A DNA stretch of 17,842 bases from a virus, in the UHGV virus genome UHGV-1912862. The stretch is one strand, 5' to 3'. Every line of letters starts with the position of its first letter. Within the stretch, counting starts at the first letter, position 1. Below the pieces are notes generated by a model, which worked only from the letters and a program-made list of their open reading frames with translations, ran no database searches and was not told the DNA's origin. This document shows, piece after piece, positions 1-17,842 of the stretch. The position numbers were made by a program, and so were the translations under genes.

Positions 1-2400
1 GAAGCCTTCGGGAAGCTGACCACAGACCCGACGTCGGGGCTGACGGCGATGGCGCGCCAGTTCCATAACGTGACGGCGGAGCAGATTGCGTATGTTGCTC
101 AGTTGCAGCGTTCCGGCGATGAAGCCGGGGCATTGCAGGCGGCGAACGAGGCCGCAACGAAAGGGTTTGATGACCAGACCCGCCGCCTGAAAGAGAACAT
201 GGGCACGCTGGAGACCTGGGCAGACAGGACTGCGCGGGCATTCAAATCCATGTGGGATGCGGTGCTGGATATTGGTCGTCCTGATACCGCGCAGGAGATG
301 CTGATTAAGGCAGAGGCTGCGTTTAAGAAAGCAGACGACATCTGGAATCTGCGCAAGGATGATTATTTTGTTAACGATGAAGCGCGGGCGCGTTACTGGG
401 ATGACCGTGAAAAGGCCCGTCTTGCGCTTGAAGCCGCCCGAAAGAAGGCTGAGCAGCAGACTCAACAGGACAAAAATGCGCAGCAGCAGAGCGATACCGA
501 AGCGTCACGGCTGAAATATACCGAAGAGGCGCAGAAGGCTTACGAACGCCTGCAGACACCGCTGGAGAAATATACCGCCCGCCAGGAGGAACTGAATAAG
601 GCACTGAAAGACGGAAAAATCCTGCAGGCAGATTACAACACGCTGATGTCGGCGGCGAAAAAGGACTATGAAGCGACGCTGAAAAAGCCGAAGCAGTCCG
701 GCGTGAAAGTGTCTGCGGGCGATCGTCAGGAAGACAGTGCTCATGCTGCCCTGCTGACGCTTCAGGCAGAACTCCGGACACTGGAGAAGCATGCCGGAGC
801 GAATGAGAAAATCAGCCAGCAGCGCCGGGATTTGNNNNNNNNNNGCTGCAGACGCCGCTGGAGAAATATACCGCCCGTCAGGAAGAACTGAATAAGGCCC
901 TGAAAGACGGAAAAATCCTGCAGGCAGATTACAACACGCTGATGGCGGCGGCGAAAAAGGACTATGAAGCGACACTGAAAAAGCCGAAACAGTCCGGCGT
1001 GAAGGTGTCTGCAGGAGAGCGTCAGGAAGACAGTGCTCATGCCGCCCTGCTGACGCTTCAGGCAGAACTCCGGACGCTGGAGAAGCATGCCGGAGCGAAT
1101 GAGAAAATCAGCCAGCAGCGCCGGGATTTGTGGAAGGCGGAAAGTCAGTTCGCGGTACTGGAGGAGGCGGCGCAACGTCGCCAGCTGTCCGCACAGGAGA
1201 AATCCCTGCTGGCGCATAAAGATGAGACGCTGGAGTACAAACGCCAGCTGGCTGCACTTGGCGATAAGGTCACGTATCAGGAGCACCTGAACGCGCTGGC
1301 GCAGCAGGCGGATAAATTCGCACAGCAGCAACGGGCAAAACGGGCCGCCATTGATGCGAAAAGCCGGGGGCTGACTGACCGGCAGGCAGCGAAGGAAGCC
1401 ACGGAACAGCGCCTGAAGGAGGAGTATGGCGATAATCCGCTGGCGCTGAATAACGTCATGTCAGAGCAGAAAAAGACCTGGGCGGCTGAAGACCAGCTTC
1501 GCGGGAACTGGATGGCAGGCCTGAAGTCCGGCTGGAGTGAGTGGGAAGAGAGCGCCACGGANNNNNNNNNNAAAAAACCGGGGGCTGACTGACCGGCAGG
1601 CAGCGCGGGAAGCCACGGAACAGCGCCTGAAGGAACAGTATGGCGATAATTCTCTGGCGCTGAATAACGTCATGTCAGAGCAGAAAAAGACCTGGGCGGC
1701 TGAAGGCCAGCTTCGCGGGAGCTGGATGGCAGGCCTGAAGTCCGGCTGGAGTGAGTGGGAAGAGAGCGCCACGGACAGTATGTCGCAGGTAAAAAGTGCA
1801 GCCACGCAGACCTTTGATGGCATTGCACAGAATATGGCGGCGATGCTGACCGGCAGTGAGCAGAACTGGCGCAGCTTCACCCGTTCCGTGCTGTCCATGA
1901 TGACAGAAATTCTGCTTAAGCAGGCAATGGTGGGGATTGTCGGGAGTATCGGCAGCGTCATTGGCGGTGCTGCCGGTGGTGGCGCATCAGTGTCAGGCGG
2001 TACAGCCATTCAGGCCGCTGCGGCGAAATTCCATTTTGCGACCGGAGGATTTACGGGAACCGGCGGCAAATATGAGCCAGCGGGGATTGTTCACCGTGGT
2101 GAATTTGTCTTCACGAAGGAGGCAACCAGCCGGATTGGCGTAGGAAATCTTTACCGGCTGATGCGCGGCTATGCCACCGGTGGTTATGTCGGTGGCACCG
2201 GAAGTCCGGCGCAAATGCGGCGTTCAGAGGGTATCAGATTTGAGCAGAACAACAACGTGGTGATTCAGAACGACGGTACGAATGGTCTGCCAGGTCCACA
2301 GATGCTGAAGGCAGTGTATGACATGGCCCGCAAGGGTGCCCGTGATGAAATTCAGGCACAGATGCGCGATGGTGGTCTGTTCTCCGGAGGTGGACGATGA
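1..2400 (+). CDS. H: Tail tape-measure protein (lambda gpH-like), 5'-truncated by the window; frame broken by scaffold joins at 835-844 and 1562-1571
   Basis: Frame is open from nt 1. Translation is Ala/Gln/Lys-rich and coiled-coil-like with a Gly-rich segment (GGAAGGGASVSGG). Stop TGA 2398-2400 overlaps the M start (ATGA). Sits directly upstream of M-L-K-I-J. Confidence 0.9.
835..844. other. Scaffold join (10 N); 845-1130 re-reads about 549-834
   Basis: N-run followed by a near-identical copy with substitutions. Confidence 0.85.
1562..1571. other. Scaffold join (10 N); about 1574-1775 re-reads about 1360-1561
   Basis: N-run followed by a near-identical copy with substitutions. Confidence 0.85.
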
Positions 2401-2726
2401 AGACCTTCCGCTGGAAAGTGAAACCCGGTATGGATGTGGCTTCGGCCCCTTCCGTCAGGAAAGTGTGCTTTGGTGATGGCTATTCCCAGCGAGCGCCTGC
2501 CGGGCTGAATGCCGACCTGAAAACGTACAGCGTGACGCTTTCTGTTCCCCGTTGGGAGGCCACGGCGCTGGAGTCGTTTCTGGCTGAGCACGGGGGCTGG
2601 AAAGCCTTTCTGTGGACGCCGCCTTATGAGTGGCGGCAGATAAAGGTGACCTGCGCAAAATGGTCGTCGCGGGTCAGTATGCTGCGTGTTGAGTTCAGCG
2701 CAGAGTTTGAACAGGTGGTGAACTGA
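2397..2726 (+). CDS. M: Tail tip protein M (lambda gpM-like), 109 aa
   Basis: ORF MKTFRWKVKPGMDVASAP...EFEQVVN. GGAGG Shine-Dalgarno at 2383-2387. Stop overlaps L start (TGATG). Length and position match lambda M. Confidence 0.92.
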   Translation: MKTFRWKVKPGMDVASAPSVRKVCFGDGYSQRAPAGLNADLKTYSVTLSVPRWEATALESFLAEHGGWKAFLWTPPYEWRQIKVTCAKWSSRVSMLRVEFSAEFEQVVN

Positions 2727-3680
2727 TGCAGAATATCCGGCAGGAAACACTGAATGAATGCACCCGTGCGGAGCAGTCGGCCAGCGNNNNNNNNNNGATA
2801 TCCGGCAGGAAACACTGAATGAATGCACCCGTGCGGAGCAGTCGGCCAGCGTGGTGCTCTGGGAAATCGACCTGACAGAGGTCGGTGGAGAACGTTATTT
2901 TTTCTGTAATGAGCAGAACGAAAAAGGTGAGCCGGTCACCTGGCAGGGGCGACAGTATCAGCCGTATCCCATTCAGGGGAGCGGTTTTGAACTGAATGGC
3001 AAAGGCACCAGTACGCGCCCCACGCTGACGGTTTCTAACCTGTACGGTATGGTCACCGGGATGGCGGAAGATATGCAGAGTCTGGTCGGCGGAACGGTGG
3101 TCCGGCGTAAGGTTTACGCCCGTTTTCTGGATGCGGTGAACTTCGTCAACGGAAACAGTTACGCCGATCCGGAGCAGGAGGTGATCAGCCGCTGGCGCAT
3201 TGAGCAGTGCAGCGAACTGAGCGCGGTGAGTGCCTCCTTTGTACTGTCCACGCCGACGGAAACGGATGGCGCTGTTTTTCCGGGACGTATCATGCTGGCC
3301 AACACCTGCACCTGGACCTATNNNNNNNNNNCTTCGTCAACGGAAACAGCGACGCCGATCCGGAGCAGGAGGTGATCAGTCGCTGGCGCATCGAGCAGTG
3401 CAGCGAACTGAGCGCGGTCAGTGCCTCCTTTGTACTGTCCACACCGACGGAAACGGACGGCGCTGTTTTTCCGGGACGTATCATGCTGGCCAACACCTGC
3501 ACCTGGACCTATCGCGGTGACGAGTGCGGTTATAGCGGTCCGGCTGTCGCGGATGAATATGACCAGCCAACGTCCGATATCACGAAGGATAAATGCAGCA
3601 AATGCCTGAGCGGTTGTAAGTTCCGCAATAACGTCGGCAACTTTGGCGGCTTCCTTTCCATTAACAAACTTTCGCAGTAA
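2726..3680 (+). CDS. L: Tail tip protein L (lambda gpL-like); contains two scaffold joins (2787-2796, 3322-3331) with re-read blocks, true length about 232 aa
   Basis: Translation MQNIRQETLNECTRAEQSASVVLWEIDLTEVGGERYFFCNEQ... ending with a Cys cluster (RGDECGY...DKCSKCLSGCKF) as in gpL. After subtracting the re-reads the length is about 700 nt. Confidence 0.92.
2787..2796. other. Scaffold join (10 N); 2798-2851 re-reads 2733-2786
   Basis: N-run followed by a near-identical copy. Confidence 0.85.
3322..3331. other. Scaffold join (10 N); 3332-3512 re-reads 3141-3321
   Basis: N-run followed by a near-identical copy with substitutions. Confidence 0.85.
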
Positions 3681-3684
3681 TCCC

Positions 3685-4428
3685 ATGACAGAGACAGAAT
3701 CAGCGATTCTGGCGCACGCCCGGCGATGTGCGCCAGCGGAGTCGTGCGGCTTCGTGGTAAGCACGCCGGAGGGGGAAAGATATTTCCCCTGCGTGAATAT
3801 CTCCGGTGAGCCGGAGGCGTATTTCCGTATGTCGCCGGAAGACTGGCTGCAGGCAGAAATGCAGGGTGAGATTGTGGCGCTGGTCCACAGCCACCCCGGT
3901 GGTCTGCCCTGGCTGAGTGAGGCCGACCGGCGGCTGCAGGTGCAGAGTGATTTGCCGTGGTGGCTGGTCTGCCGGGGGACGATTCATAAGTTCCGCTGTG
4001 TGCCGCATCTCACCGGGCGGCGCTTTGAGCACGGTGTGACGGACTGTTACACACTGTTCCGGGATGCTTATCATCTGGCGGGGATTGAGATGCCGGACTT
4101 TCATCGTGAGGATGACTGGTGGCGTAACGGCCAGAATCTCTATCTGGATAATCTGGAGGCCACAGGGCTGTATCAGGTGCCGTTGTCATCAGCACAACCG
4201 GGCGATGTGCTGCTGTGCTGTTTTGGTTCATCGGTGCCGAATCATGCCGCCATTTACTGTGGTGATGGCGAGCTGCTGCACCATATTCCTGAACAACTGA
4301 GCAAACGAGAGAGGTACACCGACAAATGGCAGCGACGCACACACACCCTCTGGCGTCACCGGGCATGGCGCGCATCTGCCTTTACGGGGATTTACAACGA
4401 TTTGGCCGCCGCATCGACCTTCGTGTGA
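3685..4428 (+). CDS. K: Tail tip assembly protein K (JAMM/MPN plus NlpC/P60-like), 247 aa; alternative internal start at 3829 would give 199 aa
   Basis: ATG at 3685 (MTETESAILAHARR...). JAMM motif HSHPGGLPWLSEAD (HxHx7Sx2D) and downstream Cys/His consistent with NlpC/P60. Its 3' end overlaps the I start out of frame by about 100 nt. Confidence 0.9.
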   Translation: MTETESAILAHARRCAPAESCGFVVSTPEGERYFPCVNISGEPEAYFRMSPEDWLQAEMQGEIVALVHSHPGGLPWLSEADRRLQVQSDLPWWLVCRGTIHKFRCVPHLTGRRFEHGVTDCYTLFRDAYHLAGIEMPDFHREDDWWRNGQNLYLDNLEATGLYQVPLSSAQPGDVLLCCFGSSVPNHAAIYCGDGELLHHIPEQLSKRERYTDKWQRRTHTLWRHRAWRASAFTGIYNDLAAASTFV

Positions 4429-5155
4429 AAACGGGGGCTGAAGCCATCCGGGCACTGGCCACACAGCTCCCGGCGTTTCGTCAGAAACTGTGCGACGGCT
4501 GGTATCAGGTACGGATTGCCGGGCGGGACGTCAGCACGTCCGGGTTAACGGCGCAGTTACATGAGACTCTGCCTGATGGCGCTGTGATTCATATTGTTNN
4601 NNNNNNNNCGCACTGGCCACACAGCTCCCGGCGTTTCGTCAGAAACTGAGCGACGGCTGGTATCAGGTACGGATTGCCGGGCAGGATGTCAGCACGTCCG
4701 GATTAACGGCGCAGTTACATGAGACTCTGCCTGATGGCGCTGTGATTCATATTGTTCCCAGAGTCGCCGGGGCCAAGTCAGGTGGTGTATTCCAGATTGT
4801 CCTGGGAGCAGCCGCCATTGCCGGATCATTCTTTACCGCCGGAGCCACCCTTGCAGCATGGGGGGCAGCCATTGGGGCCGGTGGTATGACCGGCATCCTG
4901 TTTTCTCTCGGTGCCAGTATGGTGCTCGGTGGTGTGGCGCAGATGCTGGCACCGAAAGCCCGGACGCCCACAGCGACCAGCACGGATAACGGTAAGCAGA
5001 ACACGTATTTCTCTTCACTGGATAACATGGTTGCCCAGGGCAATGTTCTGCCTGTTCTGTACGGTGAAATGCGCGTGGGGTCACGCGTGGTTTCTCAGGA
5101 GATCAGCACGGCAGACGAAGGGGATGGTGGTCAGGTTGTGGTGATTGGTCGCTGA
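4326..5155 (+). CDS. I: Tail tip assembly protein I (lambda gpI-like); contains scaffold join 4599-4608 and a re-read, true length about 222 aa
   Basis: MAATHTHPLASPGMARICLYGDLQRFGRRIDLRVKTGAEAIRALATQLPAFRQK... followed by a Gly/Ala-rich hydrophobic C-terminal half ...GDGGQVVVIGR. Stop TGA 5153-5155. Confidence 0.9.
4599..4608. other. Scaffold join (10 N); 4609-4756 re-reads 4451-4598
   Basis: N-run followed by a near-identical copy with substitutions. Confidence 0.85.
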
Positions 5156-5173
5156 TGCAAAATGTTTTATGTG

Positions 5174-5199
5174 AAACCGCCTCCGGGCGGTTTTGTCGT
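5174..5199 (+). promoter_or_regulatory. Perfect 8-bp hairpin (AAACCGCC-tccg-GGCGGTTT) followed by a T-rich tract in the I-J intergenic spacer; possible attenuator or RNA-stability element
   Basis: Inverted repeat read directly from the sequence. A second copy with the same stem and loop tgcg lies at 6064-6089 in the re-read block. Confidence 0.35.
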
Positions 5200-5215
5200 T
5201 TATGGAGCGTGAGGA

Positions 5216-5665
5216 ATGGGTAAAGGCAGCAGTAAGGGGCATACCCCGCGCGAAGCAAAGGACAACCTGAAGTCCACGCAGCTGCTGAGTGTGATCGATG
5301 CCATCAGTGAAGGGCCGATTGAAGGTCCGGTGGATGGATTAAAAAGCGTGCTGCTGAACAGTACGCCGGTGCTGGACAGTGAGGGGAATGCCAATATATC
5401 CGGCGTCACGGTGGTGTTCCGGGCAGGTGAGCAGGAGCAGACTCCGCCGGAGGGGGTTGAATCCTCCGGTTCCGAGACGGTGCTGGGTACGGAAGTGAAA
5501 TATGACACGCCGATCACCCGCACCATCACGTCGGCAAACATCGACCGTCTGCGCTTTACCTTCGGTGTGCAGGCACTGGTGGAAACCACCTCAAAGGGGG
5601 ACAGGAATCCATCGGAAGTCCGCCTGCTGGTTCAGATACAGCGTAACGGTGGCTGGGTGACGGAA
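5216..5665 (+). CDS. J: Host-specificity protein J, 5' fragment (first allele copy, cut by scaffold join 5666-5675)
   Basis: MGKGSSKGHTPREAKDNLKSTQLLSVIDAISEGPIEGPVDGLK... is about 96 percent identical to 6106-6555. GAGG Shine-Dalgarno at 5211-5214. Confidence 0.8.
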
Positions 5666-5675
5666 NNNNNNNNNN
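5666..5675. other. Scaffold join (10 N); 5676-6555 re-reads 4786-5665 (I 3' end, I-J spacer, J 5' end)
   Basis: N-run followed by an 880-nt diverged copy at constant offset 890. Confidence 0.85.
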
Positions 5676-6045
5676 CGTATTCCAGATTGTCCTGGGAGCT
5701 GCCGCCATTGCCGGATCATTCTTTACTGCCGGAGCCACCCTTGCAGCATGGGGGGCAGCCATTGGGGCCGGTGGTATGACCGGCATCCTGTTTTCTCTCG
5801 GTGCCAGTATGGTGCTCGGTGGTGTGGCGCAGATGCTGGCACCGAAAGCCAGAACTCCCCGTACACAGATAACGGATAACGGCAAACAAAACACCTATTT
5901 CTCCTCACTGGATAACATGGTTGCCCAGGGCAATGTTCTGCCCGTTCTGTTCGGTGAAATGCGCGTGGGGTCACGTGTGGCATCTCAGGAGATCAGTACA
6001 GCTGATGAAGGTGATGGTGGTGAAATCGTGGTGATTGGTCGCTGA
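5676..6045 (+). CDS. I: Tail assembly protein I, 3' fragment (second allele copy; re-read of 4786-5155 with substitutions)
   Basis: Encodes ...APKARTPRTQITDNGKQNTYFSSLDNMVAQGNVLPVLFGEMRVGSRVASQEISTADEGDGGEIVVIGR, against TPTATSTDNG...YGEM...GQVVVIGR in copy one. Confidence 0.8.
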
Positions 6046-6105
6046 TGGAACATGTTTTATATGAAACCGCCTGCGGGCGGTTTTGTCGTTTATGGAGCAT
6101 GAGGA

Positions 6106-11127
<5,022 letters not shown>

Positions 11128-11146
11128 ATTTTATAACCCATATACG

Positions 11147-11172
11147 GGCACCAGAAATGGTGCCTTTTTTTT
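11147..11172 (+). terminator. Rho-independent terminator after J (GGCACCA-gaaa-TGGTGCC then T8)
   Basis: 7-bp GC-rich stem, GAAA tetraloop and T8 run, 20 nt after the J stop. Confidence 0.65.
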
Positions 11173-11193
11173 GCAGAAAAGCGAGAGGTAATT

Positions 11194-11730
11194 ATGCGTA
11201 AATTATGTGCTGTTATTCTGTCCACAGTAGTCTGGCTGGTCGCCGCTGGTACGCCAGCGAGCGCAGCAGAGCATCAGTCCACACTAAGCGCCGGGTATCT
11301 TCAGACCCATACTGATATGCCCGGCAACGATGACCTGAAGGGCATTAACGTGAAATACCGTTATGAATTTACGGACACGCTGGGGCTGGTGACGTCATTC
11401 AGTTATGCCAATGCCAAAGATGAGCAAAAAACGCATTACAGCGATACCCGCTGGCATGAAGATTCAGTGCGTAACCGCTGGTTCAGCATGATGGCGGGGC
11501 CGTCTGTACGCGTGAATGAATGGTTCAGTGCTTATGCGATGGCAGGTGTGGCTTACAGCCGTGTTTCGACGTTCTCCGGGGATTATCTCCGCGTAACTGA
11601 CAACAAGGGGAAAACGCACGATGTGCTGACCGGAAGTGATGACGATCGCCACAGCAACACGTCTCTGGCGTGGGGAGCTGGCGTGCAGTTTAACCCGACC
11701 GAATCCGTGGCCATTGATATTGCTTATGAA
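11194..11730 (+). CDS. lom: Lom-family outer membrane protein (Ail/OmpX/Lom beta-barrel), allele copy A, 3' end lost at scaffold join 11731-11740
   Basis: MRKLCAVILSTVVWLVAAGTPASAAEHQSTLSAGYLQTHTDMPGNDDLKGINVKYRYEFTDTLG... Signal peptide plus beta-strand pattern. GAGAGG Shine-Dalgarno at 11183-11188. Confidence 0.8.
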
Positions 11731-11740
11731 NNNNNNNNNN
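11731..11740. other. Scaffold join (10 N); 11741-12332 re-reads about 11140-11730 (terminator plus lom)
   Basis: N-run followed by a diverged copy; the lom signal-peptide region differs markedly. Confidence 0.85.
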
Positions 11741-11747
11741 CAATACG

Positions 11748-11771
11748 GGCGCCAGAAATGGCGCCTTTTTT
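11748..11771 (+). terminator. Second copy of the post-J terminator (GGCGCCA-gaaa-TGGCGCC then T6) inside the re-read block
   Basis: Same hairpin as 11147-11172 with G-C/A-T compensatory changes in the stem. Confidence 0.5.
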
Positions 11772-11795
11772 ATTGCAGAAAAGCGAGAGGTAATT

Positions 11796-12395
11796 ATGCG
11801 TAAAGTTTATGCAGCCATTTTGTCCGCAGCCATCTGTCTGGCCGTATCCGGTGCGCCTGCATGGGCATCTGAGCAGCAGGCCACACTGAGCGCAGGGTAT
11901 CTTCATGCCCGTACGAACGCTCCCGGCAGCGATAATCTGAACGGGATTAACGTGAAATACCGTTATGAGTTTACGGACACGCTGGGGCTGATTACGTCAT
12001 TCAGTTATGCCAACGCTGAAGATGAGCAAAAAACGCATTACAGCGATACCCGCTGGCATGAGGATTCCGTGCGTAACCGCTGGTTCAGCGTGATGGCGGG
12101 ACCGTCTGTGCGCGTGAATGAATGGTTCAGCGCGTATGCGATGGCGGGGGTGGCTTACAGCCGTGTTTCGACCTTCTCCGGGGATTATCTGCAGGTGACC
12201 GACAACAAGGGGAAAACGCACGATGTGCTGACCGGAAGTGATGACGGTCGCCACAGCAACACGTCTCTGGCGTGGGGGGCTGGCGTGCAGTTTAACCCGA
12301 CCGAATCCGTGGCCATTGATATTGCTTATGAAGGCTCCGGCAGTGGCGACTGGCGCACTGACGGTTTCATCGTGGGTGTCGGTTATAAATTCTGA
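11796..12395 (+). CDS. lom: Lom-family outer membrane protein, allele copy B, complete, 199 aa
   Basis: MRKVYAAILSAAICLAVSGAPAWASEQQATLSAGYLHARTNAPGSDNLNGINVKYRYEFTDTLGLITSFSYANAEDEQKTHYSDTRWHEDSVRNRWF...GFIVGVGYKF. C-terminal aromatic residue typical of OMP barrels. Confidence 0.9.
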   Translation: MRKVYAAILSAAICLAVSGAPAWASEQQATLSAGYLHARTNAPGSDNLNGINVKYRYEFTDTLGLITSFSYANAEDEQKTHYSDTRWHEDSVRNRWFSVMAGPSVRVNEWFSAYAMAGVAYSRVSTFSGDYLQVTDNKGKTHDVLTGSDDGRHSNTSLAWGAGVQFNPTESVAIDIAYEGSGSGDWRTDGFIVGVGYKF

Positions 12396-12422
12396 TTAGC
12401 CAGGTAACACAGTGTTATGACA

Positions 12423-12449
12423 GCCCGCCGGTTCAGGCGGGCTTTTTTG
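12423..12449 (+). terminator. Rho-independent terminator after lom (GCCCGCC-ggttcag-GGCGGGC then T6)
   Basis: 7-bp GC stem and T-run, directly followed by GGAG (12451-12454) and the stf ATG at 12460. Confidence 0.65.
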
Positions 12450-12459
12450 TGGAGTGGAT

Positions 12460-14817
12460 ATGGCAGCAGTAAAAATCTCAGGTGTGCTGAAAGATGGTGC
12501 GGGAAAACCAATACAGAACTGCACTATTCAACTGAAGGCAAAGCGTAACAGCACCACTGTACTGGTGAACACGGTGGCCTCTGAAAATCCGGATGAAGCC
12601 GGGCGTTACAGCATGGACGTTGAGTATGGCCAGTATAGCGTTATCCTGCTGGTTGAAGGTTTTCCGCCTTCACATGCCGGGATCATTACCGTCTATGAAG
12701 GTTCCAGACCAGGTACGCTGAATGATTTTCTCGGTGCCATGACGGAAGATGATGTCATGCCGGAGGCATTGCGTCGTTTTGAGGCAATGGTGGAAGAAGC
12801 GGCACGCAACGCCGAAGCCGCCTCTCAGAGCGCAGCGGTGGCAAAGAAATCCGAAACTGCAGCGGCATCATCGAAGAACGCGGCGAAAACCTCAGAAACG
12901 AATGCAGCTAACAGCGCACAGGCGGCAGCGTCCTCGCAGACTGCATCGGCAAACTCCGCGACAGCAGCCAAAAAATCAGAAACCAACGCGAAAAACAGCG
13001 AGACAGCCGCAAAGACGAGCGAAACCAACGCAAAGTCCAGCCAGACGGCAGCGAAGACCAGCGAAACGAATGCCAAAGCCAGTGAAACTGCGGCAAAAAA
13101 CAGCCAGGTTGCAGCAGCCCAAAGCGAGAGCGCGGCAGCCGGTTCTGCGACTTCAGCAGCTGGATCAGCAACTGCTGCGGCTAACAGCCAGAAAGCTGCG
13201 AAGACGAGTGAAACTAACGCAAAGTCCAGCCAGACGGCAGCGAAGACCAGCGAAACGAATGCCAAAGCCAGCGAAACTGCGGCGAAAAGCAGTCAGGATG
13301 CAGCAGCCGAAAGCGAGAGTGCTGCAGCTGGTTCTGCAACAGCGGCAGCTAATAGCCAAAAAGCTGCAAAAACCAGTGAAACTAACGCAAAGGCGAGCGA
13401 AACAAAAGCAGCAGCCAGCGAGACAGAAGCAACGTCAGCCGCAACAAGAGCAGAGAATGCAGCCCGGATTGCAGAAGATGCCGCTGATCCTGCTTCTGTC
13501 CCTCCGCTTCCTGATATCTGGCTACCCTTGAATGATTCTCTGGAAGCGATAACAGGGTATGCGCCGGGGTATAAAACAATAACCATCGGCAGCGATGAAA
13601 TCACTGTGCCAGTTAATGGCATATGCCAATTTAGCCGGGCTTCATCTGCAACGTATATTGATAAGTCCGGGCATATTACCGTGGCAGGTAATAACGTTCC
13701 TCGTTTTGAAAAATATGGTTTGCTGATAGAGAATCAGCGAACAAACATGTTCGTAAATAGTTTTAATCCTGATGCGTGGAATAAAAGCGGTGGTATATCT
13801 GTAACATCATCAACAGATGAATTTGAGTTTAAATATGGACGTTTCACGGTAGGAAGCGATATAGCAGGAACGACAACAGGGAGAAATATATGCACAGTTG
13901 CTGGTAACAAAGGCATAGATGTGACTGGCGATGATCAGTACAGTAAAGGTCCGTATGTTACCGCGTCGTTCAGGGTAAGAAGTGATCTCAATGTTCGCGC
14001 ACGTATCCGTTTTGAACGGTATAACTCGGAAGGATACACCTTCCTTTGCGACGCCTATTTGTCATTACAGACCCATGAACTACAAATTACTGGTGGCAAT
14101 GCCCAGCTATTAACAGCAAACTTTGAAATCGACCCTGGTAGTGGATGGATATATTTTCAGGCAACACTGAAATGTCTGCCAGAATGGGGAATGGTTGGTA
14201 CGCAGCTGCAAATTGCAGCCGACAGAGCTGTGGGAGCTTTTGCAACAGGTGACTGGATAGAAGTAACCACCCCGCAATTCGAGTATGGTGCTTGTGCAAC
14301 TTCCTTCATCATAACGACAACAGAGCCAGCGACTCGTGCATCAGATTTATGTAAATTTCCGCTGATGAAAAATATGTATACCATGCCTTTTACGTTCATG
14401 GTGGAAGTCCATAAAAACTGGTTTATTTCTCATAATGCTGCACCGCGTGTCATTGATTCAGAAAATCACCAGTCCGGAGGCCCATTTATTATGGGGTTTG
14501 GTTCTTCTGGAACTATCAGTCAGGACGGTTATTCGTATTGCGATATAGGCGGGGCTAACCGACGTGTATATGAATCATGCGGAGTAAGGGATCTCGTTAT
14601 GGGATTCAGGGTTAAGGCTGACGGCATGACATGCTCATTTGCAAATAAGCATATAAGCGCTGAAACAAAAACAGTATGGAAATATATTCGTGAAGCAGCC
14701 GTGATTCGTATCGGGGGGCAAACGACGACAGGATTACGACACCTTAATGGTCATATAAAAAACCTCCGTTTCTGGAACAGAGCATTGTCAGATACGCAGC
14801 TTAAGGAATACGTATAA
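12460..14817 (+). CDS. stf: Side tail fibre protein Stf: conserved N-terminal attachment domain, Ala/Ser/Thr-rich repeat shaft, AT-rich C-terminal receptor-binding domain with a LamG-like terminal motif
   Basis: From ATG 12460: MAAVKISGVLKDGAGKPIQNCTIQLKAKRNSTTVLVNTVASENPDEAGRYSMDVEYGQYSVIL... (lambdoid Stf N-terminus). Repeats KTSETNAK(A/S)S(E/Q)TAAK. C-terminus ...GHIKNLRFWNRALSDTQLKEYV. The ORF-track start at 12454 is GTG; I prefer ATG 12460. Confidence 0.85.
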   Translation: MAAVKISGVLKDGAGKPIQNCTIQLKAKRNSTTVLVNTVASENPDEAGRYSMDVEYGQYSVILLVEGFPPSHAGIITVYEGSRPGTLNDFLGAMTEDDVMPEALRRFEAMVEEAARNAEAASQSAAVAKKSETAAASSKNAAKTSETNAANSAQAAASSQTASANSATAAKKSETNAKNSETAAKTSETNAKSSQTAAKTSETNAKASETAAKNSQVAAAQSESAAAGSATSAAGSATAAANSQKAAKTSETNAKSSQTAAKTSETNAKASETAAKSSQDAAAESESAAAGSATAAANSQKAAKTSETNAKASETKAAASETEATSAATRAENAARIAEDAADPASVPPLPDIWLPLNDSLEAITGYAPGYKTITIGSDEITVPVNGICQFSRASSATYIDKSGHITVAGNNVPRFEKYGLLIENQRTNMFVNSFNPDAWNKSGGISVTSSTDEFEFKYGRFTVGSDIAGTTTGRNICTVAGNKGIDVTGDDQYSKGPYVTASFRVRSDLNVRARIRFERYNSEGYTFLCDAYLSLQTHELQITGGNAQLLTANFEIDPGSGWIYFQATLKCLPEWGMVGTQLQIAADRAVGAFATGDWIEVTTPQFEYGACATSFIITTTEPATRASDLCKFPLMKNMYTMPFTFMVEVHKNWFISHNAAPRVIDSENHQSGGPFIMGFGSSGTISQDGYSYCDIGGANRRVYESCGVRDLVMGFRVKADGMTCSFANKHISAETKTVWKYIREAAVIRIGGQTTTGLRHLNGHIKNLRFWNRALSDTQLKEYV
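13031..13400 (+). repeat. Imperfect in-frame tandem repeats (about 170-190 nt units) within the stf shaft
   Basis: caaagtccagccagacggcagcgaagaccagcgaaacgaatgccaaagcc recurs at 13031 and 13220. Shorter KTSETNAK motifs span about 12890-13400. Confidence 0.6.
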
Positions 14818-15086
14818 TGCGAGATATAACATTACGATTCGATAACAGAGAACAGTTTAACGCAATTGTATATGACAGTGGCCTGTTCAGTCTTGAAGAA
14901 GAAAACGGGGTTCTTGTTGATGTTATTGGCTGCATTATCGATTACGAGGAGCCAGAAAACGAAAGATGTACAGGCATTGATCGCGGTGGTTTTTTCGTAA
15001 ACATGAGGATTGTTGATAGCAGTAAAAACATATCTTCTTTAATGCCTTTCATTACGACAGATCAGCATGTAAGGACATGGGCTTAA
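14817..15086 (+). CDS. Hypothetical small acidic protein (89 aa), translationally coupled to stf (TAATG overlap)
   Basis: ATG 14817 overlaps the stf stop. AT-rich like its neighbours. No motif recognised: MRDITLRFDNREQFNAIVYDSGLFSLEEENGVLVDVIGCIIDYEEPENERC... Confidence 0.5.
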   Translation: MRDITLRFDNREQFNAIVYDSGLFSLEEENGVLVDVIGCIIDYEEPENERCTGIDRGGFFVNMRIVDSSKNISSLMPFITTDQHVRTWA

Positions 15087-15098
15087 TGGAGTAAGACA

Positions 15099-16139
15099 AT
15101 GGTTACAAAAACAGTAATTCCTGATGACATCAAAACGCTAAAATCCGATGTTAGTAAACTAAAAACTGATCAAGGAAGCTATGCAACAAAATCATATGTA
15201 GACAATAAAACAACATGGAATAGTTATTGCAATGTAATCTATGATCAAAAGGCATTGCCGACCACTGGAACTATATTTAGCGGTAAGATTCACTTGTCAA
15301 ATAAGACAGGAGAAACCGAAAACGCTTATAGTGAGATGTACACCAGAAAAAATATTGACGGTACAAAAGATACAATGACAAGGATTGTCACACACAATGG
15401 AACAAAAGGTATCTTTTGGGATTTTAGCGATCTTTACGGCGGAACATTAATTTTTCCAGGCAGTGATGGTTACCTTAAGATGGGGAACTGTCTCATGTCG
15501 TATGGTGTGCGGGGAAGTAACGCGCTTATTAAGTTTGACTGCACAGACACATTACAAATCAAATATGCCAATCATGGGTCAACCATGACATTAAACACAC
15601 AGGGGACCGCTCATTCTGGCGCTACTACTAGTTTGTGGGGTAACTCTACCCGTCCGGTTGTATATGAAGTTGGTGCTGATGGTGGCGCGTATATGTTCTA
15701 TGCGCAGAAAAATACCGATAACACCTATATGTTAAGCGTTAATGGTGCATGTCATGCCACCGCATTTAACCAGCATTCCGACCGGGATCTGAAAGACAAC
15801 ATTCAGGTGATCGATAATGCAACCGACCGCATCCGTAAAATGAACGGCTATACATACACGCTTAAAGAAAACGGTATGCCCTATGCAGGTGTCATTGCAC
15901 AGGAAGCTCTGGAAGCAATCCCAGAAGTTGTCGGTTCCGCAATGAAATATCAGGACGGTGCAAGCGGATCGGAAGGTGAAGAAGGTGAACGTTATTACAC
16001 AGTAGATTATTCTGGTGTTACTGGCTTGCTTGTTCAGGTAGCCAGAGAGTCAGACGACAGAATAACAGTACTGGAAGAAGAAAACGCAGAATTAAGGCAA
16101 AGATTATCTGCAATTGAGGCGACGCTTGCGTCTAAATAA
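15099..16139 (+). CDS. Tail fibre/tailspike-like protein with C-terminal intramolecular chaperone (peptidase S74 / endosialidase-chaperone-type) domain, 346 aa
   Basis: GGAGTAAG Shine-Dalgarno before ATG 15099. C-terminal region ...NQHSDRDLKDNIQVIDNATDRIRKMNGYTYTLKE..YAGVIAQEALEAIPEVV...LEEENAELRQRLSAIEATL carries the SDxxLK and G(V/F)IAQE hallmarks plus a terminal coiled coil. AT-rich. Confidence 0.75.
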   Translation: MVTKTVIPDDIKTLKSDVSKLKTDQGSYATKSYVDNKTTWNSYCNVIYDQKALPTTGTIFSGKIHLSNKTGETENAYSEMYTRKNIDGTKDTMTRIVTHNGTKGIFWDFSDLYGGTLIFPGSDGYLKMGNCLMSYGVRGSNALIKFDCTDTLQIKYANHGSTMTLNTQGTAHSGATTSLWGNSTRPVVYEVGADGGAYMFYAQKNTDNTYMLSVNGACHATAFNQHSDRDLKDNIQVIDNATDRIRKMNGYTYTLKENGMPYAGVIAQEALEAIPEVVGSAMKYQDGASGSEGEEGERYYTVDYSGVTGLLVQVARESDDRITVLEEENAELRQRLSAIEATLASK

Positions 16140-16180
16140 TATTAAGGGCTATGCGCCCCGTTTTATTGGGTAGGATGAAA

Positions 16181-16474
16181 ATGGATATAACACCTTTTCT
16201 TCATGCGCTTTGTGCTGTGGCTGCGCAGGTACTGGTTGGTCTTTTTACCGGAAACTGGGCTTACGGGGCGATAGCCGGTTGTACATTCTTCATTGCGCGG
16301 GAACACACCCAGGCAGAATATCGCTGGATTGAAATGTTCGGGCATTGCAAGCGGATTAACATGCCGTGGTGGGGCGGTTTTGATCCGCGTGTTTGGGATG
16401 TGGCAAGCCTGATAGATTTTGCTGTGCCGGTGGTGGCGTGTCTGCTGGTCTGGCTGTTGGTTAATCGTGGGTGA
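16181..16474 (+). CDS. Small polytopic inner-membrane protein (about 97 aa, three hydrophobic segments), function unknown
   Basis: AGGA at 16172-16175 then ATG 16181 (the ORF track begins at 16151). Hydrophobic stretches FLHALCAVAAQVLVGLFTG, AYGAIAGCTFFIA, LIDFAVPVVACLLVWLLV. G+C is host-like, unlike the upstream cassette. Confidence 0.5.
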   Translation: MDITPFLHALCAVAAQVLVGLFTGNWAYGAIAGCTFFIAREHTQAEYRWIEMFGHCKRINMPWWGGFDPRVWDVASLIDFAVPVVACLLVWLLVNRG

Positions 16475-16484
16475 AAAAAGGTGA

Positions 16485-16604
16485 GCTGTATATGCAACGG
16501 AGGAAGAAATCTCGTTGCTGGAAGCATGGAAAAAGTATCGGGTATTGCTGAACCGTGTTGATACGTCAACTGCACAGGATATTGAATGGCCAGCACTGCC
16601 GTAG
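16485..16604 (+). pseudogene. tfa: 3' remnant of a tail fibre assembly gene (tfa); only the last ~40 codons remain
   Basis: Frame-3 translation [39 protein letters not shown]-stop matches the conserved Tfa C-terminus (..[33 protein letters not shown]..). An in-frame stop lies at 16482-16484 and there is no start codon. Confidence 0.7.
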
Positions 16605-16701
16605 GGTAAAACATATAAATTCTATAATTAGATGTATCTTTCCATTTACGGCAAGGAAGGGGGCTTGGAAGACGTAAAGCATCTCACACCGAGATTATTT
16701 T

Positions 16702-17292
16702 TTATATGTCAGGTGTCTGAAGTTTTGCTTTGGCTCTTAAAATGGTTTGCCGCGAGGTTTTGAATTCCCGGGCAATGGCACTTATACTTACACCTGACTT
16801 AATTCGTTCGAATACCACCTGTTTCTGTTCTTCATTTAACACAGGTGGTCGACCAAAACGTTTCCCTGCGCCGCGGGCTCTTACTATCCCGGAATGAGTG
16901 CGTTCAAGTAAAAGGTCTCGTTCAAATTCAGCGACTGCTGAAATTACTTGCATCATCATTTTTCCTGTTGGACTGGTCAGGTCAATGCCCCCCAATGCTA
17001 AGCAATGCACTCTGATACCTGTTTCGGTCAGTTGTTCCACTGTTTTCCTGATATCCATTGCATTACAACCAAGGCGATCCAGTTTTGTCACAATCAATTG
17101 ATCACCACATTTCAGGCGAGCAAGCAACCGGTTAAAACCAGGACGCTCACTGGTTGCTGCTGAGCCGCTAATGTGTTCTTCGATTATTTGCTGAGATTTG
17201 ATGTTAAAACCTGCACTTTCGATTTCCCGGCGTTGATTTTCGGTGGTCTGATCCAGCGTTGATATCCGACAGTAAGCAAAAATTCGAGACAT
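16702..17292 (-). CDS. pin: Serine recombinase of the DNA-invertase family (Pin/Gin/Hin-like), 196 aa
   Basis: [20 protein letters not shown]... has the resolvase/invertase N-terminal catalytic motif (Ser11) and a C-terminal HTH ([21 protein letters not shown]). Position after stf/tfa and length 196 aa match the PinR/PinQ arrangement of Rac/Qin prophages as I recall it. Confidence 0.88.
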
Positions 17293-17608
17293 AGTGAGAC
17301 TCTATACGAAATTGGTGTTCATATCATAATGCATCTCAGAAAATAATTATGATTATTTTTGTGCATATTTGTATGTACACGTTCGAAAATAAACGAATGC
17401 GTATGCAACCCCGTAATTTTGGTGAGACCCAAAATCGATTTTGTGAAAAATGGCTTTAACTCGGTTTGTTTTTCGAGTTCCGGGAGGACTCAAGGAAGAA
17501 GAATAGTGTTGCGTGTTATTTTAACCAGATTTCAAGTTGTTTGGTCGTGGAAAAGTGGAGCAAAATGTTGTTAAAGTGGAAAAATGATAAAAAAGTAAGT
17601 TTATTATA

Positions 17609-17842
17609 TTACATTTTACCATTTAAATTTTGGTTGTCTTTAAGAACTGATATCGCTGTTTGTAATAATTCTTTGTTATCCAGCCATGATTTTTTCTTTA
17701 TGTTTCCTTCAATGTAATCAAGCAATGTTCTGGTATTGATAGGTCTTCCCTGTTTTGCTACTTCCACTACAGCATCCCCTAGGATAATTCTTACTTCAGG
17801 AAGCTGCGCAGGGAACCACTTTAGGGTGTCTTTTGATTTCAT
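17609..17842 (-). CDS. Small protein (77 aa), YdfK/YnaE-like by synteny with pin
   Basis: Complete ORF MKSKDTLKWFPAQLPEVRIILGDAVVEVAKQGRPINTRTLLDYIEG...; the start codon coincides with the window edge. AT-rich. The identity rests on recalled Rac/Qin gene order (pin next to ynaE/ydfK), not on a search. Confidence 0.5.
   Translation of the reverse strand: MKSKDTLKWFPAQLPEVRIILGDAVVEVAKQGRPINTRTLLDYIEGNIKKKSWLDNKELLQTAISVLKDNQNLNGKM

Follow-up and report, generated by a model that had tools for sequence, protein, structure and literature searches.

Apparent tail-gene duplications in a lambda-like viral scaffold as an assembly artefact derived from two related prophages

Gene content of the window

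The window, a stretch of 17,842 nt from a virus (UHGV-1912862), carries a series of tail genes on its plus strand. The first is the C-terminal part of the tape measure gene H (1..2400), whose colinear counterpart in Escherichia coli MS20659 is annotated in RefSeq as 'phage tail tape measure protein'. It is followed by the minor tail protein genes M (2397..2726; 109 aa, intact, with a Pfam Phage_min_tail match in related loci) and L (2726..3680), by K (3685..4428), which encodes a 247-aa protein with JAB and NlpC/P60 peptidase matches and is intact within segment 4, by the tail assembly protein gene I (4425..6045), and by J (5216..11127), which encodes the tail tip host-specificity protein. H is broken by joins 0 and 1 of the series described below, L by joins 2 and 3, I by join 4, and J by joins 5-10; the 3' end of I is present twice, as a Y copy ending at 5155 and an X copy ending at 6045, and so is the 5' end of J. 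An exact look-up of the K protein returned three contigs, none of which contains Ns.

The gene lom is represented by a truncated X-type copy (11194-11730) and by a full-length open reading frame (11796-12395) that is Y-type up to 12332. In an exact-protein look-up the full-length frame proved to be a common natural protein, and the reading frame of lom that crosses the join had no exact match on record. Downstream lies a single-copy tract of X type without joins (12333..17842, plus strand), 100.00% identical to MS20659 over 5,510 nt. Annotation by way of MS20659 places stf at 12460-14817 in this tract, which also holds an 89-aa open reading frame, a gene for a 346-aa tail-fibre protein, a 97-aa open reading frame, a tfa remnant, and, on the minus strand, an invertase-type recombinase gene (16702-17292) and ydfK (17609-17842). 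Inverted repeats that would mark an invertible segment beside the invertase gene were sought downstream and gave weak matches only.

Twelve joins and the overlaps that flank them

The tail genes are interrupted by twelve N-runs, each of exactly 10 nt, as the initial annotation had counted. It had also described a diverged re-read after each run, and stretches of 54-879 nt do recur there at 88.5-100% identity: at all twelve joins the end of the upstream segment overlaps the start of the downstream one, the first copy reaching the last base before the Ns and the second resuming zero to two bases after them, so that the 10-nt run is the sole thing that separates the copies in every pair. Compared with each other by BLAST, the copies give E-values of 1e-24 to 0, far outside chance. 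Ten overlaps are ungapped, that of join 5 contains two gaps in the BLAST alignment, and that of join 11 a 1-nt indel. The scattered substitutions attributed to the re-reads are present in eleven overlaps, but the 54 nt shared at join 2 have no internal substitution.

The copies can be assigned to two types, defined by a prophage of E. coli MS20659 (type X) and a prophage of E. coli 23AR0806 (type Y). Each of the 11 polymorphic overlaps pairs a copy that matches the former at 100% identity with one that matches the latter at 100%. The copies at each join thus equal two different real prophages, and the window is a chimera of two related prophages. Across the window and the two references there are 788 variable sites, at 784 of which the window has the X or the Y allele and at 4 of which it has a private base. 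The mismatches between arms number 28, 16 and 106 at codon positions 1, 2 and 3, respectively, a third-position bias that indicates natural alleles rather than read errors, and the X and Y arms are alleles, not paralogues.

All twelve joins lie on the plus strand, and they fall in exactly the genes that the initial annotation had named as affected. Two are in H. At join 0 (550..1130) the X copy (550-834) is followed by Ns at 835-844 and by the Y copy (845/846-1130); the 285-nt overlap is 95.4% identical with 13 mismatches, copy 1 being 100% identical to MS20659 and copy 2 to 23AR0806, the end of copy 1 lying 54 nt beyond the last SNP, and base 845 being the first SNP. Join 1 (1359..1775) has X at 1359-1561, Ns at 1562-1571 and Y at 1572/1573-1775 (203 nt, 9 mismatches, 95.6% identity). 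Join 2 (2732..2851), at the 5' end of L, is a single-SNP bubble: A at 2732 followed by 54 nt, Ns at 2787-2796, then G at 2797 followed by the identical 54 nt (100%), so that the sole difference is the base in front of each copy and that of the second copy is the first base after the Ns. Join 3 (3141..3512), also in L, has X at 3141-3321, Ns at 3322-3331 and Y at 3332-3512 (181 nt, 7 mismatches, 96.1%).

Join 4 (4452..4756), in I, has X at 4452-4598, Ns at 4599-4608 and Y at 4609/4610-4756 (147 nt, 4 mismatches, 97.3%). Join 5 (4787..6555) spans the 3' end of I, the intergenic sequence and the 5' end of J, with Y at 4787-5665, Ns at 5666-5675 and X at 5676/5677-6555 (879 nt, 93.2%), and yields two stops of I (5155 and 6045) and two starts of J (5216 and 6106). 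Of the two divergent I peptides reported earlier, TPTATSTDNG occurs at 4964-4993 and TPRTQITDNG at 5854-5883.

Within J, join 6 (7291..8021) has X at 7291-7650, Ns at 7651-7660 and Y at 7661/7662-8021 (360 nt, 95.0%), with 17 of its 18 mismatches at third codon positions. The next four joins have the Y arm first: join 7 (8028..8212) with Y at 8028-8114, Ns at 8115-8124 and X at 8125/8126-8212 (87 nt, 5 mismatches, 94.3%); join 8 (8249..9119) with Y at 8249-8678, Ns at 8679-8688 and X at 8689/8690-9119 (430 nt, 24 mismatches, 94.4%); join 9 (9510..9961) with Y at 9510-9730, Ns at 9731-9740 and X at 9741-9961 (221 nt, 16 mismatches, 92.8%); and join 10 (10010..10968), in the C-terminal part of J, with Y at 10010-10483, Ns at 10484-10493 and X at 10494/10495-10968 (474 nt, 88.6%). 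Join 11 (11142..12332) covers the J-lom spacer and lom, with X at 11142-11730, Ns at 11731-11740 and Y at 11741/11743-12332 (589 and 590 nt, 88.5%); translation bears out the earlier remark that the N-termini of the two lom copies differ at many residues. The order of arms is accordingly X then Y at joins 0, 1, 3, 4, 6 and 11, and Y then X at joins 5, 7, 8, 9 and 10.

A 54-nt rule at the segment boundaries

The boundaries of the copies are not arbitrary. At 11 of the 12 joins the upstream segment runs on for exactly 54 nt past the last X/Y difference, the exception being join 8, where the first arm ends only 7 nt past the last SNP. At 10 of the 12, sequence resumes after the Ns directly at an X/Y SNP, the first to follow 56-127 identical nt; the exceptions are joins 3 and 9, where the second arm begins 18 nt and 13 nt, respectively, ahead of the first SNP, although the rule for the end holds at join 3. 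A further discriminating site is available at 11 joins, and at 10 of them it lies at least 59 nt downstream (50 nt at join 8); ahead of the first SNP, the two types are identical over 55 nt or more in 11 of the 12 (46 nt at join 9). Both the start and the end rule hold at nine joins, joins 1 and 4 among them, and one is broken at joins 3, 8 and 9, at which the identical stretch measures just 55, 50 and 46 nt. A constant of 54 nt, that is, k-1 for k = 55, indicates that the copies represent paired arms of de Bruijn-graph bubbles, written serially within a scaffold, rather than arbitrary overlapping contigs. The initial annotation had proposed concatenation of overlapping contigs from related prophages, of which the chimera stands and the nature of the pieces is refined by this rule to bubble arms. 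A bubble caused by a single SNP, such as that of join 2, would normally be popped by an assembler, which, like the deviations at joins 3, 8 and 9, counts against this reading.

Collapse of the overlaps and comparison with closed genomes

Collapsing the overlaps, the check that had been proposed with the initial annotation, removes 4,042 nt and leaves 13,800 nt (13,800 or 13,801 by either way of collapsing) with single open frames. The products of M, L, K, I, J, lom and stf are then 109, 232, 247, 190, 1131, 199 and 785 aa long, equal to those of MS20659; L, I, J and lom are each single and intact with lambda-like lengths, and H reads without a stop through 629 codons from base 1. The entire window maps colinearly to 13,801 nt of the closed MS20659 genome. 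In 78 closed E. coli genomes, 80% or more of the window is covered at a single location; the duplications are absent from the genomes listed with full coverage, in which the region is about 13.8 kb long.

These comparisons bear on the possibility that the window contains twelve physical, diverged local tandem duplications in tail genes, the Ns being short unsequenced stretches. Such a reading has only the tandem arrangement of the copies in its favour, and divergence after duplication cannot yield copies 100% identical to two natural prophages of unrelated strains. In addition, all twelve junctions are 10-N runs subject to the 54-nt rule, every affected reading frame is broken, and extra length is found in none of the 78 closed genomes, the best matches having 13.8 kb. 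The probability of physical duplication is accordingly close to nil, and the earlier preference for a chimeric assembly over tandem duplication is upheld by the identity of the arms with two real prophages and by the closed genomes. Physical duplication can be regarded as effectively refuted already.

A probable scaffold of serial bubble arms

The twelve 'duplications' are therefore not real DNA but an ordinary scaffolding artefact, and it is highly probable (about 95%) that the window is a k = 55 short-read de Bruijn scaffold of two related lambda-like prophage tail regions, in which the alternative arms were placed serially and joined by 10 Ns. Wherever X and Y are identical over at least 54 nt, their k-mers would merge into one path; where differences cluster more closely than 54 nt, a bubble consisting of an X arm and a Y arm would be left unresolved. 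Both arms would be linked by mate pairs to the same neighbours and assigned one estimated position, and the scaffolder would place them consecutively; the estimated gap not being positive, its minimum gap of 10 N would be written. The product would be shared sequence, arm 1, NNNNNNNNNN, arm 2 and shared sequence, twelve times over, and the serial arms would swell 13.8 kb to 17.8 kb, breaking H, L, I, J and lom. Large clusters of SNPs between the X and Y references, such as that at 3759-4345, occur only once in the window; either the two prophages of the sample are identical there or the bubble model is incomplete.

From the boundaries we infer both the logic of the scaffolder and the type of assembler. 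Velvet stores node sequences without their first k-1 bases and writes no gap shorter than 10 N. The second arm opens with no shared bases where it begins at the first variant base, as it does at 10 of the 12 joins, the first arm ends with k-1 shared bases, and all 12 gaps are 10 N, a pattern that would match the conventions of Velvet. A literature search for its 10-N minimum gap found no useful support. SPAdes was also considered; its adjoining edges overlap by K = 55 bases on either side, which predicts that arm 1 would close and arm 2 open with 55 shared bases each, not the observed 54 and 0, and it was rejected on this reasoning.

Alternatively, as the initial annotation literally worded it, contigs may have been concatenated: assembled apart, ordered manually or with external software against a reference phage or genome, and strung together with a fixed 10-N spacer, the overlaps being untrimmed ends of contigs that derive from different prophages. 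Simple concatenation would also give a fixed 10-N spacer and end-to-end overlaps, and the order of the segments is exactly that of the reference. A contig from a de Bruijn assembler begins and ends with the shared k-1 or k bases. The asymmetry of the window, in which the second arm opens at the first SNP at 10 of 12 joins and the first arm keeps 54 bases, points to joining inside the assembler graph and makes pasting of separate contigs improbable. Pasted contigs would belong to the same class of artefact, with the same consequences.

Sites typed along the segments were at first read as repeated switching between X and Y within segments. That reading was weakened by the occurrence of the 'Y-like' stretch of the 3' end of H and M together with X arms in the natural prophages L007, L010 and L012, and by the match of the X path to L007 in one alignment at 99.81% identity. 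Switching inside segments may occur wherever X and Y share 54 nt or more.

Origin of the two prophage types

The serial-arm scaffold could have been built from a sample in which X and Y came either from one genome or from two. A metagenome or a contaminated culture in which two E. coli strains were mixed, rather than one genome with two prophages, is a serious candidate, though held at rather less than even odds. Near relatives of both types are present in human-gut metagenome assemblies, and the closed Y-type genome of 23AR0806 has only a single region of this sort. A related gut-metagenome contig (ENA UOJP01001146.1) is without Ns. On the other side, E. coli genomes that match the window carry a median of 3 and a maximum of 14 such regions, and the X type adjoins ydfK/dinI/prfC and the Y type sitABCD, such that one chromosome could hold both. 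The lack of joins in the X-specific downstream 5.5 kb is uninformative about origin, because Y diverges there.

More tentatively, X and Y may be two lambdoid prophages of one E. coli chromosome that have been homogenised patchwise by gene conversion, the C-terminus of J and lom remaining most divergent (88%); stretches present once would then alternate with blocks of 5-12% divergence for this reason. If so, the artefact has accidentally recorded the block structure of inter-prophage recombination within one genome.

Consequences and comparison with known systems

Read literally, the window would show I, J and lom as duplicated, H, L and J as frameshifted, and the phage DNA as 4 kb longer than it is, all of which is spurious. 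Its record would yield erroneous gene calls, protein clusters and 'tail gene duplication' statistics, and some of its sequences are X/Y chimeras. The artefact itself matters only for quality control, for which the 54-nt boundary rule together with the fixed 10-N gap offers a quick, read-free test that can flag such an artefact in other scaffolds.

A de Bruijn bubble with k = 55 resembles the structure at the joins in that its arms are bounded by at least 54 bases common to both variants. It differs in that one arm is usually removed or output as a separate contig, whereas here both stand in series in one scaffold, and three joins deviate from the expected boundaries.

False heterotype duplications have as their signature duplicated overlapping contigs with an assembly gap between them and haplotype-specific variants in each (PMC2864568; PMC9516828). 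The window has a gap between copies, haplotype-specific sequence, and a single-copy gene structure that is restored by removing one copy, and it shares with the published cases adjacent allelic copies, a gap, and genes that are broken or appear in excess (Kelley & Salzberg 2010, PMC2864568; Ko et al. 2022, PMC9516828). The published cases concern the parental haplotypes of diploid vertebrates, whereas here two prophages or strains in a bacterial sample are involved and the blocks are 54-879 nt long; the published criteria include read depth and mate discordance, and those applied here are at the level of sequence.

The biology underlying the window, as predicted from its sequence, is that of an ordinary lambda-like siphovirus tail module. 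The gene order H-M-L-K-I-J-lom-stf is identical to that of lambda, RefSeq and Pfam annotations of colinear loci concur, and the protein lengths in lambda and in the collapsed window are 109 aa for M and 232 aa for L in both, 1132 versus 1131 aa for J, and 206 versus 199 aa for lom. Most pieces as far as the middle of J are 90-100% identical to lambda DNA, but the C-terminus of J, lom and the side tail fibre genes are 81-89% identical over partial alignments, or unmatched. Unlike that of lambda, the tail module here is located in an E. coli prophage adjoining ydfK.

Redundancy at the N-runs and collapse of the tail module

The window represents a tail module of the lambda type. Temperate Escherichia phages match it at about 95% identity, and matches occur in 5,261 of the 5,426 complete E. 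coli genomes, at a median of three places per genome. In the best closed genome, that of E. coli MS20659, all 17,842 nt fit in 13,801 nt, which are annotated in RefSeq with the tape measure protein (H), tail proteins M and L, a C40 peptidase (K), a tail assembly protein (I), gpJ, Lom, a side tail fibre, further tail-fibre genes, a recombinase and ydfK. Twelve N-runs, every one of 10 nt (starting at 835, 1562, 2787, 3322, 4599, 5666, 7651, 8115, 8679, 9731, 10484 and 11731; joins 0 to 11), split the window into 13 segments. When each segment was compared with the next by BLAST, the suffix of one overlapped the prefix of the other at all twelve joins, with alignments that end at the last base before the Ns and begin 0-2 bases past them (E-values 1e-24 to 0; identity 88.5-100%; gap-free in ten cases). 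The initial annotation had described a diverged re-read after each 10-nt N-run, and this is what is seen at every join, over 54-879 nt; the two differing I peptides that it cited were located at 4964-4993 and 5854-5883, and translation of the two lom copies gives N-termini that differ at many residues.

The redundant part of the window amounts to 4,042 nt, with 120 N counted in. The initial annotation had proposed collapsing the overlaps as a check for single, intact genes of lambda-like length; whether the first or the second copy is deleted at every join, 13,800 or 13,801 nt remain, with a single unbroken set of reading frames. If the copies resembling the MS20659 prophage are retained, M has 109, L 232, K 247, I 190, J 1131, Lom 199 and the side tail fibre (stf) 785 amino acids, exactly the lengths in MS20659 and near those of lambda (109, 232, 1132 and 206 amino acids for M, L, J and Lom).

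Two natural alleles

Mismatches occur in 11 of the overlaps. In each of these, one copy matches the MS20659 prophage (type X) at 100.00% identity, and the remaining copy matches, again at 100.00%, a prophage of E. coli 23AR0806 that adjoins sitABCD (type Y). The X copy is the first at joins 0, 1, 3, 4, 6 and 11 and the second at joins 5, 7, 8, 9 and 10, while the copies at join 2 differ by a single SNP. When all positions variable among the window, X and Y were typed (788 sites), 401 carried the X allele, 383 the Y allele and four were private to the window; from 12333 to its end the window is 100% X. The positions 231, 405, 461 and 2466 are the only ones that differ from both references where these agree; presumably they are variants genuinely private to the prophage or prophages sampled. 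Mismatches between copies number 28, 16 and 106 at codon positions 1, 2 and 3, a bias that identifies them as natural alleles on which purifying selection has acted, as opposed to errors of sequencing.

Twelve real tandem duplications are excluded: later divergence could not make the copies equal to two different natural prophages, an N-run lies at every junction, reading frames are disrupted, and the closed genomes lack the duplications. The proposal that the window is a chimera of related prophages or strains is supported by the collapse test, by the identity of the copies to X and Y and by the closed genomes, and the duplications are a property of the record, not of any DNA molecule. Since E. 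coli genomes typically carry several such regions, and X and Y occupy different chromosomal sites, it is plausible that the two were prophages of one genome; they may also have come from two strains.

Boundaries of the copies and a possible assembly mechanism

This interpretation can be made more precise from the boundaries of the copies. At 11 of 12 joins exactly 54 nt lie between the last mismatch of the copies and the start of the Ns, the exception being join 8 (only 7 nt). At 10 of 12 the Ns are followed directly by the first X/Y difference, ahead of which X and Y are identical for 56-127 nt. Beyond the duplicated block the next discriminating site, where one exists, is at least 59 nt away (50 nt at join 8). 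Such maximal clusters of differences, flanked by at least 54 identical bases, correspond to the bubbles of a de Bruijn graph built at k = 55 (k-1 = 54). Three joins depart from the rule: joins 3 and 9 begin 18 and 13 nt too soon, and join 8 stops too soon. The stretch shared by X and Y is only 55, 46 and 50 nt at joins 3, 9 and 8, respectively, and at these places the graph would be easily broken or not yet closed.

Both arms of a bubble, if linked by mate pairs to the same flanks, would receive identical estimated positions; a scaffolder that took both as unique would set them in series and, on obtaining a negative gap estimate, would write its minimum gap. The arms are asymmetrical, the first retaining k-1 shared bases and the second lacking the shared prefix, which matches assemblers that store a node minus its first k-1 bases. 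Velvet stores nodes in this way and has a minimum gap of 10 N; a literature search gave no confirmation of this gap or node convention. The convention of SPAdes is at odds with the asymmetry. The same asymmetry speaks against separately printed contigs having been concatenated externally along a reference, an artefact of the same class to which we assign a low probability.

Single-copy stretches

Compared with the two references, some stretches between bubbles resemble mosaics of X and Y; of the 16 apparent switches, 12 fall across X/Y-identical sequence of 54 nt or more. A Y-like stretch of the 3' end of H and M stands alongside X arms in three natural prophages (L007, L010 and L012), and the window collapsed to its X copies aligns with L007 in one piece at 99.81% identity (23 positions differ). 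From this match and these natural combinations, the backbone is in essence a natural prophage of type X into which Y arms have been inserted, with extra X/Y switching within segments being possible. Large clusters of SNPs between the references, such as 3759-4345, are present only once in the window: either the two prophages of the sample were identical there, or the second arm went to a separate contig.

The DNA of K (3685-4428) is 99.8-100% X-type, yet the exact protein is rare: in the public collection it occurs on only three contigs, two of them from Logan and one from an NCBI draft genome (GCA_018428545.1). A related contig (ENA ERZ27258237 k119_6289) resembles X up to two thirds of the way through J and Y from roughly window position 9373 onwards, including lom and the side tail fibre of 984 aa that is typical of Y. 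Either natural recombination in the host-range part of the module produced it, or it is a further chimera of assembly.

Downstream genes

Downstream of stf lies a second tail-fibre gene (15099-16139, 346 aa), which in colinear loci includes a Peptidase_S74 domain, an intramolecular chaperone. A resolvase/invertase-type recombinase (16702-17292, minus strand, 196 aa; Resolvase and HTH_7 domains in a colinear locus) adjoins a 5'-truncated tail-fibre-assembly pseudogene (approximately 16494-16604), and the pair (16494-17292) may be what is left of an invertible tail-fibre switch of the Pin/Gin kind; a search for inverted repeats near the recombinase gave only weak matches. A related prophage in CP024131.1 (locus L022) shares the Lom protein and has OspG-kinase, Cif and cdtABC-like cargo genes between the tail fibre genes and dinI/prfC (12356-17644 of that locus).

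Relation to known assembly artefacts

The prophage family also breaks other assembly pipelines: two further gut-metagenome scaffolds carry 100-N runs in the tail region, in H and near G/T (L013, 8863-8962; L015, 6893-6992). The duplication pattern offers no biological novelty, and its sole value is as a quality-control flag. With its gaps between paired copies and its allele-specific sequence it corresponds to the false heterotype duplications of Ko et al. (2022, PMC9516828), whose hallmarks include such gaps and haplotype-specific k-mers, and further half read depth and discordant pairs, and it is a bacterial, small-scale equivalent of the duplicated overlapping contigs of Kelley and Salzberg (2010, PMC2864568).

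Follow-up and report, generated by a model that had tools for sequence, protein, structure and literature searches.

Gene content of the side tail-fibre locus

The window, a stretch of 17,842 nucleotides from the UHGV virus genome UHGV-1912862, carries a side tail-fibre gene (stf) on the plus strand, which begins at 12454 or 12460 (the RefSeq start is the ATG at 12460), ends at 14817 and encodes 787 aa. Its 5' part (12460..13500, +) encodes a lambdoid Stf N-terminal anchor and an Ala/Ser/Thr-rich repeat shaft. The anchor (aa 5-134) belongs to PF08400 (E=6e-66), and the N-terminal family profile matched the N-terminus of the Ur-lambda tail fibre (9e7m, E=3e-23). DNA identity with Rac stfR was 90% as far as 12812. 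The shaft holds a 189-bp tandem duplication (12994-13337), and the G+C content of the 5' part is 0.52-0.56. This part is conserved lambdoid backbone and lies outside the swapped module described below; an earlier reading made from the sequence alone (the sequence-only reading) had called its composition host-like.

At about aa 350 the lambdoid anchor and shaft are fused to a C-terminal module homologous to the head spike of RcGTA, a Rhodobacter gene transfer agent, and to the C-terminal end of Gp22 in phage IrisVonRoten. This lectin-like end of the proximal fibre is encoded by the 3' part of stf (13501..14817, +; aa ~350-787). A conserved PLPDxW... linker comes first, followed by a beta-sandwich (aa ~435-613) and by a terminal region that is again conserved; the sandwich was more variable (0.64-0.73) than its flanks (0.80-0.94). 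Residues 424-629 matched NCBIfam NF048003 (GTA_spike_fiber) with 47.9 bits against a cut-off of 36, and the family profile aligned with the RcGTA head spike fibre Rcc01080 (PDB 6TB9) over a homologous domain of ~250 residues (E=4.5e-10). That fibre binds capsular polysaccharide (PMC10218006). Unlike the fibre here, it sits on the capsid of an alphaproteobacterial gene transfer agent rather than at the tip of a tail fibre, and its surrounding domains are unrelated. The AF2 model (mean pLDDT 51) was confident for aa 435-613 only, which formed a beta-sandwich, and the last 170 residues were unmodelled. Foldseek neighbours of the sandwich were phage tail fibres, a capsule tailspike and CBM6/22/4, at marginal E-values (4e-4 and worse). 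The terminal region might be galectin/ConA/LamG-like, as weakly suggested by a match to PF13385 (Laminin_G_3) below the cut-off (E=5e-4) and by the literature. DNA homology with the stf of phage Tritos stops at 13610, homology with Rac breaks off inside stf, and BLASTP gave no match between the distal half of Stf and Rac StfR, in agreement with the earlier statement that the Stf C-terminus is not the canonical one. Stf is likely a proximal fibre with a glycan-binding end of the RcGTA-head-spike/lectin-like type.

The next gene (14817..15086, +), whose start shares 1 bp with the stf stop, encodes an 89-aa accessory protein, which matched phrog_1361 over its full length (E=1e-30). Homologues of ~90 aa occupy the same position, with overlaps of 1-4 bp, in phage 21, Tritos, IrisVonRoten, VogelGryff, XY3 and AKFV33, and the family is placed between proximal and distal lateral-fibre genes. 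Searches of Pfam, NCBIfam and PADLOC gave no match, hhalign found no similarity to TfaR (probability 0.2%), and the alpha/beta fold modelled by AF2 had no informative structural neighbour. As a guess, the protein most likely helps to assemble the C-terminal module of Stf or forms part of a joint there. Phage 21 carries this gene without a distal fibre gene, which argues against a pure adaptor role.

The distal tail fibre gene (15099..16139, +) encodes 346 aa and matched phrog_4563 over its full length (E=5e-208). The three ORFs up to this point agree with those of the sequence-only reading. The 346-aa protein opens with a conserved peptide (aa 1-15), continues with a T5-like receptor-binding region and ends in an S74 intramolecular chaperone that starts from Ser227 (PF13884 at aa 227-278, E=6e-14). 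The motif Ser227-x4-Lys232 is kept as SDRDLK, and the protein probably matures by S74 self-cleavage at Ser227, judging from its sequence. The N-terminal residues M1, T3, T5, I7, P8, D10, I11, L14 and K15 are invariant among Tritos, MS14384, IrisVonRoten Gp24 and VogelGryff, and the N-terminus MxTxTxIPxDIxxLK occurs in Drexlerviridae, Queuovirinae, T5-like phages (Markadamsvirinae) and lambdoid phages. Through this peptide the 346-aa protein probably docks on Stf, by analogy with a published AlphaFold-Multimer model of a system that is 25-45% identical. Sub-module boundaries were found at 15080-15142, around the 5' end of the gene. The module is thus mosaic in its own right, and the S74 gene is an optional and separately exchangeable sub-module, because phage 21 is without it and most of the sampled rows among partial matches contained only this gene.

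A fourth gene (16181..16474, +; phrog_1443, E=1e-57) encodes a predicted membrane protein of 97 aa, with hydrophobic segments at aa ~1-40 and 73-96 in the hydropathy profile. Searches of Pfam and PADLOC gave no match. Its homologues in phage 21 and Tritos share 93-94% aa identity, and the phage 21 record labels the 97-aa homologue a putative membrane protein with 2 TMDs. This ORF travels together with the other genes in both phages, so the module has four genes and not three as first proposed.

The membrane ORF is followed by a 3' fossil of tfa (16493..16604, +; 112 bp), listed in RefSeq as a pseudogene, an incomplete tail fiber assembly protein. The fossil (36 codons and the stop) matches the final 112 bp of Rac tfaR at 100% identity, and the identity remains 100% through 16493-16640, so that the tfa remnant pointed out earlier is real. 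It marks the right-hand breakpoint of an ancestral replacement. From 16493 to 17842, through pinR and ynaE, identity with Rac is 99.6%. This includes the region of a serine DNA invertase of the Pin family (16702..17292, minus strand; PF00239, PF02796, phrog_125), which is right-flank backbone common to Rac and Qin, outside the swapped module. Around pin, neither a pix-like crossover site nor a convincing flanking inverted repeat was found.

Nucleotide composition

The G+C content is 0.566 across 1-13568 and 0.422 across 13569-16139, and a maximum-likelihood analysis with a single change point in G+C placed the change at 13569, in accordance with the sharp drop near ~13,560 reported earlier. 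In 300-nt windows the upstream region had a mean of 0.566 (sd 0.039, minimum 0.467) and the cassette a mean of 0.422 (sd 0.037, minimum 0.347, maximum 0.47). The shift in composition is real. GC3 is 0.37 in the Stf C-terminal part, 0.36 in the 89-aa ORF, and 0.36 and 0.39 in the two halves of the S74 gene, compared with 0.47-0.62 in the stf 5' part, lom and tail genes. The five 100-nt samples counted by hand in the sequence-only reading were reproduced by computation (0.65, 0.47, 0.35, 0.32 and 0.55). The recovery of composition that it placed at 16201-16300 holds for the 97-aa ORF, the sole place where G+C rises again (to ~0.53), but not for 16140-17842 taken whole (0.424). The whole cassette falls within one scaffold piece without any N (11741-17842) and is therefore no artefact of assembly.

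Instead of marking a foreign origin, the low G+C could come from amino-acid or structural constraint, or from a general AT bias of fast-evolving receptor-binding genes, in a module that is an old lambdoid resident. In the Rac reference the distal half of stfR (0.485) and tfaR (0.481) lie 7-10 points below the proximal half of stfR (0.55-0.58), which means that a drop in distal stf is general and merely deeper here. Also consistent with this are the similar G+C of the module in phage 21 (0.44) and Tritos (0.445) and the AT-richness of the whole right end of the window. However, synonymous third positions show the largest drop, the homologous loci occur in phages whose local G+C is 0.40-0.43 (IrisVonRoten 0.40, VogelGryff 0.43), and the interposed 97-aa ORF stands at 0.53, which shows that adjacent genes retain compositions of their own. 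We regard this explanation as unlikely.

Distribution among lambdoid prophages

Phage 21, Tritos and PhiR11_1 have the same layout of stf, ~90-aa ORF, optional S74 fibre gene, 97-aa membrane ORF and tfa fossil. The junction at which the membrane ORF meets the tfa fossil has the identical sequence in phage 21, Tritos and the three further E. coli prophages that were compared, and of 5426 complete E. coli genomes 1326 contained this junction with a coverage of 80% or more. The exact set of Stf C-terminus, 89-aa ORF and S74 gene was found in 86 complete E. coli genomes, and also in the plaque-forming phages PhiR11_1, PhiR47_1 and PhiR55_1. Some part of the cassette was matched in 733 genomes. The whole 4.9-kb stretch was at least 80% covered in 66 genomes, and a RefSeq chromosome matches the window at 100% identity. 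Homology with Rac ends inside stf and restarts at 16493 inside tfa. None of the examples examined had the cassette together with an intact tfa, the arrangement named beforehand as evidence against replacement; each had the tfa fossil or no tfa.

These data bear on the proposal that this prophage has recently, and unusually, acquired a foreign receptor-binding cassette of three genes in place of the Stf C-terminus and Tfa, with a gene content outside the textbook. The abrupt fall of G+C and GC3 at 13569, the tfa fossil, and cassette proteins without similarity to Rac StfR or TfaR all agree with it. But the common fossil junction, the left DNA boundary that varies among relatives (e.g. 13610 versus Tritos), the identical chromosome and the 66 genomes with the long stretch do not, and neither do the fourth gene that belongs to the unit and the full-length matches of all four genes to established PHROG families. 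A recent acquisition is thus largely refuted by the prevalence and the common junction, and we consider it highly improbable. The replacement of the Stf C-terminus and Tfa by unrelated low-G+C genes stands; it is, however, old and widely inherited, and the arrangement is not unusual.

The cassette could also be inert debris of a defective prophage, with ORFs that are open by chance or through recent decay and encode no functional fibre. A pseudogenised tfa adjoins it, the matching stf is annotated as split or partial in several RefSeq genomes, with an IS3 insertion in one genome, and the window is a scaffold built from overlapping pieces, from which the integrity of the prophage cannot be judged. 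Against this, none of the four ORFs is disrupted, either here or in MS20659, where the annotated head and tail genes that accompany them form a complete set, and the catalytic Ser/Lys motif of the distal fibre is retained. In addition, PhiR11_1, for which propagation on K-12 is recorded, carries the gene set at 94% DNA identity, and Tritos and phage 21 carry it too. Debris is very unlikely.

Comparison with known fibre systems

The canonical Stf-Tfa loci (Ur-lambda and Rac StfR-TfaR) share with this locus the N-terminal anchor, the repeat shaft and the position after J and lom, and Rac also shares the right flank of tfa 3' end, pinR and ynaE/ydfK. In contrast, the distal half of Stf is unrelated, Tfa is down to 36 codons here, and the extra module genes are missing in Rac and lambda. 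Phage 21 (OL657228) and Tritos (the LF82 prophage, OV696610) both have the lambdoid backbone, the same Stf architecture (46% and 66% aa identity, respectively), a ~92-aa homologue of the small ORF (32-33%), the 97-aa protein and the tfa fossil junction. The 346-aa S74 fibre (79% identity) and pin are further present in Tritos, whereas phage 21 lacks the distal S74 fibre gene.

The core trio is also homologous to lateral-fibre loci of IrisVonRoten (T5-like), VogelGryff (Seuratvirus) and XY3 (T1-like), and the nearest non-lambdoid relatives of the replacing genes are virulent siphophages. The trio of proximal fibre, ~90-aa protein and distal S74 fibre thus occurs in lambdoid phages as well as in Markadamsvirinae, Queuovirinae and Drexlerviridae. 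The lateral tail fibre locus of the Tequintavirus IrisVonRoten (Bas32) has been described (Maffei 2021, PMC8594841; Humolli 2025, PMC11990801); the published AlphaFold-Multimer model places distal Gp24 on proximal Gp22, and the C-terminal galectin-like domain of Gp22 was proposed as an extra receptor-binding domain (PMC11990801). The gene order is the same, with an overlapping start of the small ORF. Gp22 is 45% identical over Stf aa 133-787, including the lectin-like end (38% for the VogelGryff lateral fibre), and Gp23 is 33% identical to the 89-aa ORF. Gp24 is 70% identical over its first 17 residues and 25% (Gp24 aa 264-571) over the T5-like receptor-binding region and chaperone. On the other hand, the N-terminal anchor of the IrisVonRoten fibre is T5-type (LtfC-dependent) and not lambdoid PF08400, Gp24 is a T-shaped protein of 574 aa with an extra Gp12-like receptor-binding domain missing from the 346-aa protein, and the membrane ORF, tfa fossil and pin are absent.

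LtfA and LtfB of the T5-like phages DT57C and DT571/2, compared by their published description (PMC4728585, PMC10713586), likewise form a two-protein lateral fibre, here a branched one, with S74-type C-terminal chaperones. LtfB has no virion anchor of its own and is held via LtfA, and each part may recognise a different O-antigen (PMC4728585, PMC10713586). LtfA of DT57C differs in ending in a conserved domain common to LtfB, taken as the S74 chaperone, and not in a lectin-like one, and the published description of the locus names LtfA and LtfB only.

Proposed architecture and origin of the module

We conclude, with a probability of roughly 0.75, that the window holds at 13.5-16.6 kb, in intact form, an alternative side (lateral) tail-fibre module that is common in lambda-like phages, the phage 21/Tritos type. 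This module is widespread and already sequenced, and is ordinary rather than a new rearrangement.

Stf trimers would be held at the tail tip by the lambdoid N-terminus, and the lectin-like beta-sandwich would provide one binding site for a surface glycan (O-antigen or capsule). The 346-aa protein would trimerise with the aid of its own C-terminal chaperone and then cleave itself at Ser227, while its N-terminal peptide would dock on the conserved Stf end to give a second, exchangeable receptor-binding tip. Neither fibre end belongs to the T4 gp37/lambda Stf type, which requires Tfa, and a distal fibre matured by its own S74 domain would not need Tfa either, so that Tfa would be dispensable.

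The module may have entered the lambdoid stf-tfa-pin locus once, long ago, with replacement breakpoints inside stf and tfa. Later spread among lambdoid phages would have occurred by homologous recombination in the conserved flanks, and sub-modules would be exchanged where the distal-fibre gene begins. The low G+C might reflect a gene pool common with AT-richer virulent siphophages, and homologous loci of ~40-43% G+C make this a plausible explanation; the composition fits either direction of transfer.

The sequence-only reading expected the host range to change, and we judge a change in receptor specificity to be a reasonable expectation. Since the alleles of the Stf C-terminus and the small ORF have strongly diverged from those of phage 21 and Tritos, receptor specificity probably differs from these phages as well.

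Origin of the sequence and integrity of the fibre region

The window is a scaffold interrupted by 12 runs of N, each exactly ten long (835-844, 1562-1571, 2787-2796, 3322-3331, 4599-4608, 5666-5675, 7651-7660, 8115-8124, 8679-8688, 9731-9740, 10484-10493 and 11731-11740), and in reference coordinates adjacent pieces overlap. Because of this overlap gpJ is apparently split near 10484-10507 (8171-10507 and 10504-11127) and lom is apparently duplicated (11194-11793 and 11796-12395); both are scaffold artefacts and not gene duplications. J domains were detected, and stf is placed after gpJ and lom as in a lambda-like tail operon. The whole region from stf to pin lies within the last N-free piece (11741-17842), and positions 12400-17300 showed 100% identity with a prophage adjoining prfC in the finished chromosome of E. 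coli MS20659 (NZ_CP082073), which rules out an assembly artefact as the cause of the gene arrangement. The RefSeq annotation of this prophage gives the order gpJ, lom, “prophage tail fiber N-terminal domain-containing protein”, hypothetical protein, “tail fiber domain-containing protein”, hypothetical protein, partial tail fiber assembly pseudogene, recombinase and ydfK.

In the gap between lom and the start of stf there is a strong terminator-like hairpin (12422-12443) with an 8-bp stem, seven G-C pairs and a following T-run, and a terminator is annotated in the equivalent J/stf gap of the phage 21 record. The hairpin suggests that stf expression may depend on read-through or antitermination.

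Replacement of the canonical stf-tfa end

Compared with the Rac prophage (NC_000913), lom and the initial ~360 bp of stf are similar; the similarity is then lost, and is back at 16493 with the last 112 bp of tfaR; from this point through pinR and ynaE the identity is 99.6%. Since similarity stops within stf and restarts in the 3' end of tfaR, the distal part of canonical Stf and ~155 tfa codons are missing and only 112 bp of tfa are left (16493-16604), as the sequence-only reading had proposed; the synteny with Rac also places the breakpoints where that reading had guessed them. It had described a three-gene module, however, and had left out one member, because the replacing unit consists of four genes, all on the plus strand: the distal part of stf (whole gene 12454/12460-14817), an 89-aa ORF (14817-15086), a 346-aa ORF with an S74 domain (15099-16139) and a gene for a 97-aa membrane protein (16181-16474).

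Phage 21, the LF82 prophage Tritos and three other E. coli prophages have an identical boundary between the 97-aa gene and the tfa fossil. Among 5426 complete E. coli genomes, 1326 cover this boundary to at least 80%. The replacement is thus an old event, inherited and spread, and no peculiarity of the present prophage.

A Pin-family serine invertase is encoded at 16702-17292 on the minus strand, with 99.6% DNA identity to the Rac pinR region, and could in principle control an invertible fibre segment. We rejected this explanation: no pix-like site was present, as the e14 pix repeat gave no match with up to 3 mismatches, and the inverted repeats were short, imperfect and not convincing. The tfa fossil occurs in a single orientation, and there is no second stf/tfa set. 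As the window has no crossover site or invertible segment, Pin is an orphan invertase here, as in Rac. Recent work on PinQ and PinR reports an action in trans of both on the P segment of e14 (PMC12529663).

Nucleotide composition

The G+C content was 0.566 for 1-13568 and 0.422 for 13569-16139, with the likelihood change point at 13569. In 300-nt windows the upstream minimum was 0.467 and the cassette maximum 0.47, and nearly all upstream windows exceeded every cassette window. GC3 was 0.36-0.39 in the cassette against 0.47-0.62 upstream. The sharp drop claimed before from five hand-counted samples was reproduced on recomputation (0.65, 0.47, 0.35, 0.32 and 0.55). The recovery claimed after the cassette is real over the 97-aa ORF (0.53) but solely there; what follows is AT-rich again, and 16140-17842 has 0.424 overall.

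In canonical Rac, the distal half of stfR and tfaR have a G+C content 7-10 points below that of the proximal half of stfR. The corresponding loci of IrisVonRoten, a T5-like Tequintavirus, and VogelGryff have 40% and 43%, near the cassette value; it is therefore plausible that the low G+C and GC3 come from a gene pool in common with AT-richer virulent siphophages, with either direction of transfer possible.

Stf, a probable proximal fibre protein

Stf begins with a lambdoid anchor at aa 5-134 (PF08400, 220.9 bits against a cut-off of 26.6), and its family profile matched the N-terminus of the Ur-lambda fibre 9e7m with E=3e-23. An Ala/Ser/Thr-rich repeat shaft follows at aa 135-345, which holds a tandem duplication of 189 bp (12994-13337; 1.8 copies, 90% match). 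Several RefSeq genomes show this stf split into two annotated fragments at about the repeat; assembly or frameshift problems may be the reason.

From about aa 350 (PLPDIW...) a C-terminal module begins, which also occurs in fusion with fibre N-termini of P2 type and with the lateral fibres that virulent siphophages carry. BLASTP of Stf aa 346-787 against the distal part of StfR gave no similarity. The NCBIfam model “GTA_spike_fiber” matched aa 424-629 above its cut-off, and the Stf family profile matched the head spike fibre of the Rhodobacter GTA (PDB 6TB9) with E=4.5e-10. This spike fibre binds capsular polysaccharide (PMC10218006). An AlphaFold2 model of aa 341-787 from a 20-sequence alignment was confident for aa 435-613 only, which form a beta-sandwich. 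Its Foldseek neighbours were Pseudomonas phage tail fibres, a Klebsiella capsule tailspike and carbohydrate-binding modules, all with marginal E-values. Within the Stf family this central sandwich varies more than its flanks. The model gave no fold class for the terminal domain because it was poor outside aa 435-613; the last 40 residues had a sub-threshold ConA/LamG-like Pfam match.

Probable distal fibre protein

The 346-aa protein carries PF13884 at its C-terminal aa 227-278 (52.5 bits, cut-off 22). In S74 fibres of the K1F endosialidase and T5 pb1 type, such as endoNF and T5 pb1, a catalytic Ser lies at the cleavage site and a Lys follows five residues downstream; the chaperone is split off by autoproteolysis once the trimer has folded. 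The motif S227-D-R-D-L-K232 starts at the first residue of the S74 domain and has Lys232 five residues past Ser227. We infer from these matches that the protein is a putative short distal fibre, self-maturing via an S74 intramolecular chaperone.

At its other end, the first 15 residues (M-x-T-x-T-x-I-P-x-D-I-x-x-L-K) are kept in the counterparts from Tritos, MS14384, IrisVonRoten and VogelGryff, with nine positions invariant in the five proteins compared. The same peptide is present in Drexlerviridae, Queuovirinae, T5-like and lambdoid phages.

Comparison with the two-part fibre of IrisVonRoten

In the published AlphaFold-Multimer model for IrisVonRoten, the distal fibre Gp24, with a T5-like receptor-binding domain and an IMC, is attached to the proximal fibre Gp22; a galectin-like domain at the Gp22 C-terminus has been proposed to serve as one more receptor-binding domain (PMC11990801). 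The primary receptor of this phage is the O16 O-antigen (PMC11990801, PMC8594841). Similarity of T5-like fibre genes to side tail fibre genes of E. coli prophages was noted for AKFV33 in 2012 (PMC3326045).

The window has neither a T4 gp37-like distal Stf end nor an intact downstream tfa, the marks of the canonical lambda/Rac type. It has a proximal fibre with a lectin-like C-terminal module, an overlapping ~90-aa ORF and a distal fibre with the N-terminal peptide and a C-terminal IMC. Stf is 45% identical to Gp22 through the C-terminus, the 89-aa ORF is 33% identical to Gp23, and the 346-aa protein shares the N-terminal peptide and RBD2/IMC of Gp24 but is without its Gp12-like first receptor-binding domain. 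This homology to Gp22, Gp23 and Gp24 leads us to infer that the window probably encodes a two-part fibre of the IrisVonRoten kind on a lambdoid anchor. Stf would be the proximal fibre with a lectin-like tip, and the 346-aa protein would dock through its N-terminal peptide. Tfa would be dispensable, because neither fibre end is of the gp37/Tfa-dependent type.

Small proteins of the module

The start of the 89-aa ORF (phrog_1361) overlaps the stf stop. Homologues in the same position with 1-4 bp overlaps were found in phage 21, Tritos, IrisVonRoten (Tequintavirus), VogelGryff (Seuratvirus), XY3 (Drexlerviridae) and AKFV33. In the window and in the related loci L007 (4501-4779), L008 (4501-4776), L011 (3629-3907) and L005 (4721-4999), the family shows an overlap of start and stop codons. 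A single-sequence word-indexed protein search gave four fragments only, and a three-sequence profile was needed. The family always lies between proximal and distal lateral-fibre genes, in four siphophage lineages.

The ORF could be thought a Tfa homologue, but this was rejected as hhalign gave a probability of 0.2% against TfaR. Neither the 89-aa nor the 97-aa protein had a match at E<=0.01 in Pfam, NCBIfam or PADLOC, and Pfam at E<=10 gave far-sub-threshold matches only; PADLOC had no defence-system match for any cassette protein. Structural neighbours of the 89-aa protein were uncharacterised phage proteins only, which is uninformative.

The most probable role of the ~90-aa protein is that of an assembly helper, or of a joint component, for the Stf C-terminal module. 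Its presence in phage 21, which has no distal fibre, speaks against a role as adaptor alone. More tentatively, and at odds of perhaps one in three at best, phrog_1361 may be a joint or assembly factor, not previously described, that is specific to two-part lateral fibres and would either fold the lectin-like end of the proximal fibre in place of Tfa or socket the MxTxTxIPxDIxxLK peptide of interchangeable distal fibres.

The 97-aa predicted membrane protein (phrog_1443) is 93% identical in phage 21 and 94% in Tritos, and the neighbouring fibre genes differ much more between these two and the window. It could be a moron or exclusion factor. As a still weaker addition to the joint-factor reading, it might modify or mask the cognate receptor in lysogens.

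Distribution of the module

All four genes belong at full length to PHROG families (1419, 1361, 4563 and 1443). Coverage of the exact cassette (13560-16140) reaches at least 80% in 86 genomes, and the phages PhiR11_1, PhiR47_1 and PhiR55_1 carry it at 92-98% identity. Tritos has the same five-gene layout including pin, with identities of 66% for Stf, 33% for the small ORF and 79% for the S74 fibre. Phage 21 is without the S74 gene, and has 46% for stf and 32% for the small ORF. Literature searches gave nothing specific on the PhiR phages or on the fibre function of Tritos.

Two exchangeable units were seen in the E. coli collection, one of Stf-C with the 89-aa ORF and the other of the S74 gene. 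Their boundaries fall at 15080-15142, a stretch made up of the intergenic spacer and codons 1-15 of the S74 gene. One related prophage, in E. coli KC-Dl-1, carries two sets of tail-fibre genes in tandem (6236-7874 of its locus, L010): behind the tfa fossil come another short fibre gene of PF08400 type (345 aa) and a DUF4376 protein, and the distal S74 gene is a remnant.

Significance

Tail-fibre module exchange is textbook. The sequence-only reading had presented the rearrangement as unusual, and this interpretation is downgraded, as this alternative tail-fibre module is common, had been sequenced before and is described in part. As a discovery it has little weight: classical phage 21 and characterised temperate phages carry the module, so does about a quarter of complete E. 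coli genomes, and its homologue in IrisVonRoten has a published structural model.

The module is of practical use for annotation and engineering. In lambdoid prophages “Stf without Tfa” should not be taken as a defective fibre locus. The conserved peptide at the N-terminus of the distal fibre marks a natural exchange point, as does the tfa fossil, and both might serve to retarget lambda-based particles. The two small proteins are conserved and cheap to test. If the joint-factor reading of phrog_1361 were true, the trio of proximal fibre, ~90-aa protein and distal fibre would amount to a plug-and-play receptor-binding system common to temperate lambdoid phages and virulent T5-, T1- and Seurat-like phages.

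Follow-up and report, generated by a model that had tools for sequence, protein, structure and literature searches.

The side tail fibre (Stf) encoded in a 17,842-nucleotide stretch of viral DNA (UHGV virus genome UHGV-1912862; hereafter the window) terminates in a pair of globular beta-sandwich domains, D1 and D2, and the terminal one, D2, is a member of the Laminin_G_3 / ConA-like jelly-roll family as judged from transitive homology, profile–profile comparison, and predicted structure. Phage fibre tips with lectin folds are well known, so that this assignment mainly improves the annotation. The more interesting lead is the three-gene cassette to which the fibre belongs, together with a small overlapping ORF of 89 codons and a second fibre gene, fibre 2 (Table 1).

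The gene belongs to a lambda-like prophage of E. coli, whose side tail fibre it encodes. At the DNA level it matches the Stf of PhiR11_1, PhiR47_1, and PhiR55_1 with 94–98% identity, the PHROGs family phrog_1419 ("tail protein") covers the product end to end (E = 0), and, among 5426 complete E. coli genomes, 141 carry this very allele. Homologues begin with MAAVKISG, which makes the ATG at 12460 the probable true start. Past the N-terminal anchor comes an Ala/Ser/Thr-rich shaft, probably an alpha-helical coiled coil, and a conserved linker, PLPD(I/V)W, lies between this shaft and the D1–D2 pair. DNA tandem repeats with periods of 21, 42, and 189 nt occupy 12979–13453, all of them within the shaft and none beyond it, bearing out an earlier, sequence-only reading that had described the C-terminal region as free of the Gly/His/Ser-rich repeats of lambda Stf. 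The RefSeq name of the protein reflects its N-terminal domain only, and a search of the open-access literature turned up no account of this Stf type, of its small partner, or of the fibres of the PhiR ECOR prophages.

Table 1. Features of the Stf locus in the window; residue numbers (aa) are those of the protein named.
Feature	Position	Strand	Remarks
Side tail fibre (Stf) ORF	12454–14817	+	787 aa counted from GTG
N-terminal virion-anchor domain, lambda Stf type	12466–12855	+	aa 5–134; Pfam phage_tail_N PF08400, E 6.3e-66
Ala/Ser/Thr-rich shaft	12811–13488	+	aa ~120–345; 32 consecutive heptads
D1, beta-sandwich domain homologous to RcGTA head-spike fibre	13606–14331	+	aa ~385–626
D2, Laminin_G_3 / ConA-like jelly-roll domain (homology and predicted structure)	14332–14814	+	aa ~627–787
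Terminal motif GLRHLNGHIKNLRFWNRALSDTQLKEYV	14731–14814	+	Last beta-strand and short helix; most conserved family segment
89-aa ORF	14817–15086	+	ATG overlaps Stf stop codon (TAATG); phrog_1361, E 1e-30
Fibre 2, 346 aa, without virion-anchor domain	15099–16139	+	phrog_4563 tail fiber; two genes downstream of Stf
S74 intramolecular chaperone, C-terminal in fibre 2	15777–15932	+	aa 227–278; Pfam Peptidase_S74, E 6e-14
Small predicted membrane protein, 107 aa	16151–16474	+	phrog_1443, E 1e-57, annotated without function
Pin-like invertase	16702–17292	-	

The translated Stf ORF ends exactly in GLRHLNGHIKNLRFWNRALSDTQLKEYV. The sequence-only reading had taken this ending for a LamG / ConA-like lectin signature, and the motif indeed lies inside a Laminin_G_3-family domain. 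In an alignment of 27 family sequences it shows the lowest column entropy, 0.9–1.2 bits. Searched directly, Stf scores 20.3–20.4 bits (E 6e-4 to 1e-3) with Pfam Laminin_G_3 (PF13385) against a gathering threshold of 27.6 bits, and the match covers the last 40 residues only (profile positions 112–150 of 151). It stays below threshold because the N-terminal and central strands of D2 have diverged. Among the relatives, 23 of the 27 aligned family members match PF13385 at E ≤ 0.01 (best 3.3e-13), and full-length homologues rise above its threshold (P0178, 44.8 bits; P0215, 34.2; P0169, 31.3). A phmmer search with residues 622–787 against 1.84 billion representatives reached P0177 (E 1.3e-13) and P0180, canonical proteins with several LamG_3 domains; Pfam itself assigns these two to Laminin_G_3 at E 1e-41 and 2.5e-86, respectively. 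The homologue depth came from this exhaustive search of representatives, whereas two of three word-index searches returned mostly short fragments with little gain. When the D2 family alignment was compared by hhalign with 15 canonical LamG_3 domains, the probability was 96.5% (E 9.8e-10) across an alignment spanning the 70 C-terminal columns only. A family profile picked up pentraxin and BoNT/D Hc among PDB sequences at E ~2e-3.

The predicted structure points the same way. Modelled by AF2 on its own, with a deeper and more diverse alignment, D2 is predicted with confidence (pLDDT 86.3, pTM 0.80) and superposes on ConA-like members as a two-sheet antiparallel beta-sandwich jelly roll. Foldseek returned 138 PDB matches to this model at E ≤ 1e-3, and all 50 listed are ConA-like, with TMq of 0.49–0.69 and a probability of 1.00 among the matches listed. 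They comprise the PAPP-A LG domain, BACOVA_03559 (4dqa), pentraxins, sialic-acid-binding CBM40, BoNT HCN, and the LG domains of agrin and neurexin. A two-domain run on the 425-aa C-terminal region, built on a 33-sequence alignment, gave a good D1, a D2 at pLDDT 50–77, and disorder over the first 70 residues; Foldseek TM-scores for this model were 0.13–0.33, low because the arrangement of the domains is uncertain. D2 thus has the same predicted beta-sandwich fold as Laminin_G_3 (TMq 0.6–0.69 to solved examples such as 4dqa, the PAPP-A LG domain, pentraxins, and CBM40), as well as the C-terminal signature G.(I/L).(N/D)(L/V)R(I/F)WNRALS..(E/Q)(I/L), and differs from other members in its setting: it terminates a phage fibre and is preceded by a second jelly-roll domain. 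The boundaries needed adjustment. The interval originally proposed for the C-terminal domain, 14212–14817, opens in frame at Stf residue 587 and therefore amounts to aa 587–787; it contains D2 but also the last strands of D1, which run to about residue 626. The several cysteines remarked on in that interval number five (residues 614, 633, 696, 709, and 727).

That second jelly-roll domain, D1, has a relative of its own. The NCBIfam model NF048003 (GTA head-spike-fibre) matches residues 424–629 of Stf at 47.9 bits (E 2.2e-12), above its curated cutoff of 36 bits, over profile positions 1–181 of 182. The RcGTA head-spike fibre, Rcc01080, has been shown experimentally to bind capsular polysaccharide (PMC10218006), and its AlphaFold model has been described as lectin-like (PMC10218006; PMC7296036). 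Rcc01080 is homologous to D1, including a conserved TRA(A/S)D junction, and differs in that it is a single subunit on a capsid spike (PMC7296036), whereas D1 sits on a tail fibre, and in that it ends some 40 residues past the junction without a full LamG-like D2. In its PDB structure (6tb9, chain F3), only residues 2–10 are resolved.

We think it likely that Stf joins a lambda-type anchor and a heptad shaft to a D1–D2 lectin-type head that touches surface polysaccharide, with a coupled protein of about 90 residues at its side. A lectin-type receptor-binding role for D2 is plausible; we infer carbohydrate (often Ca2+-dependent) binding from the family, from capsule binding by Rcc01080 (PMC10218006), and from lateral-fibre biology (PMC8594841). 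The lambda-type N-terminal domain would fix the fibre to the tail tip, and the head would make a first, reversible contact with O-antigen, capsule, or a similar glycan, the phage committing itself afterwards through its J tip protein. Specificity would reside in the centre of D2 and also in D1, and the coupled protein would assist the head as an assembly chaperone or stay with it as a partner. LamG folds in neurexin and PAPP-A also serve protein–protein contacts, and therefore the fold alone is no proof of lectin activity.

The centre of D2 (Stf residues 669–748) is hypervariable, with a mean identity of 0.20 versus 0.41 and 0.53 in the flanks, and D1 varies between phages too. We infer that the first and last D2 strands, the latter with the terminal motif, form a conserved structural core and the joints at which modules are exchanged between phages. 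As a unit, D1–D2 caps fibres whose N-termini are of the lambda Stf, T5 pb1-like, P2 gpH-like, J-like, and other kinds, a modularity that agrees with the hypervariability of lateral-fibre loci, which are thought to bind O-antigen glycans (PMC8594841). Growth on rough K-12 and C strains is on record for PhiR11_1 and other relatives, and the fibre is therefore probably dispensable on some hosts; such growth is uninformative on what the fibre binds.

Immediately behind the fibre, the 89-aa ORF matches a sole family, phrog_1361, annotated without function; searches with it turned up no relative among PDB sequences at E ≤ 10, nor any Pfam family at E below ~0.05. Its position is what sets it apart. 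Measured from the stop codon of the fibre, a homologue begins at an offset of 0, −3, or −7 nt in 80/80 and 9/10 IMG/VR loci, and in the reverse direction a LamG-ended fibre lies upstream of a homologue in 62/62, so that the linkage holds in 151 of the 152 viral loci examined. The ORF also co-varies with D1–D2. Together with the overlap with the Stf stop codon, this co-variation and near-universal linkage make a dedicated helper or partner role for the D1–D2 fibre likely, and the protein is probably a translationally coupled assembly chaperone or a retained partner of the head. The proposal that the C-terminal domain needs neither an S74 chaperone nor Tfa to fold accordingly stands in part. Peptidase_S74 (PF13884) has no Pfam match in Stf at E ≤ 1, and the ORFs downstream of Stf show no Tfa-type match in Pfam, PHROGs, or NCBIfam; the coupled ORF, however, is a likely helper or partner of another kind.

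Might the head exist chiefly to hold another fibre? D1–D2 and the 89-aa protein would then be mainly a docking platform for fibre 2 in a branched side fibre, with the LamG fold serving protein contact. Fibre 2 lacks a virion anchor, yet its N-terminal peptide, MVTKTVIPDDIKTLK, is conserved across virion types: the pattern M[VA]T.T[VI]IP.DI..LK is kept in lambdoid, T5-like, Nonagvirus, and Drexlerviridae phages and in an unclassified contig. Each of the inspected phage-database matches to this peptide lies directly after a D1–D2 fibre and small ORF, and apart from D1–D2, the linker, and the small protein, no part is shared by all these virion types. While its N-terminus remains constant, fibre 2 swaps both its tip and its chaperone type (S74 or Tfa). 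There is also a documented precedent in the branched lateral fibres of DT57C (PMC4728585; PMC10713586). On the other hand, the 686–690-aa and 598-aa Stf classes retain the small ORF without fibre 2, so that docking is not the sole role of D1–D2. Moreover, the D2 centre and D1 vary between phages whose fibre 2 proteins are 71–79% identical, a variability more in keeping with adaptation to hosts than with a fixed protein interface, and the attachment of fibre 2 to D1–D2 is read from gene linkage only. We regard docking as the main role as rather unlikely, although it and receptor binding do not preclude each other.

Far less probable is a catalytic function, in which the jelly rolls would be a ConA-like glucanase or polysaccharide lyase and the fibre a depolymerase. 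Every one of the top sequence and structure matches is a non-catalytic binding domain (LamG_3, pentraxin, CBM40, BoNT HCN, LG), for which reason this activity is set aside; no enzyme family is significant in Stf in Pfam or NCBIfam. Finally, that the motif is a chance resemblance on an unrelated beta-rich fibre tip, as the short, sub-threshold direct Pfam match might suggest, is refuted by the transitive LamG_3 matches (E 1e-13), the hhalign result, the PF13385 matches of the relatives, and the confident D2 model with its listed ConA-like neighbours, and the odds of it are negligible.

A broader reading, which we put forward tentatively and hold to be somewhat doubtful, combines receptor binding with docking. 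The LamG-ended fibre, the ~90-aa protein, and fibre 2 would form a portable cassette among unrelated siphoviruses, here lambda-like, T5-like, Nonagvirus, and Drexlerviridae phages; the small protein would represent a new class of chaperone or adaptor, and the head would combine glycan binding with the carriage of a second, exchangeable fibre, yielding a branched side fibre of dual specificity. D1–D2 with its 89-aa ORF behaves as a self-contained module, and since it occurs naturally on at least five virion types, it is a candidate plug-in unit for receptor binding, of practical use in engineering and predicting host range. Transfer of D1–D2 would need the small ORF brought along.

Several known fibre systems offer comparisons. 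The DT57C and DT571/2 LtfA/LtfB fibres of T5-like phages similarly have tandem fibre genes with a virion anchor on the first only, and D1–D2 fibres are also present in T5-like phages behind a pb1/LtfA-type N-terminus. The difference is that branching here is read from gene linkage and from the fibre 2 peptide (on at least five virion types), with no sequence relation of D1–D2 or the small ORF to LtfA/LtfB established. Were the branched reading true, lambdoid prophages would join T5-like phages under the LtfA/LtfB principle, with the parts named. With lambda Stf itself, the protein shares the PF08400 anchor, a gene position after J and lom, and a general accessory side-fibre role; the C-terminal two thirds are unrelated, the heptad shaft and two lectin-type domains replacing a lambda-type tip, and in place of a Tfa homologue there is the unrelated 89-aa ORF. 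The porcine adenovirus 4 NADC-1 fibre (2wsu), the top Foldseek match of the two-domain model, is likewise an attachment fibre, with two jelly rolls of lectin fold added at its end. The likeness is no more than an analogy (TMq 0.20, ~9% identity); the fibre comes from a eukaryotic virus, and its fold is of the galectin rather than the LamG subfamily. Gp46 of Pseudomonas phages Pa193 and E217 (9b45, 8env) is a candidate relative at 14% identity, differing in being a myovirus baseplate component.

Two further genes lie downstream of fibre 2. Despite the Pin-like invertase, an invertible fibre segment was rejected: no convincing inverted-repeat crossover sites were found around the fibre genes (the best pairs, of 16–35 nt and 70–94% complementarity, are implausibly positioned), so that switching of the fibre tip is not obvious here. 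The 107-aa predicted membrane protein, whose homologues begin with MDITPF (window position 16181), is conserved 3′ of the fibre genes in lambdoid relatives and is 88–94% identical in PhiR11_1, PhiR47_1, and Tritos.

The C-terminal domain of the side tail fibre Stf, here D2, had been proposed from sequence to be a LamG-like lectin domain, and homology searches bear out the fold and family. Taken alone, the direct Pfam match is suggestive and sub-threshold: the final 40 positions of the Laminin_G_3 profile align to the final 40 residues of Stf with 20 bits, short of the family's 27.6-bit gathering threshold (PF13385). Several homologues do exceed that threshold, among them the phage-fibre proteins P0178, P0215 and P0169 (44.8, 34.2 and 31.3 bits). 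An exhaustive phmmer search of 1.84 billion representatives with Stf residues 622-787 returned 79 proteins at E<=1e-3, including the canonical secreted multi-LamG_3 proteins P0177 (E 1.3e-13) and P0180, which themselves have Pfam scores of 1e-41 and 2.5e-86. Across 27 diverse D2 family members, 23 match PF13385 at E<=0.01. Apart from this family, the sequences matched just Pentaxin, which is itself ConA-like, and, in one weak hit, Adeno_shaft (E 0.0046). When the D2 family profile was compared with 15 canonical LamG_3 domains, hhalign gave 96.5% probability (E 1e-9), over the C-terminal 70 columns only, and comparison with PDB sequences retrieved pentraxin and the BoNT/D binding domain (E about 2e-3). 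Together, the transitive homologues, the family-wide PF13385 matches and the profile comparison make the LamG/ConA-like assignment sound. With binding domains as its best matches, D2 is unlikely to be catalytic (a glucanase or lyase).

The C-terminal sequence quoted in the sequence-only reading agrees exactly with the translated ORF, which ends in ...GLRHLNGHIKNLRFWNRALSDTQLKEYV. Window position 14212 corresponds in frame to Stf residue 587, and the domain boundary lies at ~626/627; the interval originally considered, 14212-14817, thus spans the last strands of the preceding domain, D1, together with D2. Both globular domains follow a conserved PLPD(I/V)W linker. The upstream shaft, whose coding DNA holds the sole tandem repeats of the gene (periods 21/42/189 nt), is predicted from its heptads to form a coiled coil, presumably of variable length. 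D1 scores 47.9 bits against the NCBIfam GTA head-spike-fibre domain (cutoff 36), and within the PDB sequence set the RcGTA head fibre Rcc01080 aligns to it (E 0.0015). At DNA level the gene is 94-98% identical to its annotated Stf counterparts in phages PhiR11_1, PhiR47_1 and PhiR55_1. The allele is carried by 141 of 5426 complete E. coli genomes, and its PGAP annotation there goes no further than "prophage tail fiber N-terminal domain-containing protein".

Features of the fibre region and its surroundings, with related fibre genes at other viral loci
Feature	Position	Strand	Description
10-N runs	835, 1562, 2787, 3322, 4599, 5666, 7651, 8115, 8679, 9731, 10484, 11731		starts of N runs
lom (Ail/Lom) frame, first	11194-11793	+	tandem with second
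lom (Ail/Lom) frame, second	11796-12395	+	tandem with first
Stf	12454-14817	+	ORF, 787 aa
Lambda-type anchor domain	Stf aa 5-134		Pfam PF08400, E 6e-66
Heptad shaft	12811-13488, aa ~120-345	+	32 perfect, uninterrupted heptads, Ala/Ser/Thr-rich (KTSETNA KSSQTAA ...)
D1	Stf aa ~385-626		NCBIfam GTA head-spike-fibre domain
D2	Stf aa ~627-787		LamG/ConA-like domain
Small protein	14817-15086	+	89-aa ORF, phrog_1361, unknown function
Fibre 2	15099-16139	+	346 aa, C-terminal S74 intramolecular chaperone
Membrane protein	16151-16474	+	small, predicted; phrog_1443, unknown function
Serine invertase	16702-17292	-	Pin/Gin-type, Resolvase + HTH_7
Further fibre 2 gene, L032	3961-5512		
Further fibre 2 gene, L209	4501-5556		
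Further fibre 2 gene, L210	3194-3868		

Conservation within D2, measured on a 27-sequence alignment, is greatest in the terminal segment (Stf 752-781; column entropy 0.9-1.7 bits), moderate over the first ~47 residues, including the TRA(S/A)D junction, and lowest in a hypervariable centre (Stf 669-748; mean identity 0.20). In several E. coli variants the two ends are retained around an entirely different middle. This pattern is consistent with a conserved structural core bearing variable ligand-facing loops, and also with module exchange by recombination at conserved joints. In the HL(F)GH segment, Stf has Asn at residue 765 (14764-14766), where nearly all phage-fibre relatives have Phe; in addition, it reads RFWNRAL where relatives have RIWHK(A/E)L. 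Its terminal motif thus resembles the canonical LamG_3 consensus more closely than do the motifs of most members of its own family.

What would such a tip do? Direct binding assays showed that the characterised relative of D1, the RcGTA head-spike fibre, binds capsular polysaccharide, and its AlphaFold model was called lectin-like by its authors (PMC10218006); it is mounted on the spike as one flexible subunit (PMC7296036). Fibres with many different N-terminal anchors terminate in the D1-D2 module, the anchors being those of lambda Stf, T5 pb1/LtfA (KS_S14, mar004NP2), P2 gpH, a J-like Phage-tail_3 protein, Nonagvirus JenP1 gp23 and Drexlerviridae swan01 gp02. Precisely these phage groups have hypervariable lateral-fibre loci, and O-antigen glycans are thought to serve the fibres as primary, non-essential receptors (PMC8594841). 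The capsule-binding relative, the variety of anchors and the O-antigen-linked loci make a lectin-type head, which would reversibly bind surface polysaccharide, the best-supported mechanism and a fairly probable one.

The 89-aa ORF begins on the Stf stop codon (TAATG) and is translationally coupled to Stf; its product has no relatives that we could find in Pfam or the PDB. A homologue lies beside the D2-relative fibre, at an offset of 0, -3 or -7 nt, in all 80 close IMG/VR loci and in 9 of 10 more distant ones, the sole exception being a 176-kb contig with the most divergent variant. Conversely, a LamG-ended fibre lies immediately upstream in 62/62 loci encoding the small protein, so that the two-way linkage holds at 151 of the 152 IMG/VR loci examined. 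Identity of the small protein follows that of D1-D2: it is 97-99% in pairs whose D1-D2 identity is 97-99%, and drops to 29-34% in pairs whose D1-D2 identity is 36-59%; the gene after it varies independently of D1-D2. Linkage and co-variation together indicate that it is likely a dedicated fibre partner, which would act as assembly chaperone or stay on as a subunit, and its family is a candidate new class of fibre chaperones or adaptors. The earlier suggestion that the tip folds without an S74 chaperone or Tfa therefore stands in part: we found no S74 domain in Stf and no Tfa homologue after it, but folding without a helper is not supported, given the linked ORF.

Fibre 2, encoded by the following gene, lacks a recognisable virion anchor. 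Over ~35 residues its N-terminus is conserved (M[VA]T.T[VI]IP.DI..LK..., here MVTKTVIPDDIKTLK...) among lambdoid, T5-like, Nonagvirus and Drexlerviridae phages and an unclassified contig, and the rest varies, with interchangeable tips and chaperones (S74 here, Tfa-type in L032). All inspected phage-database matches to this N-terminus directly follow a D1-D2 fibre and small ORF. Because the cassette's proteins are the one set of parts shared by every one of these virions, it is reasonable to hypothesise that fibre 2 attaches either to the D1-D2 fibre or to the small protein; the missing anchor likewise suggests a branched fibre, for which that of DT57C (PMC4728585, PMC10713586) serves as model. 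Docking as the exclusive role of D1-D2 is countered by whole classes of D1-D2 fibres in which the small ORF is retained and fibre 2 is absent.

LamG/ConA-like domains are an established kind in phage fibres (e.g., PMC11058221), close variants of this fibre family (P0137, P0139, P0148) are already flagged by Pfam, and D1 by NCBIfam; the LamG tip is a correct and useful annotation, not a new mechanism. The strict pairing with a ~90-aa protein and the portable three-gene cassette appear undescribed in the searchable open literature, and are the lead worth following.

Downstream, the phrog_1443 protein, which could be a moron or exclusion-type gene, directly follows the fibre genes in lambdoid relatives with or without fibre 2 (e.g., L013 4783-5079). 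The invertase is placed as in Tritos, where it is annotated PinR; the surroundings of the fibre genes yielded no convincing inverted-repeat crossover partners, and the invertase may therefore be an orphan. Upstream, the window encodes tape-measure fragments, M, L, K, J fragments and Lom, from the tail region of a lambda-like prophage of E. coli. The first two thirds of the window consist of short contigs scaffolded with twelve spacers of exactly 10 N within 835-11740; from 11741 to the end it is free of N runs, and the Stf region is contiguous. The scaffolded part contains redundant near-duplicate J fragments (e.g., ORF 8171-10507 repeats one ~50-aa stretch) as well as two copies of lom, and gives the impression of several similar lambdoid prophages collapsed or fragmented during assembly. 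Since the N run 11731-11740 interrupts the first lom frame, scaffolding probably accounts for the apparent duplication.

Follow-up and report, generated by a model that had tools for sequence, protein, structure and literature searches.

Side and lateral tail fibres largely set the O-antigen types that a coliphage can reach. In T4, gp35 and gp36 are the long-fibre connectors that join the half-fibres; LtfC of T5/DT57C is likewise a small separate protein of the kind that joins or anchors fibres, and the N-terminal strands of the DT57C fibre add onto its sheets. Proteins of the Tfa type (lambda Tfa, Mu gpU, P2 gpG; Caudo_TAP) have their gene right behind that of a fibre, within one operon, and go with one tip type; some of them stay bound to the fibre tip, which is the dual role that we propose below for another small protein. 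In DT57C/DT571-2 (LtfA-LtfB) and in phiEco32 (gp14-gp15), a tail-anchored proximal fibre carries a separately encoded second fibre, and receptor-binding parts are exchanged horizontally; the C-terminal half of DT57C LtfA has a homologue in the distal fibre of AKFV33. For IrisVonRoten (Bas32), a proximal fibre (Gp22) and a T-shaped distal fibre (Gp24) have been modelled, whereas the small Gp23 was not discussed (Humolli et al., 2025; PMC11990801).

We analysed a comparable locus in the virus genome UHGV-1912862 (the window, a stretch of 17,842 nt; all features given here lie on its plus strand). The upstream gene, stf (12454..14817), encodes a proximal side tail fibre of 787 aa counted from a GTG and matches phrog_1419 over the full length. 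From its N-terminus, Stf comprises a virion-attachment domain, a shaft of Ala-rich repeats and a C-terminal module, with PF08400 at residues 5-134 (E 6e-66) and the GTA head-spike-fibre domain (GTA_spike_fiber, NCBIfam) at residues 424-629 (E 2e-12). The C-terminal module of ~440 aa (13495..14814) forms a galectin/LamG-like tip and is weakly matched by the RcGTA head-spike fibre (PDB 6tb9), and the Gp22 region homologous to it has been described as a galectin-like domain (Humolli et al., 2025; PMC11990801). Lectin-like tip domains may need no folding helper. An earlier interpretation of the window from its letters and open reading frames (the sequence-only reading) had described the neighbours of the small gene as a fibre (stf) with a LamG-type C-terminus and an S74 protein; our searches agree, the Laminin_G_3 match of the Stf C-terminus being sub-threshold (E 8e-4).

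The next gene (14817..15086) starts with ATG and encodes a small acidic protein of 89 aa. It overlaps stf in the string TAATG (14815..14819), where the last A of the stf TAA (14815-14817) is the A of the ATG, and a ribosome-binding site (Shine-Dalgarno) AAGGA, read from the sequence, lies within the end of stf, 9 nt before the ATG (14803..14807). The two genes overlap in 114 of 119 related loci, by either 1 nt (TAATG) or 4 nt (ATGA). The sequence-only reading had pointed to the TAATG overlap, which we confirmed on the sequence, and had taken it to imply expression coupled to that of stf, which is plausible given how widely the overlap is kept. Its descriptions of the protein as Asp/Glu-rich and of the gene as sharing the low G+C of its cassette were equally sound: Asp and Glu number 16 against 8 Lys and Arg (pI 4.4), and the G+C content is 0.389, compared with 0.443 in the C-terminal half of stf, 0.417 in the next gene and 0.563 in the J-lom region.

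The ORF had also been called unclassifiable, a label that can now be replaced, as residues 1-89 match positions 1-92 of the 92-position profile of PHROG 1361 (E 9.6e-31), a family of unknown function. A profile search returned 117 homologues, 113 of them full length (85-96 aa), and the median dN/dS is 0.32 over 1731 pairs. The window allele, counted in complete E. coli genomes (n=5426), was found in 141 of them. Because of the full-length family match, the homologues, the low dN/dS and the recurrence of the allele, we regard the 89-codon gene as real and not a chance ORF; the missing conservation that would have marked it as spurious was not what the 113 full-length homologues revealed. Family members are standalone proteins of 85-110 aa whose gene directly follows that of a fibre with an Stf-type C-terminal module, as is the case in the window, and they occur in lambdoid prophages, Jouyvirus, Drexlerviridae, Dhillonvirus, Queuovirinae, and T5-like and rV5-like phages. 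The window protein has all the conserved residues of the family (D3, F8, D35, I37, G38, G58, N62, R64, R86, and W88).

Distant relatives were reached with a profile built from phage-locus sequences, whereas single-sequence searches gave few or none: a word-index search yielded four matches and a library of 1.84 billion proteins yielded six, of which two are low-complexity repeat artefacts and one is a frameshifted read. No fused form was detected among these 1.84 billion representative proteins, so the small protein is always a separate chain. A first scan of species-representative genomes returned no match for the small gene, and a further query of species genomes placed it only in E. ruysiae, plus a fragment in E. 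whittamii. An AlphaFold2 model predicts a beta-alpha-beta4-alpha topology with moderate confidence (mean pLDDT 77), and the invariant R86 and W88 fall in its low-confidence C-terminal tail. Fold searches with this model returned generic alpha/beta matches in the PDB and, in BFVD, only uncharacterised small phage proteins, while a sequence search of solved structures with the family profile gave nothing meaningful. In the literature searched, the protein is not discussed in any paper found by accession, phage name or topic. Overall, the family is conserved yet uncharacterised, and the small protein has been overlooked in published fibre models.

Across the loci that carry the small gene, the last ~440 aa of the upstream fibre always align with Stf through the final residue. 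The scan of viral contigs detected, beyond the matches listed, roughly 400 more distant relatives of the Stf C-terminal module. Conversely, among the matches listed, the small gene is present in all 78 informative viral loci that encode this module; it accompanies this LamG-type C-terminus and not the S74 protein, the two partners between which the sequence-only reading had proposed a co-occurrence survey to choose. Two loci that seem to break the pairing are explained by the end of a contig in one and by an IS insertion within the small gene in the other, and the pairing is found likewise in Drexlerviridae, Dhillonvirus, Jouyvirus and rV5-like phages. Comparison of individual loci with the window separates this pair from what follows it. 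One locus (L009) is ~98% identical across the stf C-terminus, the small gene and the start of the distal fibre gene, to about codon 14, and unrelated beyond; in another (L055), the stf C-terminus and the small gene are only ~50% identical and most 60-nt windows of the distal fibre show 70-100% identity. By these alignments, the Stf tip and the small gene are inherited as one unit.

Downstream, after a 12-nt spacer that contains the GGAG ribosome-binding site of the next gene, as read from the sequence (15087..15098), lies the gene for a distal fibre of 346 aa (15099..16139), which matches phrog_4563 over its full length and carries a C-terminal intramolecular chaperone (Peptidase_S74, residues 227-278, nt 15777-15932, E 6e-14); no S74 domain is present in the small protein. 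The constant part of such distal fibres is restricted to the first 15 residues (M-x-T-x-T-x-I-P-x-D-I-x-x-L-K), which in the window read MVTKTVIPDDIKTLK (15099..15143). This peptide, the presumed docking motif, is common to otherwise unrelated distal fibres, and the distal cassette has its left recombination boundary there. Motif-bearing ORFs directly follow the small gene in 119 of 119 loci, at a gap of 2-12 nt (9-12 nt in 118 of them). Some loci, 99% identical in the stf C-terminus and the small gene, have an unrelated fibre of 227 aa in place of the one of 346 aa, and, as far as these comparisons go, the distal fibre behaves as an exchangeable cassette. We also considered whether the neighbouring invertase acts on an invertible fibre segment and rejected this, having found no convincing inverted repeats and a single hix-like core at chance level.

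The distal fibre is missing, with no motif-bearing fibre present, in at least four lineages (Jouyvirus, the lambdoid L241 group, the L041 group and rV5-like phages), and in the L041 group a terminator-like hairpin lies directly 3' of the small gene. The dN/dS of the small gene in such loci is 0.22-0.38 (Jouyvirus group) and 0-0.27 (L041 group), and the core residues of the protein are conserved alike with and without a distal fibre. These substitution rates show the small gene to be under purifying selection even where the distal fibre is absent.

The usual last gene of the cassette, which directly follows the small gene where the distal fibre is missing, encodes a small membrane protein (16181..16474; 97 aa, or 107 aa from an ATG at 16151) that was assigned to phrog_1443 by profile match and RefSeq annotation. 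The cassette itself has no Tfa, and further downstream is a remnant of a Tfa C-terminus (16494..16604; a partial pseudogene in RefSeq with a translation of 36 aa). The sequence-only reading had seen no resemblance of the small protein to Tfa, and neither the window protein nor any of the 113 family members matches Caudo_TAP at E<=1. From gene order and these searches, the small gene takes the position of Tfa but is unrelated to it, the cassette having displaced Tfa and left the remnant.

In our view, the small protein very likely serves the fibre as an accessory that goes with the Stf tip. More specifically, we favour a dual role, with a probability of roughly 0.45, in which it would first act in the assembly of the Stf tip and then remain in the joint. 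The small protein, a product of the stf operon whose gene keeps the conserved stop/start overlap, would bind the Stf tip, probably via a conserved beta-sheet face and the invariant C-terminal R-x-W tail, and would help the tip to mature, in the place that Tfa has in other lambdoid fibres. It would then stay on the fibre as part of the joint, where the exchangeable second fibre may plug in by its 15-residue N-terminal peptide; the strand addition known from DT57C is a plausible analogy for such a plug. A further-reaching possibility, that the small protein is a virion-resident universal socket on the LamG-like tip and accepts any fibre with the 15-residue plug, is put forward only tentatively. 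Published proteomics are uninformative on the presence of the small protein in virions: gel-band mass spectrometry of AKFV33 identified only four bands, none of them the small protein of ~10 kDa, and the rV5 mass-spectrometry supplement contains no peptide of the JeffSchatz-type small homologue, the rV5 orthologue itself not having been identified.

The co-occurrence of tip and small gene fits a released chaperone as well as a retained subunit, and the docking partner of the distal peptide could be the small protein or Stf. If the small protein only folded or trimerised the Stf module and then left, the distal peptide would dock on Stf, where the most conserved stretch of the module, ~90 aa, could be the docking surface for the equally conserved plug. 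Such a chaperone, which we see as possible but doubtful, would account for a small, acidic protein whose gene lies immediately 3' of a fibre gene and is apparently coupled to it in translation, as with Tfa-type chaperones. It would also agree with the strict linkage to the tip, with the selection that persists without a distal fibre and with the Tfa remnant, which shows the replacement of a Tfa-dependent tip. However, the tip has been modelled as a lectin-like domain that protrudes (Humolli et al., 2025), and folds of this type often form unaided. The small protein, moreover, resembles none of the chaperone families, Tfa and the S74 intramolecular chaperone included, and the order of proximal fibre, small gene and distal fibre mirrors a physical connector. 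This position between two fibre genes is what a pure structural adaptor or hinge would occupy, which, like T4 gp35/gp36, would only join the distal to the proximal fibre. Motif-bearing distal fibres never occur without the small gene in the 119 loci, their alternating T-x-T-x-I can be read as strand-like and might extend the sheet edge predicted for the small protein, and the addition of LtfA strands to LtfC offers a precedent. We nevertheless hold a pure adaptor to be improbable, as at least four lineages, including the plaque-forming Jouyvirus, keep an intact small gene without the distal fibre, under purifying selection and with the same conserved residues, and hhalign detected no similarity to LtfC.

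Chaperone and adaptor were two of the three roles offered by the sequence-only reading; the strict tip linkage bears this pair out without separating its members, while the third, a moron, finds little room at this locus. The gene could hitch-hike in the fibre cassette with a function unrelated to the fibre (moron, anti-defence, exclusion or regulatory), and its low G+C, the mosaic region beside cargo genes and the lack of a known function for PHROG 1361 would suit such a passenger. We judge this very unlikely, since the gene holds the same position in the lateral-fibre operon, with the conserved stop/start overlap, in at least six lytic and temperate lineages and is found in strictly lytic T5-like, Seuratvirus, Drexlerviridae and rV5-like phages. 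PADLOC returned no match for the small protein, and in DruSM1 the deletion of its homologue (ORF23) changed no tested defence system; ORF22, ORF23 and ORF24 could each be deleted without loss of viability on rough K-12, which is what one expects of genes for lateral-fibre components. We also weighed a read-through of the stop codon, by which the distal fibre would gain the small protein as a fused N-terminal extension. The two ORFs share a frame in the window, with a single TAA and four codons between them, and the spacer measures 9 or 12 nt in most loci. Out-of-frame spacers of 10, 11 or 2 nt in the AKFV33, SA126VB, KarlBarth and VogelGryff lineages led us to reject this fusion, which has next to no probability; the spacer also holds a normal ribosome-binding site of the distal gene, and no fused proteins are on record.

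Lambdoid prophages and several lytic groups, which include isolates proposed for biocontrol or kept as reference phages, have a module of three parts in common: the lectin-tipped proximal fibre, its small partner and a plug-in distal fibre that begins with the universal peptide. If the small protein is needed for tip assembly or distal attachment, fibre swaps that omit its gene could fail. Were the socket proposal true, the small protein and the 15-residue plug would amount to a compact, portable rule for fibre exchange between phages, and at least six unrelated phage lineages would share a plug-and-socket form of swapping that is directly usable for retargeting. In annotation, a "hypothetical protein" that follows a fibre labelled "prophage tail fiber N-terminal domain" or "head spike fiber domain" could be relabelled as a putative fibre accessory protein.

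Among the known systems, Tfa resembles the small gene in its placement, which is a likeness of working and not of membership; the small protein has no sequence similarity to Tfa, is about half its size with a different predicted fold, and serves a lectin-like tip instead of a Tfa-type tip. LtfC resembles the small protein as a small separate protein of a fibre system, and homology between the two was rejected (hhalign probability 0.2%). The fibres of DT57C share with the locus the tail-anchored proximal fibre that carries a second one; however, in DT57C no small gene separates ltfA from ltfB, the proximal fibre terminates in an S74 chaperone domain and not in a LamG-like tip, and the N-terminus of LtfB (MSRPLMPKSG...) is without the motif M-x-T-x-T-x-I-P-x-D-I-x-x-L-K. 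Docking of the DT57C/phiEco32 type was rejected for the motif-bearing fibres on the basis of this N-terminus and of a BLASTP comparison in which the AKFV33 proximal fibre gave no alignment to LtfB. IrisVonRoten differs in its distal fibre, which is T-shaped and 574 aa long compared with the 346-aa S74 fibre of the window, but its three genes form the same module: over the last 440 aa, Gp22 and Stf are 51% identical, and Gp23 belongs to the family, with 30% identity to the window protein.

The small gene (14817-15086, + strand, 89 codons) opens with an ATG whose A is also the last base of the TAA stop of stf (TAATG), the side tail fibre gene upstream, whose product is 787 aa in length; 9 nt 5' of this start is an AAGGA ribosome-binding site. 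The encoded protein is acidic (16 Asp/Glu versus 8 Lys/Arg, pI 4.4). At 0.389, the G+C content of its gene is the minimum within a low-G+C block that begins in the C-terminal half of stf (0.443) and takes in the distal fibre gene (15099-16139, + strand; 0.417), compared with 0.563 in the upstream J-lom region. The overlapping start, the acidic composition, the low-G+C signature and the identity of the neighbours had all been described in the sequence-only reading and were borne out. Coupled expression with the fibre had also been proposed, and the conserved overlap with the stf stop is consistent with coupled translation. No promoter-like or terminator-like sites were found between stf, the small gene and the distal fibre gene; a terminator-like hairpin is located 5' of stf.

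Stf has an N-terminal PF08400 domain, while its C-terminal region matches the NCBIfam "GTA head spike fiber" domain (E 2e-12) and, weakly, the RcGTA head-spike fibre structure 6tb9, with a sub-threshold Laminin_G_3 match in the last 40 residues. The distal 346-aa protein includes a Peptidase_S74 intramolecular chaperone domain. The Ala-rich stf shaft (12800-13400) is made of SETNAK-type repeats; its AT skew is very strong, reaching 0.6, and it gives rise to long spurious ORFs, both in alternative frames and on the complementary strand.

The earlier label "unclassifiable" proved too strong, because the small protein aligns over its full length with PHROG 1361 ("unknown function"; E 1e-30); no matches were found in Pfam, NCBIfam or PADLOC. 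Searching phage genomes with tblastn recovered four near-identical homologues in ECOR-derived lambdoid phages and full-length homologues with 28-37% identity in T5-like phages and Seuratvirus. A profile built from an alignment of these homologues retrieved 117 proteins, all standalone: 113 full-length sequences (85-96 aa) plus a few shorter fragments. Residues M1, D3, G38, R64 and W88 are invariant, and F8, D35, I37, G58, N62, R86 and A89 nearly so. Median pairwise dN/dS is 0.32, with values below 1 in 99.8% of 1731 pairs. The gene is thus real and under selection. Of 5426 complete E. coli genomes, 141 carry the window allele, always annotated as "hypothetical protein". The family is already catalogued but uncharacterised, and what is new is its functional context. 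Two members (P0093 and P0094) come from entries for E. coli plasmids or contigs ~95-100 kb long, possibly phage-plasmids. An insertion sequence disrupts the small gene in one locus (L204, 4316-4727), truncated database proteins such as P0003 also show such disruption, and in phage 4A7 (L267, 2417-4833) an insertion sequence independently interrupts the proximal fibre gene.

In every lineage examined, the small gene is preceded by a long fibre gene and, in most cases, followed by a second one. These lineages comprise lambdoid prophages, Seuratvirus (VogelGryff, SA126VB), T5-like phages (IrisVonRoten, AKFV33, L6jm, KookSpook), Drexlerviridae (tunus), Dhillonvirus (KarlBarth), Jouyvirus (Lambda_2G7a, ev207) and rV5-like phages (JeffSchatz), the last with a divergent 110-aa copy. 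The N-termini of the upstream fibres vary with the type of tail to which they attach, whereas their last ~440 aa are homologous down to the final residue at all loci. A scan of viral contigs for this C-terminal module returned 80 loci, 78 of which have the small gene; one of the other two contigs ends at the fibre gene, and in the other the small gene is split by an insertion sequence. In the phage collection, the module was detected in 218 records and small-protein homologues in 40 and 161 records, one count for each of two queries.

Sliding-window nucleotide identity between the window and two other loci revealed mosaic boundaries. Compared with L009, identity holds at ~98% from the stf C-terminus through the small gene to about codon 14 of the distal fibre gene, beyond which the sequences are unrelated up to the next gene. 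Compared with L055, identity is only ~50% over the stf C-terminus and small gene, whereas the distal fibre gene and the gene after it mostly retain 70-100% identity per 60-nt window. Therefore, as judged from these alignments, the Stf tip and small gene are one inherited unit. The survey of co-occurrence that had been proposed thus has an answer: the small gene follows the LamG-type tip, not the S74 protein.

By the same comparison, the distal fibre is a separate unit, with a 15-residue N-terminal peptide ("plug") as its left boundary. The downstream fibres vary in length between 227 and 586 aa and include several body types with little in common beyond this motif (M-x-T-x-T-x-I-P-x-D-I-x-x-L-K), which begins every one of them in the compared loci. 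A DNA pattern for the plug identified 120 sites in viral contigs, and the small gene lies 2-12 nt upstream in all 119 with enough upstream sequence (representing 59 distinct small proteins), at a spacing of 9-12 nt in 118. Within these contigs, plug-bearing fibres were found only behind the small gene.

The converse does not hold: at least four lineages have the fibre and small gene and no motif-bearing fibre. These are Jouyvirus phages, in which the very next gene after the small gene encodes a 97-aa membrane protein; the lambdoid L241 group; the L041 group, with a terminator-like hairpin directly 3' of the small gene; and rV5-like phages. In these lineages the small gene is intact, its core residues, including the R-x-W tail, are conserved alike, and dN/dS values are 0.22-0.38 for the Jouyvirus group and 0-0.27 for the L041 group. 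Its conserved function therefore concerns the proximal fibre or another constant component rather than the distal fibre; across these genomes, the gene does not depend on which distal fibre follows it, or on there being one at all.

We conclude, with a probability of about 0.85, that the small protein is a fibre accessory protein of the Stf tip. An AlphaFold2 model based on a 113-sequence alignment has moderate confidence (pLDDT 77, pTM 0.67) and a beta-alpha-beta-beta-beta-beta-alpha topology; the last ~10 residues, which carry invariant R86 and W88, are modelled with low confidence and may form a partner-binding motif. The protein would bind the Stf tip, aid its maturation as a positional analogue of Tfa, and be retained within the joint that takes the plug. 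This dual role is put forward tentatively. Release of the protein after acting purely as a chaperone seems somewhat unlikely, and service as an adaptor alone is improbable given the loci in which the small gene occurs without a distal fibre.

Linkage to the tip upholds the fibre-accessory role among those initially suggested; the moron also suggested then, like an anti-defence or regulatory function unrelated to the fibre, is very unlikely. Read-through fusion of the small protein to the distal fibre has some appeal in the window, where the two ORFs are in frame and separated by one TAA and four codons (15087-15098); most loci have a 9- or 12-nt spacer. However, its length is 10, 11 or 2 nt, and out of frame, in four lineages, so such fusion is not a conserved feature and we give it scarcely any credence. 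Our overall reading is of a Tfa-unrelated fibre accessory protein within a plug-and-socket two-fibre module common to many coliphage groups.

The cassette is closed by a predicted membrane protein of 97-107 aa (16151/16181-16474, + strand; phrog_1443, function unknown), which in lambdoid and Jouyvirus loci comes after the distal fibre or, if there is none, directly after the small gene, at the same 9-12-nt spacing. Further downstream are a C-terminal remnant of Tfa (16494-16604, + strand, 36 codons; 22 letters of its sequence not shown), a partial pseudogene in RefSeq, and, adjoining the cassette, a pin/hin-type DNA invertase with Resolvase and HTH_7 domains (16702-17292, - strand). Together these suggest that a fibre relying on Tfa had its tip displaced by the LamG-tip/small-gene/distal-fibre cassette. 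A search of 12400-17842 for inverted crossover sites gave no convincing pair; the one hix-like core there (14760-14771, within the end of stf) is at chance level. Upstream, 835-11740 contains twelve 10-base N runs flanked by near-duplicate stretches. These are repeated J segments (J region, 8171-10507) and two lom copies (11194-11793 and 11796-12395), one of them interrupted by such a run, so that the upstream part gives the impression of stitching or masking and not of a single native sequence. At least 14 complete E. coli chromosomes match the interval 14400-16500, which contains the small gene, with 100% identity.

Related systems have been studied in several phages. Virion mass spectrometry of AKFV33 and rV5 is uninformative for a ~10-kDa protein. 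In DruSM1, ORFs were deleted singly, and deletions of ORF22, ORF23 and ORF24 were each viable in a K-12 host (Ojima et al., 2024); ORF22 is the proximal fibre, ORF24 the distal fibre and ORF23 the small-gene homologue, recognisable in the primer sequence by ...PLREWA, and no defence phenotype is listed for it in that study. In IrisVonRoten, the proximal fibre Gp22 was modelled with a protruding galectin-like C-terminal domain and paired with a T-shaped Gp24, with no discussion of Gp23, the small family member (Humolli et al., 2025). Branched LtfA/LtfB fibres are described in DT57C (Golomidova et al., 2016; Ayala et al., 2023), whose locus differs in having neither the small gene nor a plug at the LtfB N-terminus. 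The N-terminal ~205 aa of DT57C LtfA (L063) match the AKFV33 proximal fibre (L033; orf137/orf135 compared) and its C-terminal ~565 aa match the entire AKFV33 distal fibre, without the LamG-like tip and the small gene. LtfA thus resembles the two AKFV33 fibres fused covalently, and the same fibre parts can therefore be joined either covalently or via the small-gene module.

Follow-up and report, generated by a model that had tools for sequence, protein, structure and literature searches.

The question raised by this locus is what role is served by a protein of 346 aa whose gene lies downstream of stf, the gene for the side tail fibre, and how this protein is related to Stf. The window examined here is a stretch of 17,842 nt (UHGV virus genome UHGV-1912862), which is the tail region of an E. 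coli lambdoid prophage. The range of E. coli strains to which lambda-like phages, or DNA-delivery particles derived from lambda, can adsorb is set by their side tail fibres. Although the family of the 346-aa protein is common, it is annotated only as 'tail fiber domain-containing protein' (also the RefSeq name of the present protein, WP_021533786.1) and its partner of ~90 aa as 'hypothetical'. The results described below indicate that the 346-aa protein is probably the distal subunit, with a receptor-binding function, of a side tail fibre that is built in two parts. The features of the locus are given in Table 1.

Table 1. Positions of the features of the fibre locus (nt of the window; aa numbering within each protein).
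Feature	Position	Strand	Remarks
stf, putative proximal side tail fibre subunit, 787 aa	12454..14817 (RefSeq start 12460)	+	PF08400
89-aa protein	14817..15086	+	Start overlaps stf stop (TAATG); PHROG 1361
Probable distal side-tail-fibre subunit precursor	15099-16139	+	ATG start, 346 aa, 38.0 kDa
N-terminal adaptor (aa 1-15, MVTKTVIPDDIKTLK) and short predicted trimeric coiled coil to ~aa 37	15099..15209	+	
Hypervariable segment, aa 38-105	15210..15413	+	Defined by allele identity; candidate receptor-contact region
Conserved beta-rich body, aa 106-226	15414..15776	+	Ends in T4 gp34-type fibre repeat (~aa 176-226)
Intramolecular chaperone / Peptidase S74 domain	15777..16136	+	aa 227-346, 13.2 kDa; PF13884
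97-aa hydrophobic protein	16181..16474 (also readable from 16151)	+	PHROG 1443; two strongly hydrophobic 19-aa windows
tfa remnant, C-terminal 36 codons only	16494..16604	+	RefSeq pseudogene 'tail fiber assembly protein, missing N-terminus'
Pin/Hin-type serine DNA invertase, orphan	16702..17292	-	PF00239 and HTH_7; PHROG 125

The ORF and its C-terminal chaperone domain

The 346-aa open reading frame (ORF) begins 282 nt 3' of stf, with a Shine-Dalgarno sequence (GGAG) 7 nt 5' of its start. PHROG 4563 ('tail fiber protein') covers residues 1-346 of the 346 in its product (E=5e-208), and it was confirmed that the reality of this ORF and of its S74 domain is far beyond chance. Between stf and this ORF lies one of 89 aa, which is part of a conserved module and was missed by an earlier note on this DNA. 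The 89-aa and 346-aa ORFs are in one frame, a single TAA and four codons apart. This shared frame was seen at most, not all, of the homologous loci; no evidence of readthrough between the two ORFs was found, and the arrangement is most simply explained by co-inheritance with a short spacer that holds the ribosome-binding site.

The 1.7 kb from 14800 to 16500 are 100% identical to sequences in many complete E. coli chromosomes. Of the 5,426 complete E. coli genomes, 226 contain at least 80% of this region and 1,895 contain partial copies. A scan of GTDB species-representative genomes revealed one additional copy only, in Escherichia ruysiae. The module is also carried by phages that were deposited as isolates with named propagation hosts (e.g. 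PhiR11_1 and HannyBb), and truncated alleles of the 346-aa protein (254-295 aa) are common in the databases. In the literature on PhiR11_1, PhiR47_1, ECOR13 and Tritos, and in a preprint on lambda-STF engineering, nothing relevant was found.

An S74 domain at the C-terminus of the 346-aa protein had been proposed in the earlier note, and the Pfam search bears this out: PF13884 (Peptidase_S74) matches aa 227-278 with a score of 52.5 bits (E=6.2e-14; gathering cut-off 22 bits), and the alignment takes in positions 1-57 of the 58 in the profile. That the domain starts at aa 227 agrees with the mature part of ~226 aa that was suggested there, both of the strings that were quoted as hallmarks (HSDRDLKDNI and GVIAQEALEAIPEVV) are present in the protein, and the terminal coiled coil corresponds to a helix predicted at aa 305-345 (AF2 pLDDT 78-89). 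In profile searches, the C-terminal part also matched the intramolecular chaperone (IMC) of Salmonella phage S16 gp37 (6f45, E=2.5e-8), the alignment reaching the last helix and the end of the 346-aa protein, and the S74 region matched MYRF (7dc3, E=1e-3). The domain is C-terminal, with a gp34-type fibre repeat directly before it and a helical coiled coil at its end, and the mean pairwise identity of the IMC among alleles of the 346-aa protein is 94%.

The catalytic residues differ from those that had been put forward, viz. a Ser-Asp pair. The chemistry of this family depends upon a Ser and a Lys five residues on, and these are Ser227 (nt 15777-15779) and Lys232 (nt 15792-15794), both within HSDRDLKDNI. 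Loss of the conserved Ser, Asp and Lys residues, or the lack of an S74 profile match, had been named as evidence against the assignment; apart from the match described above, S227, D228, and K232 are each kept in 90% or more of the 19 homologues compared, the most distant of which have 38% identity, and the sole S227/K232 exception is a protein with a deletion. In T5 pb1, where the dyad is S1264/K1269, cleavage occurs at Thr1263/Ser1264 (PMC4690869), and by analogy the candidate scissile bond of the 346-aa protein is His226/Ser227. With K1F endosialidase, T5 pb1 and S16 gp37, this protein has in common the S74 profile, the Ser-x4-Lys dyad, the GxIAQE motif, the terminal coiled coil and the C-terminal position of the domain on a trimeric fibre. 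It differs from them in that its mature part is very short (226 aa) and it is a stand-alone product; in those proteins the domain is found at the end of fibres or spikes of 1000 aa.

Every S74 domain that has been characterised acts in cis, its target being the stretch of polypeptide that immediately precedes it (PMC4690869). The 346-aa protein should fold and trim itself without Tfa. Stf is devoid of an S74 domain and no functional Tfa is present at the locus; that none should be needed here is due to the S74 domain and not to the splitting of the fibre. The earlier suggestion that a Tfa-dependent system has been replaced applies to the present locus, which retains no more than a remnant of tfa, but the split fibre as such also accepts Tfa-dependent tips (locus L067).

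The adaptor, the variable segment and the Stf module

The start of the 346-aa protein fits the motif M-x-T-x-T-x-I-P-x-D-I-x-x-L-K (in a narrower form, MVTKTVIPxDIxxLK) that describes the beginning of the distal subunits. Among 44 distinct 346-aa alleles, aa 1-37 have a mean pairwise identity of 91%, and the profile of this region matches the coiled coils of Lpp, fibritin, and P22 gp26 (E=1e-3 to 1e-2). The motif also starts KarlBarth gp30, VogelGryff gp24, and tips of 227, 234, and 340 aa, and 12 of 17 residues are identical to the start of IrisVonRoten gp24 (MVTKTVIPDDIKTLK here versus MVTKTVIPTDITKLK there). The left edge of the exchangeable cassette falls after nt 15142, i.e. after codon 15; on its right side, the sequence in common with another locus (L020) starts again at 16180.

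Directly behind this conserved region, the mean pairwise identity of aa 38-105 drops to 62% (minimum 28%), compared with 85-94% elsewhere in the protein. The AF2 model of this segment consists of beta strands (pLDDT 76-83). Its position speaks against a receptor-binding role, as it lies in the half of the mature chain nearer the N-terminus, whereas T5 pb1 is believed to contact its receptor with its far C-terminal end. The profile of the body that follows matches the C-terminal structures of T4 gp34 (4uxe and 5nxf, E=5e-6 to 9e-6), and similarity to the C-terminal ends of long fibres made in one piece (PHROGs 6578 and 5668; mEp460 Stf) begins at aa 86/114/148. The Pfam search of the 346-aa protein detected neither phage_tail_N nor any other tail-attachment domain, in accordance with the earlier note, the phage_tail_N domain being present in Stf instead; no Collar or Gp12-like match was observed in it either. 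The AF2 model of the whole protein is a monomer model from a 19-sequence alignment with a mean pLDDT of 57 (below 50 in the S74 region), which gave no Foldseek match in the PDB at E<=0.001, and because an intertwined trimer is expected it is unusable for fold assignment.

Stf is comprised of an N-terminal tail-attachment domain, a shaft of repeats rich in Ala, Ser, Thr, and Glu, and a C-terminal globular part of ~440 aa. The phage_tail_N domain (PF08400) was found at aa 5-134 (E=6e-66), and aa 5-97 match the N-terminus of lambda Stf in PDB 9e7m (E=8e-49). In the C-terminal part, the NCBIfam model GTA_spike_fiber matches aa 424-629 with 47.9 bits (cut-off 36), a profile match was also obtained with the head spike fibre of RcGTA (6tb9, E=6e-11), and there is a weak Laminin_G_3 match toward the C-terminal end. 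Over the last 438 aa, the identity to lateral fibre proteins from T5-like phages, Queuovirinae, and Dhillonvirus amounts to 43-52%; the conserved domain of ~440 aa that is recognised in this way has the signature PLPDxWxP ... RxWxxxLxD.

The 89-aa protein is matched by PHROG 1361, a family of unknown function (E=1e-30). Homologues of 85-110 aa occupy the same position in Tritos, IrisVonRoten (gp23), VogelGryff, KarlBarth, ESCO3 and FFH2. The 89-aa protein is 30-37% identical to its counterparts; 320 proteins match its profile at E<=1e-3, the best 120 of them at E<=5e-36. No match to it was detected in Pfam, NCBIfam or PDB sequences, and its AF2 model, a small alpha/beta fold with a mean pLDDT of 66, gave no informative match in a fold search. 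The ~90-aa protein is always found alongside the Stf C-terminal domain, even where the distal gene is missing (L071 and others), and its function would be that of either a connector or a chaperone.

These genes form a conserved triad, in which an Stf with the ~440-aa C-terminal part is followed by a translationally coupled protein of ~90 aa and then by a distal gene bearing the adaptor. The triad was found in lambdoid prophages, in T5-like phages (Tequintavirus; IrisVonRoten gp22-24, AKFV33 ORF137-135), and in Seuratvirus, Nonagvirus, Queuovirinae and Dhillonvirus, the majority of the loci compared being from closely related E. coli prophages, so that synteny counts do not represent independent events. 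In an independent scan of IMG/VR for the adaptor motif, the small protein and the Stf C-terminal end were present within 1.8 kb upstream in 38-39 of 40 distinct ORFs. The tips found behind the common adaptor are of several kinds: the 346-aa S74 protein, S74 proteins of 227/234 aa, a gp34-like protein of 340 aa with a Tfa (L067), and the T-shaped gp24 of 574 aa. At six related loci Stf and the small protein occur without any distal gene, which suggests that Stf may work alone and that the tip may be dispensable. The idea that the protein is a tip docking onto Stf, which had been raised earlier, agrees with both the synteny and the motif scan.

Related fibres, proposed assembly and other explanations

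A two-part lateral fibre with an S74 tip is already known from other coliphages (described 2012-2016, modelled 2025), and the biology proposed here will not surprise a phage specialist. The closest parallel is IrisVonRoten (Bas32; BASEL collection, PLoS Biol 2025), whose gp24 has been modelled on the proximal fibre gp22, a protein with a protruding galectin-like domain (10.1101/2024.09.12.612763). The order of gp22, gp23, and gp24 is like that described here, the C-terminal ~440-aa domains of the proximal proteins are ~52% identical, and gp23 (92 aa) is a homologue of the 89-aa protein and likewise overlaps the stop of the proximal gene. Besides its similar start, gp24 has a C-terminal S74 domain, and its body aligns with the 346-aa protein (aa 264-571, 'T5-like RBD2' and IMC, with aa 29-336; E=4e-7). 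However, gp24 is 574 aa long as against 346 aa, and its Gp12-like RBD1 is absent here; hence no T-shape is expected, and the 346-aa protein would be a shorter variant with a single RBD. The two systems also differ in that Stf has the lambda-type phage_tail_N anchor and belongs to a temperate lambdoid phage, whereas IrisVonRoten is virulent and T5-like and its proximal fibre has the T5 Ltf N-terminus with LtfC.

In AKFV33, an O157-specific T5-like phage, the fibre was predicted in 2012 to consist of two proteins, ORF137 (ltpA) and ORF135 (ltpB), of which ORF137 alone was confirmed in virions by mass spectrometry (PMC3326045). ORF136 is homologous to the 89-aa protein, and ORF135 has a coiled coil at either terminus. 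In the branched LtfA/LtfB fibres of DT57C and DT571/2, the shorter second protein is attached via the first and both recognise O-antigens (PMC4728585, PMC10713586); the resemblance between Stf and LtfA is confined to the repeat shaft of Stf.

Based upon these observations, the following course of assembly may be proposed. The stf, 89-aa and 346-aa genes would be co-transcribed late, as suggested by the stop/start overlap, the 12-nt gap and the lack of a terminator-like site between them. From its family membership, the S74 chaperone (aa 227-346) is expected to align three precursors and to template the folding of a beta-rich trimer. After folding, Lys232 would activate Ser227 for the cut at His226/Ser227, by homology to T5 pb1 and K1F endosialidase, yielding a chaperone of 13.2 kDa and a mature chain of 24.8 kDa, and owing to this folding and self-cleavage no Tfa would be needed. 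The conserved N-terminal adaptor (MVTKTVIPDDIKTLK and the short coiled coil) may then plug the mature trimer onto the distal end of the Stf trimer, with the 89-aa protein serving either as a connecting piece or as chaperone for the C-terminal domain of Stf; this step is suggested by the strict synteny and by the boundaries of the cassette. The segment aa 38-105 would contact a variable surface glycan, most likely the O-antigen, and a second binding site may be provided by the GTA-spike-fibre-like and LamG-like domains of Stf. If this is correct, a short, Tfa-free and self-folding tip that fits a conserved socket by means of a 15-residue adaptor would provide a convenient unit for retargeting such phages and particles, and the horizontal movement of O-antigen specificity between temperate and virulent coliphages would be explained.

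A broader proposal, which we put forward only tentatively and regard as somewhat doubtful, is that a universal plug and socket, i.e. a joint common to lambdoid, T5-like, Queuovirinae and Dhillonvirus phages, is made by the N-terminal ~15 residues of the distal subunit together with the C-terminal domain of Stf and the ~90-aa protein, which would act here as a structural connector with a function like that of T4 gp35/gp36 and not as a chaperone. Were this true, phages that are not otherwise related could exchange any adaptor-bearing tip, and two adhesins would be present in series on Stf, viz. its own lectin-like domains and the exchangeable tip.

An alternative possibility, which we consider unlikely, is that the 346-aa protein acts as a second receptor-binding protein, or as a short fibre in its own right, carried directly on the tail tip (by J or by the Stf N-terminal collar), in which case there would be two separate adhesins. 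The protein would be complete in itself, folding unaided into a trimer and having a coiled coil of its own, Stf has lectin-like C-terminal domains of its own and is found without the 346-aa gene in some prophages, and a low-contour density near the tail tip of DT57C has been ascribed to LtfB (PMC10713586). However, the protein lacks a tail-attachment domain such as phage_tail_N, and across tail types (lambda-like J, T5 pb3/pb4/LtfC, Dhillonvirus, Queuovirinae) the adaptor motif is hardly ever found except directly after the small protein and the C-terminal domain of Stf, which argues for a partner inside the module and not on the tail tips, which are very different.

It is quite improbable that the gene is an unused or decaying cassette from a tail-fibre recombination hot spot that is not expressed as a functional protein. 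Decay would be in keeping with the mosaic locus, its tfa remnant and target-less invertase, the frequency of truncated alleles (254-295 aa) and the near-duplications that break upstream tail genes, but the ORF is intact with a good ribosome-binding site, identical copies are present in many complete genomes, the adaptor and the IMC are strongly conserved with the variation in one segment, and the module is also present in isolated phages and in virulent phages, which do not keep dead genes. Least probable of these alternatives is a trans-acting, non-virion assembly chaperone for Stf, a role that is implied by some record labels ('endosialidase chaperone' in ESCO3, 'putative lateral tail fiber chaperone' in VogelGryff) and could be considered for an Stf with neither an S74 domain of its own nor a Tfa. 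Characterised S74 domains act in cis (PMC4690869), the 226-aa N-terminal part is fibre-like in that it is homologous to the C-terminal ends of long one-piece fibres and has a gp34-type repeat as well as a coiled coil, and a hypervariable segment, a trait of receptor-binding proteins, is unexpected in a pure chaperone. A distal, receptor-binding subunit of the Stf fibre thus remains the preferred explanation.

The right flank of the module

The 97-aa gene borders the tip cassette on its right side. It follows the 346-aa tip as well as the 227/234-aa tips, and it also occurs at loci that have no tip gene. Its product, for which no match was found in Pfam, NCBIfam or PDB sequences, is probably not a component of the fibre.

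The presence of a Pin-type invertase suggested an invertible, shufflon-like cassette. In the region 12300-17842, no inverted repeats of more than 80% identity over at least 20 nt were suitably placed (the best being 20 nt at exactly 80%), and no gix-like site was detected within three mismatches. This reading was rejected, as inverted repeats, a gix-like site and an opposite-strand cassette are all lacking. Hence, in contrast to the Mu G, P1 C, and e14 P invertible segments, the invertase is present here without flanking crossover sites or a fibre cassette on the opposite strand.

With the classical Stf-Tfa loci of lambda, Rac and e14, the present locus has in common its genomic slot (J-lom-stf...), the N-terminal domain of Stf, the 3' end of tfa and a pinR-like invertase downstream. 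It differs from them in that the sequence from about nt 12813 to 16492 is replaced, and a functional Tfa, an invertible segment and a lambda-type Stf C-terminus are absent. When the 346-aa protein was compared with a lambda-type Stf/Tfa pair, phage_tail_N was not found in it, and in place of a separate Tfa (Caudo_TAP) gene only the remnant of 36 codons is present. From 16493 on, the window is 99.6% identical to phages with the classical order of stf, tfa and invertase. Elsewhere in the window, near-duplications disrupt the upstream tail genes.

The 346-aa ORF and its S74 domain

The 346-aa ORF, with GGAG 7 nt 5' of its start codon, is covered end to end by PHROG 4563 ('tail fiber protein', E=5e-208), and 14800-16500 shows 100% identity to many complete E. 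coli chromosomes, where the gene product is WP_021533786.1 ('tail fiber domain-containing protein') of a lambdoid prophage adjoining prfC. At least 80% of this 1.7-kb stretch, which holds the gene, is present in 226 of 5,426 complete E. coli genomes. The ORF described in the earlier note is thus real, and the sequence strings quoted there lie where it had placed them. The S74 chaperone domain that it proposed is borne out by a Pfam search, in which Peptidase_S74 (PF13884) matched aa 227-278 over profile positions 1-57 of 58 with 52.5 bits (gathering score 22; E=6.2e-14), and S227, D228 and K232 are retained in at least 90% of 19 homologues. However, its interpretation of Ser-Asp as the catalytic pair has to be revised, because T5 pb1, which is cut between Thr1263 and Ser1264, uses Ser1264 together with Lys1269, five residues further on, by which it is activated (PMC4690869). 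By homology the pair would be Ser227 and Lys232, the predicted scissile bond being that between His226 and Ser227 with K232 as general base; the predicted products are a mature chain of 24.8 kDa and a chaperone of 13.2 kDa.

A profile derived from the 19 homologues (38-92% identity) was run against PDB sequences, and the regions matched are listed in the table; in the region of the intramolecular chaperone (IMC), MYRF was also matched (E=1e-3). AF2 monomer models of the 346-aa and 89-aa proteins had mean pLDDT values of 57 and 66, respectively, and fold searches with these low-confidence models gave no informative match. Based upon the segment identities of 44 distinct 346-aa alleles, diversification is focused in aa 38-105, as would be expected of a candidate receptor-contacting segment.

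Features of the fibre region, the 346-aa protein and the upstream region (nt of the window unless marked aa)
Feature	Position	Strand	Remark
Near-duplication	550-834/846-1130
Near-duplication	3141-3321/3332-3512
Near-duplication	8028-8114/8126-8212
Near-duplication	11165-11464/11767-12066		two lom copies, each at least 300 nt
Terminator-like hairpin	12422-12443		between lom and stf
stf	12454-14817		side tail fibre gene
Stf C-terminal part	13720-14817 (Stf aa ~424-787)		GTA-type and LamG/ConA-like signatures
89-aa ORF	14817-15086		start overlaps stf stop
346-aa ORF (proposed distal subunit)	15099-16139	+	intact, ATG start
Segment	aa 1-37		91% mean pairwise identity
Segment	aa 38-105		62% mean pairwise identity, minimum 28%
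Segment	aa 106-226		85% mean pairwise identity
Segment	aa 227-346		94% mean pairwise identity
Coiled coil	aa 9-58		trimeric coiled coils of Lpp, fibritin, P22 gp26
Fibre repeat	aa ~184-233		T4 gp34 C-terminal fibre repeat, E about 5e-6
IMC	aa ~223-346		Salmonella phage S16 gp37 (6f45), E=2.5e-8
97/107-aa hydrophobic ORF	16151/16181-16474		PHROG 1443
tfa remnant	16494-16604		36 codons
Pin/Hin-type invertase	16702-17292	-

The three-gene module and its tips

Two contigs, the lambdoid-like L004 and the T5-like phage L006, carry similarly arranged full-length relatives (about 40% identity); in L006 the module comes behind pb4 and LtfC. In both, the upstream fibre is 42-43% identical to the C-terminal ~440 aa of Stf over the whole alignment, and a homologue (~92 aa) of the 89-aa protein lies between the two fibre genes. 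The triad is also present in IrisVonRoten (gp22/23/24; Tequintavirus), VogelGryff (Seuratvirus), ESCO3 (Nonagvirus), KarlBarth (Dhillonvirus) and Tritos (lambdoid), in all of which the third gene starts with the adaptor motif M-(V/A)-T-x-T-x-I-P-x-D-I-x-x-L-K, the N-terminus of IrisVonRoten gp24 being MVTKTVIPTDITKLK. Nearly all of 80 IMG/VR loci collected using the Stf C-terminal domain carry the small protein and, behind it, a gene with the adaptor. In a separate IMG/VR scan, with the back-translated adaptor motif alone as query, 38-39 of 40 distinct ORFs had both the Stf C-terminal end and the small protein at most 1.8 kb upstream. These counts overstate independence because most loci are related E. 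coli prophages; a stronger argument is that the module recurs in four or five phage lineages whose tail tips differ greatly.

Six related loci (L071, L073-L075, L081, L082) possess Stf and the small protein without the distal gene, which suggests that Stf is able to work alone or that these loci are deletion derivatives. L030 and L034 are also related prophages of this kind, and in L071 the 97-aa gene lies directly behind the small protein. The rV5-like phage FFH2 has the small protein behind the homologous domain, and the next gene lacks the adaptor. In view of FFH2 and the tip-less loci, the small protein tracks the Stf C-terminal domain and not the tip.

Among the tips observed behind the shared adaptor are the S74 proteins of 346 aa and of 227/234 aa, the latter with a mature part of only ~110 aa. 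A 340-aa tip has a Gp34_trimer domain and precedes a Caudo_TAP Tfa; further tips are the 'T-shaped' gp24 (574 aa) and the split gp30/31 of KarlBarth. The window is 98% identical to a locus with the 227-aa tip over 12300-15142 and again from 16180 on; the swapped cassette therefore corresponds to 15143-16179 and leaves out the first 15 codons of the distal gene. In the loci L067 (3961-5512) and L201, the S74 domain of the adaptor-bearing subunit is replaced by a T4 gp34-like trimerisation domain and a lambda-type Tfa (Caudo_TAP) comes next, and thus a Tfa-dependent version of the two-part fibre also exists.

Proposed role of the 346-aa protein

The best-supported interpretation, which we consider probable, is that the 346-aa protein serves as the distal subunit in a two-part side tail fibre and binds the receptor. 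We infer its cleavage, trimerisation, docking and receptor binding. The protein would fold and trim itself via its own S74 domain, and would thus be Tfa-independent. Docking to the distal end of Stf would be through its N-terminal adaptor and coiled coil, and the ~90-aa protein would serve as connector or chaperone; the lectin-like domains of Stf may form a second adhesin. That adaptor and socket constitute a universal joint, in which the ~90-aa protein is a structural connector, is a tentative suggestion; if true, it would be useful for engineering and would extend known principles while overturning none.

Direct attachment of the 346-aa protein to the tail is disfavoured and appears unlikely, as a domain search found no attachment domain in this protein and the context of the adaptor is unchanged across unrelated tail tips. 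It is very unlikely that the gene is a dead cassette, in view of its intact ORF, the pattern of constraint among the alleles and its occurrence in isolated and in virulent phages. We also regard as very unlikely a trans-acting chaperone of Stf, since the N-terminal part is fibre-like and diversifying and known S74 domains act in cis.

A distal subunit carried by Stf agrees with the published model for IrisVonRoten, in which gp24 is joined to the proximal fibre gp22, from which a galectin-like domain protrudes (10.1101/2024.09.12.612763), and with the two-protein fibre predicted in 2012 for AKFV33, in whose virions ORF137 was confirmed (PMC3326045). The branched LtfA/LtfB fibres of DT57C functionally resemble the proposed arrangement (PMC4728585, PMC10713586). 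The protein family is already annotated (in PHROG and RefSeq) and common, and the two-part architecture is likewise known from T5-like and other coliphages; its lambdoid version, for which no experimental study was found in the searchable literature, is a shorter, single-RBD member.

Stf, neighbouring genes and the upstream region

The window covers the tail genes of a lambda-like prophage, in the order tape measure, L, K/I, J, lom, stf, 89-aa, 346-aa, 97/107-aa, tfa remnant and invertase. Stf aa 5-134 correspond to PF08400, the lambda-type attachment domain, and the N-terminus matches that of Stf in the lambda tail structure 9e7m (E=8e-49). An Ala/Ser/Thr/Glu-rich repeat shaft follows, and then the ~440-aa globular C-terminal part, where aa 424-629 match the GTA head-spike-fibre domain (NCBIfam NF048003) above cut-off, with a profile match to 6tb9 (Rhodobacter capsulatus GTA head spike fibre, E=6e-11), and the end shows a weak Laminin_G_3-like match. 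This module, matched by 218 phage records, is also found at the end of lateral fibres in T5-like, T1-like, Dhillonvirus, Queuovirinae and rV5-like phages.

The 89-aa and 346-aa ORFs share a reading frame, with TAA and four codons between them (TAA TGG AGT AAG ACA ATG), and an in-frame 9-12-nt spacer is kept at most homologous loci, VogelGryff and KarlBarth being exceptions. There was no sign of readthrough, and the frame relation was probably inherited along with the spacer, which carries the ribosome-binding site. The hairpin upstream of stf is strong (8 pairs, 7 of them G-C, then a T-run); no comparable terminator-like site separates stf from the 89-aa gene or the latter from the 346-aa gene.

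The 97-107-aa protein, which has no Pfam or NCBIfam match, is strongly hydrophobic in both terminal segments and probably resides in a membrane. Its gene is kept directly 3' of the 346-aa and 227/234-aa cassettes and also in tip-less loci; hence it belongs to the backbone and not to the cassette, and is possibly a lysogenic-conversion or exclusion gene.

With PhiR68_2, a classical Stf-Tfa-invertase phage, the window has only 12300-12812 and 16493-17842 in common, and relative to that layout the whole part from the Stf shaft through the middle of tfa has been replaced. As identity to phages with the complete stf-tfa-invertase layout resumes at 16493 (99.6% from there on), the right-hand recombination junction of the fibre replacement lies inside tfa. 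The orphan invertase is left with neither inverted repeats nor a gix-like site nearby, and no fibre cassette was found on the opposite strand; an inversion system was thus excluded.

The region 1-12453, from tape measure to lom, exceeds its counterpart in the closest natural genome by about 4 kb: its 12,453 nt map, in 13 pieces, to 8,412 nt of E. coli MS20659. At least 11 tandem near-duplications (83-97% identical) are present here and break up H, L, K and J; the shorter near-duplications have about 10-11 nt between the end of the first copy and the start of the second. These look like an assembly artefact, with both graph-bubble arms of two similar prophages placed in series, and not like biology; the region of the 346-aa gene is not affected by them.

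Follow-up and report, generated by a model that had tools for sequence, protein, structure and literature searches.

The 17,842-nucleotide stretch of viral DNA analysed in this work (hereafter, the window) harbors, at positions 16181..16474, a genuine gene under purifying selection, whose 97-residue product is a full-length member of PHROG 1443. This family has already been catalogued (PHROG, RefSeq), with its function undescribed, with no Pfam or NCBIfam model and with no structure. The product should be a small integral inner-membrane protein with three predicted helices, and the gene is an accessory one (moron-type), carried in slots known for morons, conversion or defence genes. It is tentatively proposed, with somewhat less than even confidence, that the protein acts on a conserved component of the envelope, most likely in superinfection exclusion at the inner membrane.

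The gene and the protein it encodes

The mechanical list of open reading frames reports a frame on the plus strand that starts at 16151 and ends at 16474. The start was assigned by comparing 86 alleles from E. coli and its phages, which represent three types of upstream junction, and the ATG at 16181 is the sole start common to all of them. A good Shine-Dalgarno sequence is present at each of the three junctions; the one of the window is reported in Table 1, and its place is taken by AAAGGAGG in the other two types. An identical 97-residue product is present in RefSeq (WP_021533787.1), under the name "hypothetical protein". Since the ratio dN/dS is 0.14 over 39 distinct full-length alleles (mean dN 0.017, mean dS 0.124), the frame is a genuine gene under purifying selection. 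Its G+C content (52.7%) is that of the window as a whole (mean 52.8%), and the neighbouring genes range from 38.9% (89-residue ORF) and 41.7% (346-residue fibre) to 44.8% (pin) and 48.5% (stf), so that the host-like composition pointed out in an earlier note on this DNA was borne out; part of the G+C excess is accounted for by the codons for Ala, Gly, Trp, Arg and Pro, i.e., by the amino acid content of a membrane protein.

Table 1. Position of the gene, of the segments of its product and of the neighbouring features in the window.
Feature	Position	Strand	Evidence
Stf side tail fibre, 787 aa	12454..14817	+	ORF list, homology
89-aa ORF, phrog_1361, between fibre genes	14817..15086	+	PHROG match
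346-aa tail fibre with C-terminal Peptidase_S74 (intramolecular chaperone)	15099..16139	+	PF13884 E = 6e-14, phrog_4563
Short G+C-rich hairpin between fibre gene and ORF	16145..16159	.	Hairpin scan, allele comparison
Shine-Dalgarno-like TAGGA	16171..16175	+	5 nt before ATG 16181; read from sequence
CDS of the 97-aa PHROG 1443 protein	16181..16474, incl. stop codon	+	ORF list, allele comparison, PHROG match, RefSeq
Helix 1, residues 4-23, hydrophobic, invariant His8 and Gln16 (predicted)	16190..16249	+	Hydropathy, AF2, alignments
Helix 2, residues 26-53 (predicted)	16256..16339	+	Hydropathy, AF2, alignments
Aromatic/charged loop, residues 54-73, FG.GKR.NMPWWGGFD.R.W, invariant R58, P62, W72	16340..16399	+	Alignments, AF2
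Helix 3, residues 74-96, hydrophobic, nearly invariant Asp79, invariant Pro83 (predicted)	16400..16468	+	Hydropathy, AF2, alignments
tfa 3' remnant, 111 nt, 36 codons	16494..16604	+	RefSeq annotation of identical DNA, translation
Pin-type serine invertase	16702..17292	-	Pfam Resolvase, HTH_7

The three hydrophobic segments already noticed in the sequence emerge from two analyses that agree with each other. The Kyte-Doolittle profile has its maxima at residues ~5-23, 26-40 (weaker) and 74-95, and the AlphaFold2 model, computed from an alignment of 34 sequences, contains helices at residues 4-23, 26-53 and 74-96 (mean pLDDT 95.7). The statement that the protein lacks both a signal peptide and a lipobox was likewise confirmed, since on inspection of the sequence the N-terminus (M-D-I-T-P) has no basic n-region, and the residue preceding Cys11 is a Leu, Cys11 itself being unconserved in the alignments. 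A protein with three membrane helices and neither of these export signals should therefore stay in the inner membrane.

The comparison of members from Gamma-, Beta- and Alphaproteobacteria and from phages disclosed eleven residues that are invariant throughout the family (H8, R40, E41, Q44, A45, E46, R48, R58, P62, W72 and P83), all of which are present in the window protein, and six nearly invariant ones (Y47, I50, N60, W64, G66 and D79). Many of them are embedded in the core motif of the family, (A/G/S)RE-x-(T/A)QAEYRWI..(F/Y)G.G.R.NMPWWGGFD.R.W. Helix 2 is hydrophobic at residues 26-39 and continues as an amphipathic extension at residues 40-53, where the invariant R-E-x-x-Q-A-E-Y-R-W-I is located. 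At position 56, where a Gly is nearly invariant in the family, the window allele carries a Cys.

With three helices in the protein, its N-terminus must share one face of the membrane with the loop and with the two helix ends that adjoin the loop, i.e., those of helices 2 and 3, and the positions of the helices suggest that His8 and Asp79 lie about one turn inside the bilayer, adjoining R40 and E41. As to which face this is, the raw K+R counts favour a cytoplasmic conserved loop (5.4 vs 1.7), whereas the net charge favours a periplasmic loop with the C-terminus inside (+0.4 vs +1.2), as do also the Arg-rich C-terminal tails and the basic turn between helices 1 and 2 of the alphaproteobacterial members. 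Since the two ways of applying the positive-inside rule disagree, the topology is ambiguous.

The assignment to the family comes from the match to phrog_1443 (unknown function), which aligns residues 1-96 with positions 1-96 of the 97 of the profile (E = 7.4e-58); the other PHROG matches were to three families of unknown function and, at chance level (E = 0.6), to one tail-protein family. At E <= 1, the only Pfam match was PhoR, at chance level (E = 0.11), and no defence family was retrieved from PADLOC-DB; NCBIfam gave no match for the protein, no solved relative was retrieved from the PDB by sequence profile, and Foldseek against the PDB and BFVD returned nothing below E = 0.5 except a 42-residue fragment of the same family. 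In other words, the homology check suggested in the earlier note yielded no characterised housekeeping or structural relative in Pfam, NCBIfam or the PDB, and the protein is well conserved. A few relatives in UniProt are labelled "Ybl63", and all the other members listed by the searches are named "hypothetical"; a literature search (with "phrog_1443", "Ybl63" and combinations of phrases) retrieved no paper on the protein, which is not mentioned in the paper on the Stf of Gifsy-1 either.

As a genome feature, the gene is ordinary and very common. Near-identical DNA is present in 1895 of the 5426 complete E. coli genomes (35%), with a median of two copies, which places the gene among the commonest uncharacterised E. 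coli prophage genes, and it is also present in 70 phage records and in IMG/VR contigs (434 in one search and at least 592 in another). Searches with a single sequence and with a profile of distant members gave 571 and 2101 clusters at 90% identity, respectively, and a profile search retrieved 457 representatives of 50%-identity clusters at E <= 0.001. The members among the matches listed are all stand-alone proteins of ~60-150 residues, mostly 90-130, and all the relatives among these matches share the same length and the invariant motif; no fusion hinting at a function occurs among the 150 listed relatives at 50% identity (63-146 residues). As a protein, it belongs to an unexplored family with no known fold, found in an interesting place.

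Organization of the gene in phages and chromosomes

In the window, the gene lies 41 nt 3' of the stop codon of the S74 fibre gene and 19 nt 5' of the tfa remnant. Neither a promoter nor a clear terminator on its own strand was found for it in the window, and no promoter was found at two further loci (L002 and L143). The hairpin that precedes the gene is weak (15 nt) and was scored on the opposite strand; most of the other alleles of the S74 junction have a better 5-bp stem followed by GTTTTATT, an arrangement that is weakened in the window. Downstream, the tfa fragment is annotated in RefSeq as "tail fiber assembly protein, incomplete, missing N-terminus", and it represents the junction with a Qin/Rac-like pin-ydfK module. 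The Pin invertase appears orphaned, since the inverted-repeat scan found no inverted pair of crossover sites for it, and the idea of an invertible segment was dropped on the same ground. The earlier note had placed the gene where the body of tfa would normally be; this describes the junction correctly, but the gene does not replace tfa, since it also ends fibre cassettes devoid of tfa or pin and thus belongs to the fibre cassette.

In E. coli lambdoid prophages, the relative order of the genes is J, lom, Stf, a phrog_1361 gene of 89-92 codons, an optional S74 fibre gene (234 or 346 residues) and the PHROG 1443 gene, which is followed by variable cargo or by the end of the prophage. In the window and in most of the lambdoid loci, the gene lies 12-41 nt after the tail genes or overlaps their frames. 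The phrog_1361 gene accompanies it in 91 of 141 loci, some of them in prophages of Comamonas and Chelativorans, and the distal part of the window Stf is homologous to the fibres that precede the phrog_1361/PHROG 1443 pair in these prophages; the cassette formed by the fibre distal domain, phrog_1361 and PHROG 1443 is therefore conserved across three classes of Proteobacteria. An S74 fibre gene recognized by HMM, although it is the usual upstream neighbour in E. coli, lies directly upstream in only 68 of 138 loci, and a strict functional tie to S74 fibres was abandoned for this reason. Moreover, the same protein (82-100% identical) is found behind different receptor-binding proteins.

Other phages carry the gene in a variety of settings. 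It follows directly a 939-residue S74 fibre gene in a P2-like Leclercia prophage, and a tail fibre or tailspike is the upstream neighbour in five of the seven divergent viral contigs tested. In the P22-like phage Gally, the gene is located between the tailspike gene and int, with a strong terminator (9-bp stem) and a promoter-like site upstream of it; we take this to be the slot in which P22 has gtrABC and Sf6 has oac. In Aeromonas phage 62AhydR11PP, it is embedded in a block of small early genes at the left end, and in a P2-like contig it lies directly after the portal gene (Q). The gpA-gpQ region of P2-like phages is the old/tin defence hotspot (PMC9122126). In T1-like phages, decayed fragments of the family are found after the S74 fibre gene, the copy of phage 6947 being located after the last fibre gene. 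In many IMG/VR proviruses, the end is reached 3 nt past the gene, which is also kept in a prophage reduced to int-xis and its right end. Finally, the T5-like phage AKFV33 has a fibre gene, phrog_1361, another fibre gene and then a terminator, with no PHROG 1443 homologue, and because of this arrangement the protein appears to be dispensable for the fibre.

The suggestion that the gene is a moron was thus upheld in part. Its accessory slots in unrelated phages, its variable presence and its distinct G+C content speak in favour of it; as to its own signals, no promoter was found at the three loci mentioned above, and a terminator and a promoter-like site precede the gene in Gally. Since in the window, as in most lambdoid loci, the gene follows the late operon closely and no promoter was detected, expression from the repressed prophage is not evident and the classical picture of a moron is weakened for this locus; judging from this arrangement, late or read-through expression would be as likely as prophage expression.

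Stand-alone homologues, 45-65% identical, exist in chromosomal loci without phage genes in Aeromonas and in Sphingomonadaceae. In Aeromonas, the gene is located between a pirin gene, a neighbour that recurs in several species of the genus, and a RIO1-like kinase gene with two lipid A acyltransferase genes. In Sphingomonas sinipercae it lies between pdh and ftsB-eno, in Sphingomonas humi near the genes for KpsF, CMP-Kdo synthetase and Wza, and in Sphingomicrobium 22 nt upstream of a cyclopropane-fatty-acid synthase gene, and in an alphaproteobacterial metagenome contig it overlaps a gene of the DsbA family. These cellular homologues, which share the same invariant site, suggest a further bacterial membrane function still to be discovered.

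Proposed role and alternative readings

According to the proposed role, the protein would act in the host cytoplasmic membrane through an invariant polar cluster lying on one face of it. The predicted members of the cluster are R40, E41, Q44, E46, R48 and R58, contributed by the end of helix 2 and by the aromatic loop, together with His8 and Asp79, which would lie slightly within helices 1 and 3, respectively. The cluster would engage one conserved component of the envelope, possibly a lipid-linked intermediate of the envelope or an inner-membrane protein that phages use for genome entry, and not the receptor to which the neighbouring fibre binds. What the phage would most likely gain is that the lysogen, or the infected cell, is protected from further infection, in the manner of T4 Imm, P22 SieA, HK97 gp15 or DicB and not in that of Cor. 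Indeed, a polar set that is invariant across the family points to one conserved cellular target, or to a small catalytic site, and not to a blocker matched to a receptor-binding protein; a receptor-matched blocker seems unlikely because one protein follows different receptor-binding proteins and because homologues occur in chromosomal loci outside phages.

The example chosen in the earlier note, Cor, had to be given up. Cor, which inactivates FhuA and is known from phi80, N15, T1, HK022 and mEp167, resembles the PHROG 1443 gene in being a small accessory gene located after host-range or fibre genes, and T1-like phages presumably keep cor in a place similar to that of the decayed PHROG 1443 copy of phage 6947. 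However, Cor is exported to act at the outer membrane, whereas the PHROG 1443 protein has three membrane helices, no signal peptide or lipobox and no co-variation with the receptor-binding protein, and the searches of Pfam, PHROGs and PADLOC disclosed no similarity to Cor or to other characterised exclusion proteins. The closer likeness, on account of the proposed site of action, is to small phage or prophage proteins acting at the cytoplasmic membrane. T4 Imm, P22 SieA and HK97 gp15 act there against genome entry; HK97 gp15 is a YebO-like moron located in the tail operon and, like PHROG 1443, it has a homologue in the chromosome. These proteins and DicB differ from PHROG 1443 in that they have another number of helices and no homology to it, and the conservation of PHROG 1443 across bacterial classes is far wider; the Pfam collection holds models for Imm and SieB, and the query matched neither of them. 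DicB acts on ManYZ (PMC6832061). Taken together, the comparisons indicate that the protein is neither a part of the virion nor the holin, and that it is unrelated to Cor and to the other exclusion or defence proteins represented in Pfam, PHROGs and PADLOC, an exclusion function being plausible by analogy with the inner-membrane systems just mentioned.

Should the exclusion reading be correct, the family would contribute a new fold and a new mechanism to the few inner-membrane exclusion factors. The gene recurs, in lambdoid, P2-like, P22-like and Aeromonas phages, at the slots usually taken by exclusion, defence or seroconversion genes, and a block of infection, or a change of the envelope, would affect phage host range, the outcome of phage therapy and serotyping in many clinical strains. 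Several observations weigh against exclusion, among them the close attachment of the gene to the late genes and the ambiguous topology mentioned above. In addition, the chromosomal stand-alone homologues would fit less well with a role directed only at phages than with a cellular function in the membrane, and invariant polar residues in such number are typically found in catalytic or ligand sites rather than in the known small exclusion proteins.

The last two observations lead to the main rival of inner-membrane exclusion, namely that the protein, though very small, is a membrane enzyme or a regulator involved in the metabolism of envelope lipids or glycans. The cellular homologues would then work in the envelope of the bacterium itself, and phages with glycan-binding fibres or tailspikes would carry a copy for lysogenic conversion, by which the surface is remodelled (for example LPS, capsule or undecaprenyl-linked intermediates). 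We regard this as possible, with considerable doubt. The invariant His, Arg, Glu, Gln and Asp residues would be clustered on one face beside a Trp-rich interfacial loop, and the degree of conservation and the very existence of chromosomal copies are in line with it. Some of these copies (Aeromonas, S. humi, Sphingomicrobium and the alphaproteobacterial contig) lie near envelope genes; however, synteny is lacking among the chromosomal neighbourhoods, and most of the envelope genes converge with the gene and are not co-transcribed with it. In phages, the gene usually adjoins those for S74 fibres and tailspikes, whose typical ligands are surface glycans, and its slot in Gally is that of seroconversion genes: P22 gtrABC, Sf6 oac and the epsilon15 polymerase inhibitor gene are located by tailspikes, and their likeness to the Gally gene extends to its coding for a membrane protein. 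Unlike them, the PHROG 1443 protein has no homology to GtrA, GtrB, Oac or glycan-modifying families and, more generally, no similarity to any enzyme family or solved fold; 97 residues are very few for a catalyst, and the same protein is carried by phages of hosts with and without LPS O-antigen, including the rough E. coli strains K-12 and C.

A bolder version of the same idea, which we consider speculative and unlikely, is that PHROG 1443 represents a new and structurally unique class of miniature three-helix proteins common to bacteria and phages, in which the His/Asp/Arg/Glu cluster at the membrane interface would be a catalytic or lipid-headgroup site, and that phages with glycan-binding fibres thereby remodel a conserved pathway of the envelope, or shut it down, at an undecaprenyl-linked or lipid A/Kdo step. 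If a catalytic or lipid-binding reading were true, it would imply a general, receptor-independent form of lysogenic conversion or exclusion in a third of E. coli genomes.

It might also be supposed that the gene is a passenger without a role for the phage, persisting as a marker of the recombination boundary at the 3' end of exchangeable fibre cassettes or at prophage ends. In most E. coli loci, it immediately precedes the variable cargo or the attachment site, and both its position 3 nt from the end of many proviruses and its survival in the prophage cut down to int-xis and the right end are what would be expected of such a marker; its decay to fragments in T1-like phages fits as well. Purifying selection within E. 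coli, invariant residues that hold across the classes of Proteobacteria and the independent acquisition of the gene by unrelated types of phages make this reading quite improbable, however.

Very improbable, too, is that the protein helps, together with the phrog_1361 protein, in the assembly or attachment of side or branched tail fibres. This reading would explain the conservation of the fibre/phrog_1361/PHROG 1443 cassette in gamma-, beta- and alphaproteobacterial phages, the frequent translational coupling of the gene to tail genes and the S74 fibre that lies directly upstream in about half of the loci. It does not explain why T5-like phages have the fibre/phrog_1361/fibre arrangement without the gene, nor why the gene also occurs with P22 tailspikes, by the portal gene, in early regions and alone in chromosomes; to our knowledge, moreover, no tail-fibre chaperone is an integral membrane protein.

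Size and number of helices also recall other small membrane proteins. The immunity proteins of pore-forming colicins have ~96-113 residues and three membrane helices; this likeness and the one to SdhC/D consist of size and helix count only, and both readings were discarded, with no Pfam match at E <= 1 other than the chance one to PhoR for the former and no supporting match for the latter.

The least probable of the readings considered is that of a lysis-timing protein, i.e., a class I holin, an antiholin or a holin modulator. With class I holins of the lambda S105 type, which have about 100 residues, three membrane helices and often a basic C-terminus, the protein shares its length, its three helices, a possible N-out/C-in topology and, in many members, the basic C-terminal tail, but it differs from them in the 33-residue invariant polar loop and in its chromosomal and non-lysis settings, and it has no match to Pfam or PHROG holins. 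A PHROG holin gene follows the gene at one locus (L176), and in prophages of Comamonas, Acidovorax and related bacteria the gene lies directly upstream of, and sometimes overlaps, genes for membrane proteins and an endolysin; the Acidovorax cassette, however, is complete without it, since it comprises a 67-residue two-helix pinholin-like ORF, an endolysin (signal-anchor start, Phage_lysozyme) and nested Rz/Rz1 genes with a lipobox. Lysis genes are not adjacent in the E. coli lambdoid, P2-like, P22-like, Aeromonas and chromosomal settings that were read, and lambda-derived carriers, of which the tail region of one was read, presumably keep the lambda S-R-Rz genes elsewhere. As to the in-frame M-K-M start of the window, which recalls lambda S107/S105, it is found only in alleles of the S74 junction, the other two junctions having a TAA right before ATG-GAT, so that a holin identity was rejected on the comparison of start codons together with the Acidovorax lysis cassette.

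Assembly state of the window

Up to 11740, the window is a scaffold with twelve gaps, each filled by exactly 10 N and bordered by direct repeats of 180-300 nt with 83-97% identity. Because of these gaps with flanking repeats, the tail genes embedded in this region appear broken or duplicated: two J N-termini are present, and lom occurs as two 199-aa copies sharing 80% identity. This region looks like the joined contig ends of separate prophage copies, rather than real biology. From 11741 to its end, the window is gap-free.

Coordinates of the features discussed, in the window and in comparison loci
Sequence	Feature	Position	Description
Window	Scaffold part	1-11740	
Window	J N-termini	5216; 6106	
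Window	lom copies	11194; 11796	
Window	Repeat inside Stf	12955-13332	189-nt tandem repeat, 83% identical
Window	89-aa ORF	14817-15086	phrog_1361, no Pfam match; conserved partner gene
Window	Short fibre, 346 aa	15099-16139	C-terminal Peptidase_S74 self-cleaving chaperone domain
Window	Codon 56 of the membrane-protein gene	16346-16348	Cys
Window	tfa 3' stub, then pin	16494-17292	stub of 36 codons; pin-type invertase gene intact and in the opposite orientation
L146 (CP035330.1)	Reduced prophage	4602-7297	ompW-trp site, one E. coli strain
L002 (Lambda_ev203)	Region with sitABCD	5386-8835	lambda-derived
L005 (phage 6947)	PHROG 1443 remnant	4965-5120	T1-like

Organization of the fibre genes

In other E. 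coli loci, the position of the 346-aa fibre is either occupied by a 234-aa S74 variant or empty; therefore, the S74 fibre inserted at this point, with the 89-aa gene on one side and the membrane-protein gene on the other, is optional. An ISEc8 (IS66-family) element interrupts the 346-aa fibre gene in strain A33.

In E. coli, the phrog_1361 ORF separates Stf from the second (S74-type) fibre, in T5-like phages it is flanked by two lateral-fibre genes (AKFV33 orf136), and in Comamonas and Chelativorans prophages it adjoins the PHROG 1443 gene, i.e., the homologue of the membrane-protein gene. In branched side fibres, the encoded protein may act as an adaptor.

No paired inverted crossover sites were found within 12400-17842, and the pin-type invertase seems to have lost its former invertible fibre segment. 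As for Stf, its tandem repeat encodes a 'SETNAK.S.TAAK' stretch rich in Ala, Ser, Thr, and Lys, and the AT skew is strong over this part of the gene.

The membrane-protein gene in the window and in other loci

At least 90% of the PHROG 1443 members have Gly at position 56 (FG.GKR), where the window allele has Cys (FGHCKR). Since the Cys56 allele is common, being found on 718 contigs, this residue is presumably tolerated.

In T1-like virulent phages, the PHROG 1443 gene is represented only by frameshifted or truncated pieces located after the S74 fibre (as in phage 6947 and BFVD A0A6B9XIW9), which are either not annotated or called as a 42-51-aa ORF. This suggests that the gene arrived in these phages together with the fibre module and is now decaying.

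The prophage in CP035330.1 has been cut down to its two ends: int and xis are followed by about 1 kb in which no gene is called, and then by the 98-aa homologue and the right end; the homologue has been retained despite the loss of all but the prophage ends.

In Lambda_ev203, a complete sitABCD manganese/iron transporter operon is located beyond the PHROG 1443 gene, on the other strand, and is an example of cargo placed just past this gene.

Follow-up and report, generated by a model that had tools for sequence, protein, structure and literature searches.

A 3′ remnant of tfa beside a side tail fibre cassette in an Escherichia coli lambdoid prophage, and its probable part in cassette exchange

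Tfa is built from a variable N-terminal domain that binds the fibre and a conserved, helical C-terminal domain responsible for trimerisation (literature summarised in PMC9608196). Recombination through its gene has been shown experimentally, with lambda x Rac recombinants crossing over in a 95%-identical tfa region (De Paepe et al. 2014, PMC3945230). Site-specific inversion of fibre genes has been described as well. According to a 2025 paper, PinR and PinQ invert the P segment of e14 in trans and block adsorption of phage T2 (PMC12529663). Incomplete copies of tfa are also on record, and the remnant considered here is itself already known in the sense that it is flagged as a pseudogene in public E. 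coli genomes.

The window analysed here, a stretch of 17,842 nucleotides (UHGV virus genome UHGV-1912862), is the tail end of an E. coli lambdoid prophage. Close to its right end lies a dead, non-functional tfa pseudogene fragment (16493-16604), which is an ordinary feature. A first-pass annotation of this DNA had taken the fragment as a sign that an ancestral stf-tfa pair was once present and that the breakpoint of its replacement lies within tfa. From the comparison of related loci, we consider it very probable that the fragment is the dead 3′ leftover of an stf-tfa replacement and that it later came to act as a passive right-hand homology arm.

Table 1. Features of the window with their coordinates, strand and supporting evidence
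Feature	Coordinates	Strand	Evidence or remark
10-N runs, first half	835-844, 1562-1571, 2787-2796, 3322-3331, 4599-4608, 5666-5675		
10-N runs, second half	7651-7660, 8115-8124, 8679-8688, 9731-9740, 10484-10493, 11731-11740		
stf-like side tail fibre gene, 787 aa	12454..14817	+	phage_tail_N at residues 5-134, E = 6e-66; phrog_1419 over full length
89-aa cassette gene	14817..15086	+	phrog_1361, E = 1e-30; function unknown
346-aa distal fibre protein with C-terminal intramolecular chaperone domain	15099..16139	+	Peptidase_S74; phrog_4563 (tail fibre) over full length
97-aa three-helix membrane protein gene	16181..16474	+	phrog_1443, E = 1e-57; alternative ATG 16151
Junction filler, 33 nt	16460..16492	+	Alignments; matches neither the PhiR11_1 cassette end nor tfa
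tfa 3′ remnant	16493..16604	+	DNA identity, tblastn, Pfam Caudo_TAP, PGAP
tfa-pin spacer, 97 nt	16605..16701	.	100% identical to Rac, Kati and mEp460; inherited with the remnant
PinR/PinQ-type serine DNA invertase gene	16702..17292	-	Pfam Resolvase and HTH_7; convergent right-hand neighbour

Identity and extent of the tfa remnant

The remnant comprises codons Ala156 to Pro191 and the TAG stop of a TfaR/TfaQ-type gene. Translation bore out the conserved Tfa C-terminal peptide that the first-pass annotation had read in frame 3 of 16485-16604, together with the stop directly upstream of it (TGA at 16482-16484), and the other two frames across 16443-16607 gave products unrelated to tfa. Two details of that reading needed adjustment. 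The statement that the frame has no start codon holds for ATG and GTG, but an in-frame TTG is present at 16515, 10 nt after a GGAGGA (16499-16504), and would yield 29 aa. Likewise, the stretch is tfa-derived from 16493/16494 (Ala156) onwards, whereas the AVY codons at 16485-16493 are not.

The 39-residue peptide matches Pfam PF02413 Caudo_TAP (E = 1.7e-16, profile positions 95-130 of 131), and several PHROG tail fibre assembly families are matched by it as well. With full-length TfaR as a tblastn query against the window, residues 156-191 align at 16494-16601 with 100% identity (E = 4e-19), and across all frames of the window the search, run to E <= 10, found no further segment of TfaR or lambda Tfa, each used at full length. 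An overlooked, frame-corrected tfa upstream was thus sought in all frames and not found, and tfaR, tfaQ and lambda tfa all aligned strongly here with their 3′ ends, so that the original reading of a tfa 3′ end survives both checks.

At the DNA level, the tfa 3′ end and spacer of Kati and mEp460 are identical to window 16493-16720 at 228/228 nt. The tfaR gene of Rac is 100% identical to the remnant, with the identity continuing through the spacer towards pinR, and tfaQ of Qin is 100% identical over the aligned stretch, which extends some tens of bases beyond the stop. Lambda tfa shows a handful of substitutions up to the WPA codons and is divergent thereafter, and the lambda Tfa protein shares 89% identity with the remnant. 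Such a match lies far beyond chance. Strain A33 has the equivalent of window 16494-16604 labelled by PGAP/RefSeq as 'tail fiber assembly protein, incomplete, missing N-terminus'.

Of the features expected of a functional Tfa, the fragment retains the match to the family profile. The N-terminal fibre-binding domain of the full-length protein (about 190 aa) is absent from the window, and neither an ORF with an ATG or GTG start codon nor purifying selection on conserved residues is seen. ATG 16492, which follows the AAGGTGA of the filler, opens an out-of-frame ORF of 19 codons across the remnant (16492-16551, + strand); both this ORF and the pairing of GGAGGA with TTG 16515 are probably accidental.

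The replaced stf-tfa pair and its junction

The N-terminal attachment domain of the stf-like gene, up to about 12812, constitutes a conserved left-hand homology arm, and the remainder of the gene is cassette-specific. Internal direct repeats at 12901-13445 (+ strand), which include two 189-nt units with 83% identity (12955-13143 and 13144-13332), are the repeated shaft region of this fibre. The 89-aa cassette protein is without a Pfam match. In the 346-aa fibre, PF13884 Peptidase_S74 spans residues 227-278 (E = 6e-14, above the curated cut-off), which places an S74 domain at the C-terminus. On the right-hand side, the invertase shares 99% identity with PinR and 98% with PinQ and is succeeded by a ydfK/ynaE-type gene, and a terminator scan of the + strand from the remnant to pin found none. 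A perfect 14-nt palindrome, CAAAATCGATTTTG, is located upstream of pin at 17430-17443 and recurs in Rac. The complete genome of strain A33 has an IS66-family ISEc8 within the 346-aa fibre gene of the same prophage (L001 2774-5086, corresponding to window about 15261-15273), and that prophage adjoins prfC.

An intact pair occupies the place between the same flanks in Kati, mEp460 and Rac, all of which have the order lom, full stf, full 191-aa tfa, the same spacer, pin and ynaE/ydfK. This supports the ancestral stf-tfa pair that had been proposed. The left flank up to 12812, consisting of lom and the stf N-terminal domain, is 88-89% identical to Kati and mEp460, the right flank (16493-17842) is 99.6% identical to both, and the window therefore agrees on both sides with the lom-stf-tfa-pin module of Rac/Qin/mEp460 type. 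Between 12812 and 16493 there is no Kati or mEp460 match. About 3.7 kb in the window (12813-16492) stands against about 3.5 kb in Kati and mEp460, made up of the stf C-terminal part and tfa codons 1-155. Given that homology resumes at 16493 and that tfa codons 1-155 are missing, the proposal that the replacement breakpoint falls inside tfa is supported too. On these alignments, the window has precisely the appearance of a Rac/Kati/mEp460-type phage with its stf C-terminal part and tfa codons 1-155 swapped out.

The cassette side of the junction can be read from PhiR11_1, which carries the same cassette without the tfa remnant and whose homology to the window stops at 16459. Neither parent matches the 33 nt at 16460-16492, so the breakpoint is bracketed to 16460-16493 and no more narrowly. 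This filler contains the last four codons and the stop of the membrane-protein gene, an A6 run, the Shine-Dalgarno-like AAGGTGA and ATG 16492. It is identical across all junction-bearing loci (85 loci examined), and the sequence that follows it enters the remnant at the same nucleotide in 85/85. A hunt for the source of the filler in IMG/VR returned only the same junction with point variants, plus four unrelated chance matches.

One might suspect an assembly artefact behind a join of this kind, with reads of two prophages merged into a chimera in a draft genome. Over its first 11.7 kb, the window is in fact a scaffold of 12 overlapping pieces joined by 10-N runs, and the first 12.5 kb maps to only 8.46 kb of complete genomes. 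However, positions 11743-17842 are without N and are collinear with the complete genomes MS20659 and A33 (the IS in A33 aside) as well as with isolated phages, and the same arrangement in many independent complete genomes refutes the artefact, which we regard as vanishingly improbable. The effects of the scaffolding are seen further to the left. Apparent tandem repeats in 1-12400 were rejected as biological features, being scaffold joins at which adjacent pieces overlap in the reference and are 83-100% identical, and the two lom copies (11194-11793 and 11796-12395) and the split J and tape-measure ORFs are probably artefacts that stem from two related co-resident prophages.

Spread, exchange and decay of the shared junction

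When counted with a 161-nt probe across the junction at a coverage of 80% or more, the junction is present in 1739/5426 complete E. coli genomes (32%), and 79 IMG/VR contigs contain the exact 26-mer that spans the filler. The isolated, viable phages Tritos, PhiR63_1, 2G7b and PhiR49_2 have the identical junction, and HannyBb probably carries it too, judged by block homology alone. A literature search on the PhiR phages found no papers.

At least eight types of tfa tail and right flank are joined to this one junction, the 3′ half of the remnant varying between loci along with the downstream sequence. The tail type found here ends in QDIEWPALP before the stop and is accompanied by pin. A second type ends in PDIEWPTNPVRE before the stop and is accompanied by a ybcY-type methyltransferase or DinI; further tails include PDIEWLIQP, again at the stop, and several rarer ones. 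Genomes of ST131 type have a remnant that breaks off at the equivalent of 16550 and is directly followed by sitABCD iron/manganese transporter cargo (e.g. JJ2434, L012 5001-5151). With the identical junction in 32% of complete E. coli genomes and next to many different right flanks, the scar is old, shared and inherited, and not a local event of this prophage.

An stf gene, a full tfa and a ybcY-type flank are present in PhiR26_1, the tfa and flank being 99.5% identical to the remnant-plus-flank of 2G7b from the second base of the remnant. Together with the pin-bearing arrangement, this puts the junction in two 'intact parent' contexts, of which at most one can be original. Since two parents cannot yield one identical illegitimate join, at least one context would have gained the cassette via homologous recombination through the remnant. 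In this prophage, too, cassette and scar may have arrived jointly through homologous recombination. Its remnant is identical to tfaR from the first base, which fits a founding context as well as a later arrival; if the cassette did arrive by recombination, the same identity would put the crossover no more than about 20 nt from the junction, or else to the right of it. More stray tfa 3′ fragments were observed in the b-region of related phages (Kati, L002 6773-6869; 2G7b, L007 7071-7145; PhiR26_1, L094 5400-5705), so that leftover tfa tails are common debris there in lambdoid genomes.

The invertase gene 97 nt downstream of the remnant raises the question of whether the junction was made by Pin in a site-specific reaction and not by an illegitimate join followed by homologous exchange. 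Invertase-driven exchange of stf has been proposed, with reference to Mu G, P1 C and e14 P, in literature cited in PMC3945230, and PinQ and PinR are able to act in trans on e14 (PMC12529663). However, the window does not carry the sites that such a reaction would use. The hix/gix-type core AAACCNNGGTTT, with one mismatch allowed, is not found at or near the junction, its sole match (14760) being at chance level; the e14 P-segment repeat TTGGTTTGGGAGAAGG is absent from the window even with 3 mismatches; and there are no inverted repeats of 40 nt or more in the window. Paired inverted crossover sites flanking alternative fibre/tfa genes, the hallmark of an invertible fibre segment, are not seen either. 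In addition, the identical junction occurs at loci without a nearby pin, for example in 2G7b, PhiR49_2 and ST131. We consider an origin of the junction through Pin extremely unlikely, and with no crossover site in the window its invertase is an orphan.

Homologous exchange, on the other hand, has left traces within the remnant itself. Its 5′ SNP haplotypes are freely combined with different tails, all four gametes are present at 62/190 informative site pairs (32 distinct haplotypes), although some of these pairs could result from recurrent mutation, and the Hudson-Kaplan Rm is at least 3 within 98 nt of the remnant. Decay is evident as well. Among 84 remnant copies, the conserved Trp of EAWKKY is replaced by Arg in 13 copies, by Leu in 3 and by a stop in 1, frameshifts are present in 3 and truncation at 16550 by sitABCD-type cargo in 6; disabling mutations affect about a quarter of the copies. 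The remnant behaves like neutral sequence, refreshed in part through exchange with intact tfa genes.

These mutations bear on the possibility that the remnant is still expressed, either as the 29-residue peptide from TTG 16515 or, through frameshifting at the A6 run, as a fusion to the membrane protein. Such a peptide would be a free Tfa C-terminal helix and might interfere with Tfa trimerisation in competing phages, the C-terminal domain being the trimerisation part of Tfa (PMC9608196). The GGAGGA ahead of the TTG would be in keeping with translation, and both viable phages and one in three E. coli genomes have kept the remnant. However, replacement of the Trp by Arg, Leu or a stop, frameshift or truncation in so many copies is unexpected under selection for a peptide, and the identity of the remnant sequence is accounted for by exchange with intact tfa genes. 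A fusion via the A6 run was rejected outright, given that every frame connecting the membrane-protein gene to the remnant is closed, by TGA 16472-16474 in the membrane-protein frame or by TGA 16482-16484 in the tfa frame. Expression of a functional fragment is very unlikely in our judgement.

Origin of the cassette and relation to known systems

A passive leftover can be accommodated in a simple course of events. In a lom-stf-tfa-pin ancestor of Rac/Qin/mEp460 type, one illegitimate join would have put an incoming cassette in place of the stf C-terminal part and of tfa codons 1-155; this cassette would have consisted of the rest of a different fibre, the 89-aa gene, the 346-aa S74 fibre tip and the gene of the 97-aa membrane protein. 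With the new fibre bringing its own chaperone, Tfa would have become dispensable, and the 36 leftover codons would simply have stayed. From then on, the remnant could have served as a passive right arm for homologous recombination, with the stf N-terminal domain as its left-hand partner, the two arms carrying the Tfa-independent cassette into phages with different right-hand neighbours. As part of the conserved Tfa C-terminal domain, the remnant is near-identical to many tfa alleles and hence would be a useful crossover substrate. We infer a single founding event, and the spread of the junction would presumably have proceeded through recombination and not through repeated identical joins.

The dispensability of Tfa for the S74 fibre is suggested by the predicted chaperone domain. 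The two commonest genes upstream of the membrane-protein gene, encoding tip proteins of 227/234 aa and 346 aa, both have Peptidase_S74. Two other upstream cassettes, of fibre or spike type, lack an S74 domain and a tfa gene alike, so that none of the cassette types seen upstream has a tfa.

The membrane-protein gene and the remnant travel as one conserved block (about 16172-16591). Given that the left edge of this block falls at 16172-16180 in many loci, which is the start of the membrane-protein gene, the travelling unit is that gene plus the remnant. The 97-aa protein has 571 homologues, all of them annotated 'hypothetical', with an invariant loop motif AREHTQAEYRWI..FG.GKR.NMPWWGGFD. Searches of Pfam, NCBIfam and PHROGs for its function returned only 'unknown', with no family in Pfam or NCBIfam. 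Its AlphaFold model is confident (pLDDT 89.6), and no fold match below E = 0.67 was found in PDB or BFVD. In a P2-like prophage of Leclercia, a homologue comes directly after a fibre of S74 type, and an Aeromonas chromosome has another that stands by itself.

It is conceivable, if unlikely, that the block is a maintained portable right-hand adaptor for Tfa-independent fibre/spike cassettes and that the membrane protein provides a new fibre-associated function. In that case, the tfa tail would be kept since the cassette can recombine into any tfa-bearing lambdoid phage, and the always-linked membrane protein could serve, for example, in receptor masking or superinfection exclusion.

Read as a passive leftover and homology arm, the remnant is a marker of how Tfa-independent side fibre cassettes would have replaced stf-tfa in a sizeable proportion of E. 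coli lambdoid prophages, through one inherited junction. It would also indicate that about 110 nt of conserved tfa suffices to keep cassettes shuttling between phages with different neighbours. This is relevant to the evolution of host range and to the engineering of lambda-type particles with swapped side fibres.

Compared with the invertible segments Mu G, P1 C and e14 P (Gin, Cin and Pin), the locus is similar in that fibre and tfa genes adjoin a serine invertase gene, but it differs in having neither inverted duplicate fibre/tfa genes nor crossover sites. Its pin is convergent with tfa, like those of Rac and Qin. The likeness to tfaR and tfaQ extends further, the last 36 codons and the stop being identical and the pin, ydfK/ynaE neighbourhood being that of Rac and Qin. 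In contrast to tfaR, tfaQ and lambda tfa (orf-194), the remnant is without codons 1-155 and without a start, and it follows the membrane-protein gene instead of stf. What PGAP annotates in E. coli prophages as partial tfa pseudogenes is exactly the same feature, although the annotation is silent on the shared junction and on a role in exchange. In relation to the exchanges described by De Paepe et al. 2014 (PMC3945230), the arm here is a non-coding leftover of about 110 nt and the exchange is deduced from sequence comparison, yet the arrangement is alike in that a conserved tfa crossover segment is flanked by variable receptor-binding genes. The remnant alone matters little in this respect; the established picture of modular exchange through conserved tfa/stf segments is confirmed and stands unchanged.

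Follow-up and report, generated by a model that had tools for sequence, protein, structure and literature searches.

The pin gene of the virus genome UHGV-1912862 is likely to be the surviving tnpR of a decayed Tn3-family transposon, and to be left without a recombination site of its own rather than serving as a fibre switch. The whole stretch of DNA that has been analysed, 17,842 nucleotides in length, is referred to here as the window. A first-pass annotation had described positions 16605-17608, which comprise the recombinase gene and both of its intergenic flanks, as a Pin-type invertase with no evident invertible fibre segment, and had set it in the frame of the fibre invertases Gin, Cin, and Pin. 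That frame does not hold, since the encoded protein shows 36–38% identity to Gin and PinE versus 77–86% to the resolvases of Tn3-family elements. The analogy with Mu, P1, and e14 does not hold either, and relics of a Tn3-type terminal repeat and of a res site flank pin.

Gene content and prophage context

The open reading frame map and a Pfam scan identify the window as the tail end of a lambda-like prophage, in which the following genes have been assigned.

J region, then lom, + strand (Pfam and open reading frame map)
12454-14817, + strand: stf, side tail fibre, with a phage_tail_N domain
Between stf and the S74 fibre, + strand: open reading frame of 89 aa
15099-16139, + strand: second fibre, with a Peptidase_S74 self-cleaving chaperone domain (Pfam)
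Between the S74 fibre and the tfa remnant, + strand: open reading frame of 107 aa, without a Pfam match
16493-16605, + strand: 3' remnant (37 codons) of a tfaQ/tfaR-type tail-fibre assembly gene, marking the left end of the cassette that Rac and Qin also carry
16702-17292, - strand: pin (PinQ/PinR allele), an intact small serine recombinase of 196 aa (Resolvase, 1e-36; HTH_7, 4e-11)
17609-17842, - strand: ydfK/ynaE-type gene ('cold shock protein YdfK' in the annotation), which belongs to the conserved cassette and lies outside the transposon relic

The ydfK/ynaE-type reading frame is intact, with its first base at 17842, where the window ends. Several complete E. coli genomes match the final 3 kb at 100%. 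In E. coli MS20659, the matching prophage is adjoined by prfC, and RefSeq annotates the same genes there. This prophage looks complete over the part compared, with head-decoration, major capsid, tail, and fibre genes. The RefSeq label for the tfa stretch is 'tail fiber assembly protein, incomplete, missing N-terminus'. The window becomes homologous to Rac and Qin within tfa, of which only the last 37 codons are left; the usual C-terminus of stf and most of tfa have been replaced by the S74-type fibre, which has a chaperone domain of its own, and by the 107-aa reading frame. A PADLOC search matches none of Pin, YdfK, and the two small reading frames to a defence system, and Rfam finds nothing in 16000-17842.

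The PinQ/PinR cassette

The window recombinase is an allele of pinQ/pinR, a gene well known from lambda-like prophages of E. coli. Starting at 16494 and continuing to its end, the window is 99% identical to tfaR-pinR-ynaE of the K-12 prophage Rac and to tfaQ-pinQ-ydfK of Qin, and the pin DNA itself is 99% identical to K-12 pinR and pinQ. With an identity of at least 98% and the tfa-pin-ydfK/ynaE cassette around it, the gene is a member of the PinQ/PinR group. The PinQ (Qin) and PinR (Rac) proteins are 98–99% identical to the window protein, are encoded in the same orientation, and carry the same Cys76. Their loci also have the same flanks, namely the 3' end of tfa, the terminal repeat relic, the res relic, and ydfK or ynaE, and differ from the window in the upstream fibre module.

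The cassette is found at a coverage of at least 80% in 2678 of 5426 complete E. coli genomes, as a single collinear piece in the matches sampled, and its copies are mostly at least 99% identical. The pin gene is therefore an ordinary one, present in about half of the complete E. coli genomes and annotated there as pinQ or pinR. It also occurs in plaque-forming lambdoid phages, including mEp460, 2H10, Turner, and others, where the layout is J-lom-stf-tfa followed by pin and ydfK on the opposite strand. Rac, Qin, mEp460, 2H10, and Turner all have a complete tfa and no second fibre set. The missing invertible segment is thus the rule for pinQ/pinR and not a peculiarity of the window. Since the same stf-tfa-pin-ydfK layout without an alternative fibre is shared by Rac, Qin, and the phages, the position of pin beside the fibre genes is most simply explained as the point at which a transposon inserted, and not as belonging to a host-range switch.

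Relationship to the Tn3-family resolvases

The enhancer-dependent invertases, namely Gin of Mu, Cin of P1, PinE of e14, and Hin, are likewise small serine recombinases with Resolvase and HTH_7 domains; the recombinational enhancer of this group is bound by Fis and lies in the 5' part of the invertase gene. PinE shares 83% identity with a P1-type Cin and 72% with a Mu-like Gin. This high mutual identity, typical of the interchangeable invertases Gin, Cin, Pin, and Hin, is not shared by the window protein, whose identity to PinE is 38% and to Gin 36%. On the other hand, its identity to the TnpR proteins of plasmids and transposons is 77–86%; the relatives in this range are 'recombinase family proteins' from IncF/I/K plasmids and many Enterobacterales, and relatives at 62–70% occur in Methylomonas, Burkholderia, and others. 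Among solved structures, Gin gives the best match (106 bits, E = 2e-29), and gamma-delta resolvase comes close to it with 83 bits (E = 2e-22).

The genes next to these relatives have also been compared. Homologues from Citrobacter (79%) and Methylomonas (69%) adjoin a full-length Tn3-family transposase that carries DUF4158 and DDE_Tnp_Tn3 domains, with E-values of 1e-138 to 4e-149. A match to TnpA lies no more than 4 kb away at 23 homologue loci, while no TnpA similarity has been found in the window or at any Escherichia PinQ/R locus examined. Judged by these comparisons, the window protein descends from the TnpR of a Tn3-family element and not from a Gin-type invertase.

The RefSeq name for the related transposase is 'Tn3 family transposase' and is no more specific. 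We take the related transposon group to be possibly Tn5403-like; a limited literature search has found neither a sequence or description of Tn5403 nor a matching res type. The plasmid pRM10386-2 (locus L009) carries at 1820-5641 a complete-looking 3.8-kb Tn3-family element with the order IR-tnpA-res-tnpR-IR. Its transposase is split into two reading-frame pieces, the element lies between parM and leading-region genes, and the gene table of the plasmid lists the recombinase only.

The TnpR genes of the Tn3-family elements in pRM10386-2, Citrobacter, and Leclercia have in common with the window the register of the res site and the 38-bp terminal repeat after the stop codon, both of which are decayed in the window. 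The helix-turn-helix region is nearly the same in the plasmid TnpR and the window protein, with conservative changes only. The window differs from these elements in having no transposase, in the decay of the half-sites, in the loss of the left half of site I, and in the replacement of the catalytic Arg by Cys.

Relics of the terminal repeat and the res site

Both sides of pin carry sequences that can be aligned with parts of such an element.

16659-16696, + strand: decayed 38-bp Tn3-family terminal inverted repeat, with 21 of 29 core matches to GGGGTCCGCTTGGAAAACGGAAATTATCCCACGCTAAG and a 3-bp deletion
17302-17324, - strand: relic of res subsite III, a pair of direct half-sites located between TATGAT, a -10-like sequence, and the pin start
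17334-17365, - strand: relic of res subsite II, two weakened inverted half-sites 14 bp apart
17379-17406, - strand: relic of res subsite I (crossover), with the right half weakened (TTTCGAACG) and the left half lost

Intact related elements are bounded by the 38-bp repeat GGGGTCCGCTTGGAAAACGGAAATTATCCCACGCTAAG, which in pRM10386-2 is located directly 3' of the tnpR stop codon. In the window, the outer GGGG end of the repeat relic points towards tfa and its inner end lies against the pin stop codon. The local alignment has a z-score of 14.6, and its score is reached by 0 of 300 shuffles. The outer end of this relic is also precisely where the homology to the transposon ends. A second copy of the 38-bp GGGG-type repeat is absent from the window.

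Upstream of the homologues, site I, site II, a TATAAT motif, and site III stand at a fixed distance from the start codon at 44 of 44 loci. Site I of the family is the inverted pair TGTCCGAAAC-N6-GTTTCGGACA, site II (TGTCCGAAAG...TTTCGGACA) is an inverted pair with wider spacing, and site III consists of two direct half-sites. An arrangement of three subsites that overlaps the promoter in this way is that of a resolvase res site. The stretch 17293-17420 of the window aligns with the res sites of the family with z-scores of 9 to 24, and beyond 17420 the z-score falls to ~0. The subsites have decayed to different degrees. The proximal half-site of subsite III, TTTCGTATA, is still good, with 13.0 bits versus a family mean of 11.5. 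The half-sites of subsite II score 7.6 and 4.3 bits versus family means of 14.9 and 13.5, and those of subsite I score 7.7 (right) and -13.9 bits (left) versus 13.3 and 11.2. Judged by these scores, the res of the window would be a relic and not a functional res. No second paired site of the TnpR type has been found in the window. The promoter and terminator scan shows no terminator and does not single out the position of the conserved TATGAT.

As the simplest history, it is proposed that the ancestor was a lambda-like phage into which a small transposon with the order IR-tnpA-res-tnpR-IR inserted, ~50 bp beyond the end of tfa. The tnpA gene would later have been lost, and one terminal repeat and the res site would have been left behind as decayed relics. 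With the loss of one half of the crossover subsite, the prophage would have come to possess neither a pair of sites nor even one good site. Given its origin as a transposon resolvase, pin would never have had a fibre segment to flip, and the tail fibres would not be switched by it.

Two further searches concern the borders of the insertion. The stretch 17421-17620 had been considered, by eye and with MAFFT, as a decayed 5' end of tnpA; local alignment with shuffles gives a z-score of ~0 against four elements, and the idea has therefore been dropped. The empty site, in which the sequence left of the repeat relic would be joined to that right of the res relic, is found in 0 of 5426 E. coli genomes.

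Invertible segment and recombination sites

The first-pass annotation had found no inverted alternative fibre gene, and this is borne out, as every real gene in 12454-16605, tfa included, is on the + strand. The - strand open reading frames of this region are antisense only, and none of them has a Pfam match. The statement that no convincing 26-bp ix pair is present also stands, with consensus, weight matrix, and inverted-repeat searches all at the level of chance. The palindromic ix consensus gives 0 matches in the whole window when up to 3 mismatches are allowed. A weight matrix for the half-sites has been built from pix and gix, taken from the e14 and Mu sequences, and from hix and cix. With this matrix, the best 26-bp stretch scores 11.2 bits, compared with 30–34 bits for true pix and gix sites, and 11.2 bits is reached by 22% of shuffled windows. 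The search for inverted-repeat pairs resembling ix sites yields only chance-level pairs in the window. Orphaned, the word used in that annotation, is a fair description, in the sense that there is no adjacent invertible segment and no recognisable pair of sites.

The gene could have become orphaned as a Gin/Cin/Pin-type fibre invertase whose invertible segment, with alternative fibre ends and tfa genes, was lost by deletion or gave way to the S74 fibre module. Like gin, cin, and pinE, the window gene sits beside tail-fibre genes; it lies directly after them and converges on tfa, as cin does in P1. The truncated tfa also shows that recombination has remodelled this region of the prophage. Compared with Gin, Cin, PinE, and Hin, however, the window is without 26-bp ix (12-2-12) sites, an invertible segment, and alternative fibre or tfa genes, and no ix site or half-site in it rises above chance. 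The identity of 36–38% falls far outside a family whose members share 72–83%, pin is flanked by transposon terminal repeat and res relics, and Rac, Qin, mEp460, 2H10, and Turner are also without a second fibre set although their tfa is complete. An orphaned fibre invertase is already contradicted by these data and is extremely improbable.

Just outside the res relic, at 17416-17445, the window has a perfect palindrome of 14 bp, CAAAATCGATTTTG, and, overlapping with it, the inverted repeat ATTTTGG-N6-CCAAAAT. These palindromes are kept in Rac, Qin, and the 86% branch; they have no partner site in the window, are not called as a terminator, and have no Rfam match. Their loose likeness to a 12-2-12 site raises the idea that the recombinase acts in cis on new sites, such as these palindromes and a distant partner, and thereby inverts or deletes part of the prophage. 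Against this stand the absence of a partner from the window and the collinearity of the cassette, which is a single aligned piece in the matches sampled and reaches the 80% coverage threshold in all 2678 genomes counted. Also, a BLAST survey in PMC12529663 reports inversions only in e14 and none in Rac or Qin. Action in cis on new sites is accordingly given very little probability.

Catalytic residue and selective constraint

One of the catalytic positions of the resolvases is replaced in the window protein.

17065-17067, - strand: TGT codon of Cys76, which aligns with the catalytic R71 of Tn3/gamma-delta resolvase

Cys76 lies in the motif KLDRLG-R and corresponds to the second Arg of DRLGR in Gin; at this position the plasmid TnpR has the codon CGT. 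The alignments with Gin and gamma-delta resolvase leave no ambiguity here. Cys is found at position 76 in 6 of 6 Escherichia PinQ/R loci and in an 86%-identical branch. The other 74 homologue loci comprise 71 with Arg and 3 without a recoverable motif, and the other proteins examined all have Arg. Residues Y7, R9, S11, and R73 are present in the window protein, and the equivalent of Tn3 D36 is Glu throughout the family; the complete catalytic set of Tn3 resolvase (Y6, R8, S10, D36, R68, and R71) is therefore not found. In Tn3 resolvase, the R71A and R71K mutations abolish recombination and result in ~1000-fold lower cleavage, while binding is not abolished (PMC2794168). With Cys in place of the catalytic Arg, strand exchange by the window protein is probably weak or absent.

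Two transposon TnpRs compared with each other give a dN/dS ratio of 0.02, and the window gene compared with the plasmid TnpR gives 0.13. Within the Cys clade, where 24 of the differences are synonymous and 29 non-synonymous, the ratio is 0.34. These ratios point to a constraint on the Cys-clade protein that is relaxed ~ten-fold yet still present. The ratio of 0.34, together with thousands of intact copies, indicates that some selection persists, and the word relic, as applied to this gene, cannot mean functionless.

The same data bear on the suggestion that pin is a functionless hitch-hiker, which is intact only because the cassette has spread recently with successful lambdoid phages. The sites have decayed, the catalytic residue is gone, and dN/dS has increased from 0.02 to 0.34, all of which would be expected of such a passenger, and since the copies are mostly at least 99% identical, their intactness carries little information. 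However, 29 non-synonymous differences are seen where ~75 would be expected under neutrality (a rough hand estimate that assumes ~3 times as many non-synonymous as synonymous sites). No stop codon or frameshift occurs in the Cys clade across 14% protein divergence, and phenotypes have been published for the deletion of pinQ and of pinR. A gene with no function at all is decidedly unlikely.

For the surviving resolvase proposed here, sequence-specific DNA binding through the almost unchanged helix-turn-helix would be the activity most likely to remain, and the protein may bind the best-preserved subsite beside its own promoter. A role in transcriptional repression has been attributed to PinR in a 2022 preprint. 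A further step would be that PinQ and PinR are resolvases which have lost their catalysis and have been exapted, and which now function by binding DNA and not as recombinases. This is put forward tentatively, as an unlikely proposal. Because their helix-turn-helix is almost unchanged, PinQ and PinR could repress their own promoter. If PinQ and PinR do act by binding alone, they could also occupy the res sites of related Tn3-family transposons that arrive on IncF/I/K plasmids, and might there act as dominant-negative inhibitors of cointegrate resolution and of the expression of tnpA and tnpR.

Reported action in trans on the e14 P segment

Any recombination that the window protein influences would take place in trans, elsewhere in the genome, as has been reported for the e14 P segment of K-12. 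According to Kirigo et al. 2025 (PMC12529663), overproduced PinQ lifts the inversion of the P segment in K-12 from ~30% to 88%, and PinE gives 49%. Deletion of pinQ sensitises K-12 to phage T2, and T2 infection induces pinQ. In a pinE mutant, P is locked in one orientation despite intact pinQ and pinR. Neither a catalytic-serine mutant of PinQ nor an overproduction of PinQ in a pinE deletion has been found in the text covered. The PinQ results argue for a real activity. At the same time, the data fit a non-catalytic modulator as well as an enzyme, and direct catalysis by PinQ is putative. If PinQ works by binding DNA, its occupancy of pix could bias inversion by PinE, which would explain both the 88% plateau and the dependence on pinE, with no cutting by PinQ.

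PinQ/PinR-type proteins may be trans-acting invertases of the 1.8-kb e14 P segment that serve phage defence. The inversion would create a chimeric StfE2 that blocks the adsorption of T2, and the window gene would act likewise wherever an e14-type segment exists. This account of present function, which we regard as possible though rather unlikely, is compatible with a transposon origin and differs from the surviving-resolvase reading on present function only. The 88% inversion and the T2 phenotypes speak for it, together with the absence of an effect without stfP, stfE, or e14 in PMC12529663. Also, the pix half-sites weakly resemble the TnpR-family half-site, with 13 of 18 matches as a pair, which is the level of the site II relic in the window.

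Several observations speak against the trans-invertase account. In PMC12529663 itself, P stays locked in the pinE mutant although pinQ and pinR are intact, and the text covered contains neither a catalytic-serine mutant nor overproduction in a pinE deletion. The 88% plateau reported there is higher than the ~50% expected of a simple invertase, which PinE matches with 49%. The catalytic Arg is replaced by Cys, and the half-sites are spaced by 8 bp in the family crossover site versus 6 bp in pix. The site of e14 also bears on the account, as one genome with a 100% match to window 14800-17842 has a non-e14 prophage at icd.

That genome is MS20659, in which only the icd site (L092, 1290000-1339999; locus 1-19179), the place of e14 in K-12, has been checked. 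The site is occupied by a lambda-like prophage that carries sitABCD and a duplicated 3' fragment of icd; pinE, mcrA, and the P segment are absent there. As a result, the proposed target in trans is not guaranteed to be present alongside the cassette. A preprint on the 'pinR' of the fljAB locus in Salmonella Senftenberg contains no mechanistic information relevant to the present question.

Consequences for annotation

The gene itself was already known as a member of the PinQ/PinR group, and its orphan status had been noted earlier in the literature. Limited literature searches have found no description of the transposon origin, of the terminal repeat and res relics, or of the change from Arg to Cys. 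The useful part of the present analysis is a correction of the label, as 'DNA invertase' is routinely used by analogy with Gin and Pin, and the 2025 paper (PMC12529663) rests a mechanism of phage defence on the invertase reading. The descent from resolvases, the decay of the gene's own sites, and the replaced catalytic Arg give concrete grounds to test whether PinQ/PinR cuts DNA. More generally, a recombinase gene that merely lies beside tail-fibre genes does not imply fibre switching.

Composite sequences and repeats

Some of the homologous proteins are composite. In P0003, P0004, P0006, and P0007, the N-terminal half is of the plasmid TnpR type, with Arg, and the C-terminal half is of the PinQ/R type. 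These proteins are either natural recombinants between a plasmid transposon and a prophage or products of chimeric metagenome assemblies.

The window is itself composite in its left part. Between 835 and 11740 it holds 12 runs of 10 N, and its first 11.7 kb are not one continuous sequence; the pieces separated by these runs overlap when they are mapped to the MS20659 prophage, with an identity that varies from 92.6 to 100%. The stretch 11743-17842 is continuous. The two copies of lom, at 11194-11793 and 11796-12395, are 88.7% identical, and this tandem duplication is an artefact of two overlapping variant pieces. Within stf, the alanine-rich repeat region contains two 168-bp direct repeats, at 12994-13161 and 13183-13350, which are 88.7% identical when cross-matched to the MS20659 copy, and the long antisense open reading frames that run over these repeats are by-products of composition.
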